DNA of 63,569 nt, filler included, from Reclinomonas americana ATCC 50394 (Eukaryota), in assembly GCA_048213135.1 (NCBI GenBank). It is 10 parts of 4 records of this genome, joined end to end, with 100 filler letters (N's around TTAATTAATTAA, not from the genome) between each part and the next. Parts side by side here need not be neighbours in the genome. Positions count along the whole stretch, not along the records: positions 49,786 to 62,458 come from PS015787.1; 9 more parts are not named here. One strand, 5' to 3'. Below the pieces are notes generated by a model. It did no database searches. It saw nothing but the letters and a program-made list of their open reading frames with translations, and was not told the origin of the DNA. A program made the translations under genes and the position numbers. Shown piece by piece: positions 1-63,569 of the stretch (positions are counted from its first letter, which is position 1; every line of letters starts with the position of its first letter).

Positions 1-464
1 TGCTGCTGCTGCTGCCCTCCCGACACATGACTCAACGAGCTGCTCGGTCGACGAACCAGTCGCGGAGGCTGCTCCTGAACAGGCGACGATCCACTTGCCG
101 ATGACGTGGCTCCCGTTCCCATAATGTGCGCAGCGGCGGTTGGTGTGAGTCCCAGGTCCTGCAGCGTGGCCAGCAGCTGCCGCGAGAGACGTCCACTGGA
201 ACGACGCGACGTGCGAAGGGGGAAGCGTTGCCGCGGAGTCAGATCGACGACTGTTCCATCCACGGACTTGACTGTGGTGACTCCTCCTGTTCCTCCAACT
301 CCTGCTGTTGCATTGTCTGTGCTGTGTGTGCGGGAGTGGCGATGAGCGGAGGTGGGGCGACTGGAGGGGCGCGCGGGCGACCAGAGTCGGCGGTGTGTGT
401 CGCGTTCCAGGCGAGAGAAGACGTCGCCGGATTTGGAGTTGGGTGTGGCCGCGCGAGAGGACAT
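1..464 (-). CDS. 5' part of a low-complexity Ser/Arg/Thr-rich protein, running off the window edge
   Basis: ATG at 464 opens a stop-free frame MSSRAATPNSKSGDVFSRLERDTHRRLWSPARP...GGQQQQ to position 1. It is absent from the ORF track, probably because it has no stop in the window. No family recognised. Confidence 0.5.
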   Translation of the reverse strand, partial: MSSRAATPNSKSGDVFSRLERDTHRRLWSPARPSSRPTSAHRHSRTHSTDNATAGVGGTGGVTTVKSVDGTVVDLTPRQRFPLRTSRRSSGRLSRQLLATLQDLGLTPTAAAHIMGTGATSSASGSSPVQEQPPRLVRRPSSSLSHVSGGQQQQ

Positions 465-977
465 GAGGGAGTGGCGCAAGCACGCACGCACACTGCTCTC
501 GTTCGCGGAGTGATTGAGTGAGGGTTTGTCCCAAGTTTGCGCGACTCTGTCCTTCGTCGTTGACAGTTGCGAAGTTCGGTCGAAGAAACAGGGCAAGAGA
601 GAGAAGGGAAGAGAAGGAGAGTGTATGGGAGGAGGGAAGAGAGAGAGAGAGAGCGAGAGTAGGGAGAAAGCAGGAGACGACAGACCGCAAACAAGTAACT
701 GGAAGTCGAAGTTTATCTCGTGAGTGCGAGTGTGCGCGACAGATTGTGTGCAACAAAAGCAGTGGCGGCACACGGGAATGGAGAAAGAGAGAGAGAAGAT
801 GGTCACTGTGACGAACGAAAGCGTGAGAAAATGAGGATACGTTTCGCGATTTTTCAGTTTCCGAAAAGAAAAGTACACTGCGACCGTCGCTGCAGTTTTT
901 TTGGTCGGTTCTCACGCGGAGAGGCACGCGGAGAACATGGAGAAACACAGACAAACACATAGAGAGAGTGAACGTTG

Positions 978-1086
978 TCACTGGTCAGCCGGGCCGTGTT
1001 GCGAGATCAGCGACAACACCTTGGGGTAGACCTGCTGCGAGGCGACGTTGTCCCAGATGAAGGTCATGTGACCCCAGCCGTCGAAC
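978..1086 (-). CDS. Terminal exon of an acid lipase (lysosomal/gastric lipase-like alpha/beta hydrolase)
   Basis: After a polypyrimidine/CAG acceptor: FDGWGHMTFIWDNVASQQVYPKVLSLISQHGPADQ*. This resembles the catalytic-His C-terminal segment of acid lipases (xHxDFIWxxxAxxxVYxxIxxxI). Confidence 0.6.
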
Positions 1087-1167
1087 CTGCGATAGAGAGA
1101 AGGGGAAGGAGACAGAGATGGGAAGAGAGAGAAGGAGAGAGAGAGAAAAAAGAGAAGGGGAGAAGAG

Positions 1168-1240
<73 letters not shown>

Positions 1241-1795
1241 GGAGAGAGAGAGAGAGAGAGGCAGATAAAGTGAAGGGAAAGGCACAGAAAGGGAAAAACA
1301 GCAGGGCAGACAAACACACAAAGAAACGCACACACGCGCACATACAAACGCACAGACAGTGAGAGAGACACGGAGACATGCAGAGAGGGAGGACGTGCAC
1401 GGCAGACTAACACACGCACGCACAGAGAGAGACAGAGAGAGAAGAACAGTAAGAGAGAAGAAGAAACGCAGACATGTGGACAAAAAAACAGACATACACA
1501 GAGAGATAGAAACAGAGAGACGGACAAACTGGGAGAGACAGAGAAACTTATACAGTGATACAACAGCAGTTCTGTGGAGACAGAAAGCGAGAGGCAGACT
1601 GAAAGAGAGAGACACCCACAAGCGGAGAGGAACACGAACGCTGTGCAATTTGCCCACGATGCATGTTGAGATGGAGAAAAAGAATCGCCTCTCAGAATCA
1701 CAAAACGGAACGAAAGGATGAAGAAGGACAAGGAAGGAGTGAGTGGCACGCACTGGTTTCCTCCTTTTCTCCCTTTTCCCCACTGCCCTCACTCA

Positions 1796-4109
1796 CCTTG
1801 GTCCAACGCCTGCAGATACTTCCTCGTCTGTCCGACTTGCACAATCGACCGCGACGACAGGTACAGGAACTTGTACCCGTTGTGGTGGATGTTGGTGAAG
1901 AGATTGGTGATGCCGGCGTGGCTCCAGTCCTGCCCGAACATAGGCAGAATGTGACCGAGGGCGTCACTCCTGCCCCGTTTCGTGTGAGCACCCATTCCTC
2001 TCTCACCCCACTCTCCGACCGACAACGACGTAACTTGGTGATCGTGCCATCAATGTCGGACACCACAACACGGGCATTGTGCTTCCACAAAAAGATGCGC
2101 GCCGTGATCTCCTGCTTGCCCTGGAAACGGCTGGTCACCGAGAACGACACAGTGTTCATGCCCTCCTGCAAGTGCAACGACGACAGCATCTCCGACGTTG
2201 GTCTGAGGCTCTTGATAAAGGTCGGATCGCGCGGGCGGCCCACTGTGGCCGAGTCGCGGAAGTGCGGCGACGCACTGCGGCCGCGGTGTGAGCCAGCGGC
2301 AGCGGTGCCTGCCGACTGCGTCTTGGGCGATGTTGGTGGCGACGGCACGGGCGAACCGGCGGGCGACAGGGAGGCCGGTGACGAGGAACGCGGCGATGGT
2401 CGTCTCTCACCGACCAGCAACGACTCTACGCGCAGGGGGATTGAGCGCCGCCTGGCTAAATAAAACAAAGACACGACAGCTGCCCTTTCTCTCTTCACAC
2501 ACCTCGCGCAGCGGGCGAGGCCGACGATGGCCGTGGCACCCCGGAGACACGCAGACTAGGCGCCACAATGTCCACCGCAATGGACTCGGCCACCAGCTCC
2601 GGGTGCGACGAGAACATGGAGAGTCCAGAGGGCGACGACGGCGTGGCCGACGAACTCGATTTGGAGAGGCCAGACGGCTGTGGGCGATAGACTGGCGGCA
2701 GACGCGGCGACGGAGCACGCTGTGACGGCATGGTCGCGGCCGACACCGACGACGACGAGGAGACCGTGGAGGAGACAGAGGAGGCGGAAGAGGAGGAAGA
2801 CCGGGCAGAGGAGGCACGCGGAGCCACTGGCGCCGGTGCTGCTACAACTGGCGCTGCCGACGCGCCGGTCGCCGTGGGTGTGGCCGTCTTTGCCGCAGCG
2901 GCGGCATCCGAGTCGGTCGCCACAGGCTTCTTCCTCCTGCCAAACGGCCACAGGTAGGAGAGCAGCGATCGACGTGAGGCGTCAGTGGTGCCGGCGGATG
3001 GCGACGACGGTGCGGCGGCCGACGAGGGTGAATTGGTGGCGTTTGCAGTGTTGGCGGTGGTGGTGGTGGTGGTGGCCGCGGGAGCGGGTTTCGATCTTCG
3101 GCGCACCGGCAACTTGCCCCACAACCACTCCCACCGCGACTGCGTGGGTGCCGGTGGCGCCGCGGCGCTAGCAGTGGCACCGATGCTGTCTTTGCGGTGC
3201 GCACTCATTTCAGCATGCAGATCCTCAATCTCAGCCTCCGTGTCGCTGTCATCAAGCATGTCGAGGCTCTCGAGAATCTCGCGCGCCTCCTCGTCCTCCT
3301 CGGCCAGCAGCGATTGGAATGACTCGGTGGAGACTGCAGAAATCGTGAGCAAAACGAGACAAGTGCGATGGCGAGTGGCGGAAAACACCACCAACCCGTC
3401 GACTTGAGCTCTCCCAGCGCCTCGGTGAGCTGCGCGGCCGGATCCGTGGTCGGCGATCGCAACTCCTCTCCGTCGCTTTCGTACTCGGCCAAACTCGAAT
3501 CCACACGTCCCACGGCGCCCACCGCGGCCGCCAGCAGCGCAGACGGACCACCACCACCACCATCAGCATCACTCACCATCGAGTCGTCCTCGAACTCGTC
3601 GTCCTCCGGCACAGGGCTCGACGGCGGCGAGGCAACCAGGTACGATGGAACGTCCGAGTCCTGTGCGGCATGCAGCGATGTGGGTTAGGGAGGGAAAGGG
3701 AGAGGGAGGGAGACGGAGATAAAGGGGGAAGGAGATAAAGGGGGAAGGAGATGGAGAGAGGCAGGGAGAGATGGAGAGGGGGAGGGAGAGGAGAGCAGGG
3801 GGAGGGAGAGGGAGAGGGAGAGGGAGAGGGAAGAGGGCAAGGGTGAAGGTGAACGGTGAACGGTGAACGGTGAACGGAGAGGGAGAGGGGGAGAAGAGAG
3901 GGAGACAAACTTGGATGGAGGCACCTGCGCCAGGGATATGCAGAGAGCGATGTTGAGAGAGAGCGACAGGAGAAGAGAGAGAAGAGAGGCACGTGCACAC
4001 AGATACACGCAAAGAGCGATGTTGAAGGAGACTCGTACTGCGAGGAAAGTGTGTGTGAGAGAGAGAGAGAGTGCGGGGGAGAGAGAGATAGAGAGGAAGA
4101 GAGAGAGGA

Positions 4110-4141
<32 letters not shown>

Positions 4142-4773
4142 TAGGAGGAGATCGCACGAGACACACGTAGAGAGAGAGACGACGGANNNNNNNNNNNNNN
4201 NNNNNNNNNNNNNNNNNNNNNNNNNNNNNNTTAATTAATTAANNNNNNNNNNNNNNNNNNNNNNNNNNNNNNNNNNNNNNNNNNNNGAGAGAGAGAGAGA
4301 GGACGGAGAGAGAAGAGAGGAGAGAGAGAGGAAGAGAGAGAGAGAGAGAGAGGAAGAGAGGCATGCATGGAGGAGCATGCACAGACACAACGCTGAGAGA
4401 GAGGCACGGATGGATGCACAGGCACAACGCAGAGCCTGAGACAGATGCGATCGGCGGAACACATGCACACACGATGATGATCTTCACCTCGGATTGCACG
4501 AGGAAATACGCCTCGCCGCGATCGCCAATCTTCATGCAAATGTCGACGGCCCGACCATTGATCGAGAGCGCCACCTGCTCGCCGGCCTACATAAGCCACC
4601 ATACACACGCACAAGAACAAGCTGCGAGAAGGAGAGAGAAACGCAACAATCTTCTCGTGCGTGCGAAAGGCCTTGAGCCTGCCAAAGCGCACATGAAAGG
4701 GCGTACAATGCAGAGTGCCATCCTCGCGCTCCACCACCACCACATCAATGGCGCCACTCATGAAATCCAACAT
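1796..4773 (-). CDS. LPIN: Lipin / phosphatidate phosphatase (multi-exon, spans a contig linker, 3' exons missing)
   Basis: N-LIP exons [34 protein letters not shown] and [11 protein letters not shown] (4773-4487). Middle motif [16 protein letters not shown]2 region [20 protein letters not shown]...[12 protein letters not shown] / [19 protein letters not shown]...YLSSR with intact DxDxT catalytic motif. GT-AG introns. Confidence 0.93.
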
Positions 4774-5446
4774 GTGAGAGATGCCTGTGCGCGCAAGAGG
4801 CAGAGAGCGGCGATGCCGACGATCGCGAATGAGCGAAATCGGCGGAGATGATGATGATGATGATGATGATGATAAAAGAGATGATGATGTGTGTGAACGG
4901 TCCTCCACTCCTTTTCCTCTTGTTGTTGTTGTTGGTGTGGATGTTGAAGTGGGAGGAGGATGCACAGTGGCAAACATCATCATGCGCGGAGTCGACCAAC
5001 TGAATGCGCGGCTGGCGACTGCTTGTGTGTTTTGTGTGTGTGCGTGTGTGACAGTGTGTGTTGTGCAAAAGGAGGTGAATGTGTGTGTATGTGCAGTGCA
5101 GAGAGAGTGTGTGGGAGTGTGAGTGTGTGTGTTTTGGGGCATGTTGAGGCCCACACGCAACTGGAGAGCACATTGGAGAGCTTGCTGCGCAGAAACTGCG
5201 CCATTGTGGCTGTGTGGTGTGTGCGTGCGCTCTTGCGGAGACAATAACAGCGGAGATGAACGCGCGGAGTGGGACGATTCTTCGAAGTTGGTTACATTTG
5301 TGGATTTGACGAGGGAAAGTGTGGAGACTCCCGTGGCTGTAGTTGGTGGGCGTGGTAGTGTGTGGACAGTTTAGTCTTGCTGTGAGGCGGGAGGAGGGTC
5401 GCGTGAGACGAGTTGATGGCGAGAGGCACACACAAAGCATGCAAAC

Positions 5447-6781
5447 CTTGGTGCACCATGGGTTGCGCTCCATCTGCAACCGCAACAAGAAGAGAGGATT
5501 AGGACGACGGTGCATATGCAACTGCTGCTGCTGCTGCTGCTACCAACATATACACGCACCTGTGCTTGTTCAGTCTCGGGTGTCCAGTCCTGCGAAAAGA
5601 GAACAGTGAGGAAACACAGTCGACTTTGGCGCACAGCCCACTGCCACAGCGCACATTGACAATGTTAAACATCTCGCGCACTTGCTCCGGTGTCTTGCCC
5701 TGCGCGGAAACGAGTGAGACGACGAGGAGTTGCACAAAATTCACTCGGAAAAACACGCACCTTGATCGTGCTGGCCACTGCGCAATGTCGGCACGGCAAG
5801 GGCAGTTAGCATTCCGACGCAAGAGCACACACACACAGAGTACAAACCCTTGGCGCACGCCAGCTCCAGCAACTCTCGAATGTCCATGTAGTTGGCGGCC
5901 TTTATTTAAAAAAAGAAGTCAGCATCACACCTTGGAAGTGGCTAGGAAACAGGCGAGGCACACGCACCAAAATCAAGTTGAACAACTCCTCCGTCTCGAG
6001 TGCCACAAAGTCACCTGCGTGTGCCTCAAGTTTAGCGCAAGGACTAAAGAGGGCATGTTCCTCTCATTATCGTACACAACGATCAAACGGCGAGACGAGG
6101 TCCTCAAAGCGACCCTTCAGCGGCTTCTCAATCTCCAGCGGCTGCTGGTCGTAGTGGTGCCTCAGCCACTCCACCACTTTCCGCAGCACGTCGGCCTCCA
6201 CCATCGGCAGCGGGCACGCAGCACCATCCTCCTCAGTGTCTATACACAAAAACAATAACTACTAGTGAGACACACAGCGTGTGGCACTGCGTGTGTGCGT
6301 GGGAGGGGCGACTGACCCTCCGTCATGGTCTTGCACAGCACGCTCTTCTCAATCACCGGTCTCGGAACCTGTGCGCGTGTGTGGTGAGTGCGGGAAAGCG
6401 AGATGTCCATCGCACAAACACTCTCTTCTCTCTCTCTCTGCTCTACACAAGCACACGCGCGCTCAAAGCGGGATCACGGAGAGCAAGACACACATGGTGC
6501 GTGCGCTCAACATGACACACGCATTCAGCAAAAACGTCCCGAGCGCGGATTCTCAACAGCAAACTCTCTCTCAATCCCACTCCCGCCCTCACTCTCTCTC
6601 ATTCACACACACGTACACACACACAGAGGCACTGAGTGTGTGCGGGAGAGACAGACACACACAGACAAGAGTGCGCGTGTGTGTGAAGAGTGGTTATGCT
6701 GACCTCAATGCACGTTCCGTCCTTGGCGATCAAGTTGACCTTGGGCGCAGTGTCGAGGCGGTTTCCTGATGCCGATGCCAT
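5447..6781 (-). CDS. SKP1: SKP1, SCF ubiquitin ligase adaptor (about 8 short exons; 3' end approximate)
   Basis: Exons KVNLIAKDG / VIEKSVLCKTM / PLPMVEADVLRKVVEWLRHH / LFNLIL / AANYMDIRELLELACAK / VASTIK / GKTPEQVREMFNIVN / DWTPE...ERNPWC are the diagnostic Skp1 motifs in order. Confidence 0.93.
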
Positions 6782-6899
6782 GGGGAGTTCTACATATAGG
6801 AAACAGAGAGAGGGAGAGAGAGAGACAACACGTGAGTGAGTGAAGAGTGATTGTGTAAACCAACACCTGACTGACGACAGTCGCGGTTGTGTTTGCGCG

Positions 6900-6942
<43 letters not shown>

Positions 6943-7347
6943 GAGGAGAGAGAGTGTGTAGGAAGGGTGGTCGTTCGGGACAAAGTGTACGACTACTTGA
7001 TAGAGTAGAAACGGAGGTGACGTAGTTACAACGCACATAGAATAACATATAGAAGAGAAGCACAGAGTGCNNNNNNNNNNNNNNNNNNNNNNNNNNNNNN
7101 NNNNNNNNNNNNNNTTAATTAATTAANNNNNNNNNNNNNNNNNNNNNNNNNNNNNNNNNNNNNNNNNNNNGTAGTAGTACGACGTACGTACGTAGTACGT
7201 ACGTACGTACGTACGTACGTACGTACGTACGTACGTACGTACGTACGTACGTACGTACGTACGTACGTACGTACGTACGTACGTACGTACGTACGTACGT
7301 ACGTACGTACGTACGTACGTACGTACGTACGTACGTACGTACGTAGT

Positions 7348-7415
<68 letters not shown>

Positions 7416-7875
7416 AGGGAAGCAGAGTGTGTGAAAGGGTGCTTCGGGCAAATGTCGACACTTTGATGATGAAAACGAGGTGCGAGTTCAACGCACATGA
7501 TAACATATGAAGAGAAGCACAGAGTGCGCAGGTGTTGTGGTGATGGAGGAGGAGTACGAGTGTGTGTGCGAGTGTGTGCAAGGAGCAGAAAGAAGCACGA
7601 GCGGTGAAGAGAGAACGAACGAAAGAGAAGAGCGTCACAAGTCGTCGAGAAGAAGACAGAGAGCGCATCACAGTGTGCGTGTGTCTCTCTCACATGCATG
7701 TAGCACTCTTGCTCTCACTGTGTGCGTGTGCGTCGTGGGCAGGCAAGTCACCTTGGCGCAAAAGTCGACACGAAATCGAAATGGGACAAGGCAAAGGACA
7801 ACGAAGTCGACCTCGACCTCGACGCGTTTCATGGTGCATGCTGCAAAACCTCCTTCACTCCCTCTCCCACTCGCC

Positions 7876-8675
7876 TCACTTGCTCTTCGTCTTGATCTTC
7901 TTCTCCTTCCCGCCTCCCGCCAAATGCACGCGTCGAACGGCGGCCATGAAGGCACTGCCCGCGGCATAGCAGCCGACGCCAAACAGCATGCTGGCGACGA
8001 CAAAGAGCGCCTTGTACGGCACCGGCAGCACCGCCATGACCGGGTACAGCCACACCCCACCAAAGATACGCGCGCTAAACAGCAGTGCCGAGTAGAAGAG
8101 CTGGAAGGCGAGCAGGACCAGCACCTCAGTGCGCTCCCACAGACGCAGTAGCGGTCCGCTGCCGTCAGAGGAGAGCTCCACTGCCGCCATGTGCGCACAC
8201 AGCACCAGTGCCTCCACGACAACAAACACCGCAATCGTCGAGTGCTGCAGGTGCACCAGCGCGACGGGGAAGTCGTCGGGGATCGGCATCAGCGCCGAGT
8301 CGTAGAGGAAGATGCCCCAGAAGAGCACCGTCACGGAGAGGCCGACGGGGAAGATGAGTGAGCGGAAGATCGAGTGCAGGAGCGACGGGCGCACCGGCAC
8401 CACTCCCAGGTCGGTGAGCAGCGCAAAGCCAAAGTACACGCCTTGCATCACCATGTTGATGCAGGTGAGGAAGAAGTACAGGAATGGCTGTGCGTGGGAA
8501 GGGGAAGGTGAATACGGCGAGGAGATGGGCGGGGTTGTGTGTGTGTGAAGAGAGATGCAACTTTCATTCGCTGGTCCATGGCATTGGAGAGGTGCACCTC
8601 TTGCCACCAGATGGCGTACCAGGAGACGCCGAATGCGAGGAGGCGCGTGAGGAAACGAGCGCTGCGCCAACTCAT
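7876..8675 (-). CDS. FAR-17a/AIG1/ADTRP-family multi-pass membrane hydrolase (intron 8488-8561)
   Basis: About 6 hydrophobic segments with YFFLTCINMVMQGVYF (Thr nucleophile position), VTVLFWGIFLYD, HLQHS (His) and GVWLYPVM, matching AIG1/ADTRP motifs. Confidence 0.8.
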
Positions 8676-9085
8676 GATGCCGGAGATTGGATGGGCGGGA
8701 CACGTGTTTCACGGAGTTGCGGGCAAGACTAAAGCAAGGTCACAACCTAGTGAGCTACTAGTTGGTGACTGCTGGTGCACCACTGCGAGTCACAATGCCG
8801 ATCATGCGTCGGCGTCGTCATTGCACGACGTCGACTTCACGAAGTCAGCTATTGCTGCTGCCTCCCGCGCGACGTCGCGCGTGTGAACGGATACAATGTT
8901 ACCTACGACGACAAAGGAAGCGCGCGACGTGGCATGGAGCGATCGACACGGAAGCGCGACGGGTTGGTGAATTTTTGACCGTTACTCCCCCGCACATTCA
9001 TCGCCTTTCCTCGTTCGTCACAAGCGCACACGCACACACACAGAGCGAGACAGGAAACCCACACTTTCTCCCTCAGCACAGAAAC

Positions 9086-9355
9086 ATGGACAGCGGTGTT
9101 GGTGGCAGCGGCTCACTGGTGGGCGAAAGCCCGCTCGCCCGACGTCGCACCTACGGCGGTGACGATGCGCGACAGATGTGGGCTGGCGGTGATCACGCCG
9201 CCGATGATGACTCGAGCGAGCTGGAGAGTGTGTTGCTGGGCAGCTCACAGACGGGCGCCACAGCGAGCACTGCTGGCAATGGACTGTCGTCGTCGGGCAT
9301 TCATGCGGCGGCCGAGCTGGCGCCGAAGCGGTCGAACTTGTTGGCGATCAGTTGC

Positions 9356-9387
<32 letters not shown>

Positions 9388-11171
9388 CACAAAGAGAGAG
9401 ATAAGGGAAAATGAATGAGAGTGAGAGGAAGAATGGATTTTGGAGATGAGAAAGAGGAGTCGTGATGCACGCGCGACTTTTTTGTTGATGTGCGATGTGG
9501 CGAGAGAAGCATTGTGGTGTGTGTACGTGTGTGCGTTTTCCGTTGTGTAGACTGGCAGAGTTGTATTGCGTGATGTTGCGTGTCACAAGTTGCGACGCAG
9601 CGTTTGCAGTGAGAGCAGAGAGATGGGCAGTTGAGTTTGTGTTGCTCCATGCGTGTCGTTGTTAGGTTGGCGCTGACGGTCATGTGTTTGCAGAGAAGCG
9701 CACCTCGTCGGTGGTGCCGGATCTGCATGGATCGGAGGATGAGCAGGTGGCCGAGCTGAAGCGGATGAACATGGAGAAGGAGCGCGAGTTGCAGGAGGCT
9801 GCTGGTGGGCTTGGCTCTTGTTTGTTGTTGTTGTTGTTGCTGTTGTTTGGTGGCTTACTGTGGTTTGTGCGTGTGCAGAACTTGGTCTCAAGCTCTTCCA
9901 GGCCAGCGAGGAAATGAAGCGTGATCTGGAGGACCGTGATGCGGAGGTGCGTCTTGTACAAGATCTATATGCTGTGATCGTACTGTCATTCTCACGTTCT
10001 TTGTGATATCCTTGGCTTCGTCTTCACACTGTCTCTCCTGTTCTTGTCCGTGTTGCCCACTTTCCCTCCCTTTCCCTTTCCCTCCCTTCCCCTTTGCCTC
10101 CCTCCCTTCCCTCCCCTTCTCACCCCCTTCCCCCCGCTACAGATCAGGAGCATGTCAATGCAGCTGCGCCAAAAGGACCTGACCATTGCCGACATGGAGA
10201 ACTCGCGACGACTGCTGATCGAGGAGCATCAGGCGGAACTGCAGTCGCTGAGACGACAGCTGAACACGCTAAAGACGGAGAATGTGGTGGCACTGGAGGA
10301 GGCGGCAGCGTTGCGCCAGCAGGCCGGCCAGTCGGACGATGTGTCGGCGCGCATTGCGTCTATTATGGAGCAGAAAAAGTCGGCTGAGGCCGAGTACACG
10401 TCGCAGGTATGCGAGGGAAAGAGAAGAAGTCGCCTTTGCGCACTGCTCCATTGTCTCACACCTCCTCCTCCCACTTCCTCGCAGCTCGACGAGTTGCGTT
10501 CACAGCTGTCGGCACGCGACGAGAGGATTCAGNNNNNNNNNNNNNNNNNNNNNNNNNNNNNNNNNNNNNNNNNNNNTTAATTAATTAANNNNNNNNNNNN
10601 NNNNNNNNNNNNNNNNNNNNNNNNNNNNNNNNCACTGGAGGAGTTCCGGGTGCACCAGGACGCTCTGCGACAGGCCGAGTACGAGCTGCACGAGCTGCGG
10701 AAGCGCATGGCACTAACGCCGCGTGGTGGAGGTAAGGGGAAGTGATTGTAGAAGAGGGGCGAATGCCTGCTCACCACACGAGTGATCTTGGCGCACAGCT
10801 GGCATGCACATGATGGCAGGCAACCTGGTGGGAGCCGGCGACCGACCAAAGAACCGCACACCGCTCGAGCAGTTCTTTGCGCTGGTGAGTCTGCAGTCAC
10901 TCGCTTGTCGATGCAGCTGCTCTCCTCTCGCTCACCCCTGCACAGCTGTGTCTGATGATTCGAGTCGGTGCCGGTCCCGAGTGGGACGTGTGGCGCGAGG
11001 ATACACGGTCGCTGTACGAGGAAGCCATTCGGCGCAACGTGCCGTTTGCCAACGTGAGTGACTTCAGCGTGTGAGCCTGCACAGTCGCTGGCTTCTCACT
11101 ATTTCTCTCTCTCTTCTCTTGCGCAGTGGTACACATGGACACGCGATCGCCTGATTTCGCCCTCCGAGTAA
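9086..11171 (+). CDS. Coiled-coil protein with a small aromatic C-terminal domain (multi-exon, spans a linker)
   Basis: Exons rich in E/Q/R/L heptads (EQVAELKRMNMEKERELQE, IRSMSMQLRQKDLTIADMENSRRLL) with GT-AG introns. Ends with PLEQFFAL / LYEEAIRRNVPFAN / WYTWTRDRLISPSE*. Confidence 0.7.
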
Positions 11172-11284
11172 TGCCTCTGTGTGCTACGGTGCTCTCTCCA
11201 CACATACCATATACACCGTCGTGTCGCACACCAGGCACTCTACCACGTCGTAAACACTGAAAAATTGATCTACGTGATGCGCAT

Positions 11285-11949
11285 TCACTTGCCCATCTCA
11301 GCGTTGATGTCTCCACTGGCGTCCATCTCCTTGATAATGTCGTGTCCGCCCACCAGCTCGCCCTTGACGTACAGTTGCGGATACGTCGGCCAGTCCGAGT
11401 ACTCCTTGAGGCCTTGTCGGACCTGCAGCTCACGCACGTCACCATGATCGTTTCTTCATCCATTCTCTCTCTCTCGCACCCCCTTGCTTCAACACACCTC
11501 CTCATCGACGAGGATATCAAACGAGCCAAACTCGACATTGTGCTTGGCGAGGATCTCCACCACCGCACGCGAGAACTTGCATCGCGGCTCCGCCGGCGTG
11601 CCCTTCATGAACAACATCACTGGCGACTGGCACACCAGTCGCGACAGACGCACGCGCAGCTCCTCCTTGTCCCCTCCAGCTTCTCCTCCAGCAGCAGCAG
11701 CAGCAGCAGTTGGAGCCGGAGCTGCCGAGGCCACCAATCGCTCCGCCAGTGAGGTCACCTGTGCAGCATTGGCACCGTCCACACGCGCGACTTGCTTGCC
11801 ATTCTGCGGGATCACTCAGCAACGCACACGCACACGCACACACGAGAGACGGGGGTGTGCAGACGCTCTCTCACCTGGAAGAAGATGAACGTCGGCACCA
11901 CCGACACCTCCAGTGACTCGGTGATCTCATCCACCTCCTCGGCCTCCAC
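11285..11949 (-). CDS. GLRX3: Monothiol glutaredoxin Grx3/PICOT, exons 2-4 (end of Trx domain plus Grx domain)
   Basis: VEAEEVDEI...VVPTFIFFQ / [13 protein letters not shown]...[25 protein letters not shown]...FDILVDEE / [33 protein letters not shown]. Confidence 0.93.
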
Positions 11950-11987
11950 CTGCACTCAAAATGGAGTTGTCAGGACACACTCTGACG

Positions 11988-12026
<39 letters not shown>

Positions 12027-12161
12027 GCACGCACGCACGCACGCACTCACGCTCCCCCTCCTTCCGCACACTTGTCTCTCTTCTCTTTCCCTTTCCCTTT
12101 CTCNNNNNNNNNNNNNNNNNNNNNNNNNNNNNNNNNNNNNNNNNNNNNNNNNNNNNNNNNN

Positions 12162-13128
12162 CTGCCGTCACATCCTTCTCCAGCTCCTCTACTCGCGTCA
12201 GTGCCCGTCTCCGCTCCTCCTCCAGCACTTCGTGCATGCGGCCGAGCTCCTTTTCCAGACGCTCAATGGCGCGATCCACCTCACCCTTCAACTCCGCCTG
12301 TCGATCGTCCTTAGTGGGGCACGTGCACTCTCCGCCGCCACTGGATGCACCCGCCGCCGAGTCAGCCGCGTGGCCGGCGACCACCATGGTGTCGGTGTTG
12401 CTGCCGAGTGGCGAGCCGAGAGTCGGCACGCCCTGGATGCGAGCCACCGACAACTCCATCTGCCGAAGCTTCGACTGATCCGCCTCCAACTGCTGCTCCA
12501 CCATGGTGAGCTTCTGTTGTGCCACATCCAACGCCGCCGATTGCTCCTTCAGCGCCTCAATCAGGATGGCGGTCAGCTGCTGGTAGTCCACCGTCGAAAA
12601 CTGCATTGCAGATACTCTATAAGTACACGGTCATGCAAACTCTGTGTTTTGGAGTCCAGACGCACCGTGGCAGCAGCGGTGCCTCCAGCAGGCGGCGCAG
12701 GAGGCTTGATGGTGCGCACCACGTCGGGGAAGAGGGCGGCCAGCTCGTCAGCCAGAATGCCAAGCTCCTTCTGCCCAGGCACCTTACCCACCGCGCTGGC
12801 ACTCTCGCTCCACACAATCTCCACTCCGTGCAGCTTCTGGAGGGCGGCAGAGACGATGCGCTCGCGACCAAGCTGATTCGCAGGATTGTGAATCGGCGGC
12901 GCCGCCCTTTGACCAGCGCCAGCGGCGCTGTTGGGTCGAATCGGCTTCTTGTCCGCCACAAATGTCGCATCGGCCACACTGACCGTGGCCAGCGGCAGCT
13001 CCACTCCACTCCACTCTAGTCGCCAAAACGGCAGCGACACATCGGGTGAAACCGCGCGCGACACCACCTTTCCCTGCAGCTCCGGGTGCGATACCGCCGA
13101 TCTCGAGTGGCTGGCGTCGATGGACACG

Positions 13129-13163
<35 letters not shown>

Positions 13164-13363
13164 AGAGAGAGGAGGGAGGGAGAGGAGGGAGGAGAGAAGA
13201 GGCGATCGTCAATCTCTCGTGCTTTGTTCTGTGAGTGATCACACACACACATAGCCGCTCACCCGTCTTCGCTTCCGTTCACACACACTGCCAGCAGCAA
13301 TAACAGAGGCAGTAGCACAAGCAGTGTTGCAGCCTTCGCGACTGCTGTTGGTGGTCTCATCAT
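12162..13363 (-). CDS. Secreted protein with peptidase S74 / intramolecular-chaperone-like domain and coiled coil (3' truncated by gap)
   Basis: Signal peptide MMRPPTAVAKAATLLVLLPLLLLLAVCVNG in exon 1. Then ALQKLHGVEIVW...KELGILADELAALFPDVV...TVDYQQLTAILIEALKEQ and a coiled coil, matching the S74 pattern L..L.GV.Y.W...G.IAQE....FP.VV...VDY..L...LIEA.KEQ. Confidence 0.8.
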
Positions 13364-13441
13364 TTCTCCACCCACGCACAATGTAACGGTTTGTGTGGAG
13401 TGCGGAATTTCACTTCATGTACCTCGCACACAAACATCGGA

Positions 13442-13627
13442 ATGGCGCTTAGCTCACTGCCCGCTCTCGACTCACTCTCCGCACTGCACGCTGCGCAAGC
13501 GGCCGATGCTGGCTCGCTGCTCATTGTGTTGTTCTGGGCGGACTGGGCGCAACCGTGCTCCGACATGGCCAACGTGTGTGTGGAGCTGCAGAAGAGGCTG
13601 GGCGCCAGCGCTCTCCGACTCGCCAAG
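13442..13627 (+). CDS. GLRX3: Grx3/PICOT exon 1 (thioredoxin-like N-terminus)
   Basis: MALSSLP...LLIVLFWADWAQPCSDMANVCVEL...LRLAK followed by a GT donor. WAxPC is the Grx3 Trx-domain motif, and the protein continues logically in VEAEE at 11949. Confidence 0.85.
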
Positions 13628-13965
13628 GTGTTTAGAGAGAGAGAGAGGAGGGAGGGGGCGGGGGGGGGGAGGGGGAGGGAAGGGAAGGAAGGAAGGAAGA
13701 GAGAGAGAGAGTGGAGGAGGGAGGGAGGGAGNNNNNNNNNNNNNNNNNNNNNNNNNNNNNNNNNNNNNNNNNNNNTTAATTAATTAANNNNNNNNNNNNN
13801 NNNNNNNNNNNNNNNNNNNNNNNNNNNNNNNGCAGCAACAGCAACAGCAACAGCAACGGCGACAGTAACGAGTCATCTGACACGCCATCGGTTTGAGTGT
13901 GGAGGGCCACGAATAATAGCAGTGAAAATTACAAAGATTGGTGTAAACACAATCACGTCTTTATC

Positions 13966-16444
13966 CTATGGACGAGTGCCACTCGAGAGACCACCGACAG
14001 GTGACACGGCCAGACTGCTGTGACGACTGGGTGAGTTCCAACCACCAAATGGATCGTGATCGAGTGCGGTGAGCTCCAAGCGCGAGGCGCGCGGTGTTTC
14101 GCTACCGCGCATCGCCGACGCCGAGCCGGCAGTGACCGATGGGCGATCGGCGGCCTTTGCTGCCACCGGCGACATGAATGTAGAGGGCGACAAGGATGCC
14201 CCGGGTGAGGAGGCAGATGAGGAGGAGGAGGAAGACGCATCCTCATCGTCCGGGATGTTGACCCAGTCGCCGTCCGTGTCCAACTCAAAGTGCGGACGCA
14301 AGGCACGGCGCTTGGACGCGCGCTCCTCGTCCGCCTTTTGTTGTTCCTTGGCGGCGACGGGCACGTTATGGCGGCGGCGGCCGCTGCCACCGGCAGCTTG
14401 TCGCTCGCGAATCGGGTCCACGTCCTCCACCTGGACCTCTTCCTCCGGTTCATCGTCGTCCGTGTCGGAGAGTGCCGTGTCCACCGAGGCGGCGCCACTG
14501 TCCGTCGGACTCCACACAGGGGAGGACGGCATCCAGTGTCGAATGACGGGCGGGGACAGCCGTGGAGGCGGACTGGCGGCACTCGGGCTCTCCAACACCG
14601 ACGCCACCGGCGACGTGAGCTCGCCAGAGCCGTTCAGCGCAGTCCGCGATGCAGCCTGCTCACGTCCCCACACAACGAGTCGTTCATCCTCCGAGATCAC
14701 CGACGACGGAGTCGCAGGGTCATCTGCGATTCTCGCCGACATCAGCGGGTGCATGCTGAAACTGCGCGCGCTGTCTGCTGCCTGCTCCTCCTCTGGCTGT
14801 CCATCGTCGCAGCTGACCGTCAGGCGCGCAGGTGCTCCCTCCACTTCACTCGGCAGGCGACGTGCTTGCCGCGCCGACAGCGGAATCCATGCAGCACCAG
14901 CAGCGGCGGCGCTGCTGCTGCTGTTGTTGGTCGTGGTGGTGGTTGTAGTGGTGGTGGTGGCGTTGGCGGTCGCCGTGGCAGACGAGTGCAATCCAATCAT
15001 CTGCATCAGCTCCTCGTGCGCCTGCTGCTGACGCGGCGTCAACATGCGACGCGCCTGCGCCCTTCGGCGCGCAGCAAACGATCGTTTCGTCTCCATTTGC
15101 GTGGACATTCGGGCGCCCGTGCGAGGCGCCTGCGACTGTGGCACTGGCACATGCTCCGCAGCAGGTCCCTTTTGCTGTTGTTGCTGGTAATGCAGGCCGT
15201 GAACATCGAGTTGCAACGAAGGCGCGTCGGAAGAGTGGTGAGGCAGCTGTAATCTCGGCATGGTCACCGGCGCGCGGGCCGACGACGACGACGCATCGGC
15301 CAGGACCAGCGTAGGCAGCAAAGGCGTAGTGGTCAGCGCCTGTGTGGGCGGTGCTGGCGGTGGTGTTGGTGGTGACGGTGATGGTGGAGGCAGCATTGAA
15401 GGAGATGGAGACATGGAGGAGCGCATCGGCGGTGGTGTCGGTGTCGACGGCGAGCGCATGGTCTGCAACGAATGAGTGGGCAGCGGGGCCGGCAAGCGCG
15501 ACTGCACCGCAGCCAGCAGGGTGGTCGTCGGCGAGGCCGGCAAGAACAGCGCCGACTTGACGGGGCGCTGCGGCGAGGCACTGCGCGACTTGAGCGAATT
15601 CGGTCGCATCACCGACTGGATGGCCGCGGCACGGCGCACCGGCAGCGCCGCGGCACCCGCAGGCGGAAGAGGTGCCGGCGGTGGCAGCGAGGCAGTCGAT
15701 GCTGATGATGGCAGTGGTGGCGGTGGCGGAGGTGGTGGTGGCGGCGGTGGTGGTGGTGGTGGTGGCGCTACGACCGGGTGAGACGAGGCCGGGTTCATGG
15801 GAATAAGTTGCGTCAGGGACGCCACGCTGCGCAATCGGCTTCGGCGACGCGGAGTGGGTTGTACAGGCTCCTTGGGCACCAACTGCGAAGCAGTGGGGTG
15901 AGGGGACGAGAGGGGAACAGATGAATCGAAGTTAAGACGCAACGGCACTCTGCGAGTCGTGTGACGCGTCAGTGCGTGCACTGAGCGGACCGCGCGCGCT
16001 GACGGGGTGCTGGTGGTCTGACGACGACGAGCGGCTGGAGGGTCGTGATGACTGCTCGACGTGAGCCGACGGCAGCATGGAGGTCGAGTGGATGGCCAGC
16101 GGCGGGACCTGCGCTTCGCTCGGGAACGAGGCCCGCGGCCGCCGACGGCGATTGTGTGCGGTGGTGGAAGGGAAGGGTCGGCGGTCGCAGATGGGTGGGC
16201 GATGGGGATCGGAGGGTGGGAGGTGGACTGCGATGAAGGGGAAGGGTGGGTGAGACGAAAAGCGAGAGGGAGAGGGAGAGGGAGAGAGAGGGAGAGGGAG
16301 AGGGAGAGAGAGGGAGGGAGAGGGAGGGAGAAAAAGAAACAGGGGAACGCGCACAGGCTGAACTGAACGACGAGAAGAGAAGTGAATGCGATCGGAGGAG
16401 GATCGTGCGGTTCAGAAGCGCGGAACACGTGGAGAGAGAGGTAG

Positions 16445-16493
<49 letters not shown>

Positions 16494-17417
16494 GAGAGAG
16501 AGAGAGCGGAAGGAGGAGAAGAGAAGTGAATGCGACCGGAGGAGGAAACGATGGGATCAGACGCGGTATACGTGGAGAGAGAGAGAGAGAGAGAGCAAAC
16601 ACCCCTCCACACCAACAGAGGTAGACAGACACGATAGCGAACCATCGCCAGCAGCAAGTCAGTAACGAAACGAAGCAAGTGACACAACCCCACACGCGCA
16701 GTCAATCTCGCCAAAAGCCACTGCCGACCTCACAATCGCGCCTCCCTCCCTCCCTCTCCTCGCCTCCACACTCACCCTCGCCTCCCGCCTGCCTCCTCCG
16801 CCTCGGTCGACTGCTCGCACCCGCCGGTTTGCCCACCGACGCACCCACCAACAGCACATCAATCAAACTATTGTTGCTGCTGTTGTGCAAGTGAGTGGAC
16901 GAGTAGCCGCCCACCATGGCCGTCGTAGACACTGTCGAGGATGCCAGCGACACTGACGACACAAGCCGACGCAGCGGTTGAAGAGCACGACGATTTTCCG
17001 CATCGCTTCCTTCCTCCTCCTGCTCATCATCATCATCACTCTGCTCGCCTCCCTCCTCCTGCTGCTGCGATACAACATTCTCATCCACTTTGTCGTCCAC
17101 AATGGCCAGTGGGCGACGTGGTGCACGCGCAGTCGGAGGTGCCGAAGTCGATGAGGAGGAGGCGGCCATCACAGCGAGAAAGTGTGCAAAGCGCGGTGAT
17201 GCGGGAATGTGCTGGTGTGGGAAGTGAGCAGAGGTGTCGTGTACGTGAGAGAGGGAGTGAGTGAGCTCACCGCGGAGAGTGGAACCATTACGAAGCTTGT
17301 GTCTTTCGGAGCCGATGTCGTTTTTGTAGCAGTGGTGGTTGTGGTTGTGGTGGGAATGGTGATGGTGGTGCCGTTTCCGCGTGATCGCGCGGGCACGAGG
17401 AAACCCAGGTCAATCAT
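13966..17417 (-). CDS. Large Pro/Ser-rich intrinsically disordered protein (multi-exon; boundaries approximate)
   Basis: Long GC3-biased open frame 13966-~16150 with poly-Pro and acidic tracts. Upstream exons at 16830-17170 and 17280-17417 are separated by CT-rich GT-AG introns. No family recognised. Confidence 0.6.
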
Positions 17418-17724
17418 CGGGATTGAGGGGGGAGAGAGAGAGCCGAAGGATGCGCGCTCTTGAGTCAGTGAAAATGGCTTCTTATTCGTTCGAATTTCAA
17501 CGACCACGATTACGGCATGCAGTACGCAGCGGCGCATTTATTGCAATACAGCACGTGCCGTCCCACGGACCGAGATGCGTGGAGGAGGAGGGCGGCAAGA
17601 AGGAGGGGAAGGAGAGGGAATGGGGAAGCGAAGAGGTGGGATTTAAAGGGGACAAAGCAAACATAACGCACGTGCAAAAAACGGACATGTTGATTTCGGA
17701 CAAAGCAGAAAGCTTGAGCAAGCG

Positions 17725-18125
17725 TATATTATTCGCTGCTTAGCAAGCAGCAGGTGCTGCCTTGATGGCTAAGCTTTATTATGTCTATCCAAAACATCAA
17801 CACAAGCACCAATCTTGCGGCAGCAGCAGGTTTGTTGTGTGAGTGTGTTCGCTCTCGGAGATTCGAACAAGTCGATATCTGCGATCTTCACCACATAAGC
17901 GTGGATGAACAGTGGATTTGACGCACTTGTATAGACTCATAGCGTTTTCTTCGGTCATGTAAGGCACATCGAAGTCGGGAAAGGCCATAGCCAGGCAAGC
18001 GCAAACAAAGCAAGGACGGGTCCGGATCCGTGATGCGGACGCGTCGTCGTTTGTGGTATGGTAAACAAAAGGGAGAGCACGTCATGTTGTTGGATGCACA
18101 ACAGCAATTCATTCGTCAGCAGGTT
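17725..18125 (-). repeat. Dispersed repeat family, copy A
   Basis: Reverse complement aligns with 20925-21280 and 49370-49585. Contains CAAGTGCGTCAAATCCACTGTTCA (rc at 17906-17929), GGTGAAGATCG and ACCTGCTGCTGCC. Confidence 0.85.
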
Positions 18126-18536
18126 GAGACCGCGCGCCGAAGGTTGGCGCACGAAATCCGATGCACACGATCACGAGCCGTTTTTCGATATAGCGGTCGC
18201 AAGGAGCACTCGATATTTGGGAGACGCGAGGTCCACCAACATGCAGCAAAACCTGCACCGGTACCGCAGCGCGTTCGAATTCATTCAAAGTTCGAACATC
18301 GCGACGTTGCCGAGCTGCAAGCCCCAATCGAGTTCGTCCATCAACCACCCGCCTTCGGTATGCCGCGCGTCGTTGCACCGTTACCCACCAAGTTAACCCG
18401 CACTTTTGCGATTTTCTGTTTTCGGTTTTTCGCTCAAATCAGTTTTCGGACGGTCGGTCGCCTCTCACACAAAATTCGTGCCAATCGGCGAGAGAGAAAG
18501 ACACAGCCACAGACACAGCCACTCTTTCGCAAGCAG

Positions 18537-19749
18537 ATGGAGATCCCGCAGAACGTCGCCTGGTCCGCCTTTGGCATGGCCACCAACAGCGCACCAGCAG
18601 CCGCCGCCGCCGCCGCCGCTGCTGCGTCATCATCCTCCACTGTCCCGGTTCTGCTGGTGGCGGTGGTGGGCGCTCTGCTGCTGGCCTCGGTGTGCCTGCT
18701 GCTCATTGTCGAGTGGCCGTACCGCAACATGTCGCCACTGATGGCCGCCGTGATGAAGCAACGACAGCAGCAGCAACAGCAACAGCAGCAGCAGCAGCAA
18801 TCACAAGAAGATGACGAGTTTTCGTTCCTGCTCTCACCGCCACCCGTGCGGCCACGACGCGAACGCATGGCGCATGTGGATGAACTCCGCGAGGAGGTGG
18901 TGGCGGAGATGATGGCGGAGAGCAAGCGCGAGGAGATGACGCGTCGCTTGGGTCGTTTGTTGGGTGCGTTTTTTTCTTCGTTTTTTCCTCCCTCCCCCCT
19001 TCTGACCGCGTGTGGCGAATGCAGAGCGCACGGATGTGACGGAGGAGCAGATTGCAGAGGCGGTGGATGGACTCGATGTGTTGCAGTTGCCTGGTGAGTC
19101 TCGTCACTTTTTGTGTGTGATGTCACACCTTGTGACTGACGATTGGATTCTTCCGACGACTTCGCAGCCGGCTTGACACTGACGGTGCGCAATTCGCGTC
19201 TCTTGTGCGCCGCCTTGCGCGACAACACGACGATCCACACGTGCGATCTGTCGTCGGCCCTGTTGGGCACGAGCTGCATGATGCGATTGGCGAGCACGTT
19301 GGCGGAGAACAATTCGATTGTGAGTCTCTCGCTGGCACACAATCCGGTGGGATCGTTGGGCGCGGGCTTTTTGGCGGAGGCTCTCGTTGCGTGCCATTTA
19401 CTGCGTGCTGAAGGGGAGGGAGAGAAACCAGCTGCTGACCTTTTCTCACATACACAGTCACTGAATACGACGCTGACGACCCTCGATTTGCGCGACTCGT
19501 GCGTCGGTGTGGTGGGCGTGCAGGCACTGGCCAACGCCATGTCGCTGAATCGCACCCTGCTGACGCTGCATCTGGACGAGAATCACATTGGCGACGATGG
19601 CGTGCAGGCGCTGGCCGATGTGTTGGCGTCCACGACTAGCGCGGTGCAGTCTCTCAGTCTGTCGTCGTGCTCGGTGTCGGACACGGGCGCCTCGGCACTG
19701 GCCGCCACCTTGCACACGAACCGCTCGCTTCTCCTGCTCGACCTCAGTC
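18537..19749 (+). CDS. Membrane-anchored RNI-like (NLRC3-type) leucine-rich repeat protein, 3' truncated by gap
   Basis: N-terminal TM VPVLLVAVVGALLLASVCLLLIV, a poly-Q tract, then 28-aa LRRs such as NTTLTTLDLRDSCVGVVGVQALANAMSLNRTLLTLHLDENHIGDDGVQALADVL. Confidence 0.85.
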
Positions 19750-20924
19750 NNNNNNNNNNNNNNNNNNNNNNNNNNNNNNNNNNNNNNNNNNNNNNNNNNN
19801 NNNNNNNNNNNNNNNNNNNNNNNNNNNNNNNNNNNNNNNNNNNNNNNNNNNNNNNNNNNNNNNNNNNNNNNNNNNNNNNNNNNNNNNNNNNNNNNNNNNN
19901 NNNNNNNNNNNNNNNNNNNNNNNNNNNNNNNNNNNNNNNNNNNNNNNNNNNNNNNNNNNNNNNNNNNNNNNNNNNNNNNNNNNNNNNNNNNNNNNNNNNN
20001 NNNNNNNNNNNNNNNNNNNNNNNNNNNNNNNNNNNNNNNNNNNNNNNNNNNNNNNNNNNNNNNNNNNNNNNNNNNNNNNNNNNNNNNNNNNNNNNNNNNN
20101 NNNNNNNNNNNNNNNNNNNNNNNNNNNNNNNNNNNNNNNNNNNNNNNNNNNNNNNNNNNNNNNNNNNNNNNNNNNNNNNNNNNNNNNNNNNNNNNNNNNN
20201 NNNNNNNNNNNNNNNNNNNNNNNNNNNNNNNNNNNNNNNNNNNNNNNNNNNNNNNNNNNNNNNNNNNNNNNNNNNNNNNNNNNNNNNNNNNNNNNNNNNN
20301 NNNNNNNNNNNNNNNNNNNNNNNNNNNNNNNNNNNNNNNNNNNNNNNNNNNNNNNNNNNNNNNNNNNNNNNNNNNNNNNNNNNNNNNNNNNNNNNNNNNN
20401 NNNNNNNNNNNNNNNNNNNNNNNNNNNNNNNNNNNNNNNNNNNNNNNNNNNNNNNNNNNNNNNNNNNNNNNNNNNNNNNNNNNNNNNNNNNNNNNNNNNN
20501 NNNNNNNNNNNNNNNNNNNNNNNNNNNNNNNNNNNNNNNNNNNNNNNNNNNNNNNNNNNNNNNNNNNNNNNNNNNNNNNNNNNNNNNNNNGAGGGAAAGG
20601 GGGAGGGGGAAGAGGGGAAAGGGGGAGAGGGGAAAGAGGGGAAGAGGGAAGAGGGAAGAGGGAAGAGGGAAGGGAAGAGAGAAGCGTGAAGGGTGGGAGA
20701 GGGGGAAGCGTCGCCAACAAGTCCTCAAGTCTCCTGCTTGTGCACAGCGATTCCGATAACACCATTGGCAACAGCACGTCATGCTCTCTTGATCTGCGAT
20801 CTTGCTATCTTTCTCGTTTCCTTAGTGGAACTTGGCGTCAATCCATGCTTGTCACGAGCTGTGGTTTCGAATTCTCTTGCAGAAACGCCAGCATCCATCT
20901 CGACTGTTTCTCGCTTTTCTCGTG

Positions 20925-21280
20925 ATGTCTGAGTTTCTGGTGCTCACTCAAGATGATGATCATCACGCAGCTGTGTTGCTGTTTGGAAAGTTGTTGTTGT
21001 TGTTGTTGCTCGTGTGTTCACTCCCGTACAAACAAAAAAATACGGATCCGGATCCGAACCGGTACCTCCTGGCCTTTCTTGTTTGCCTTGCCTTTTCCCG
21101 AGGTTGGATCTGTCGTGTATGATCGCTGAACGCTCGCAAGTGCGTCAAATCCACTGTTCAGCTACGCGTATGCGGTGAAGATCGACGAACACGCACACAG
21201 CAAAACCTGCTGCTGCCCTCAAGGCTGCTTTGTGTTGATGTGGATGAACCTGGTCCAGCAAGACAGCCGCTGTTGCCTTG
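20925..21280 (+). repeat. Dispersed repeat family, copy B (degenerate)
   Basis: GGATCCGGA...GCCTTTTCCCGA...CAAGTGCGTCAAATCCACTGTTCA (21137-21160)...GGTGAAGATCG...ACCTGCTGCTGCC...TGTGTTGATG...CAAGACAGC. Confidence 0.8.
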
Positions 21281-22928
21281 CAGGCGGAGATGCTGCTGTG
21301 ACCCCGCTCGCCCATATTATTTCATCTCTCTGACTATTCCTCACTTGAATCTTCTTCATTGCTTGCCACGGCGTTACTATGATTACCACACAGCTTGTTG
21401 TTGTCGCGCAGTTGTCGGAGAAGTCGGACTCGCGATGTTGTTGTTGACATGTGTCCACCAGATCCATCATCCCTTCCCTCTAACTGCACGGCGGGTCAGA
21501 ACGAGTACGATTTGAAGAAGAAGAAGAGGGAGGACACAGTGGCCTGTATCCGTATTGATAGCAGAACATCCGAATTCGTACAGTGCGTCAATGTCGAGTG
21601 GGGAACGAAGACTCGCGACAAGCTCTGCGTGCACGCACCGCCCACATCGCCAATCTACTTGCCCTCCAAGTCACACACACATTGCGTTCGATAACAGTCA
21701 AGCCTTTTCACTCTACACACCCACCACCACCACCACCACCACACCACCAAGCAAAACACACACACACACACGCAGACACAGAGACTCAGACACACACATG
21801 CACACGCAGAGAGAGAGCGAGAGGAACCAACACGCGCAGCAGTTCCATTCTGCTTGCGCGGCCACGTTTTCTCATTTCACACAAACACACAAACACACAT
21901 TCGCCTCTCCTCCACACATCGTCGTGATCGCCCGAGCCCCTCGCCTCCTCCTCCTCCTTCTCCTCCTCCAGCCCTTCAGACTCTCAGGGTCCAAAGTCTC
22001 CACAGGCGCCGCCAAAGCCGCCCGATCCGTACGATTCCACCACCACCTCGCCTGAATAGTGTGCCGTCGCCCATTGACCACCGACATTTGTGTTCACCTC
22101 GCCACCATGCGGTGCGCCCAGCTCCTCTGCAAACTCGGCCGAGATGGGCTCCATTTCAAAGGTTACTGGCCTGTGTGATGTCGAGTGGTGTGTTCAGTAA
22201 CAAAGGAGACGCATAAAAAAAAACGGACGACACAACACAGAGACACACGCACAAAACACGCACGCGCAGTGCGAGGAGATAGTGTGTGTGTGGAGCAAAA
22301 GCGGCCAGTGCGAGAAGGTTCAACGCGACTTCTCGCAGCACTGAACTGAACACGAAAAGAGATCGATGCCACGCACAAGCAGTCGGGAGAGCAGTGGCAT
22401 AGAGAGGCACACACTCATACACAGAGAGAGAGAGGAGCGTGCGATGTACGAGAGTGCGCACACGCGTGTGAGAACAGTCGCGTGCGAGACTTCTCGCACA
22501 CGTCATTGCGGTGTCAGGCGTGCGCACACACGCAATCGCGCACAACGCAAGTCACACAGGAAGAGACCGATGGGGGAGAGGGGGAGGGGCAGCGAGAGGA
22601 AGACATGCCCGTGTGCGTCTGCGTGACTGCGCGCGAGCACACACTGACCCCTGAACACTCACCAGGCGCTCTCCACTGTGCCGTTAAAGTAGTAGCGTGA
22701 CATCGCTGTGCCTCCTTGCCTCCTCTTTTTTTCTTTCTTTTGTGTGGGCGGCTGGCCAAGGCCAGATGGGCGCGCGCGAAGGAAATTGTGAAACTCTGAT
22801 TCCACTACCCAATCCGGCCGACGGACGCNNNNNNNNNNNNNNNNNNNNNNNNNNNNNNNNNNNNNNNNNNNNTTAATTAATTAANNNNNNNNNNNNNNNN
22901 NNNNNNNNNNNNNNNNNNNNNNNNNNNN

Positions 22929-23739
22929 TGTATCCTTTCGTGTGTTGCACTTGAAGTCCACTCACGAGCGACCACACTCGCACGGTTGCGTCGGTGCCTC
23001 CACTCACCACGTGCAGGCCACTGGGAGACACAGCGACAGACCTCACCAGATTGGAGTGTCCTTGCAGTCGCTGCACTTCCTCACCACTCGCGACAGACCA
23101 CACGCACACAGTCTTGTCGCCACTGCCGCTGACAATGTGATGGCCGTCGGGAGTGACAGCGACAGAAAGCACCCATCCAGCGTGCCCCTCCAGTTGTCGC
23201 AATTGCTCGCCAGTCGTCAGCGACCACACTCGTACAGTTCTGTCCCTGCTCCCACTCACCACGTGCTTGCCGTCGAGAGTGACAGCCACACACATCACCC
23301 ATGCAGTGTGTCCCCTCAACCGGCGCACTTCTTCGCCACTCGCCAGCGACCACACTCGCACCGTCTTGTCTGTACCCCCACTCACAACGTGCTGACCATC
23401 GGGAGTGACAGCCACAGACATCACCTCCTCAGTGTGCCCCTCCAGCCGTCGCACCTCCTCACCACTCGCCAGTGACCACACTCGTACAGTTTTGTCCTTG
23501 CTCCCACTCACAACAAGCTGACCGTTGGGAGTGATGGCGACAGACATCACCTCCTCCGTGTGCCCCTCCATCTGTTGCACCTCCTCGCCGCTCACCACAC
23601 TCCACACTCGTACAGTCATATCCTCTCCCCCGCTCACAATGTGACGACCATCTGCAGCAACGGCAACAGATCGCACACACCCAGTGTGCCCAATGAGGCA
23701 CTTGGAGGGGAGAAGGAGGGGGGCCGGAGCGAGTGACAT
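22929..23739 (-). CDS. Intronless WD40-repeat protein with highly conserved 42-aa repeats (3' truncated by contig end)
   Basis: MSLAPAPLLLPSKCLIGHTGCVRSVAV... six complete GH...VxSVAVTPDG.HVVSGxxDxTVRVWS repeats with 126-bp periodicity, plus the start of a seventh. Confidence 0.9.
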
Positions 23740-23870
23740 GCGAGTGCTCAAGACAACCAATACAAGAAGTGTGAGATTGAGCGGGACGCATGCGAAGTGG
23801 ACGTTGCCACTTCTTCTAGAGCAAGCAATGCAGGCTGCCTTCTTTATTTGCACGTAAACTTCTGATCTTG

Positions 23871-24058
23871 TCACAGACACGACTTGGGGTCCACACCGCG
23901 CCGATACACAATGACCTCAGCATGCGCATCCTCGACGATGAAGCAACGCAAAACCATCTCCGGCAAGCACCGCAAAGCCACGTCCTCCTCTGCTCCGGAT
24001 CCCTCCCGCTGCATCTCCTGCACCACCAGCATGGCCGCACGGAGTGGACCACACTCGT
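23871..24058 (-). pseudogene. Remnant 3' end of a third WD40 paralogue
   Basis: RVWSTPCG followed, out of frame, by RAAMLVVQEMQREGSGAEEDVALRCLPEMVLRCFIVEDAHAEVIVYRRGVDP. It is nearly identical to the tail at 25235-25425 but lacks the WD repeats. Confidence 0.75.
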
Positions 24059-24149
24059 TGTGCACGCGTACGTGCGCCGCAGCGCGCGCAGCTGTCTTGT
24101 CGCGCGCTCCTGCCACACAATGATGATCGCAGCGTACGCTGCGCCGCGC

Positions 24150-24835
24150 ACGCTGCGTGTCGCGATCGCACGCATATATGCACACAAGAAGGTTGCAATT
24201 GCGAATCCTTTACTCATTTGTGGAGCAAGAAAGCAGATCTCGCGATCACTCCGCATGCACATGCGGCTGATCATGACGCTGATCATAGTCGGCGCTGTAA
24301 TGATCCGGATACTTGACGTTGTTCTTGCGGAACGCCTTCTCCACCTCATCCGCCACCATCGTCTTACTTGGATGTGCGGCGACCTCCAGTTGCTTCCGCA
24401 GGCATTCGATGTCGGTCATTAACCCAGGCGAGCCGATCGCCTGCAGCATCTCTCGATGTTTATCTGTCATCCATGCGTTATCCTCGCAGCGGCACGCACA
24501 AAGACAGGTATACCGGCGGAGTTGAAGACGGCGTAGTTGTCGCCCAGCACGGGCACGAAACAACGAGGTTGAACGAGAATGGCAGCAGAGCTCTTGAGAT
24601 GGAAATCCTTCCATGCCACACCCATAGGCGTACCAGCGAGACTCTTTCTCACGGCGTTTGCGTTCGCCTCCGTGAATCGACTGTAGTTGCAGAACTGCGT
24701 CTCGGCCTCAGCTTGAAGCCTCGCGCGCAGGAGCTCGTCCTTAACGAAGAGCGTATTGCGGATGAAGAGCGGGACGAGCGAATCCTTCTTCATAGCTGCT
24801 TGTTGCAGGATGTACATGCTGCCAGCGCCCACCAC
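24150..24835 (-). pseudogene. Intronless frameshifted ORF remnant of unknown (possibly mobile or viral) origin
   Basis: Overlapping protein-like frames (MYILQQAAMKKDSLVPLF...YAVFNSAG; DNAWMTDKHREMLQAIG...) that switch frame, with no splice signals or microsatellites. Confidence 0.35.
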
Positions 24836-25056
24836 AAAAGCACTCAGTGCGCAGACGGGGTACTGCCTGAAGATTCGCCCACAAATACTGCCAACCGCTG
24901 CTCACAAGCATTGTCGAATGTAGAAAGACGAAAGACGAAGCGAAAGGTAAACGGAAAGTTCAATTTTGGGGGACACGCGTGGGGACGCTCCGCTGCGGTG
25001 ATCCGGCGCCATATACAAGTTGAACAAGAGTGAAAACTCGCCTTACTTGCGGTCTT

Positions 25057-26190
25057 CTATTCTTTTCTAATCATGCTTCCGTTTGGATTATTGACAAGAG
25101 TGCGAGTCATCGAGTGAGACGTATGGACGCAGACGCTGCTGCAGCTGGCGCACAACTGAGTGTCGATAATGGACGCGGATGCGAGGGTTGATAGCAGATC
25201 GTGATCAAGCCGAACCACATGACAGTGCCAGACTGGGTCCACACCGCGCCGATACACAATGACCTCAGCATCCTCGACGATGAAGCAACGCAGTACCATC
25301 TCCAGCAAGCACCGCAAAGCCACGTCCTCCTCTGCTCCCTCCCGCTGCATCTCCTGCACCACCAGCATGGCCGCACGCGCACCGTCAAGCTCCCATCGGG
25401 CGAGGCCGCACGGAGTGGACCACATTCGTAACATCTTGTCTATGCCCCCACTGACAACGTGCTGACCATCGGGAGTGACGACGACAGACACAATCAGATC
25501 GGCGTATCCTTTCGTGTGTTGCACTTGAAGTCCACTCACGAGCGACCACACTCGCACGGTTGCGTCGGTGCCTCCACTCACCACGTGCAGGCCACTGGGA
25601 GACACAGCGACAGACCTCACCAGATTGGAGTGTCCTTGCAGTCGCTGCACTTCCTCACCACTCGCAACAGACCACACGCGCACAGTCTTGTCGCCACAGC
25701 CGCTGACAATGTGATGGCCGTCGGGAGTGACAGCGACAGAAAGCACCCATCCAGCGTGCCCCTCCAGTTGTCGCAATTGCTCGCCAGTCGCCAGTGACCA
25801 CACTCGTACAGTGCTGTTCCTGCTCCCACTCACCACGTGCTTGCCGTCGAGAGTGACAGCCACACACATCACCCATGCAGTGTGTCCCCTCAACCGGCGC
25901 ACTTCTTCGCCACTCGCCAGCGACCACACTCGCACCGTCTTGTCTGTACCCCCACTGACAACAAGCTGGCCGTCGGGAGTGACAGCCACAGACATCACCT
26001 CCTCAGTGTGCCCCTCCAGCCGTCGCACCTCCTCGCCGCTCACCACACTCCACACTCGTACAGTCATATCCTCTCCCCCGCTTGTGAAATGTGACAGCCA
26101 TCTGCAGCAACGGCAACGGATCGCACACACCCAGTGTGCCCAATGAGGCACTTGGAGGGGAGGAGAGGTGGAGACGGTGTGAGTGACATG
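25057..26190 (-). pseudogene. WD40-repeat paralogue with frameshifted first repeat and C-terminal helical tail
   Basis: Near-identical to 22929-23739 but with one repeat fewer. Repeat 1 is out of frame (indel near 26080-26100). The tail RAAMLVVQEMQREGAEEDVALRCLLEMVLRCFIVE follows the last repeat. Confidence 0.8.
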
Positions 26191-26531
26191 CGAAAATATG
26201 ATTGAGTGTTGTAGGACGCGACGGACGTTGCCTACAAGGTTCCTCTCCATGGCATTCAAGCATCTAGCAGCGACTGGTCGAAGCCCACCACAACACTCGA
26301 GTTGTCCACATTCATTGCTTCATTTCACATACTACTATTTGTCACCTCACTCGTCGACGCTTCACATCCGGAGCCTGCCACCACCAGCCGTCAGTCATGC
26401 ACACTGCCAACACCCGGAGATGCAAACCCCTACGCAACATCAGCATCATCTGCATCCACCAGCGACCGACGTCGCGCAGCCGCTGCCGCCGACGAACTCA
26501 GTGCGCCGCGTTTCTGGGAATTCAAAGCCTG

Positions 26532-29500
26532 TCAAACCAACACTCCAACACCCTGGAAAACCTCCACATCACGGCACGCAACTCGGCGAGCGTCATCCTC
26601 CTCCTCCTCCTCGTCCTCCATCACTTCTTCTTCCGCCACCACCTCCTCCTCCTCTGCACCCTCCTCCATCTCCACATCGCCACCGTCGTCTTCCTCCACT
26701 TCAGCCTCCTCCACCTTGACCTCCACCTCTTCCTCTCCTGCCGCCTCGCCTCCACCCTCTTCGTCCTCCATCTCCTGCTCCTCTTCGGCGGCCTCGAGGC
26801 ACTTGCGCACCACAGACTCCTTGATGCGGAAATCGCGAATCGTGCTCCGCTTGAAATACCGCATGAGGTCCACTTGCCGCTGTGCGTGCCACAAGAAGAA
26901 AGTCAGCGCCTGCAAAAAGAAAATCGCCGACACTTGTCACCACGTCGCGCAACATTGGTCTGCTTGGTCACACGGATGAGGTGCCGTTCAAACTGCTCAA
27001 TGTGGAAGATGAGGTTGGGCACCAGGCTGAGGGCACGCGAGATTTTGACGTCGGCCCCCTGCGCCTCTTGCACGGTCATGTACACGTGCTCGGTCAGTTG
27101 TTTGCCAACATACATGATGAGATTCTGGGCCTGTGCCGGCAGTGCGCGGATTTTGCGCGACAATATCTGCACACGAGAGTGAGGAAGAGGGAAAAAGAGA
27201 AGCCATTCGTGTGCGAGAGCACGCACCAACTTGGCCAGTACTGTCAGCACACGGAAGTGGCTGCCGAGGACGCGTACCAACGATTCGAGGCACTGCGGCG
27301 TGAGAATGCACTGGCACATGTTGTCGAGGACGGTGCAGAGTCTGCATTACTCTCCGCCGTCAGCAAACACACACAGAGGAATGAACGATGCAGCACTCCA
27401 GGCGCAACTGGTGAGCCCGAATGTACTGTGCCTTCTCGCGATCGTGCAGTTCGTTCAGCTGACGCTCGTTCATGCGCGACGGTCCAGAGGCCGCGGCTGA
27501 CGATTTATGTATGAGCGCGAAGACACTTCACACATATTTCCCTTGACACACGCACCACTCTCCAACTGATAGGCGGTGCGCACGGCGGCCACGTTCGAGT
27601 CAATGAGAGCCAACGCATCGTCGACACCTTTCAACAAGGCCTGCAATACTCGCCAGTGAAAACCAGGAAGAAAATATGGAGACGAGAAGACCACACACCG
27701 TGCACGAAATGGCGACGGTGTTGGAGTTGATGATGCTGTAGTGGAGCACGGACTCCTCCCGCGAGTACGTGTTTTGCTGGCCTTTGACGATCTTGATGTC
27801 TTGCGAGGCGTGCACCAGCTGTCGCACAGCCACACATTGATCAGCGTACGCACCAGACCATCGTGTGTCAAGAACGAGAGCAGCACACACACACCGGATC
27901 AAACTCCACCAGCATCACGCTGAGATCGCTAATGAGTGACATGACGACTGCCGCCAGGCCCGGCATGTTGCCGCACTCGTTTTGCGCGATGCCTGCCATC
28001 CTCTCGTGAATTAGATCGACGACAACGTACGCTTCTCGCACGCACGATGACAAACCCTCGGCCCAGTCGAGATGCGACTTGAGCAGCGCCGCCGGCAACA
28101 TGCGCACTTTGCAGCAAAAGTAATGCACCACAGTCGACAGCACCTCGGCCTCGCGCAGCGAGCCGCGCACGACAATGAGGGCAATGTATCGCTGTATTTT
28201 GAGTGGCAGCAATTTCATGAGAGGGTGAGGCAGCACACACACACTCTGCACTCAGCACCCGTATTACCTCGAGACAATCCAGCCACGACGAACACACGGC
28301 CAACGGGTCCGCGTGGTTCACGTTGACGGCTGTGCGCGGACGAGTGAGTATACACGTGACACGGAGTACTCTCCACCACACGATCACTCAACTGGCCGTG
28401 CCGTCGCTCTCGATGGCCTTCTTGATGGGCTCGAGAATCATTCCGAGTGCCTCGGCCTGCTGTGCCTTGTCGGGCACCATATCCGGGTTGAGTAGCACCA
28501 CCAGCGCCTCGTGCAGACACGTCGCACACATAAGCGAAGCCGTGACCGTCTGTCGCACACGGGAGGAGAGACAAGCGAGGAAAGGTGAGAGAGCGAAATT
28601 ACGCAGAGTTGTTGCACACAAGCAGAATACGCAACATCCTTGGCCTTGTCGTGCCGCCCCGAGTGCTGTCGCAACATCAGTGCCAGCTGCTGCGCCAGCA
28701 GGCCTCCCAATTCCAAATACGTGTTGCGTTCCTCCGTCCTTGGCTGGGTTGCGTACTGCACATAGAGGGAACAACGATTAACAGAGAGAGCGAGAGAGAC
28801 ACTCGCCATTCTCCGCCTTTAAAAAAAGAAAACACACCTGTGCCACCTGGTGCTGCACGAGAGCGAAAATGTACTTGCGGAAGCCATCGTTCTCCTCCAG
28901 CGCCTCAATGCGTGCCTTGGTCTCGTCGTCACACAACTGCACCCCACCGCACAAAGTCAACAATACTACCAAAAGGACAGTGCGTGCAATCACCACGCAC
29001 TTCGTGCGCCTCTCCCTGCATCAAGCGAAGTGCACTCGCAGTAAAGGCCACATTCAAGAATGCCGACGGGAATCGCTGATCGAACTGCGACACGGCCATG
29101 GCAGGTCCAGTGGCCTTGGAAGATCGACCACCTGTACGCAATCGAGCGCGAAGGGGTTGAGTGACAGCGTGGTGTTGTCGATCGACGGCATCACTCACTC
29201 TTCTTCGACGACGACGCGCCCTTGCTGGAGGCACCGCTGCCGGAGATGCCGTCTCGGACCAGCTGTTTCAGTGCGGCGTACGTCTCGTAGGCAGTGATGA
29301 GACCATCCACTCCAGCCGGCACTTCGCACGTTTGCACGGCGTATTCCATGCACACCTACAACCGACAAGAGTGAGAACCATTGTGCCCATGTGTGCATGT
29401 GACACAGCATTCGTGCGTCATTTTCCTACTTCATACAACCCGAGGAGCGTCAGTCCACGAATCTGATTGCATCGCCCCTCCAGAGTGCTGCTACCAAAGT

Positions 29501-32075
29501 CGGTGACCTTGTTCAGACCAAAGTCCTCCAGCGACGACTTGAGCAGCTTTTGCATGGCCACCTGCGACAGTCTGCGAGCCGCACACGTCGGCAAAAGACA
29601 GATGAGAAGGCGGCGACTTCTGCTTGTTCTCATACCTCCACACCGCTTTGGCAGCACCCTCTTCCAGCGCATCCAACACATCGTCCATGCACTCTGATCG
29701 CGGCGCACCATTGTTCAGAGAGAGAGAGACAAAGCAGGTAACAACACCAACAGCAGCAGCTCTCTCTCTCACCTTCACCGCGTCTGTCACACTCGGCCAC
29801 GAGGCAACGCAACACACAATGAAACAGCTCGGCGACTGGCTCCAGCAGCACAGGAGCGCGCGCATCAAAGCACTTGTCAAGTGCGACCGGCGGCGATGCA
29901 GTGGGCGTGACCACCGTCAGCAACTACCACACGAGTCGGTCAGAACGAGGGCGAACGACGAGCACTGCACGACACAGACAATGCACCTGCGTTCGCAGCA
30001 AGTCGAAAATGGTCTCCGCCAGGTGCGGCTTGGCGACGCACACGTCGGCCAGGCCGCGATACACTCGACTGCGAACCTCGGACTGCTGCGTCAGGCAGCG
30101 GCGCATGAATGCTGGCGAGGAAAAAAACACCCACTGTGAATCGCGCGTGCCAACCGTCCGTGTGGCGGGTGCACGACGCAACTGATGAGCTCGAATTCAG
30201 CCGCCGGATCCAACAAGCGTCCACGTGGTTGCACTGCGCTGCCGCCCACATTGGCCGGCTCACGCGGCACCACTTTTTCCATGCACAGAAGTGAGTGCTT
30301 GCTCCTTTAAGGTCTCCTCCTCCAATCACAACTCACCACCGCTGGAGGAGTCCTCGAGCAAGATGAAGAACCCACCAATGGCGGTAAGCCGGCCCTCCAA
30401 GTCACTAGAAGCATGAGCACAATGATGAGGGGAAGAGAGCGGAGCGAGCATCAATCACGACAAACACGCACACGCACCGACTGTACATGGCCTTGCGCAG
30501 CACAAGCACGGTGAAATCAAAGAGCTCAGCATTCAACGGCGTCAGCGTGCACAGCGCGCGCAGCAGCATGCCGCCTAGGTCTGAACCGAGAATGCCAACG
30601 TACTCGAGCAACTCCTTTAGCTGCGCACATCCACACGAGATGTGTTACATAAGAGAAGACCACGGACCAGTGACGACATTCTTTTCCGACTGTGTACCTT
30701 GGCAATTCGATGCAAGAAGAACGCGGGTCGTTGCGTGACCAGAGTGTGCAGCAGGTGGAGTGACGGAAGAACACCACCCTCTTTGGTGGCAATTCGATTG
30801 ATGATGCCCTCCAAAATCTCCAGTTGAACCTGCTCAGTCAAGAAGAAAGAAGTGAACAGCAGGCGCACTGGCAGGCAAGAATGCAACAGCCGACACGCAA
30901 CGGCATCGTGTTGGTGAAAGAGTGCGGCGAGAACACGTGTGCCGACCTGCGCCTGCGGTGTCAACGGAACCATCGACGGCTTGCTCATGTCTGGCGCAGC
31001 GTGCGTGGTGAGACGCGGCGGCAATGCCGATTCAACGAGCCAAATTACCTTTTCGTAGCACCATTGTGTCTGCGAGAGCGAATGCCAGCGCAATCACCGA
31101 CGCCGTCAGCGTCTCCCAGCCGGCCGATGAGTTCTCCACCAGCGACTCCCACACACGGCCGAGCACCGGCACCAAGTTTGGCTGGCTGCAAATGCCCTTG
31201 AAAAAGTCGAATACCTGCGTTGTGATGATGATGGGCGTGTGAGTTACAGCAGCAGTGCAACGATAGGTGAAGGTGCGCAGATCGGTCGCAACCAGTTGAG
31301 AGGATCGCGGTGTGCGCGACATGGCGAGCAGGGCGGCCACAGAGAACAGCGACAAGACATTGTCGTGCTTCATGTACTTGATCGCGTCTTGAGCCAGATC
31401 CTGCATAGTGTGCGTGCGAGCACAGTCAGCCTATTTCCGCGCCGTGGATCAGACGCACACCAACAGACCGCATCGTGCTTCGAAGCCGTGTCCAAATGCA
31501 GCAACACCGTGCCCTCGGCCTGCCGCAGTCGTTCCATCTTGCGCTCGGCGGCTTCGTCCTTGAATCTGCGCGCCGACGACGAATCGAGTGAGCGCAGAGT
31601 ACGGAAGCACGAGAGGCACCGTGTGCGACACACCGCTGCTTTGCGAGCTCGTTTTCCCGCTTGTCGAACTCGGTGATAATCAGGCGCAACGTGTGCACCT
31701 TCAAACCCTGCACCAACATGCATCGCCGGCCACCAACGCGCGCGTGAGTGACGAAATCGATAACCAAGTGGGATGGTATCTTTTTTCAGTAAACATGCCT
31801 TGCTGGCGAGACGCAGACTCTGATACACAATCGGTGGCAAATCGTCGATGCGCGCGTCGTGCAGCGCCCTGCACGGTGCACAGTGGTCAGACACTCCCTC
31901 CCTCACTCACTCATTTCGAGCTCTGGTGCACCACCACGCAACTCCTTGACTTTCTTGCTGACCACGGCGTAGTGCTGGTCGTCGCTCATCGGCACCTCGC
32001 GCATCACCTCGATCAGTTTGGGCGCCAGTTGTGGCGGCCACTTTTGATCGTTCAGCATTTCCAGGAACTGGTTGA
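26532..32075 (-). CDS. FANCI: Fanconi anemia group I protein (many exons; 5' part missing)
   Basis: C-terminal LVPNLIFHIEQFERHLIRVTKQTN / VDLMRYFKRSTIRDFRI plus acidic tail. Also DLPPIVYQSLRL, EGTVLLHL, LSLFSVAALLAMSR, VLVLRKAMYS, RRCLTQQSEVRSRVYRGL and EPVAELF, all in the FANCI order. Confidence 0.92.
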
Positions 32076-33395
32076 GGTCGGCCCCGGCTGGGGAGGGAGG
32101 GAGAAGGGAGGGAGGGAGGGAGGGAGGAGACAGTCAGAAAAAGGAATGAAAGGAAAAGAAAGAGAGAGAGATAGAAAGAAGAAAAAGAAAAGAAAGAAAG
32201 AGATAGAAGGAAGAAAAGAAAAGGAGAGAGAAAGAAAAAGAAAGAAAGAGAGAAAGAGNNNNNNNNNNNNNNNNNNNNCACCCCCCCATTCCATCAAAAT
32301 GCGGGAGGACAAATGCGACTCGCGCGATGCAAATTGTCACTTTGATCGATGGATGATGCAGTGCGGCGCCGGCTGGGGTGGCGACACAACACCATAGAGA
32401 GTGCATTGTGCGCAGCTGCAGACATCAGCATAAACGCAAGACAATTCAAAGTAGACAATGCGACTCGCGCTCCGTGGATTGTCACTTTGATCAATCCCTT
32501 TCTTTTGCTTTGTTGCGCGCATGCACGATGATGATCTCGAGTCGCTCGACGCGCTTTGCTTCAGTGTCGGTCGTGTAAGTGAGTCTCGCCTTTTTGATTT
32601 CGCATGTGTGTGTTGGTTTGTGTCACTTTTGTGTGCTCACTGTGAACCACAGTGCGCTGCTCCGACGATGCTCTTGTCGGTTCCGCGTGCATTCTGCAGT
32701 ATTTGAGTGCAGAGGATGGTGAGAGAGAGTCGGTTAGCGCATTGTTGACTGAGTTGTATTCATATCTTTCTCTTTTTCTTGCCACAGTCATGTTGATGTT
32801 GCTGTTGGGCGGGGAGATCGACGGCGACGATGCGCGGATCGAGTTTGACATTGAGGGCGGTGTGAGCGGCGATTGTGGTCTGTGTGCGTGAGTTGTCTGA
32901 CTGCGTTGGTTGTCAGTGGGAATCACTCAGTTTTGCAGAGGTGATTGACTTTGATCAGCTGGACGTTGTGTGTGACGGTGGTGGTGCGGTGCAGTTGTTG
33001 GCGCCTGTACGGCCGTTGTGTGCACACTGTTCACATCAGTGGTGAGTCTCGTTCCACAACCATGTTGACTTGTCTCACTCATGTTCTCTCTCTCTCTCTC
33101 TCTCTCTCTCCTCTCGTCTCGTCGTACGACGACGACGTAGTACGTACGACGACGAGACGTACTCTACGACGTACGACGACGACGACGCGCGTCGGTCGTC
33201 GGCGTCGTCNNNNNNNNNNNNNNNNNNNNNNNNNNNNNNNNNNNNNNNNNNNNTTAATTAATTAANNNNNNNNNNNNNNNNNNNNNNNNNNNNNNNNNNN
33301 NNNNNNNNNTCGTACCAACCTACGTTCGTTACTACTACTACGTAGGTGGTAGGTCGTCGTTCCTACCTAACCAACTACTTGTACGTTCGTTCTCT

Positions 33396-33453
<58 letters not shown>

Positions 33454-33849
33454 TCTCTCTTCTCTTGTTCTCTCTCTTTCTCTCTCTCACTCTCTTGTAC
33501 TCACTTGCATCGGGAAGGCGTTCATCCACATTAAGACCGCCGGTAATCTCCTGCCTGTGTTCGTCGGCACTGTCTGCCGGACAGCCGCTCTTTGCTGTGA
33601 CACCGTGGTGTTCGCGACGCGAGTCGGCCAAGCTGCTTCCGTGTCGTGTCGTGGAGGTGTGGCCCCTGCTCCCGTCTTCCTACTTGTGTTTGCAGCGCAC
33701 CCACACATTACCTCGCTTGCAGCACGCAGCAGGATTGGCTCTTCTTGCGCACCATGTGCCGCCAGAGGTGCGCTGCATCGGTCTCGATTGCAGCGTTGCA
33801 CCGGCTGTGGTGTTTGACGCCGCTGGCCGCTTTGTTGGCGTTGCGTCGC

Positions 33850-36578
33850 TCAGTCTGTGCTGCTGCTGCTGCTCCATGAATGCACCGCGTTGACAAATAC
33901 CCCGCCAGATCTCTCCTCTGCGTGAGGGGACAGCGTCATTGTATGCGGACATGTCGCGCCTCACCGAATCCACGCTGAGTCACATGACGGTGTTGAAAGC
34001 GCCTGTTCCACTCGACTGTTGCGTCATTGCGAGGCGACGTTCTTGCTGCTTCTTGCTTGCCGCTGATATTCGCCCGTCCTCCAGGGCCACCGCAGGGGAG
34101 ATTTTGCCGCGTTCCACTCCATTCCAGTGCACTGATAAAGTGCTTGGATCACATAATGCAGGGTGGGTCACCGTCGGCAACGAGTGAGCGACTGGCGCTA
34201 CATGCAATGTCTCATTTCCGTGGCGCAGATTACCCCGACCCAGACACGTGCCCCGCACTCGACAAGCGGTGCTGCTTTCTCATCAACTACATGACTCGCA
34301 ATGCATACTGCTTGTGGTCCATCACCGACAGGTATTGCACCGCCTCCAGTGTTGTGTTGTCGCGCGTCCGTCACTCATCGATGTGCAGCCAGGAATCCCG
34401 TTCGCTGTTTCTCACTCTCTTGCGGTGCACTCGCCACTTTGTCATGAAGAGTTGCGTCAACAGGAGGCGCCATATTTCCTTTCCATCGAGCGACCTCATC
34501 GCCTCCTCGCAGTCTCCAATGCCGTTCCATTCAACTCGGTCGAGGTCGAAGGCAATCTGTGTCTGCACCAGATACTCGTGCACTCGCTACTTGTGACCGA
34601 TGTCGGTGCCGACATTGTGGCTGAAGCGTGCGGTCTGCTGGCGTGCATGGCTCGCGATGGTGAGTGTGTGTATCAGTTGGTAGCGGCGGCGGCGGCGGCG
34701 GCGAGCGATTGGTGAACGTGGAATGCGATACAGAGCCGAGAACTCTGATACACGAACTGTCGTGGTGCGGCGAGGACGGCCGCACCGTCAACGCATGTGA
34801 TGTGATTCTCGATCAGATGGAGCGGCACGTGCGCGACCCGTGGGCCGCCGAGATGTGCTGTTTTCCGCTCGGCAATATGCTTCTCAGCGGTTAGTTTTTC
34901 TGTTCGATGTGTGCAAGATAGCATCGGACTGAGAGTGTGTGCGTGTCAGATGGTGCGCATCTGAGGGTCTCTCACTGGCGCGATGGCAAGGCAACACAAA
35001 TGCTCTGCAGCGCGATGCGGTACCATGCCGGTCAGCATCCGCGCGTCGGAGCTCGTGTCTGCGTCGTCATCGGAAACATGATTATCGACAAGAGTTTCGT
35101 TTGTTGCTGTGTAAATCGCTTCCACCGACTGCGATCGTGACGTACTTATTGATCGCTCTGCAGCTGCGCCGATAACCTCGGCACTCTTTCACTGGAGTGA
35201 CGAAGACGGAAGCAAGTTCGAGGACATTGTACTGGATCTGATGCATCGATTTCCCGGCGACCAGTTCTTGGTGGAGCGTGCGTGTTTTGCGCTGGCGAAT
35301 GCGTATCGAGGTCAGTGCTGTTTTGCAGCAGGGTGCTGTGACGGAAAGAGAGTGCAGAGGGGAGAAAGGAGATGGTGATGACGGGGAAGGCAGTTTGGTA
35401 CTGGTACTCTCGTTCTCCCGCTCGCTGTTCCCCTTCTCGCTCTCCCCCTCTCACTCCCCTCCCTCTCACTCCCCTCCCTCTCGCTGCTCCCCCTCTCGCT
35501 GCTCCCCTTCTCGCTCTCTCCCACTCATCTCCCCTCTCGCTCTCCCCTTCTCGCTCTCTCTCTCTCTCCCTCTCTCGCTCTCTCCCTCTCGCTGTTCCCC
35601 TTCTCGCTCTCCCCCTCTCGCTCTCCCCCTCTCGCTCTCCCCTTCTCGCTGCTCCCCTCTCGCTCTCCCCTCTCGCTCTCCCCTCTCGCTCTCCCCTCTC
35701 GCTCTCCCCTCTCGCTCTCCCCTCTTGCACCCCCTCTCTGCCCCTCTCGCTCTCACTCCCTCTTGCCCCCCTCTCATTTATCTCATCCTTTTCATCTCGC
35801 AGCCTGGTTCGACTTTCTACCGCGACCCACTCTTCACCTGCGAACCATTCACGTCTTGCTGGATTGTCTGCGTCGGTGCTCGCTGATTGCCGCGGAAATT
35901 GAGATCCTATCTTCCCTGCTGCACATATTACGAGGTGTGCTCGTGTTTTCATGTGTCTGCTTCTCACTCGCGACTGACTTGCTTCGTGTGCACAGCCGGT
36001 ACATTTTCCGTGACAATGCTTTCCATTCCTCTCACTTCTAACAACCGCATGCGCGTGCAGGTGAATCCCTTGCCGATTTTGCTTCGTGGACGAGCGAGGT
36101 TCGTCGTATCGCTCTCTCTTTCCTTTTCTTCCCGGGCTTAAGTTGATTGTGTATATGTATGCAGGGAGACGACGGTCTGCGAGTACTCTGTCGCTCTCTG
36201 CGCTCCAACTTGCGTGATCGTGCCATTGCGCGTGACTGCGTGCAAGCGTTGCTGCTGGTCAGCAGAGTCGGTGCGTTTTTTTGGCCACCCTCTCTGTCCT
36301 CCTTTGTCTGCGGGATGGCATTCACGATTGCGCGCGGTGCAGAGCCCATGAAATCGGATCTGCGTGAACACGGCGCGTCGCGCTACTTTGGTGGCCATTC
36401 TCTCATACGCGAGGCGGCCTCGCTGCATTACGGTCGGCAGGAGCTGGTGGTTGACGATCACGATGACACCCTGTTGCTGGAAAGAGTCCGTCATGGCGAG
36501 GATATGGGCGGCAACGACGAGGAGGATTCCATGGACGAGCCCGACGATGACGACGACGAGGAGTTTGATGATATGTGA
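33850..36578 (+). CDS. Armadillo/HEAT-like repeat protein with acidic C-terminus (5' boundary uncertain)
   Basis: Exons with repeated ARM-type helices: DIVAEACGLLACMARD, AAEMCCFPLGNML, VGARVCVVIGNM, LVERACFALANA, IARDCVQALLLV. Ends EEDSMDEPDDDDDEEFDDM*. Confidence 0.6.
35410..35770 (+). repeat. Intronic minisatellite of ~13-15 bp CCCCTCTCGCT(GCT/CT) units
   Basis: About 20 tandem variants of CCCCTCTCGCTCT within an intron of the ARM-like gene. Confidence 0.8.
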
Positions 36579-37023
36579 TTGACTGCCGACATTGCTTCCT
36601 CGGTGGAATGGGCAACGCCAAGTCAGATGGCACGCTATGGCCTCGACACCTCGACATGATGTCACGAAGGCCGTGCGAGCCGGCGCCGCGCATCATTGTG
36701 CACGTCGTCGTCGGCTCCTCATCGACGTTGCATGGACACGTCCTGCAGACAACTTGAAAGTCACGACTGCGTTCTCCGTGTATTCGTCACGTGTCACGTT
36801 GGTCGTGCGTGTGCGTGTTTGAGTGTGTGTGTCGACGACAGCAAATGTCTCGCCAACAATTATCATTGTCGTGCGAAGTGGTTGCGTCACACAAGCACAT
36901 GGGCGGATGTTGTCAACGACGCCGTCACGCCGCCGATCGCCGGAGAGAGAGCATGGTGCGCGCACTGAAAGAGAGAGAGAGAGCAGTCGAGTCGAGGGAG
37001 AGAGAAGCAGGGACATTGTGTCG

Positions 37024-40000
37024 ATGACTTTTCTCGTCAAAATGTGTGTGATGAGAAGAAAATAGCCGTTGCTGAATCATACAAAGTTTTTGCCGCTCAA
37101 CATTGCGCTCTCTCTCCCTCGCTCGCTCGCAGACTGTTCTTCTCTCCTTCTCCTTGTTTGTGGTGTTGCTGGCTGCGATGGCACACGGGGACGATGTGGC
37201 GCGGGATCCATCCGTGGAGCCACTGGTGATCAACAATTTCGAGTTGTACGGCCCAGAGGGTATCAGACACGCACTGATGCAGTTCGCGCGCGCTGGTGTG
37301 TCGACACTTGTGTCGAGGGAAAAGAGCAGCGAGGCCAACAAGTGGATGCGCTCGGCTGTGGTGCGTAGCGTCAGCATGCGGCCGCGCCTGCTGGCATTGC
37401 GGCGACCCGCCGAGGCCTCGGAACAAATGCGTCAGCGAATCGTGTCGGTGCTGCGTGAGGTCAGCAACCGCCGCAGCATATCCATTCCAGCTCTCGCTTC
37501 GTCTCTGACCCACTCTGCTGTGTGTCTGTTGCAGAGCATGGGCACCGTGGAGAGTGCACGACAAGTGCGCGATCAGGATTTCACGGTGGCCTACGTTCCC
37601 GAGGTAAGAACAGGCGTGTGCGGGTGGCATGGTGGGGCTGGCGCCTGATCTCACCTCGCTCGTCTGTAGAACGGCTACATGCTGCACTGCAGCGACGAGG
37701 CAGTGGCGCTCCTGCGGCGCCGACTCGGCACCGACCTGGCATTCATCACCGAGTTCACCGAGGCCTTCAAGGCCACTCCGAGTGTGGCAGCCGATCCTCG
37801 ACTGCAAGTACGTGAACTCCTTCTGCGACGCGGCGAACCGTGGGAACACAGCTTCGCACTGCGCTCGCAAGTGCCCCTCAGCGACGACGACCGTGTCGAT
37901 TACCATTGTGCGCTCATTGTTCAAGTGCTGCGGCACCCCGACGACTCGACAGCCGAGGAGTTTGCCACGCTGTTGCAGCAGTCACTCGGTGCCGCTGGCT
38001 ACGAAGGTGTGTTGCTCGTTGTCGTCGTGCCCTCTTGCCACGGCTGTCCACCCTGCATTCACACGGGTCGGCCTTGTGCAGTGCGGTACTTCACGGTGGT
38101 GTCAGATCAGTTCATCTGGCTGTACTTTGCGCAGTTCAGCGATCTGCCAGAGGCGTTTCAGTATCTGCTTGCTGTTCCACGCATCATCTGGGTCGAGGTT
38201 GGTGTGGGTGAAAGAAAAGAGAGCTGAGAGAGAGAGAGAGTTGAGGGTGGTGTACGTCTCAACACACTCTCTGCCAATCGTTGCGCACAGTTTCAGCCGT
38301 ACTACTCGAAGAACAACCTCGGCTCCAAGGTTACCATTCAAACAGGACCCTTACAGACGTCGCCGTTTGATGGCATTCTCGACGGCGAGGGGCAGCTGAT
38401 AGGTTCGTCTTCACACACACGACGCCGTGCTGGTGAACGCCAGCTGACACACGACGACAGGTCTCGCCGACTCGGGTCTGGATGAGCGCAGCTGCTACCT
38501 GATCGACAACACGACGCCTGTCACAAGGATTCCGTACGCCAATCCCAACTTGAATGTCTCCACCTCTACACACCGCAAGATTCACGTCTACGTCACCAAT
38601 GTCGGTGCGTCCGGCACACGATACTCGTTTCTTGTGTTGGCGGTATTGGCTCACTCAGAAATGCAGACTCGAAAGACGATCAAGATGGACACGGCACACA
38701 TACTGTTGCGTTGGTCGATCTCTTCTTCTTCTTCCTTATCATCGATGGCATGCTTTGCCTAACAGTCCCAACAGTCCGGCATCATTGCCGGCAATGCGAC
38801 GGCTTCCAGCGCAACACTGGCAACACGAAACGGTATTGCACCAAACTCACGACTGGTGTTTCACGACCTGGGATGCACGGCTGGAGTTGCGCCACTGGTG
38901 GCGAGAGTTGTATTGCTCGGTACCGAGAGTGCTCATCTTGGTTCACACAGGGCTCTGCGTGCGCATGCGGAACGTCCTCTTCATGCCCATCGTCACTGGT
39001 ACTACTCTTCTGCGCGTGCTCTTGGTTGTCGTTGTGCAACCTGATTCACGCTCCATCATTTATCTTTACGTGCACGCAGACGGCGCTGTACCCCGGAAGC
39101 GACGTGCGCAGCTACATGCTCAATCACATTACACGGGTGTGTGTGGATATTGTGCTGCATGTCTTTTCACTACTCTTCTCTCACTGCGTTTTCCTGGTGC
39201 GCAGAACGGGTGCGAAAGTATTGTGCTTCATTTCTGATTGTACTCACATGGTTCTCACATCGCTGTCACCTCTTGCACCTACAGCGGCTTCATTACTGTC
39301 AATGGGTGCGCGATTTCTGGGGCCCGCATGCTCGTCGTAGTTTGCAGTTACTCAAACCACCAGCTCGCTTCACAGATGGTTGTCCTCCGGCACCAGCTAC
39401 GACATCTCAACGCTGGTGATTGACTCCTATCTCTCGAGTTGAGTGGAGAGATTTGGCTGTTGTCGTATCATGCCTGTGCTCACTCTTCACATTCTGCTCT
39501 CGCCAATAGATATCGACGGCACGTACCCAGATGGCAAGGTGCCCTTCTTGTTGCATGGTCCACTTGGCACATACAGATGGATGATCATCACTCACGCTCT
39601 CCTCTCTCTCTCACCGTCGCCAGTCCCACCTTCTCGTGTTCCCAACCGGCAATGCTGGCACAGCGGCATCTTCGGTGAATGCACCCGCCGTGGGCAAGAA
39701 CGTGTTGTCAGTGGGAGCCATTCGCTCGGGCATGAATAATAATGGTCTCCAGTTCACACCGACCATTGTTGCGTACCATGGTGTCATCCAACTCTCCTTG
39801 CGTCATCGGCCACTCACCCAGTCTGCAGGATGACATGGCGTACTTTTCCGGTCGAGGTACTCGCTGCGGTCTCACAGTGGATGTGCTGTTGGTAACACCC
39901 ACTCATCATCTACTTCACTGCAGGCCCCATTTCAGATCGGCGATATGGACCGCAGGTAGTGGCCGTCGGCATGTTTGTGGACTCGGCGAGAGCACAAGCC

Positions 40001-43000
40001 AGTGCGGCCAATGGCTGCGGCTCGGGTACTGCTGCGAACCGTGCGTTTTCCGAAACTGTATTTAGTCGTGCACGTTCATGCGCACTGCTCACACTCACGT
40101 GTGACAGTTAATGATCTGTCCGCACATGTGGTGACAACCATGGGAACGAGTCACGCAGCTGCAGCTGTCGGTTCCATGGCTGGTGCGTTTCCTTGTCTGT
40201 GTGTGTTAGAGGTGCACTTTGTTGACCCGCGTCTCCCGCGCGCAGCACTGCTGCGACAGTACCTCTCACGCAGCTACCCGTGGGCGCCAAACACCGGCGT
40301 AAATCCGGCGGCTGTGCCCATCGCCAAGCCGGCGTCATCACTCATGCGGGCCCTAATTATCTGCTCCGCCGTGCGACTGGCCAACACCGGCAAGTACGGA
40401 GGCACTTATCGTACGTACTGCAGAGTTGCTTCGGCTGAGCACCGCATGCGACTCACGACGAACGCATCTTGGCAGCCAACATCAATCAGCTTACCATTGG
40501 CGCGCTGGCCCTGGAGCGCAACAAGTCGGAATTGTTTGGTATGTTGGAGAGACAATTGTTACGGATGTCTTAGGCATCCAGCTTGCTTGCTGATCACTCC
40601 GGCGGTGTCAGGTTTCGGTCGTGCACAGCTCAACACGATTCTCTCACCCACCGGCCTCAGCCCGCGCTTCTTGGTGTTGGAGCACGAGAGTACACGACTG
40701 TCGGTGACTGACCCGATTGCCGGGCCGTGGCCTAATGCTGCACGCTACCGATTCGTGGTCAGCAGTACATCGTCGGTACGCTGCCGACCGTATGGATTCT
40801 TGCACTTAATCGCACAACTCATCACTGTGTCTGTCCCACAGGTCTCCCTCACTCTGGCCTGGTCGGATTACAGTCCCGCGTCGCCTTCTGTGGCCAACAA
40901 CATTGCCACGGGTTCCCTCGTGTCGTTACGTGTAATAAGACCTTGGATGGCTTAGTATGCAATTGCTGACGTCTCTCTCTCACAGAGATCTCAATCTCAT
41001 GGTCTTTAATAACACGGACTTTGAGATCGGCCGCGGCAATGTGCAATATGGACTGCCTGTGGGCGTGCGTTACATTCCACTGTGTGTGCATATGCGACAC
41101 TCGCACCTGTGCGCTTAACCTCCTCATCTTCAAACAGACCAACAATGTGTCGCCGTCGACAGACACTTTTGACACTCGACACACCCACGAGAAAGTGGCG
41201 CTCTCCAACTTGGCACCAGGAACCTACTACGCTCTTGTGTTTGTGCGTTTACATTCATAGAGACTGGCTGTGCCGCTTGCTGTGCTCATCATGTACACGT
41301 GCAGGCCCGCAAGTTGCCATCTGGTCGTCAGGACTTCTCGTTGGTGATTGCCGGGTCCAACATCGTCAGTGCGTCACCGGCTTGCCGACGTCGTCTTATC
41401 ACCCCACACACAGATGCTGACTGCTCTTTCTCTCGTTGTCTGTCTCCCAGTGCCTCCGTTCTCCATCCAGAGTCCGGAAATCAAGACATCACCACTCACG
41501 TGTGACACTATCAGCGTCACGCTATATCACCCGAAGAACGATGGCGGCGTGTCTCCCGACGGAGTCAGTGGACTTATGCTTCGCGGGTCTGTCATTAGCC
41601 TCACTCCGCCCCTGACGATCACTGCATCGCGGCTACCCACTGAATTGATGCCTGCTGCACAGCGTGCAATACTTTTCGGCCGCCTCCGAAAGCAGTCTGA
41701 TCAAGACAGTGAGCGACAGCATTCCAGTTGGCCAATCGTCCTCCATGGACATTACTCTGAATACGAGCGGCAGGTATGCGTTGCGCATGCATTCACTTGG
41801 ATTTTCATCGCTTCCGCGGTTGCCAATCGTCGTCCACCCTTGCAGCTTGTACTTTCGGTCGATGTTTACCAACTCGGCTGGTCTGAGTGCGACAAGCCCG
41901 TCGTTTGTCGGCCCCTTTGTTGCATACGCGAGTACGTCACGTCACTCTCGCTCAGCAGTCCACTGCACTTGTGCAATAGACTTACAGCGCGTGGGCACAG
42001 AGAATTCATGGTCCATCCGCGTCGTCTTCAGCAACGGTGCCACGGGTTTCAATGTGCCCACATACACGGGTCAGCTGGTGGGACGACTGGCGGTGGCCGA
42101 GGCCACTGGGACCGTCACGTTTTCGATTGTGGGCGGCGCCGACATGAATTCATTTGCGGTGACAGGCTCCAACCTGCTGGTGACCAAGGACGGCCTGCTT
42201 GGCGACTCGTTTTCGCTCGTGATCCGCGCTGTGGATTCCGCCAACAACTGCGTCGTTCAACCAGTGACGGTGACGACACTGCAGGCACCGTTCTCCCTCC
42301 AGAATCTGGTCCCCTCACGACTGCCAGTGCAAGTCAACGACAGTGATCCGCCAGCTGTGTTTCGTGTGCAAGGAACCGGTCTCGACCGCGTGCTGGAGGC
42401 TCGACTGATTCTCCAGTCAGGCTCCTGTAGCGTCGATGCTGCGGCAGCCAATGCACCCAATGTGCGCTCCGTAGCCTCGGCCACAATAACGTCGACCATG
42501 GTCAGTGTGGCTGTCATTTCGGTGGTGGCAGATACCTACAAGGTGCGCTTGCAATCAGCATCCAATGATTGATTGTCCCCCTGCTCATTCTGCACGCGTG
42601 TATCGTCACAGTTCTGCATGTTGGTCGCCGGTGCGCCCACCGCATGGACCGATACGGGATTCTTGGTGACGACGTACTATGGTACACGGACCTCCATGTT
42701 TTGCTTCTTTGACTGCTGCTCACTGTGTACCACATGCAGACCCAACGTATGTGCCGCCAACCTCGGCGCTGACCACCTCGTTTGTGCCGACGGCCATTGA
42801 TGTGAGCACAACGTTGGGAACGTCGTACGCAACGACCATCACCGTCTTTGGGTTTGGCTTGTCGGCGGGCGATCAGGTGATGATTGTGACGGCGGGCTCC
42901 GACTGCAGTGGTGTTGGATTCCGAGCCACTGGTTTGTATGCTACACGCCCTGGCAACACGTACACATTTTGTGTCTTCCATTGTTATTCTCACACCGACC

Positions 43001-44721
43001 GCCATGGATGTATGTATATACAGTACCCACAGTGGCTGCCACGAGCGCATCGCCACTGGGCGACACTATTCTCGTGACACTGACTGGCGACTCACCCACT
43101 CCGCAAGTTTTCGATCTGTGCATCTCCTACGCTGGCGCCAATAATCACTTTGTGCCCGTGGTCGGCGGTTCAGTGACATTTTCCGGTGAATCTACGCTGA
43201 GTGCGTGTCCGTTCATTTTTCGTGACGCTAACTTGCAGTCTCTTTGTCGCAGTGGACGGAGTCAGTGGTAAGATATCGCTGCTACTTGTGCATTTTGACG
43301 AGTCAGCCTCATTCTTATCGCCTTTATGCAGTGGCCGAAGAGAGTACTCGATCGACTGGGAACACGACCATTGTTACGCTCACATTTTTCGCCCATCCCC
43401 GCACTTCTTTTTGCCGCACTTTTTTGACCTCCTCTTCGGCAGATTATTGGGTCTGCGGTGGGCGGTGGCAGTGGTCTGGTGATTCTCGTGTGGGTGCTGT
43501 GGATGTGCCTGCCGGTGGTGTGTCGGCGATGGAAATCGTCGAAACGCGAGCGCAAAGCACCGCGCATTGTGCCTATTGGGGGTGCCTTTGTCACGGCGGC
43601 GCAGGTTGTGCTGCCGAGTGGCAAGGTGGCCCCGGCGCCACACACTTTCTTGTCAATGCCGATGGTCATGTCGCCGGATTCGTCGTCTTCCAGTGGGTGG
43701 CACTCACAAGACAACTTTATTCCGTCGCCTACGGCGAGCACGCTGACCGACGACAGCCGCGGCCACGACGACTCGTTGTCACCTGCCAGCATACCGGTGG
43801 ATCAGCACGTGGAGGACTTTGTCGGCTTCACTCACCGATTCCACAACGAAGACTGGCGTGGCGTGCACGTACACACGACCGGCGCCACCAGCATTCTCAG
43901 CGATCCGCGTGCCGATCAAATCGACACACCGTCGGTGAGTCTCCGGTGACGATTATCACAGATTTTTTCTTTTTTGGTGTTGTCATTGACGCTGTGCATA
44001 GAGCGTGCTGCAAAACGTGTCAATGACCATTCCCAACGATCCCATCACCGATCTTCCCGGCATCATCGCGTCACCCATTCGCCTGTCCGCACGCCACCAC
44101 CGCGAACACCTCTCGGCTCACGAAGACAGCCTGTCGGAGGTGGAGGAGATTATCCATTCGATGCCAGCAGATCCCGACGATGCGATTCCCATGATCTCCA
44201 CCACCAACGCAACGCAACTGGAAGAACCGCGCACGCCCAAGCGCAACATGCTCGGCCAGGAGTTGGCAGGTTCCGCCCGTCGCAGTGCTGCTGCCGCCGG
44301 CATGGGGCTCGTTTTGCGTCGCAGTCCCGGTCCAGGCACCATTCGCAGCCCGGGTCCAGCTGGTGCGACTCCCGGCAGCATCACCCGCAGTCCGGGCACC
44401 AGTCGCAGCCCGGGTCTCTCGCGCAGCCCCGGTCTATCGCGAAGCCCAGGCGTCAATTCAGACGCTGGCACGCTGCAGACGCGCACACCAAGTGTGGCTG
44501 GCGACCGCGGCTCCTCGCTGCTGTTCATAGACGAGGGACCCGAGCTGGAGGCCACGCCGGTGGTCAACATGCGGCTGGAGCCTGGCGACGAGAGCCTCCA
44601 ACTCGAATCCGCCAGCGACGTTTCCGGCATCTCCGATGCAGGATTCACTCCACCGAGCGCACGCGCGCGATGGACACGACGACGCACCAAGGAACCGACG
44701 TATCTCGATTTTGAAATGTGA
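37024..44721 (+). CDS. Type I membrane subtilisin-like serine protease (peptidase S8) with Ig/FN3/cadherin-like stalk (start approximate)
   Basis: Signal peptide near 37132-37190. Catalytic motifs GEGQLIG/LADSGLD (Asp), DGHGTH (His), GNAG...APAVGKNVLSVGA (oxyanion Asn), AYFSGRG, GTSHAAAAV (Ser), ALLRQY, GFGR. Then a beta-rich stalk, a TM near 43445-43520 and a cytoplasmic tail ending YLDFEM*. Confidence 0.9.
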
Positions 44722-44925
44722 ATTTTTCCTCGACCACTTGTCTCCGCCAGGGAACAGTGTGTCTCTTTTCTCTATGCCTTTCTGTACGTGCACTATCATC
44801 TCTCCTGTTAATTGTTTTGCTGTCTAATACAAACACACGCAACCATTAGAAGAAAAATTGGTCGACTGCGGTTCCGAGCCAGTTTGTTCAATTGGCCTTT
44901 TTTTCTGTGTGTGCGTGCAGACGCC

Positions 44926-46180
44926 ATGCTCTCCGCGACCTCCTCTGCTGCCACTCAACAGAAGCCCACGCAGGTACGTGTGTGTGTGTGTGGTACGAGA
45001 TGATACTCAGGAAGAGAAACGGTACTGACTTTTGCTCTCTCTCATTCTTTGCCAAGTCGACCAAACGCCGTGGAAGTCGAGATGCGCGACTGGTCCGCGA
45101 GGAAGAGGTGACACACACACAAGAGTGAGTGGGAGAGAGAGAGATTCACAATCGCCGACCTGCAGGATCGCGTCTCTCTGCGCGCACCTCATCAATCCGG
45201 CATCTTCAATCGAGGCAAGCGATCGACAGTTGTCCGCCCCTGCACAGGTTGACGAGCTCTTTCGCGCACGGCTTCTGCTGTTTCCCTCTCCCTCCCTCTC
45301 CACTGATGCAGCAGCGATGCAGAGATCTTTGACGAGCTGCTGCATCACCACAAGGGAGCTCCGGCATCGGAGCTGCTGTCGCCACCTGCACCTCGCCAAC
45401 AACAAAAGCCGGCAGTTGCACCAGTCGTCACCACGGCGCAGGCGCCTCCCAAACCACCGCCAGCACCCGTGCCACTGCCGGAGCCACGCAAGACCAGTGC
45501 CATTGCGCATCCTGCACTGTGGGTCGACGACGCGATTCATGTGCGCGCAGGGTCGCTGACGAGTTGCGTGGCCAGTTGTCGTCACCAAGCACTCTCGGAA
45601 CCGACTGTTTCGTGTTGCAGGCGCACTGGATCGCATCGACGACGAGCTGGAAGCGTTGGCAATACGAACCGTGGCGCGTCTGGCGGCCGCCAAGCGCGGC
45701 AGCGTGTTGAGTCAGTCCGATCAGCTCCATCAAAGTGCCTCGCAGATCGCTGGCGATGTGTTGGGATCGTTGCAGAGCGTGGAGTCCAGTACGCAAGGCG
45801 AGGTGGACATGATGGAGCAGGAGCGTGAGCTGATGGATCGAGCGGTGCAGGTGACTGGAGCCGCCAGACAGACAATCTGCTGCAGCACGCAACATACTCA
45901 CTGTTCCCCGCAGCATCTGCACCATCTGCAGAAGCGCGTGACGCAGACGCGACTGCAACGCGCCCACGAACACCACCGACGTGGACGAAGAGAGTCGGAA
46001 ATGCCAGCAAGGGTGGCGACTACTGCCGCAGTTGATGACGACGAGCTCTTCAGTGAGCGACCACTGCACCTGTCGCCGTCGTCACCGAGTTCGCGGTCAC
46101 AGAAGTGGCTGGCCTCGCTGTCCGAGTCGCCAGAGAGGAAACGACGACGAACCGAGGTCACGCGACGCGGCGGGCGGTGA
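44926..46180 (+). CDS. Hypothetical protein with coiled-coil segment (multi-exon)
   Basis: MLSATSSAATQQKPTQ with GT donor, then exons DRVSLRAPHQSGIFNRGKRS and ...SVESSTQGEVDMMEQERELMDRAVQ / HLHHLQKRV...RGGR*. Confidence 0.5.
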
Positions 46181-46210
46181 TCAATCTAAACAGTCTACGT
46201 TGTACACGAT

Positions 46211-49029
46211 TCATTCCGATGACACCTGCGGAGGGAGGGTTGAGAGGGAGAGGGATAAGGAACAGAGCGCTCGTGTTGGACTCACCACCAAAGAAAAAGC
46301 TGCCGATTGACAAGCCCTTGTTCTGAACTGCTCACGAGCGCATTGCTTGCTGTGTCGATTAACGGCAGCGGCGGCCTCCTTGGCCGTGGCACCAGAACCT
46401 TGCATCATTACATCCTGAGCGAGAGGAACGATGAATGACATACGCACGCACACAGACTTGTGCTGCTCTCCCTGTCTCACTCACTCTCACTCTCTCTCTC
46501 TCTCTCTCGCTTTCCCTCTCTCTCTCTCCTCAAGTCACCTTAATTAACCGCAAATGCAGCACACTTTCGACGGCACTCAGATGGCACAGACGACGAAATG
46601 CATCTGTGGCCTCACTGAGCGCCCCCGAAGCCGTCTCCAGCGCCTCCCTTGACACTGATTCGCCACTTAATAGCGCTACAGCAGGGGGGTGTGAGACGAG
46701 TGCGACAAGGACGGCAGTGGTGGAGACGACGCTGCATCCTCACCGTCGGCATACAGTGCACGAGTCGAGGCAGTCGGCGCTGTCGTGCTGCCACTCGATT
46801 GTGCCGTCTTTTCCACAAAATCGCGAATGAGCCGCAAGTTGGCTTCGCGCTTGGTCGTCTTGGCCGCCAGATGCAGACACGTGACAAAGTTGGCAATGCG
46901 CGGTGCCGTTCCCAGTTCCGCGGAGCCCACCTGTCGAATCTCCTCCAGGCACTCGTTGTACTGTTCGTGTTTTGTGAGCGAGAGAGACGAAAGAGACAAC
47001 TTGGAGGGGTGAGCGTACCTCCTTTCCTGTCGTGTCCAAGTGTCTCGCCACGTACAAGGTGAGAAAGAGGAGTGTGCGTGTCCAGAAGAGCAGCGTCCGT
47101 CGAACACCCTGCGATCGTGCATCAGAAACATATGAAATCCCCACGCATCGCCTCCCCTCCCCCTTGTCGCACCTTGGCACGTGTAATCACATGTAGATGG
47201 CGCACAGTGGCCGACCACTCGCACATTTCGTAGCAAACAAGACCGGCGATCAAGTGCCACGTGAGTACCTCACAGTGCGGCTCGGCCTCGGTGCCGCCCT
47301 GCATCACTTGCAGGTCCTCTGGAAGGAGGAGCGGTGAGTGACAGACTGAAGTACTGGAGAGAGAAGATCTCTCTACCCCCGCCCCCTCCCTCTCCCTTAT
47401 CTCCCTCTCCCTCTCTCACCGGCCAGTTCCCACGCCGCGCCAAGAACATCGCACGCCACATCGAAACGCAAAAATGAAGAAGCCGCCAGCGCCGCACGCT
47501 GCAACAAGAGCCAATGCAGGGTGCGCATGGCGGCTGCCCGCTGTGAGGCCACCGAGAGTGAGGAGTCGACGCCCGTGCGCGCCAGGTGGTTCTGCAGATC
47601 AGCGATACCGCGACACAAATGCCGATCGGCCGTGACCGCACCTGCGGGGGTGGGAATGAGGGGGTGAGTATGAATGGAAAATGGGGGACGGTTGGCACAC
47701 GCAACTCTCCTCCGTTGCATCGGTGTGCTGCAGTGCCGCGGCGGCCACCAATCCACAAATGACACCGCGCATTACCGTGGGAGCCGGTATCACACCCGAC
47801 ATGTCCACTCGCCACTGTACGAGCACCACAGCACGCTCCTCGACGTCGTTGGCCGACCGCAGTGCTTTCTGGCCGAGCTCGGCCAGGCAACCCCACTCGC
47901 GCAGCATGGCGTGGTGAAACATGCACAGCACGGCGTACTGTGCTTTCAGTGCCGCGGCCATGAACTGTGCGGCGAAAGAGAAAGAGAGGTGAGCGATAAG
48001 CAGGCACTCTTATGAATGGAGGTGAGACGCGCACCGTGTCCGTGACGTGAGCGACGCCGGTGGTCTCACTCGCCGGCGTCGAGGCGACCAGACTGATCAG
48101 CTGCACGACCGCCGCCTCTGCATGTGCGCCCAGGTAAGAGAGGGGCTGTCACGGGGNNNNNNNNNNNNNNNNNNNNNNNNNNNNNNNNNNNNNNNNNNNN
48201 TTAATTAATTAANNNNNNNNNNNNNNNNNNNNNNNNNNNNNNNNNNNNNNNNNNNNGAGAGAGAGAGAGAGAGAGAGAGAGCAGTGTTGGTCATTGGAGA
48301 CAACTCATCGGAGGAGGCGAGTGGCAAAAGAAGGCGATGTGTATGGAAGCAGGGATAACACAGGAAGAGGAAGGCCTGCGCATGCCCATACGACAGACAA
48401 CTCACCGCCAACACCGCCGATCCGCGACGCCCGATCGCTGCCTCACTGAAGCACTCATCGTGCACTGCGCGAAGCAAGTCAAACGATCGCACATCCTCGC
48501 CAGAAGTAGCAGCAGCAGCAGCAGCAGCAGCACGCGACGAAGTCGCACTCTCATCGACCTCCATATCCTCCACTGATCACTCTTTCATGATGAATGCACA
48601 AAAAAGGAGGGAAAAACGCTTGCGATGCAATGCAGACCATGAATGGTCTCCAGAGAGCGTTTGAGAGCGACCACACGCGCGTGCACAACTCGCGCATATC
48701 GCAGACACTGTCGCCACTGATCGTCGACCTCTGCAGTTGTCGAGCTGTGCGTACTGTGAGAGCGAGTTTGCCTCAAAGAGTCACACACTCTGTCGCGCGT
48801 TACCTCACGCGCTGTTCACAAGTGTGCATCGCCTGCTGTGTCGACTCCATCACGTCTGCGATCTGTGTGTTATACGAGTGTGTGAGAGTGTGTGAGTTGC
48901 AGTTCTTCTCAGTGAGTGCGACGTGACTGTGGTGCGACCCGACATCACTGCCCACTCAATGTCGGTGCCACACAGCAGCTGTGAGGACACAGTGTGCATG
49001 GTGGTGGAGGAGTCTTCATCGACCTCCAT
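46211..49029 (-). CDS. Alpha-solenoid/TPR-like protein, possibly MAU2/Scc4-like (multi-exon, spans a linker)
   Basis: Helical exons AALKAQYAVLCMFHH, ADRHLCRGIADLQNHL, LLLQRAALAASS.. and WHLIAGLVCYEMCEWSATVRHL with GT-AG introns. The resemblance to MAU2 is weak and by eye only. Confidence 0.45.
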
Positions 49030-49244
49030 CTCTCAGAACGGAAAGCAGGAAATGATTGACGGGACTGATTGGACGCTGAAGCAAACCCCCGGCGGTCAGG
49101 GAGTTGTCTTTCGACTACAACAAGTACAACAGGTACAGGTCAGATATTGAGTACGTGCGTGGATGGAGGGCGGGCCATGGCAAAAGCTGAATCGCGATCG
49201 AAGTCGACTTCGCGATATCGATAAAGCCTTCCCCTCGCGGTTCT

Positions 49245-49685
49245 GGACCCGGCTTTGCTTAGGTCGCCTCGCTTTGGCCGTTACCCAAGACTGGATGTGT
49301 CTTGTACGATCGCAGAAAACACTATGCCACCGATGTGAACCTACCACACCACCTCCACTTGCTTGCTTCAAGGATCCAGACCCGGCTTTGCTTTGTTTGC
49401 CTGGCTTATGGCCTTTTCCCGAATTCAATGTGGCGTGCACGATCGCAGAAAACGCTATGCGTCTTATGCAAGTGCGTCAAATCCACTGTTCAACCACGCT
49501 ATGCGGTGAAGATCGCAGTTCTCGACTTGTTCGCAGCTCCGAGAGCGAACATACACACACACAAGGAACCTGCTGCTGCCTCAACAACAACAATTCATTC
49601 ACCAACAAACAAGCAACAGCTGTCTTGATGACCAAGTTCAACCGTATCCAAAACATCAACACAGACACCAATCTTGAGGCAGCAG
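49245..49685 (+). repeat. Dispersed repeat family, copy C, with internal duplication and inverted segment
   Basis: Partial unit at 49245-49330, full arm at 49370-49585 (core 49469-49492), then an inverted segment ending in TTGAGGCAGCAG at the contig end. Confidence 0.85.
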
Positions 49686-49785
49686 NNNNNNNNNNNNNNN
49701 NNNNNNNNNNNNNNNNNNNNNNNNNNNNNTTAATTAATTAANNNNNNNNNNNNNNNNNNNNNNNNNNNNNNNNNNNNNNNNNNNN

Positions 49786-50230
49786 GGAAGGTGATGGTCA
49801 CGTCAGCCATGTAGATCGTGTCACCACGTTCCGCGACAATGTCAGGGCGCAGACCAACATCAGGGTGGCCTTCCGGCAGCCAGTCATCCGGTACAGTTTT
49901 GTCAACACGGACGTTGCGCATGCCGTTGCGCTCCTTGTGCTTCTCCATCTCGTCAACAACGAGTTCCAGTACAGCATCATGTCGCTTCGTGTACAGCTTG
50001 ACTGGCTCCACACCAACATTGGTGTCTGTGTTGATGTTTTGGATACGGTTGAACTTGGTCATCAAGACAGCTGTTTGCTTGTTGGTTGGTGAACGAATTG
50101 TTGTTGCCCGATTTGCACGGGAAGATCGTCGCAGACGCTGTGTCCGAGCGAGCACGATATGCAGGTACTTTGAGAGTAATAGAAGAGAGGGGGCACAACG
50201 AAGGGCCTTTATCGAGTCGGGTCCACACAC
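49786..50230 (-). mobile_element. Fragment of an RLE-type (R2/R4/NeSL-like) non-LTR retrotransposon: restriction-like endonuclease domain
   Basis: YTKRHDAVLELVVDEM...GLRPDIVAERGDTIYMADVTITF matches the RHD...PD...D motif of RLE retroelements. Upstream LARTQRLRR resembles the linker preceding the CCHC knuckle. Intronless and interrupted by a repeat. Confidence 0.8.
50018..50106 (+). repeat. Dispersed repeat family, copy D (~90 bp piece inside the retroelement)
   Basis: ATTGGTGTCTGTGTTGATGTTTTGGATACGGTTGAACTTGGTCATCAAGACAGCTG... is nearly identical to the reverse complement of 49585-49672. Confidence 0.85.
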
Positions 50231-50549
50231 GCTGCATGTTGCAGTGACGAACGGGATCATGATCAAGGCGCACAGAACAAAAGGTGCTTGTTTTTTTGCA
50301 TGCAGAGGACCGCGCAGCACAGTATGTTCGAACCTTCTTCTCCCACTCACTCCCACTCACGCACACGCACGCACACAAAATGCGTTTCCTCCCGCCACAC
50401 ACCCAACGGCCAACGAACCCGAAACGATGCGCGTGATGGACGCCACCGACACTGTCGGGTAGACGCACACGCAGCTCCCACTCAACACTCAAAGCAAGTA
50501 AGCAAGCACACACAGCAGGTGTCGAGTGTCGAGTGTGTGTGTGACAGTG

Positions 50550-50968
50550 ATGGAGTCACCGGGATCGCCACGTGGCGGCAACGGAATCAGCACAGTGCGT
50601 GTGGCGACATCACTCGCCTCCTCCTCCTCCGCCGGACGCCCTCACCAGCAGCAGTCTCCTCCTCCGCTTCACAACCCTGCTGTTGCGCGTGTGCGCCACT
50701 CTCCGCCTGTGGCAGTGGCGCCACAACAACAACAACAACAGTCGCCGAGTGGAAGCAGTGTGCGCAGTGGTGTTGGCATGCCCGCGCGGCCATCGCCCTC
50801 TGCGAGCTCGGGTACCACGCAGAGAAGCACGCCGTCGTCGTTGTTGCCTGCGGCCGGAGGTGTGGGAGGTGTGTGGAGAGTGAGAGAGAGAGAGAGGAGG
50901 GGCGAGTGTGAGAGTGTGTCACTTTGATCGCAGGCAAACGCATTGATTGATGGAAACGATCGCTTGTT

Positions 50969-51005
<37 letters not shown>

Positions 51006-51885
51006 TCCTCTCTCTCTCTCATACACGCTCAGTGGCACCCTCTCAATCCCACCCTGTCACTCGCTCTTCAGTCCTCAGTCACTCTCGTTTCTCCTTCCTT
51101 CTTCGCTCTTCCTCATCCTTCCTCCTCCTCCCTTCGCCCTCCACACCTCCCTCACTCCACTCCCTCTCCCTCCTCCTCTCTCTCCCTTCTTCTTGCTCTG
51201 CTCACCTGTCCTCTCTCACCTTCTTTCCTTCTTCTCCCATTCATCTTCCTTTCCTCCTCTCTCCCTCCCTCTTCACTTTCCTTCGCCCTCCTTCTCCCCC
51301 ACTTCTCTCACCTTTCACTCTCACTCTCTCATCCCTTATCCCTCCTTCGCTCTCCCTTCCTCACCATCCTTTCCATGGTCTCTCTCTCTCCTCCTTTTCC
51401 TTTACTCACCCCTCTCCTGGCAGTCAAACGACCTCTCTCCTCGCCCATGGTCTCCCGCACGAGCACCTCGGCACTGGCTTCGACCGCCATCAGCAAGCTT
51501 CCCGACGACGGCAGCGGGCTGGCGCAGCAAATGACCGACTTGTTTCGCTCGATTGAGCCCGGATCGCGCAGCGCCTTCCGTCCGCATTCTGTGGATCTCG
51601 CCGCTCCACTCAAGCCGTTCATTCCGGTGTATATTCCGCATGTGGCCGATGCGGAGCGTTTCCTCATGGTGCGGAGAGGGGGAGAGCGATGGGAAGGGAG
51701 AGAGAGAGAGAGAGCGACAGGAGAAAGAGGAGAGAGAGAAAGGAGAGAGAGAGACGTGAAGTCTCGCTGCTTGCTAGTTTCTGATGTGGCATCCTTGTTT
51801 TCATGCAGGTATCGCGTCCGGATCGACAGCAGACCGACATTGGTCTCGCCGTCCTCGATGAACAGTCCATGACTAATATTCACAG
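50550..51885 (+). CDS. IFT46: Intraflagellar transport protein 46 (partial; 3' part not seen)
   Basis: DLFRSI...FRPHSVDLAAPLKPFIPVYIPHVADAERFLM / VSRPDRQQTDIGLAVLDE matches the IFT46 signature LKPFIPDxIPAVGDIDAFLKVPRPD...LGLxVLDE. Confidence 0.85.
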
Positions 51886-52569
51886 TGGACAGAGTTGCGT
51901 CTCTCTTGTTTCTCGTGGCATTTCGTAATTCGCATACACTGCCTTGTCTTGCACACTCTCATTCCGACATCGCTCTTGCTCTGCTCCTTCGCCCCCACTC
52001 CGTTTTGTCTCTGTCTATCTCACCCTCATGCATGTCTTCTTCATTTCCTTGCCTCCGTTTTGTCTGATCATATCTGTCTGTCTCTCTCCCTCCCTCGCCC
52101 TATTTCTCATGTCTCTTCGTCATCTTCCCTCCCTCCACTTTTGCTCTCCCTCCCCCATCCCTCTCGCCCTCCCTCCCTCTCTCCCACTATCCCTCCCTCC
52201 CTACCTCCCCCTCTCTCTCGCCCTCCCTCCCCCTTTCCCTTCCCTCCCTCCCCCTTTCCCTTCCCTCCCTCCCCCTTTCCCTTCCCTCCCTCCCCNNNNN
52301 NNNNNNNNNNNNNNNNNNNNNNNNNNNNNNNNNNNNNNNNNNNNNNNNNNNNNNNNNNNNNNNNNNNNNNNNNNNNNNNNNNNNNNNNNNNNNNNNNNNN
52401 NNNNNNNNNNNNNNNNNNNNNNNNNNNNNNNNNNNNNNNNNNNNNNNNNNNNNNNNNNNNNNNNNNNNNNNNNNNNNNNNNNNNNNNNNNNNNNNNNNNN
52501 NNNNNNNNNNNNNNNNNNNNNNNNNNNNNNNNNNNNNNNNNNNNNNNNNNNNNNNNNNNNNNNNNNNNN

Positions 52570-53723
52570 TCCATTTGCGATGCAGCAGCAGCAATTGATG
52601 CAACAGCAGCAGGAGGTGTGCTCCTCCTTTGTCCTCCTTCTCCTCCTCCTTCGATTCTTCCCGTTCTTATTATTGGTTTTGCGTTGCAGGAGGACGAGGC
52701 CAATGCACTGTACGTGCAACAAATGGAGGAGCGACTGGCCGAGTTGGAGCGACAGCAGCAGGTGTTGCTGTCACGTGAGCGGAAGCGTCGCAAGAAGGGT
52801 CGGCCGGCAGTGGCGGTGCCAGTGGGGTGAGCGCGCACGCACTCTCTCGATGATTTCTCCCGACCCTCTCTCACTCTCGCGCTCTTGCAATGTAGGGACC
52901 TGTCGGTGCAGGCGCAAAAGCGCGTGCTGAAGTATTCGCCGTACTTGGCGCAGATCTTCAGGGCCTCCAAAGGTCGCCTCGATCCCGACGACTATCCCGG
53001 CTTCGAGCGCTTCATGACGGAGCTGGTGGCGGCCGACTACGAGCGCGAACACTCAGCCACGCAGGGCGACGGTGCTGGTGCGGCGGCCGGCGGCGGCAGT
53101 GGCTCATCCACGGCCGATGGACCGCGGCCACCGTGGAAACCGTCGTCGTACAAGGTCCGCGATCGCGATCATCCGCGACGGCGCAATCTGTACGAGTTGC
53201 GTTGCACGCCGACCACTCGTTATCACCCATCATCCACTGACGCACACTCACTCTGTTGCTTACAAATGCAGAGACCCAACTCTCTCCTTCCTGGCCAAGG
53301 TGCAGATTCCAAACAAGGAGCGCAAGCCATCGAGCCGTCCGCCATCGCCTCCGCGCGCGCATGAGTACACGAATGGTGCCGACCATCAGAACCGATTGTT
53401 GTACGCTTCCAATGCGCCGTACGCACCGTCGGCATCTGCACCGCAGCGCGGATCGCAGCCAGCGACGGTGGCAGCAGCAGCCGGGGCCTCCATGCCTGTG
53501 CTGGCCAACTTGAAGCCTGTGCGCGGCGAGCGTTCTTCCACATTCCCGGCCATTTCGTTGCGTCCTACTCCTCCCTCTTGGGTTGATTCTTCCTCCTTGT
53601 TGCCGCTAATTTATTTCGTGGTCGACCACTGCAGTCCCCGGACACCGCGTGGCGGTAATCCAGTGTCGGTGGGGCCGGCTGCCTCGGCCTCGGCGGCGGC
53701 AGCGGCGGCAGCCAGTGCAATTG
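52570..53723 (+). CDS. Internal exons of a hypothetical coiled-coil / low-complexity protein
   Basis: Exons QQQQLMQQQQE / EDEANALYVQQMEERLAELERQQQ / DLSVQAQKRVLKYSPYLAQIFRASKGRLDPDDYPGFERFMTELV with GT-AG introns, bounded by gaps on both sides. Confidence 0.55.
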
Positions 53724-53743
53724 NNNNNNNNNNNNNNNNNNNN

Positions 53744-54989
53744 ATCCCGAGCCGGTTTGCGCTGCCGGTGCCGATGCCGGCGCCGCCGCTGGTGCTGCTC
53801 CCGCACGCCCCTTCTTCCCCACGGATTTGGCGGGATCTCGCAGCGCGTCGGCACGCAGCAGCACACACGCCTCGATGCGCAAGTGTGGCATGATGGTCGG
53901 GAACGCCCTGCCTCTCACCGTGAGCGCACACTCACGTGCACAGCAGGAAAACAACACATCATCCACGCAACTCGGCCAGCACACTCTCGACCCACGCACG
54001 ACACACGGCAGCATCATTCCCCGGCACCACCGCCAGCGCCAATTCATCGTGCGACGTGCGAAACGCATCCTGAAAGTGCGCACTCACAAACGCCGGGTCC
54101 GTGCGCGCCAGCCGCTCAAACAACCAGTCGGTCACCGCATGCTCAATCGCCGTCTGCCTCGCCGCCTCCACACGCCCCAACAGCGCCAATCGCAGCGGCT
54201 TGCTCTCCGCCAGAATCGTCGACTGCGTGAACCGCTGCATCAACTCGGTCCACGTCTCCGCGCCCAACACCAACGCCTTGTCAAAGAACCACAACGAGAA
54301 GAAGTTGGCCGAGCGAATGTCGACTGTGACCAGCGATCTGCTTGCAAGAGTGAGTGCGAGGGGAGGGGTTGTTGGACCCTTTGCTTGTCTCCCACCTGTT
54401 GCAAAACGCCTGATCGTATGCCGAATGCTCCTCCGTGCATGCAAAGTACCCGTCGGCGTCCACCCGCACACCAGGAAACGCGGCAAGTGCGGGATGCAGT
54501 GGTCGCACAGTCTCCTGCAGCACGCCCAGTCGATGCAGAGTCTTTTTATGGTTGCATTGAAGAGATAGTGAGCGTGGGCACATTCAGTCACATTGTGTAT
54601 GATCAATCACCCGACCTGCACATGCATCTCCTCGTCAGAGAGTGCTGCAAACGCGCGCATGCTGTCACTACCACTCAGCGCCTCGAGCACTGCATGCAAT
54701 CACACACAGTTGAGCGCGAGAGAAAGAATGAGTGAGAGTGAGAGCTTATTTCTGTCTGCTCACCTTGATCGCGAACGTCGCGGCGCATCTGGTTCCACGC
54801 ATCGAGAGAGCCTCCGCACAGCTCGTCGACTTCGCGTTGAAACGTCGGCCACAGCTCAGTCACCTTGTGAGTGGCGTCGAGAGCCTCCAATAACAGAGTT
54901 GCCTCTGGTGTGGAGCTGGCCCCGGCCTCAGGCAGCAGCGGGAGCTTGCCAGTGGGAAGGTACTGCTCTCGAGTGAAGGCTTCCCACAT
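53744..54989 (-). CDS. Compact polymerase-palm protein resembling the PolA superfamily / phage-type hypothetical polymerases (about 5 exons; 3' end in gap)
   Basis: Spliced product MWEAFTREQYL...RDQ / VLEALSGS...HVQ / TLHRL...SAYDQAFCNR / SLVTVDIRSANFFSL...GAETWTELMQRFT...ESKPLR...RQTAIE...RTSHDELALAV...LAE / AFPTIMPHLRIE. It shows a motif A-like VTVDxxSAN and a motif C-like HDEL. Confidence 0.65.
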
Positions 54990-55008
54990 TGTGGAGAAAG
55001 AAAGACGG

Positions 55009-58000
55009 ATGGAAGTCCTGCTGTCCCGTCGACCGTTGCAACTGTCTTATCTCATGGGGCGAGAGAGTGCAAGTCGACATCGATGGCGATGCGTGGCCGT
55101 GCTTGCCGCGTTGCTGCTTATGGTACACACGGCCTCGGCTGGTAAGCAACCCCACGCGCGTGTGCGTTGTTGGCAAGCAAGTGAGTGACTTTTTGTAACA
55201 CAGCCATCACGGTGGCGGAGACGACGCTGTACTTGGTGGCGCAGTCGGACCAGTGCTTTTCGTACACACAGCGAGTGAGCATCACCAAGACGGGCGATAA
55301 CTTGCCGACGACCGCCACTGACTACGCGCTCTTCACGTCGTCGACTTGTGCGTACGCGTACAATCCGGCTCTGGTGATGACGGTGCTGTCGAGTACGACC
55401 GCGGCCGCCACGCTGACATTCGACACCAGCGCGGCCACCTCTTCGTGGTCCAGGTTTGCATTGTTTGTGCGCCTGTTGAAAGTATCCACCCTTTTTTGTG
55501 ACTTGTGTGGGTGAATAGTGCGCACTTGTGTGCCCGTGCAAACTCTTCCTCCGCGTTCCAGCATCTGAGCACGGTGTCACTGGCGGCGCCGTGCATTCGC
55601 ACACCGACACGCCTCCGCTTTGCGCTGTCGTGCTCGAGTGTGACAAACATTGGAGCGGCGGTGCCGTCCACACAGGCCATCACCATTGCCGGCACGAAAC
55701 TCAGCACGTCTCTCACGTACGGGTTGTCGACGAGCGAACTGTGCACAGGCGCCACCATCGACACGACCTCTGTGCCACTGGCCGTCTCGAATGGCGGTCT
55801 GACGCTGACCTACACCACGGCGACGACGGCGGTGACCGATCGATTCTTGTGCGCTCGCGTCACCGGCGCCACCACCAGCACGTGGGCCTACACCGGCGCC
55901 CAAGTGACTGCCAACCGCGTGTGCGTGCAGGCGCGCGCCACCGGCAACGCCAACATCTTGTTGCACCCCGGCGGCTGCTCCACTATTACGCAGCCGGAGG
56001 TCGTCACCGTGGCCACCACGTCCACGAACGCCTTGTCTGCTGGTGACGATTTCCTGGTGCTCTCCAGCACCACAGCCTGCGCTGCGAGTGACATTGTGTC
56101 CTCCGTGTCGGCCACCATTCTCTCGTCAACTTCGTTGGCGGTTCGTGCTTTCCCTTTATTTTTTGGTTGTTTTCACAGTTGATTCCCTCAGTTTGACACG
56201 GGATTGCGCAGTTTGACACGACACTGCAAAGTGGCGTCTACTCGGGCACGCTGTATCTGTGCACGCGTACCTTCAACGACGCCAATTTCGTCTTCACCGG
56301 TGCTACGGTGTTGGTCGACCGCGCTTGCTGGTCGACCTCGACGCTCACTGTGCAGGCTGGCAAGTGCACAAACGCGGGGTCCACCGTCATCACTGTCACC
56401 GGACTCGGCCTCCCAGGTGTGTATGATGATGCGTCGGCTTTCCAGTTTTGCTGACGGAAGGCTGAACCCTGCCTCCTTCTCTGACACGCAGTGGCATCGG
56501 CCACCACAACATATGACATTTTCACACCTGGCACGTGCTTGGCCGGCGGCACCATTGGTCTCACGGCGGCGTCGGCCACTGCCAATCGAGGATTGACCAT
56601 CACGCCCGACTTCTCATTTGCCGTGCAGCAAGCAATGACGTTTACCATGAGCGCACACACGTTGCGCGAACTCACCACCGGCTACGACATTTGCGTCTCC
56701 ACCGATTCGGCCAACAAGGCGTTTGTGCGTCATCATTTCTGATGAGGGCGGCGGCTTGAGTGACTGGCTTGCTCATTGCATTTGGCGCAGGTGTGGGTGG
56801 GAACTCGGCTGTATGTCAATGGACCCTGCATCGCGTCACCATCGACGCCCATCACCATTGGACTGCAAAACAGCGTCACGCAGAACCTGAAGCTGGTGGA
56901 CGCGACGGCAGCCAACCTGTACAGCCGGTCGACCGCCGGATGGGTGACCACCGACACTGTGTCGCTGTTTACCGACTCGTCTTGCACACTGGCCAATGTG
57001 AGGGTGTGGTCATTATTCTCCTGCTTTGTGCTCATGCTGAATGACGTGCGTGCACACAGTTGGTGGCAACAGCTCCGGTGACTGGCAAATTCGTGTTCAC
57101 GTTCACCGCGGCCAACTCTGTCACATTCCAGTTCGACTCGGTACTTTTCGGCGCCTCGCAGCGGAGCCTGTACATGTGTGTGTTGCCAGTTTCCGGTTCA
57201 TACGCCTATCTGGTCGACTTCCGCGTCGGTTGGTACCTCGCGCGATCCATGTTCCTCTGCTTCAATCTCACCGCCTGTGCATGCAGCTTCATTCTCGCTG
57301 AACCACGCCACTATCAGCACTGGCATTCGTAATGTGGAGTTTTTGGTGAAGGGAGCACTGCTGCCGCTGCCGTCTTTGTACGACGCCACGTCGGCGGCCT
57401 CCACAGCCAACCCCATCTACGTGCTGACCGCCACCGCCACCTGCAATGCAGGCGTGGTACCGACAGCACTGTTGTCGCTGACGCCAGTGACGAACCTGAC
57501 GGTGGCGGCGAGTGGTGCCACTGGTGCTGTGACCTCCGAGAGCGTCAAACTACTCGTCTCCACGCGCACGGGCACCGTGTGCGCCACACCAGCCACCAAC
57601 TTTGCCGCCCCCGGCACGTACTCACTGTGCTTCCGACCGGGTGACGGCCTCGGCTACAACCTGGTTGGCACAATCACGGTGCAAAGTTGCGCGCTGTATT
57701 ACCTGCCAGCCTGATGCGCACTTAGAAAACTCATTCCATACTTTGCAGCCGACAAGGCGGTTGTCTCGGTCACAACACCCACGTGGAAGCCTCTCGGCAC
57801 GCAATTCACGTTTGTGATTCTCGGCAGCTTCACCGACTGCGTGGCGTTCTCCTGGCAGCAATACTCGCCGGCGACTGTCAACTGCGTCGCTGGAAACGAC
57901 TTGTCGGCTGGTGTCACCGGCTTGGCGGCGACATCCTCGTCGGTAACTCTCGGCCTCGATCGCTACAACGCGGCGTCTGGCCTGTACGGCAGCTACACGA

Positions 58001-58758
58001 TGGTGCTGCAACCGACTGTGGCGCAGCCGATGATGGTTCGTCGGCTTACATGCAGAATAGTACGCAGTTTTTGAATCTCACGTTGTTGCGCTTGCAGTTG
58101 TGTCTGCAAACGAGACCTGGCGATGCATTCCTGGCTCTGCCATCACTCAACACGCCTGGCGGACTCGCTACCGGCGTTGTCGGCATTGGAGCTCGTTGTG
58201 TAACTGGGTGAAACTAGAAGGGCTGTGTGCGGAAGCCAGGTTTCTCATCTCTGCACGCTTATTTTGGCACGCAGAGATTCAATCGGGACTCATTGATCCC
58301 GCGGCTATCTTCGATCCGGCCTACTACAATGTCGCGCAATTCTTANNNNNNNNNNNNNNNNNNNNNNNNNNNNNNNNNNNNNNNNNNNNNNNNNNNNNNN
58401 NNNNNNNNNNNNNNNNNNNNNNNNNNNNNNNNNNNNNNNNNNNNNNNNNNNNNNNNNNNNNNNNNNNNNNNNNNNNNNNNNNNNNNNNNNNNNNNNNNNN
58501 NNNNNNNNNNNNNNNNNNNNNNNNNNNNNNNNNNNNNNNNNNNNNNNNNNNNNNNNNNNNNNNNNNNNNNNNNNNNNNNNNNNNNNNNNNNNNNNNNNNN
58601 NNNNNNNNNNNNNNNNNNNNNNNNNNNNNNNNNNNNNNNNNNNNNNNNNNNNNNNNNNNNNNNNNNNNNNNNNNNNNNNNNNNNNNNNNNNNNNNNNNNN
58701 NNNNNNNNNNNNNNNNNNNNNNNNNNNNNNNNNNNNNNNNNNTCACTACTCCTACCTC

Positions 58759-58812
<54 letters not shown>

Positions 58813-59601
58813 ACGCAGCAACTTTGACACACTGCAATTCACAACGCGCTGTCTCACCTACGGCGACGTTAGCCTCCTTGAGTTTCGTGCCCCTCGGCTA
58901 TTACGATTCTCCACCTTTGCCTCATTCGGGTGTGTATTATCATTTGTAGTGTGCAACTCGCGTGGCTTGCCGTCCGCTTGGAGTCTACCTCGTCTTCCGA
59001 CGACGTGCTTCTCGGCAGCATCGATTACACCTCCGACAAGCAGCGGTCGTGGATGACGCTTCCCACCATCACGACGTCGCCGCGCTCACAGAGCACATCC
59101 CTTTCCACCGCCAACTATCCGAAGCCGCCCTCGGTACTGACCACGTTGCGGCATCTGTACATTCTCAAGGATACAGACAACAACTTCTCGACTTCGGTGG
59201 TCGCCCTCAACAAGCAGAACTTCTTGCACCGTGCCACTGTGTTCGACTCGTGCCGAGTCTCGCGAATTTCGCTCTCGTACATGGTGTTCCCGGCGTCGAC
59301 TGGCAGCGGTTTCGGCATGCTGGCTGGAGAGAGTACGTTCCCCCCCGGCACGCCCTACCAGCAGCACATTTTCGACGGGAGTGTTATCAGCAGTTCCGGA
59401 CTGGCGTCTGTGACATCGTTTGTGGTCTTTTTGCGCGGATGGAGCGTAGAAAATGCCGCGCAAAATGGCGAGACGTTTATCGTCCTCGACGTCTCCAATC
59501 CCTCTGCTCTCACGTATCAAGTCCACTACTCGTCGTCCAGCGCGTCGCAAGTGAATCGCGTCGACTATTCGTGGGCCGCCATTGGCGTGGTGGCGCCATG
59601 A
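55009..59601 (+). CDS. Large secreted Thr/Ser/Cys-rich adhesin-like protein with C-terminal H-type-lectin-like domains (spans a gap)
   Basis: Signal peptide WRCVAVLAALLLMVHTASA, many beta-rich Cys-containing repeat exons (e.g. PGTYSLCFRP), and a final exon with ..NYPKPPSVLTTLRHLYI...NFLHRATVFDSCRVSRISLSYMVF and ...RVDYSWAAIG, resembling tandem H-type lectin folds. Continuity across the gap at 58346-58742 is inferred. Confidence 0.7.
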
Positions 59602-60258
59602 GCAGTCGGTGCATGAGAGTGGCACCGTCGTGATGCAGTGAAGGTAGCTGTTTGTNNNNNNNNNNNNNNNNNNNNNNNNNNNNNNNNNNNNNNNNNNNNN
59701 NNNNNNNNNNNNNNNNNNNNNNNNNNNNNNNNNNNNNNNNNNNNNNNNNNNNNNNNNNNNNNNNNNNNNNNNNNNNNNNNNNNNNNNNNNNNNNNNNNNN
59801 NNNNNNNNNNNNNNNNNNNNNNNNNNNNNNNNNNNNNNNNNNNNNNNNNNNNNNNNNNNNNNNNNNNNNNNNNNNNNNNNNNNNNNNNNNNNNNNNNNNN
59901 NNNNNNNNNNNNNNNNNNNNNNNNNNNNNNNNNNNNNNNNNNNNNNNNNNNNNNNNNNNNNNNNNNNNNNNNNNNNNNNNNNNNNNNNNNNNNNNNNNNN
60001 NNNNNNNNNNNNNNNNNNNNNNNNNNNNNNNNNNNNNNNNNNNNNNNNNNNNNNNNNNNNNNNNNNNNNNNNNNNNNNNNNNNNNNNNNNNNNNNNNNNN
60101 NNNNNNNNNNNNNNNNNNNNNNNNNNNNNNNNNNNNNNNNNNNNNNNNNNNNNNNNNNNNNNNNNNNNNNNNNNNNNNNNNNNNNNNNNNNNNNNNNNNN
60201 NNNNNNNNNNNNNNNNNNNNNNNNNNNNNNNNNNNNNNNNNNNNNNNNNNNNNNNNNN

Positions 60259-62397
60259 AAGCCGAGGCCCTCCGTCGCGACATCAACGATCGCTCGCTGC
60301 GCGCCTGGCGTGCGCAGACAGAACGCGCCTCGGCTCAGCCACATCCACCCGACGAAGAGGGCGACCTGTTCACTGCACTGTGGATCCGGTTGCAGGCGGC
60401 CGAAGAGCGCGTGCGTCAGGTCGAATCCTACTGGTCCTCGTTGCGGTGGCAGCAGAATAACACGCAGGAGCGGTGCGACGCGCTGGAACGAGACTTTGAC
60501 GCCATCAAGGGAACACGCACGGTCATAAGTATATTGCGCGACCGAATTGACGATCTGGAGCTCGGCTGTCGCAAGCTGCGCGCCGAGAAGCAGCAGCTGG
60601 AGGCACATGTCGACGAGGTTTTACCTGCTTCCCCTGTGTTTCCTTCTTCTTCACAATGGCTAACGCCACCCACCCACCCACCCTCCTTCACCAGTTGCGG
60701 CAGCGGTTGGAGTTGCTGGAGAAGCGGCCGAGCCCCGAAGCGGTGCCGCTTGTGAGTCCCGACTGGTTCTGCCTCGACGAAGCGCCTCCATGGTGCCACA
60801 GTGACGACGACGACGATGATGACGACGACGGCGGCGGTGGCGGCGGAGCAGGTGATGATGACAGCAGCAACCGGGAGGATGGCAAGCTCGGGGATGCGGA
60901 TCGCAGTCTGCTGGAGGTTGGTTGAGAACTTTTTGTTGCTCGTGCGTCGCCGGTCTTTCTCCACTCGTGACCGTTGTGTTTGCCTGCAGGTGGCCACCGC
61001 ACTGCAAATGCGGGAGAAACCACTGAACCCGAAAGTGCATGCACTGATTACAGCGTTGCGTGCCAAGGCGCAGCTGCAACAGCATCAGCAGCAATCGGGG
61101 CCAGTTGGAAGCACGCCACCAACATCGCCGCAACTTGGTCGTCGGGCGGCGCGGCGGCGGAGTATCGATTCATTTTCGCCAACTCTCTCGCCTCCGCAGC
61201 CAGACGCTCCATCACCGGTGACGGCGCTCCTGCTGCGCCACCAGCAACAGCGCGGTCGTGCAGCAACGTCGACCGCCACCCGCGCCTCTGTATTTTCCAC
61301 CTCGTACTCCCCTCTCAGCGTGCTGTCGCGAGTCACCGGCCGCGACACGGTTTCACTCCGGCAGGATCTGGCCCGCCGACTGTTCTCCAGCAGTCCAGTA
61401 GGCGACAGTGGTGGCACCAGCGGTGGTAGGTCAACGCCCCCACCGGGACCAGCAGCAGACTCGCAGCCGGCGCCATCGTCGCCCAGCAGCATGCGACAAT
61501 TGGCTCCCGTGGAGGAGCTGCTGTTCCACCAGCGGCGGCGCATGACCGGCCGCTCGCTGACCATTGGCACCGCTGGCGAGATGCTGGCCGCACTCAATTC
61601 GCCGACCGCCGGCCACGGAGCTGCGTCGTCGCCTCCCGGAATCGGCCCCTCCAATACGACTCCAACGGCCAGTCCCGGGGCGAGCAAGTTGCGCGGACCG
61701 CCGCTGGCGTTCTCGGCTCCCGCCTCTCCACTATCACACACCACGACAAATGTGTTGGGCGGCACATCGTCGCTGTCGATCGACGTCTCGAGCAGCAACT
61801 GCTCGGTGACGTCGCTGGAAGGCGGCGGCGGCGCATTGCGGTCAGCGGTGTTGGGATCGGTGACGCCTGCTGGCTTGGCCGATCAGCAACTCTTGCTGCA
61901 CGCAGTGACACGCAATGATCTTGCCCGAGTTGGTGCTCTCCTGGCATCGGTAACCAACTGCGCACCCTCTTTCCCATTTGCGTGCGGTTTTCTGAGTCGT
62001 TGTTTGTTCCCACCTCGCTCGCAGGGCAAAGTCGATGCCAACGCCAAGGACGAGCAGTCGCGTAGCCTGCTGTATTGGGCGTGCTTCAGTGGCCACGAGC
62101 GAATGGCGGTGTTGCTCATGGAGGTCTGCAGAGAAAGGGAGAAGAGTGCAGCGGGGAATAATGCAGTCGCTGACTCTTCGCGTCTTTCAGCACGGTGCCT
62201 CTCCGTGCACCTCGACGGTTCACGGATCGACGCCCCTGCACTGGGCGGCGTTTGAGGATTTCTCGCCCTCGGTGATGCAGGTGATGGTGGATCGTGGCGC
62301 CGATCCGAACGCTCCAGACAACAAAGGCTCCACTCCCCTCTCGCACGCCGCCATGCGCAATTGCAGTCGGGCCATTCGTTTCCTCATCTCCGCTGGT
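60259..62397 (+). CDS. Coiled-coil, low-complexity and ankyrin-repeat protein (partial)
   Basis: Coiled-coil exon (LQAAEERVRQVESYW), an S/P-rich middle, and ankyrin repeats VDANAKDEQSRSLLYWACFSGH, GSTPLHWAA and GADPNAPDNKGSTPLSHAA. Confidence 0.85.
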
Positions 62398-62591
62398 GAG
62401 TGGCCTTGTGTGTGTGTGTACGACACTGCGTCTGTTGTGGGGTCATTGCCGACACCGCNNNNNNNNNNNNNNNNNNNNNNNNNNNNNNNNNNNNNNNNNN
62501 NNTTAATTAATTAANNNNNNNNNNNNNNNNNNNNNNNNNNNNNNNNNNNNNNNNNNNNACATTCATGCATGCATTCAATCACAATTTGTCT

Positions 62592-63569
62592 CTCACCCAC
62601 CCACAACACAGTGTGTGTTCAACGAGCTCGTCAGTCGCGGCACTACCAGTCTGCGACAACTGATGCAGTACCTGGACGCGGAACTCGATGCGGCTGCACT
62701 CGCGGCTGCAGGCGGCAGCAACAGCAGCAGCGATCGCGTGGCAGCCGCAGCAGCGAATGCCTCGAACTCATCTGCCAATCGCCGGTCTCTGTGCCTCTCT
62801 CTTCGTGACTCTCTCTTTGTCTCTCAACACTCACTTGTGTGACAGACTGGGACCGCGTCTGCAATCGGAGCACGTTCGCGACGCGTTGCGAGTGCTGATT
62901 GCCCACGGCGTGGTGACGTACGATCCGCACTCGAAGCGCGGAAACTCAGAGTTGACGCTGTACGATGCACACCCCGAGGTCGGGGCCTGCGTGTGCGCCT
63001 ATGTGTGCTTATCTCTCATCTGCATAATACTCAAACCATGGTTCATTGCCAGGCGGCCATTGGGAGGTTGCGATACCCGCGCTACTTGGAGACCGTGCAC
63101 TCGGCGGTGCTGAAGGAGTGTGCACACGATGCCGAAGACGAACTCGACGTGAAGCTGGCTGCAGTTGCGATTGTCGCGTGTGTGTGTTCGGGCACCACTG
63201 GCTGAGTTGTGCACGCCTCGCAGACCACCATGTTGGCCAAGTCGTTGATGGTGCACGGCCGCATGCAACGGCGCAAGTGCATCGAATTCGCTCACGAGAG
63301 TGTTGGCTTTGACGGCAAACGTTGCGTGCAGCAACCTCCACACATGCACATATATACGTACATCCCTTGACGTGTGGCGTGTGGCGCAGCGCAAGAGTAC
63401 TTTACGCCGGAGGTGTGGAGCGAGGCATTCCGCTTGTTGATCCGCTTGCGTTTCATTAAACCGGCTGCGGAGATTGGTTCGCCTCGCCCTTTCCTCTCTC
63501 TCTCTCTCTCGTGGTGAGTGTGCTCATCCTGTGTGCCTGCAGTGCCGCAGCGCTCGTCAGCCTCACAGG
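62592..63569 (+). CDS. POLR3C: RNA polymerase III subunit RPC3/RPC82 (partial)
   Basis: VFNELVSRGTTSLRQL...VRDALRVLIAHGVVTY...LY / IGRLRYPRYL...SLMVHGRM...AFRLLIRLRFI matches the winged-helix N-terminus of RPC3. Confidence 0.8.

Follow-up and report, generated by a model that had tools for sequence, protein, structure and literature searches.

Right-hand polymerases of family B, such as RB69 gp43, the herpesvirus polymerase, Pol alpha/delta and KOD/Tgo, are proteins of 570–1200 aa. Family A (Pol I, T7, Pol nu and Pol theta) is likewise built on a palm, with an Asp on the first strand and an Asp-Glu pair on a hairpin. Thg1 and the Thg1-like 3'-5' tRNA repair polymerases are small palm-domain enzymes; Thg1 carries an Asp plus Asp-Glu arrangement and works in tRNA-end repair. 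RlaP and the CCA-adding enzymes have a Pol beta-type fold. A review of jumbo phages treats Thg1, the CCA-adding enzyme and RlaP together as nucleotidyltransferases that restore RNA ends (PMC7824862, section 3.4.9). The text of that review contains no protein resembling the family described below, and in published papers we found no description of this family; the supplements of the review may carry it under another label.

Here, we describe a polymerase-like gene in the window, a stretch of 63,569 nucleotides, filler included, from the Reclinomonas americana genome. Proteins of its family have about 300 aa and differ from family B in several respects. They are without a family B-type exonuclease and N-terminal domain and have a five-helix N-terminal domain only, their fingers and thumb are tiny, and motif C reads x-D-E instead of D-T-D. 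The finger motif K-x3-Q-x2-F-G has, by eye, a Lys-to-Gly spacing that we take to be that of the family B motif K-x3-N-S-x-Y-G, and a near-invariant Asn after the first Asp presumably occupies the position of the family B sugar-discriminating Tyr, again by eye. Neither DNA_pol_B nor DNA_pol_B_2 of Pfam (PF00136 and PF03175) matched the family members scanned. The herpesvirus helicase-primase subunit, which is polymerase-derived, was compared alongside family B. With family A, the new family shares the palm, the first-strand Asp and the hairpin Asp-Glu, and the HDEL of the R. americana protein presumably echoes family A motif C; Pfam PF00476 (DNA_pol_A) matched neither the R. americana exons nor the members scanned, even at E ≤ 10. 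Thg1, likewise a small palm-domain enzyme, is the nearest functional analogy; the acidic motifs of the new family lie ~87 residues apart with a finger insert between them. None of 49 members matched Pfam Thg1/Thg1C, and Thg1 was absent among the fold matches listed. RlaP and the CCA-adding enzymes share with the new family their genomic company and the presumed task of restoring RNA or tRNA ends, but their fold is unrelated to its right-hand palm.

A five-exon gene in Reclinomonas americana

The earlier note had placed a polymerase-like gene with four GT-AG introns at 53744..54989, and this model held: the gene lies on the minus strand (54989–53744) and consists of five exons and four GT-AG introns (Table 1), whose four junctions restore a single reading frame. 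The spliced product is colinear with P0002, its nearest homologue, from residue 1 to residue 292 and across all four junctions (blastp E 2e-28). As the five-exon model scored 126.5 bits (E 5e-39, residues 33–262) against a family HMM that was built without it, this match is far beyond chance. Splicing of the five-exon gene is supported by this homology.

Exon 1 begins with MWEAF, which aligns with the N-terminus of P0002 (MWRLF), and gave a weak colinear HMM match (positions 32–72, E 0.02). The upstream neighbour gene is divergent and begins ~115 bp away from the ATG, which leaves no space for a further N-terminal domain. This neighbour (55100–56200, plus strand) encodes a Thr/Ser/Ala-rich protein with Cys residues, which had no Pfam match and looks like a surface or secreted protein.

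The motifs that the earlier note had read in the spliced product are all in the translation. VTVDIRSANF lies exactly where it had been placed and RTSHDELALAV occupies 54060–54028; the claimed SKxLR helix and RQxxIE are found as ESKPLRLALLG and ARQTAIEH. Exon 4 alone scored 116.9 bits against the family HMM, which in this case included its translation, P0001. Across intron 4, AFPTIMPHLRIEACVLL pairs with AIPEYATYIRVESFALV of P0002 in the alignment; if the intron were retained, a TGA at 53961–53959 would end the product at 274 aa.

Position 53744 is the edge of an assembly gap and not the true 3' end of the gene. On the far side of the gap, the open frame 53610–53386 ends in GFKL...GALEAY and by eye resembles the C-terminal strand of the family. 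A search beyond the gap with the family HMM found no recognisable C-terminus and no match to this frame, which was therefore dropped as a candidate last exon for want of HMM support despite the by-eye likeness.

Table 1. Coordinates of the gene and its parts, of the spacers in the window and of conserved neighbours in phage loci.
Feature	Position	Strand	Remarks
Exon 1	54764..54989	-	ATG at 54989–54987; encodes start of N-terminal helical domain
Intron 1	54690..54763	-	74 nt, GT...AG; P0002 alignment unbroken over junction
Exon 2	54616..54689	-	P0002 alignment
Intron 2	54542..54615	-	74 nt, GT...AG; P0002 alignment
Exon 3	54396..54541	-	P0002 alignment
Intron 3	54338..54395	-	58 nt, GT...AG; P0002 alignment
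Exon 4	53967..54337	-	Predicted catalytic core; translation is P0001, 125 aa
Motif A strand Asp codon (exon 4)	54321–54319	-	Within VTVDIRSANF, 54330–54301
Finger helix Lys codon (exon 4)	54201–54199	-	Translation
Finger helix Arg codon (exon 4)	54192–54190	-	Translation
Finger helix Gly codon (exon 4)	54177–54175	-	Translation
Motif C hairpin Asp-Glu codons (exon 4)	54048–54043	-	Translation
Intron 4	53912..53966	-	55 nt, GT...AG; splicing backed by homology
Exon 5, partial	53744..53911	-	Palm strand after motif C, then Ala/Pro-rich stretch into gap
Assembly gap, 20 N	53724..53743		Interrupts gene
Candidate 3' part of gene	53386..53723	-	ORF list
Spacers 1–5	4187–4286, 7071–7170, 10533–10632, 13732–13831, 22829–22928
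Spacers 6–9	33210–33309, 48157–48256, 49686–49785, 62459–62558
Conserved neighbour, 254 aa	L006:9154–9918
Conserved neighbour, 443 aa	L006:7520–8851
Conserved neighbour, 125 aa	L005:6507–6884
Conserved neighbour, 148 aa	L009:9554–10000

A predicted palm family with conserved catalytic-type residues

A HMMER scan of 1.84 billion representative proteins with P0001 (E ≤ 1e-3) matched 78 proteins, the best of which was P0002 (E 3.9e-14, 43% identity). Most of these proteins have 300–345 aa, and the matched part begins near residue 115. The family alignment comprised 49 sequences, namely P0001 and 48 of the 78 matches; very short and very long matches were excluded, as were the spurious-looking P0006 and P0014. 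In the numbering of P0011, four residues (D114, K154, R157 and D201) are invariant in this alignment, and S112, A118, N119, F120, T145, G162 and E202 are at least 90% conserved. The R. americana model keeps the D, K, R, G and DE, including the acidic motifs that the earlier note had called intact. Judged by its sequence, the R. americana protein is a member of the family defined by the profile SIDxKKANF ... SKxxRQ..FG ... S.DE. The likeness to phage-type proteins that the earlier note had suggested was correct.

Searches of described families returned little. The R. americana exons gave nothing usable against Pfam, PHROGs or PDB sequences. Pfam contained no family for the 20 members scanned, nor for the 49 members at E ≤ 10; 11 members had no match in PHROGs and NCBIfam, and six members with four neighbours had none in PADLOC. 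Searching the PDB with a profile of the family alignment yielded nothing above chance. A word-indexed search with exon 4 for longer proteins had no match, and the same kind of search with a eukaryote-type alignment recovered two of its own members and nothing else. The sole recognised domain is an N-terminal R3H domain, present in four of the 49 aligned members and in several others, and members are named 'hypothetical protein', 'R3H domain protein' or nothing at all in the databases. The fold class is known and the family is not; neither Pfam, PHROGs, NCBIfam and PADLOC nor the sequences of the PDB contain it.

Two members, P0003 (688 aa) and P0005 (704 aa), carry the family domain twice in tandem, as natural duplications. 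In the first copy every conserved residue is kept; the second retains the Lys-Arg helix but neither of the acidic motifs. This layout suggests an active/inactive pseudo-dimer. A different addition is seen in P0130 (the longer Gefionella isoform, 502 aa) and P0020 (473 aa), which have an N-terminal CxxC...CxxC region (residues ~20–110) with sub-threshold matches to Yippee/Mis18-like domains (E 0.07–0.2) and to HECT_2. It may be a zinc-binding module for nucleic-acid recognition that is specific to eukaryote-type members; the R. americana protein is without it.

We modelled the 305-aa P0011 with AlphaFold2 from the 49-sequence alignment (mean pLDDT 96.3, pTM 0.90). The model begins with five helices (residues 3–83), followed by a strand (109–115) with D114 at its end, a helical insert (118–186) that bears K154 and R157, and a hairpin (195–198/202–206) with D201 and E202 at its turn. 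After the hairpin come a helix, three strands and a small C-terminal element. In the model, this order of elements is that of the classical palm-fingers-palm arrangement. An AlphaFold model of exon 4 from the family alignment (pLDDT 95.2) had the same order, with the Asp at the end of strand 2–6 and the Asp-Glu at the turn between strands 88–95 and 98–103. Both models thus show the right-hand palm layout of strand-Asp, finger insert and acidic hairpin, and the positions of the secondary-structure elements suggest that the putative catalytic carboxylates would be adjacent in three dimensions.

In a Foldseek comparison with the PDB, no match reached E ≤ 0.001. Among the 50 weak matches listed, which had middling values, nearly all were polymerases or polymerase-derived subunits of replication complexes. 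Listed classes were the rotavirus VP1 RNA-dependent RNA polymerase, family B Pol alpha and Pol II, retron and DGR reverse transcriptases, Abi-P2, family A KlenTaq and Pol theta, Y-family Dpo4 and the herpesvirus helicase-primase subunit. Language-model leads to family B were weak (0.82–0.85), and hhalign comparison of the family with four family B polymerases of carrier phages gave probabilities of 0.4% and 0.2% for whole sequences and for sequences cropped to the polymerase half, respectively. On these models, the protein is predicted to be a right-hand palm enzyme whose overall shape is nearest to family B, and it is a demonstrable member of neither family A nor family B.

The family protein may also pair with itself. 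The self-complex prediction scored 0.44, compared with 0.01 for the best control; this mark of 0.44 was reached by 21 of 30 proteins solved as one-chain pairs and by none of 23 solved single. Three runs agreed in 100% of contacts, with a partner pLDDT of 90, and the predicted interface is the conserved C-terminal strand (residues 284–298 of P0011). A dimer is therefore plausible on the predicted structure.

Distribution and gene neighbourhoods

Family members occur in large phages, giant viruses and protists. Three of 50,697 GenBank phage records matched: Salicola phage SCTP-2 (440 kb), an uncultured 642-kb phage and a 38-kb gut phage scaffold. A further 23 IMG/VR contigs, most of them 100–412 kb, were found via one conserved motif, and three more contigs, binned to Bacillota, Bacteroidales and Mycoplasmatota MAGs, are phage-like by gene content. 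The search for related loci used a four-sequence alignment; with P0011 alone, it returned no viral locus. In BFVD, a Klosneuvirus 'R3H domain protein' was a strong match (E 1e-20, TM 0.91), as were proteins of Hyperionvirus, Clandestinovirus, Barrevirus, Dasosvirus, Terrestrivirus, Pandoravirus (two), Moumouvirus and Tupanvirus. BFVD also matched a 695-aa Medusavirus protein named DEDDy 3'-5' exonuclease, which from its name and length would be a fusion. A contig of a giant-virus MAG encodes an R3H-fused copy together with two tRNA genes. Transcriptomes contributed members from Gefionella okellyi (a malawimonad), Platysulcus tardus (a stramenopile) and Soliformovum irregulare (an amoebozoan), the last of which is R3H-fused.

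A quick maximum-likelihood tree was made from 72 rows, comprising the R. americana model and 68 of the 78 matches; the two spurious matches and eight of less than 200 aa were dropped, and P0003, P0005 and P0065, each with two matches to the profile, were split into separate rows. The R. americana model groups with P0002 (SH-aLRT 97) within a six-row clade (98) that also contains Gefionella, Platysulcus, P0020 and P0055. This clade adjoins one of 14 rows (96), mostly R3H-fused or tandem forms, and all are nested among phage-type sequences. The eukaryotic copies most likely trace back to a viral gene whose domestication was followed by the gain of spliceosomal introns. We infer rather than read the direction of this transfer, because the tree is midpoint-rooted, has long branches and comes from a quick search.

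We then compared the gene neighbourhoods of 28 loci using crude ORF calls. One of these (L019) had no full gene, which left 27 loci, or 14 lineages at 50% identity of the target protein. ORFs were clustered by blastp, and one or two members of each of the 24 commonest neighbour clusters were searched against Pfam, a subset also against PHROGs. A CCA-adding enzyme or tRNA nucleotidyltransferase was present in 14 of the 27 loci, at most three genes away in 11 loci from five lineages. The RNA-repair nucleotidyltransferase RlaP was found in four loci (three lineages) at an offset of one or two genes, YqeY in nine, and an RNA ligase in four; an Fmt-like formyltransferase lies directly downstream in four loci of a single lineage. 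At a further megaphage locus, a T4-type RNA ligase 1 is immediately upstream. Six of the 27 loci have tRNA genes within the fetched flanks, and in two of them (L004 and L018) arrays of 19 and 23 tRNA genes, respectively, end less than 450 bp upstream of the gene. Of ten records without a close CCA-adding gene, five have one elsewhere in the record; one of the five is a 2.3-Mb MAG in which it may be the host's own. The complete SCTP-2 genome has no CCA-adding gene.

NAD salvage genes also recur, namely NAPRTase (nine loci), an isochorismatase-type gene (eight) and NUDIX (five). The isochorismatase-type gene is nicotinamidase-like, and at L006–L010, L013–L015, L017 and L026 the NAD salvage and tRNA-related genes are interleaved in what appears as a recurring auxiliary module. 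Other recurrent annotated neighbours are DNA methylases, TnpB and an HNH endonuclease. The TnpB/IS605 OrfB-type genes, with a Cas12f-like TNB domain, lie next to or less than 6 kb from a family member on two phage contigs (L025:8768–9889 and L036:2400–3860). A tmRNA-like ARAGORN call with the tag peptide GNENYAYAYAAA lies within the 23-gene tRNA array of a 303-kb phage contig (L018:6502–6816) and overlaps two tRNA calls.

Four conserved neighbours of 254, 443, 125 and 148 aa (Table 1) may be partners of the enzyme. Their four representatives had no match in Pfam, PADLOC or PHROGs, and the 254-aa and 443-aa proteins had no sequence relative in the PDB. The 254-aa protein, of no assigned family, is encoded in ten loci, one to four genes upstream.

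Proposed function and alternatives

The reading we favour, and to which we give about an even chance, is that the R. americana protein is an intact eukaryotic representative of a previously undescribed group of miniature (~300 aa) palm nucleotidyltransferases that add nucleotides to RNA or tRNA ends, and that its gene is a domesticated viral one. We infer that the protein is catalytic, that RNA or tRNA is a likelier substrate than DNA, and that the gene passed from virus to eukaryote. The chain would run from an N-terminal helical domain through a palm strand with the invariant Asp, a helical finger insert with the Lys and Arg and the Asp-Glu hairpin to the rest of the palm, and would end in the C-terminal strand predicted to pair two subunits. 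It would lack an exonuclease domain, and any thumb-like part at the C-terminus would be very small. As in classical polymerases, the two acidic positions would bind two catalytic metal ions, and the Lys and Arg would hold the triphosphate of the incoming nucleotide. The enzyme would extend the 3' end of a nucleic acid by a few nucleotides, probably ribonucleotides, and its substrate may be tRNA or other RNA damaged by host nucleases. In phages, it would act before CCA addition or ligation, alongside the CCA-adding enzyme, RlaP and RNA ligases. Eukaryotic copies appear as a clade of their own next to the R3H-fused forms typical of giant viruses, and the same chemistry would be expected in the protist, in a cellular RNA-maintenance or antiviral role.

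If active, the protein would be among the smallest right-hand polymerase-like enzymes, at ~300 aa and without an exonuclease domain. The family spans jumbo phages, giant viruses and protists, and is absent from all four profile libraries searched. That its genes lie repeatedly by tRNA arrays and by genes for RNA ligases, RlaP and the CCA-adding enzyme suggests a step so far missing from viral tRNA repair and counter-defence, and the intron-bearing protist copy would represent a viral enzyme of this kind that was taken up and kept by eukaryotes. The compact polymerase scaffold may also serve as an enzymology tool.

The alternative that survives best, and that we still regard as unlikely, is a miniature DNA polymerase or DNA-end-filling enzyme that would repair or prime the DNA of virus or host, or fill gaps in it. 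The nearest folds are family B DNA polymerases, the name and length of the Medusavirus protein suggest an exonuclease-plus-polymerase arrangement, and some members are fused to R3H domains, which bind single-stranded DNA as well as RNA. However, a full-size family B polymerase is already present in four of five carrier records (none of the five encodes one of family A), and the small protein is therefore not the replicase. Furthermore, the annotated neighbours that recur across the 27 loci are tRNA and RNA enzymes, NAD salvage genes, DNA methylases, TnpB and an HNH endonuclease, with no replication or recombination gene among them. The near-invariant Asn at the presumed position of the sugar-discriminating Tyr (by-eye alignment) would also speak against a DNA enzyme.

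A more specific version of RNA-end addition seems rather improbable to us, namely that the protein is a template-guided RNA polymerase that rebuilds damaged tRNA ends and is common to jumbo phages, giant viruses and several protist lineages. It might, for example, refill a trimmed acceptor stem along its 3' strand ahead of CCA addition, and would then be a 5'-3' counterpart of the Thg1-like enzymes. Template-dependent editing of tRNA 3' ends is reported from some organelles; if this version were true, the protist copies would be candidates for the missing enzyme behind it.

It is very unlikely that the protein is a polymerase derivative without catalytic activity that serves as a scaffold on nucleic acids, comparable to the herpesvirus helicase-primase accessory subunit. 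Phage, giant-virus-type and eukaryotic members alike show hardly any variation, or none, at the Lys, the Arg and both acidic positions, and a scaffold is disfavoured because such invariant catalytic-type residues are unexpected of an inactivated enzyme.

The earlier note had assigned the protein to the PolA superfamily as a minimal polymerase of probable phage or prokaryotic ancestry without an exonuclease domain. A minimal polymerase-like enzyme of viral ancestry that lacks this domain is supported; membership of family A, to which we would give hardly any weight, is not supported by the profile search. No member scanned matches Pfam DNA_pol_A, structural alignments to family A cover ~150 residues, compared with up to 265 for family B, and the Lys-to-Gly spacing in the finger is, as we take it, that of family B and not the O-helix pattern. 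It is barely credible that the palm is of the GGDEF or class III cyclase-like kind and the protein a nucleotide cyclase or a synthase of signalling nucleotides. The palm core is shared with those enzymes and there are weak Atlas structure matches to GGDEF clusters (TM 0.27–0.30), but these TM values are below 0.5, a Pfam GGDEF or cyclase match is absent, and it is with polymerases that structural alignments extend furthest, taking in the finger and the N-terminal part.

It is equally hard to believe that the R. americana copy is not a working host gene but a viral insertion that is decaying or was mis-assembled. The assembly gap does cut the gene, a family-like C-terminus was not found, and the window consists of contigs strung together by artificial spacers. 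Against this, the five exons give one uninterrupted frame in which no conserved residue is lost, the four GT-AG introns are short, the GC content near the gene (0.60) is similar in adjoining stretches, the contig piece concerned (49786–62458) also has an IFT46-like host gene, and other protists have related transcripts. Contamination by a phage or giant-virus contig was rejected in view of the spliceosomal type of the four introns, the host-like GC content and the IFT46-like gene in the same piece. The window as a whole is draft eukaryotic nuclear sequence with WD40, lipin and IFT46-like open frames, and a scaffold gap of 274 N separates the polymerase-like gene from the IFT46-like frame. Nine identical artificial 100-base spacers (Table 1) join contigs that were assembled separately, so the order of genes on either side of a spacer means nothing. 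Each spacer consists of 44 N, TTAATTAATTAA and 44 N, and TTAATTAATTAA has a stop codon in all six frames.
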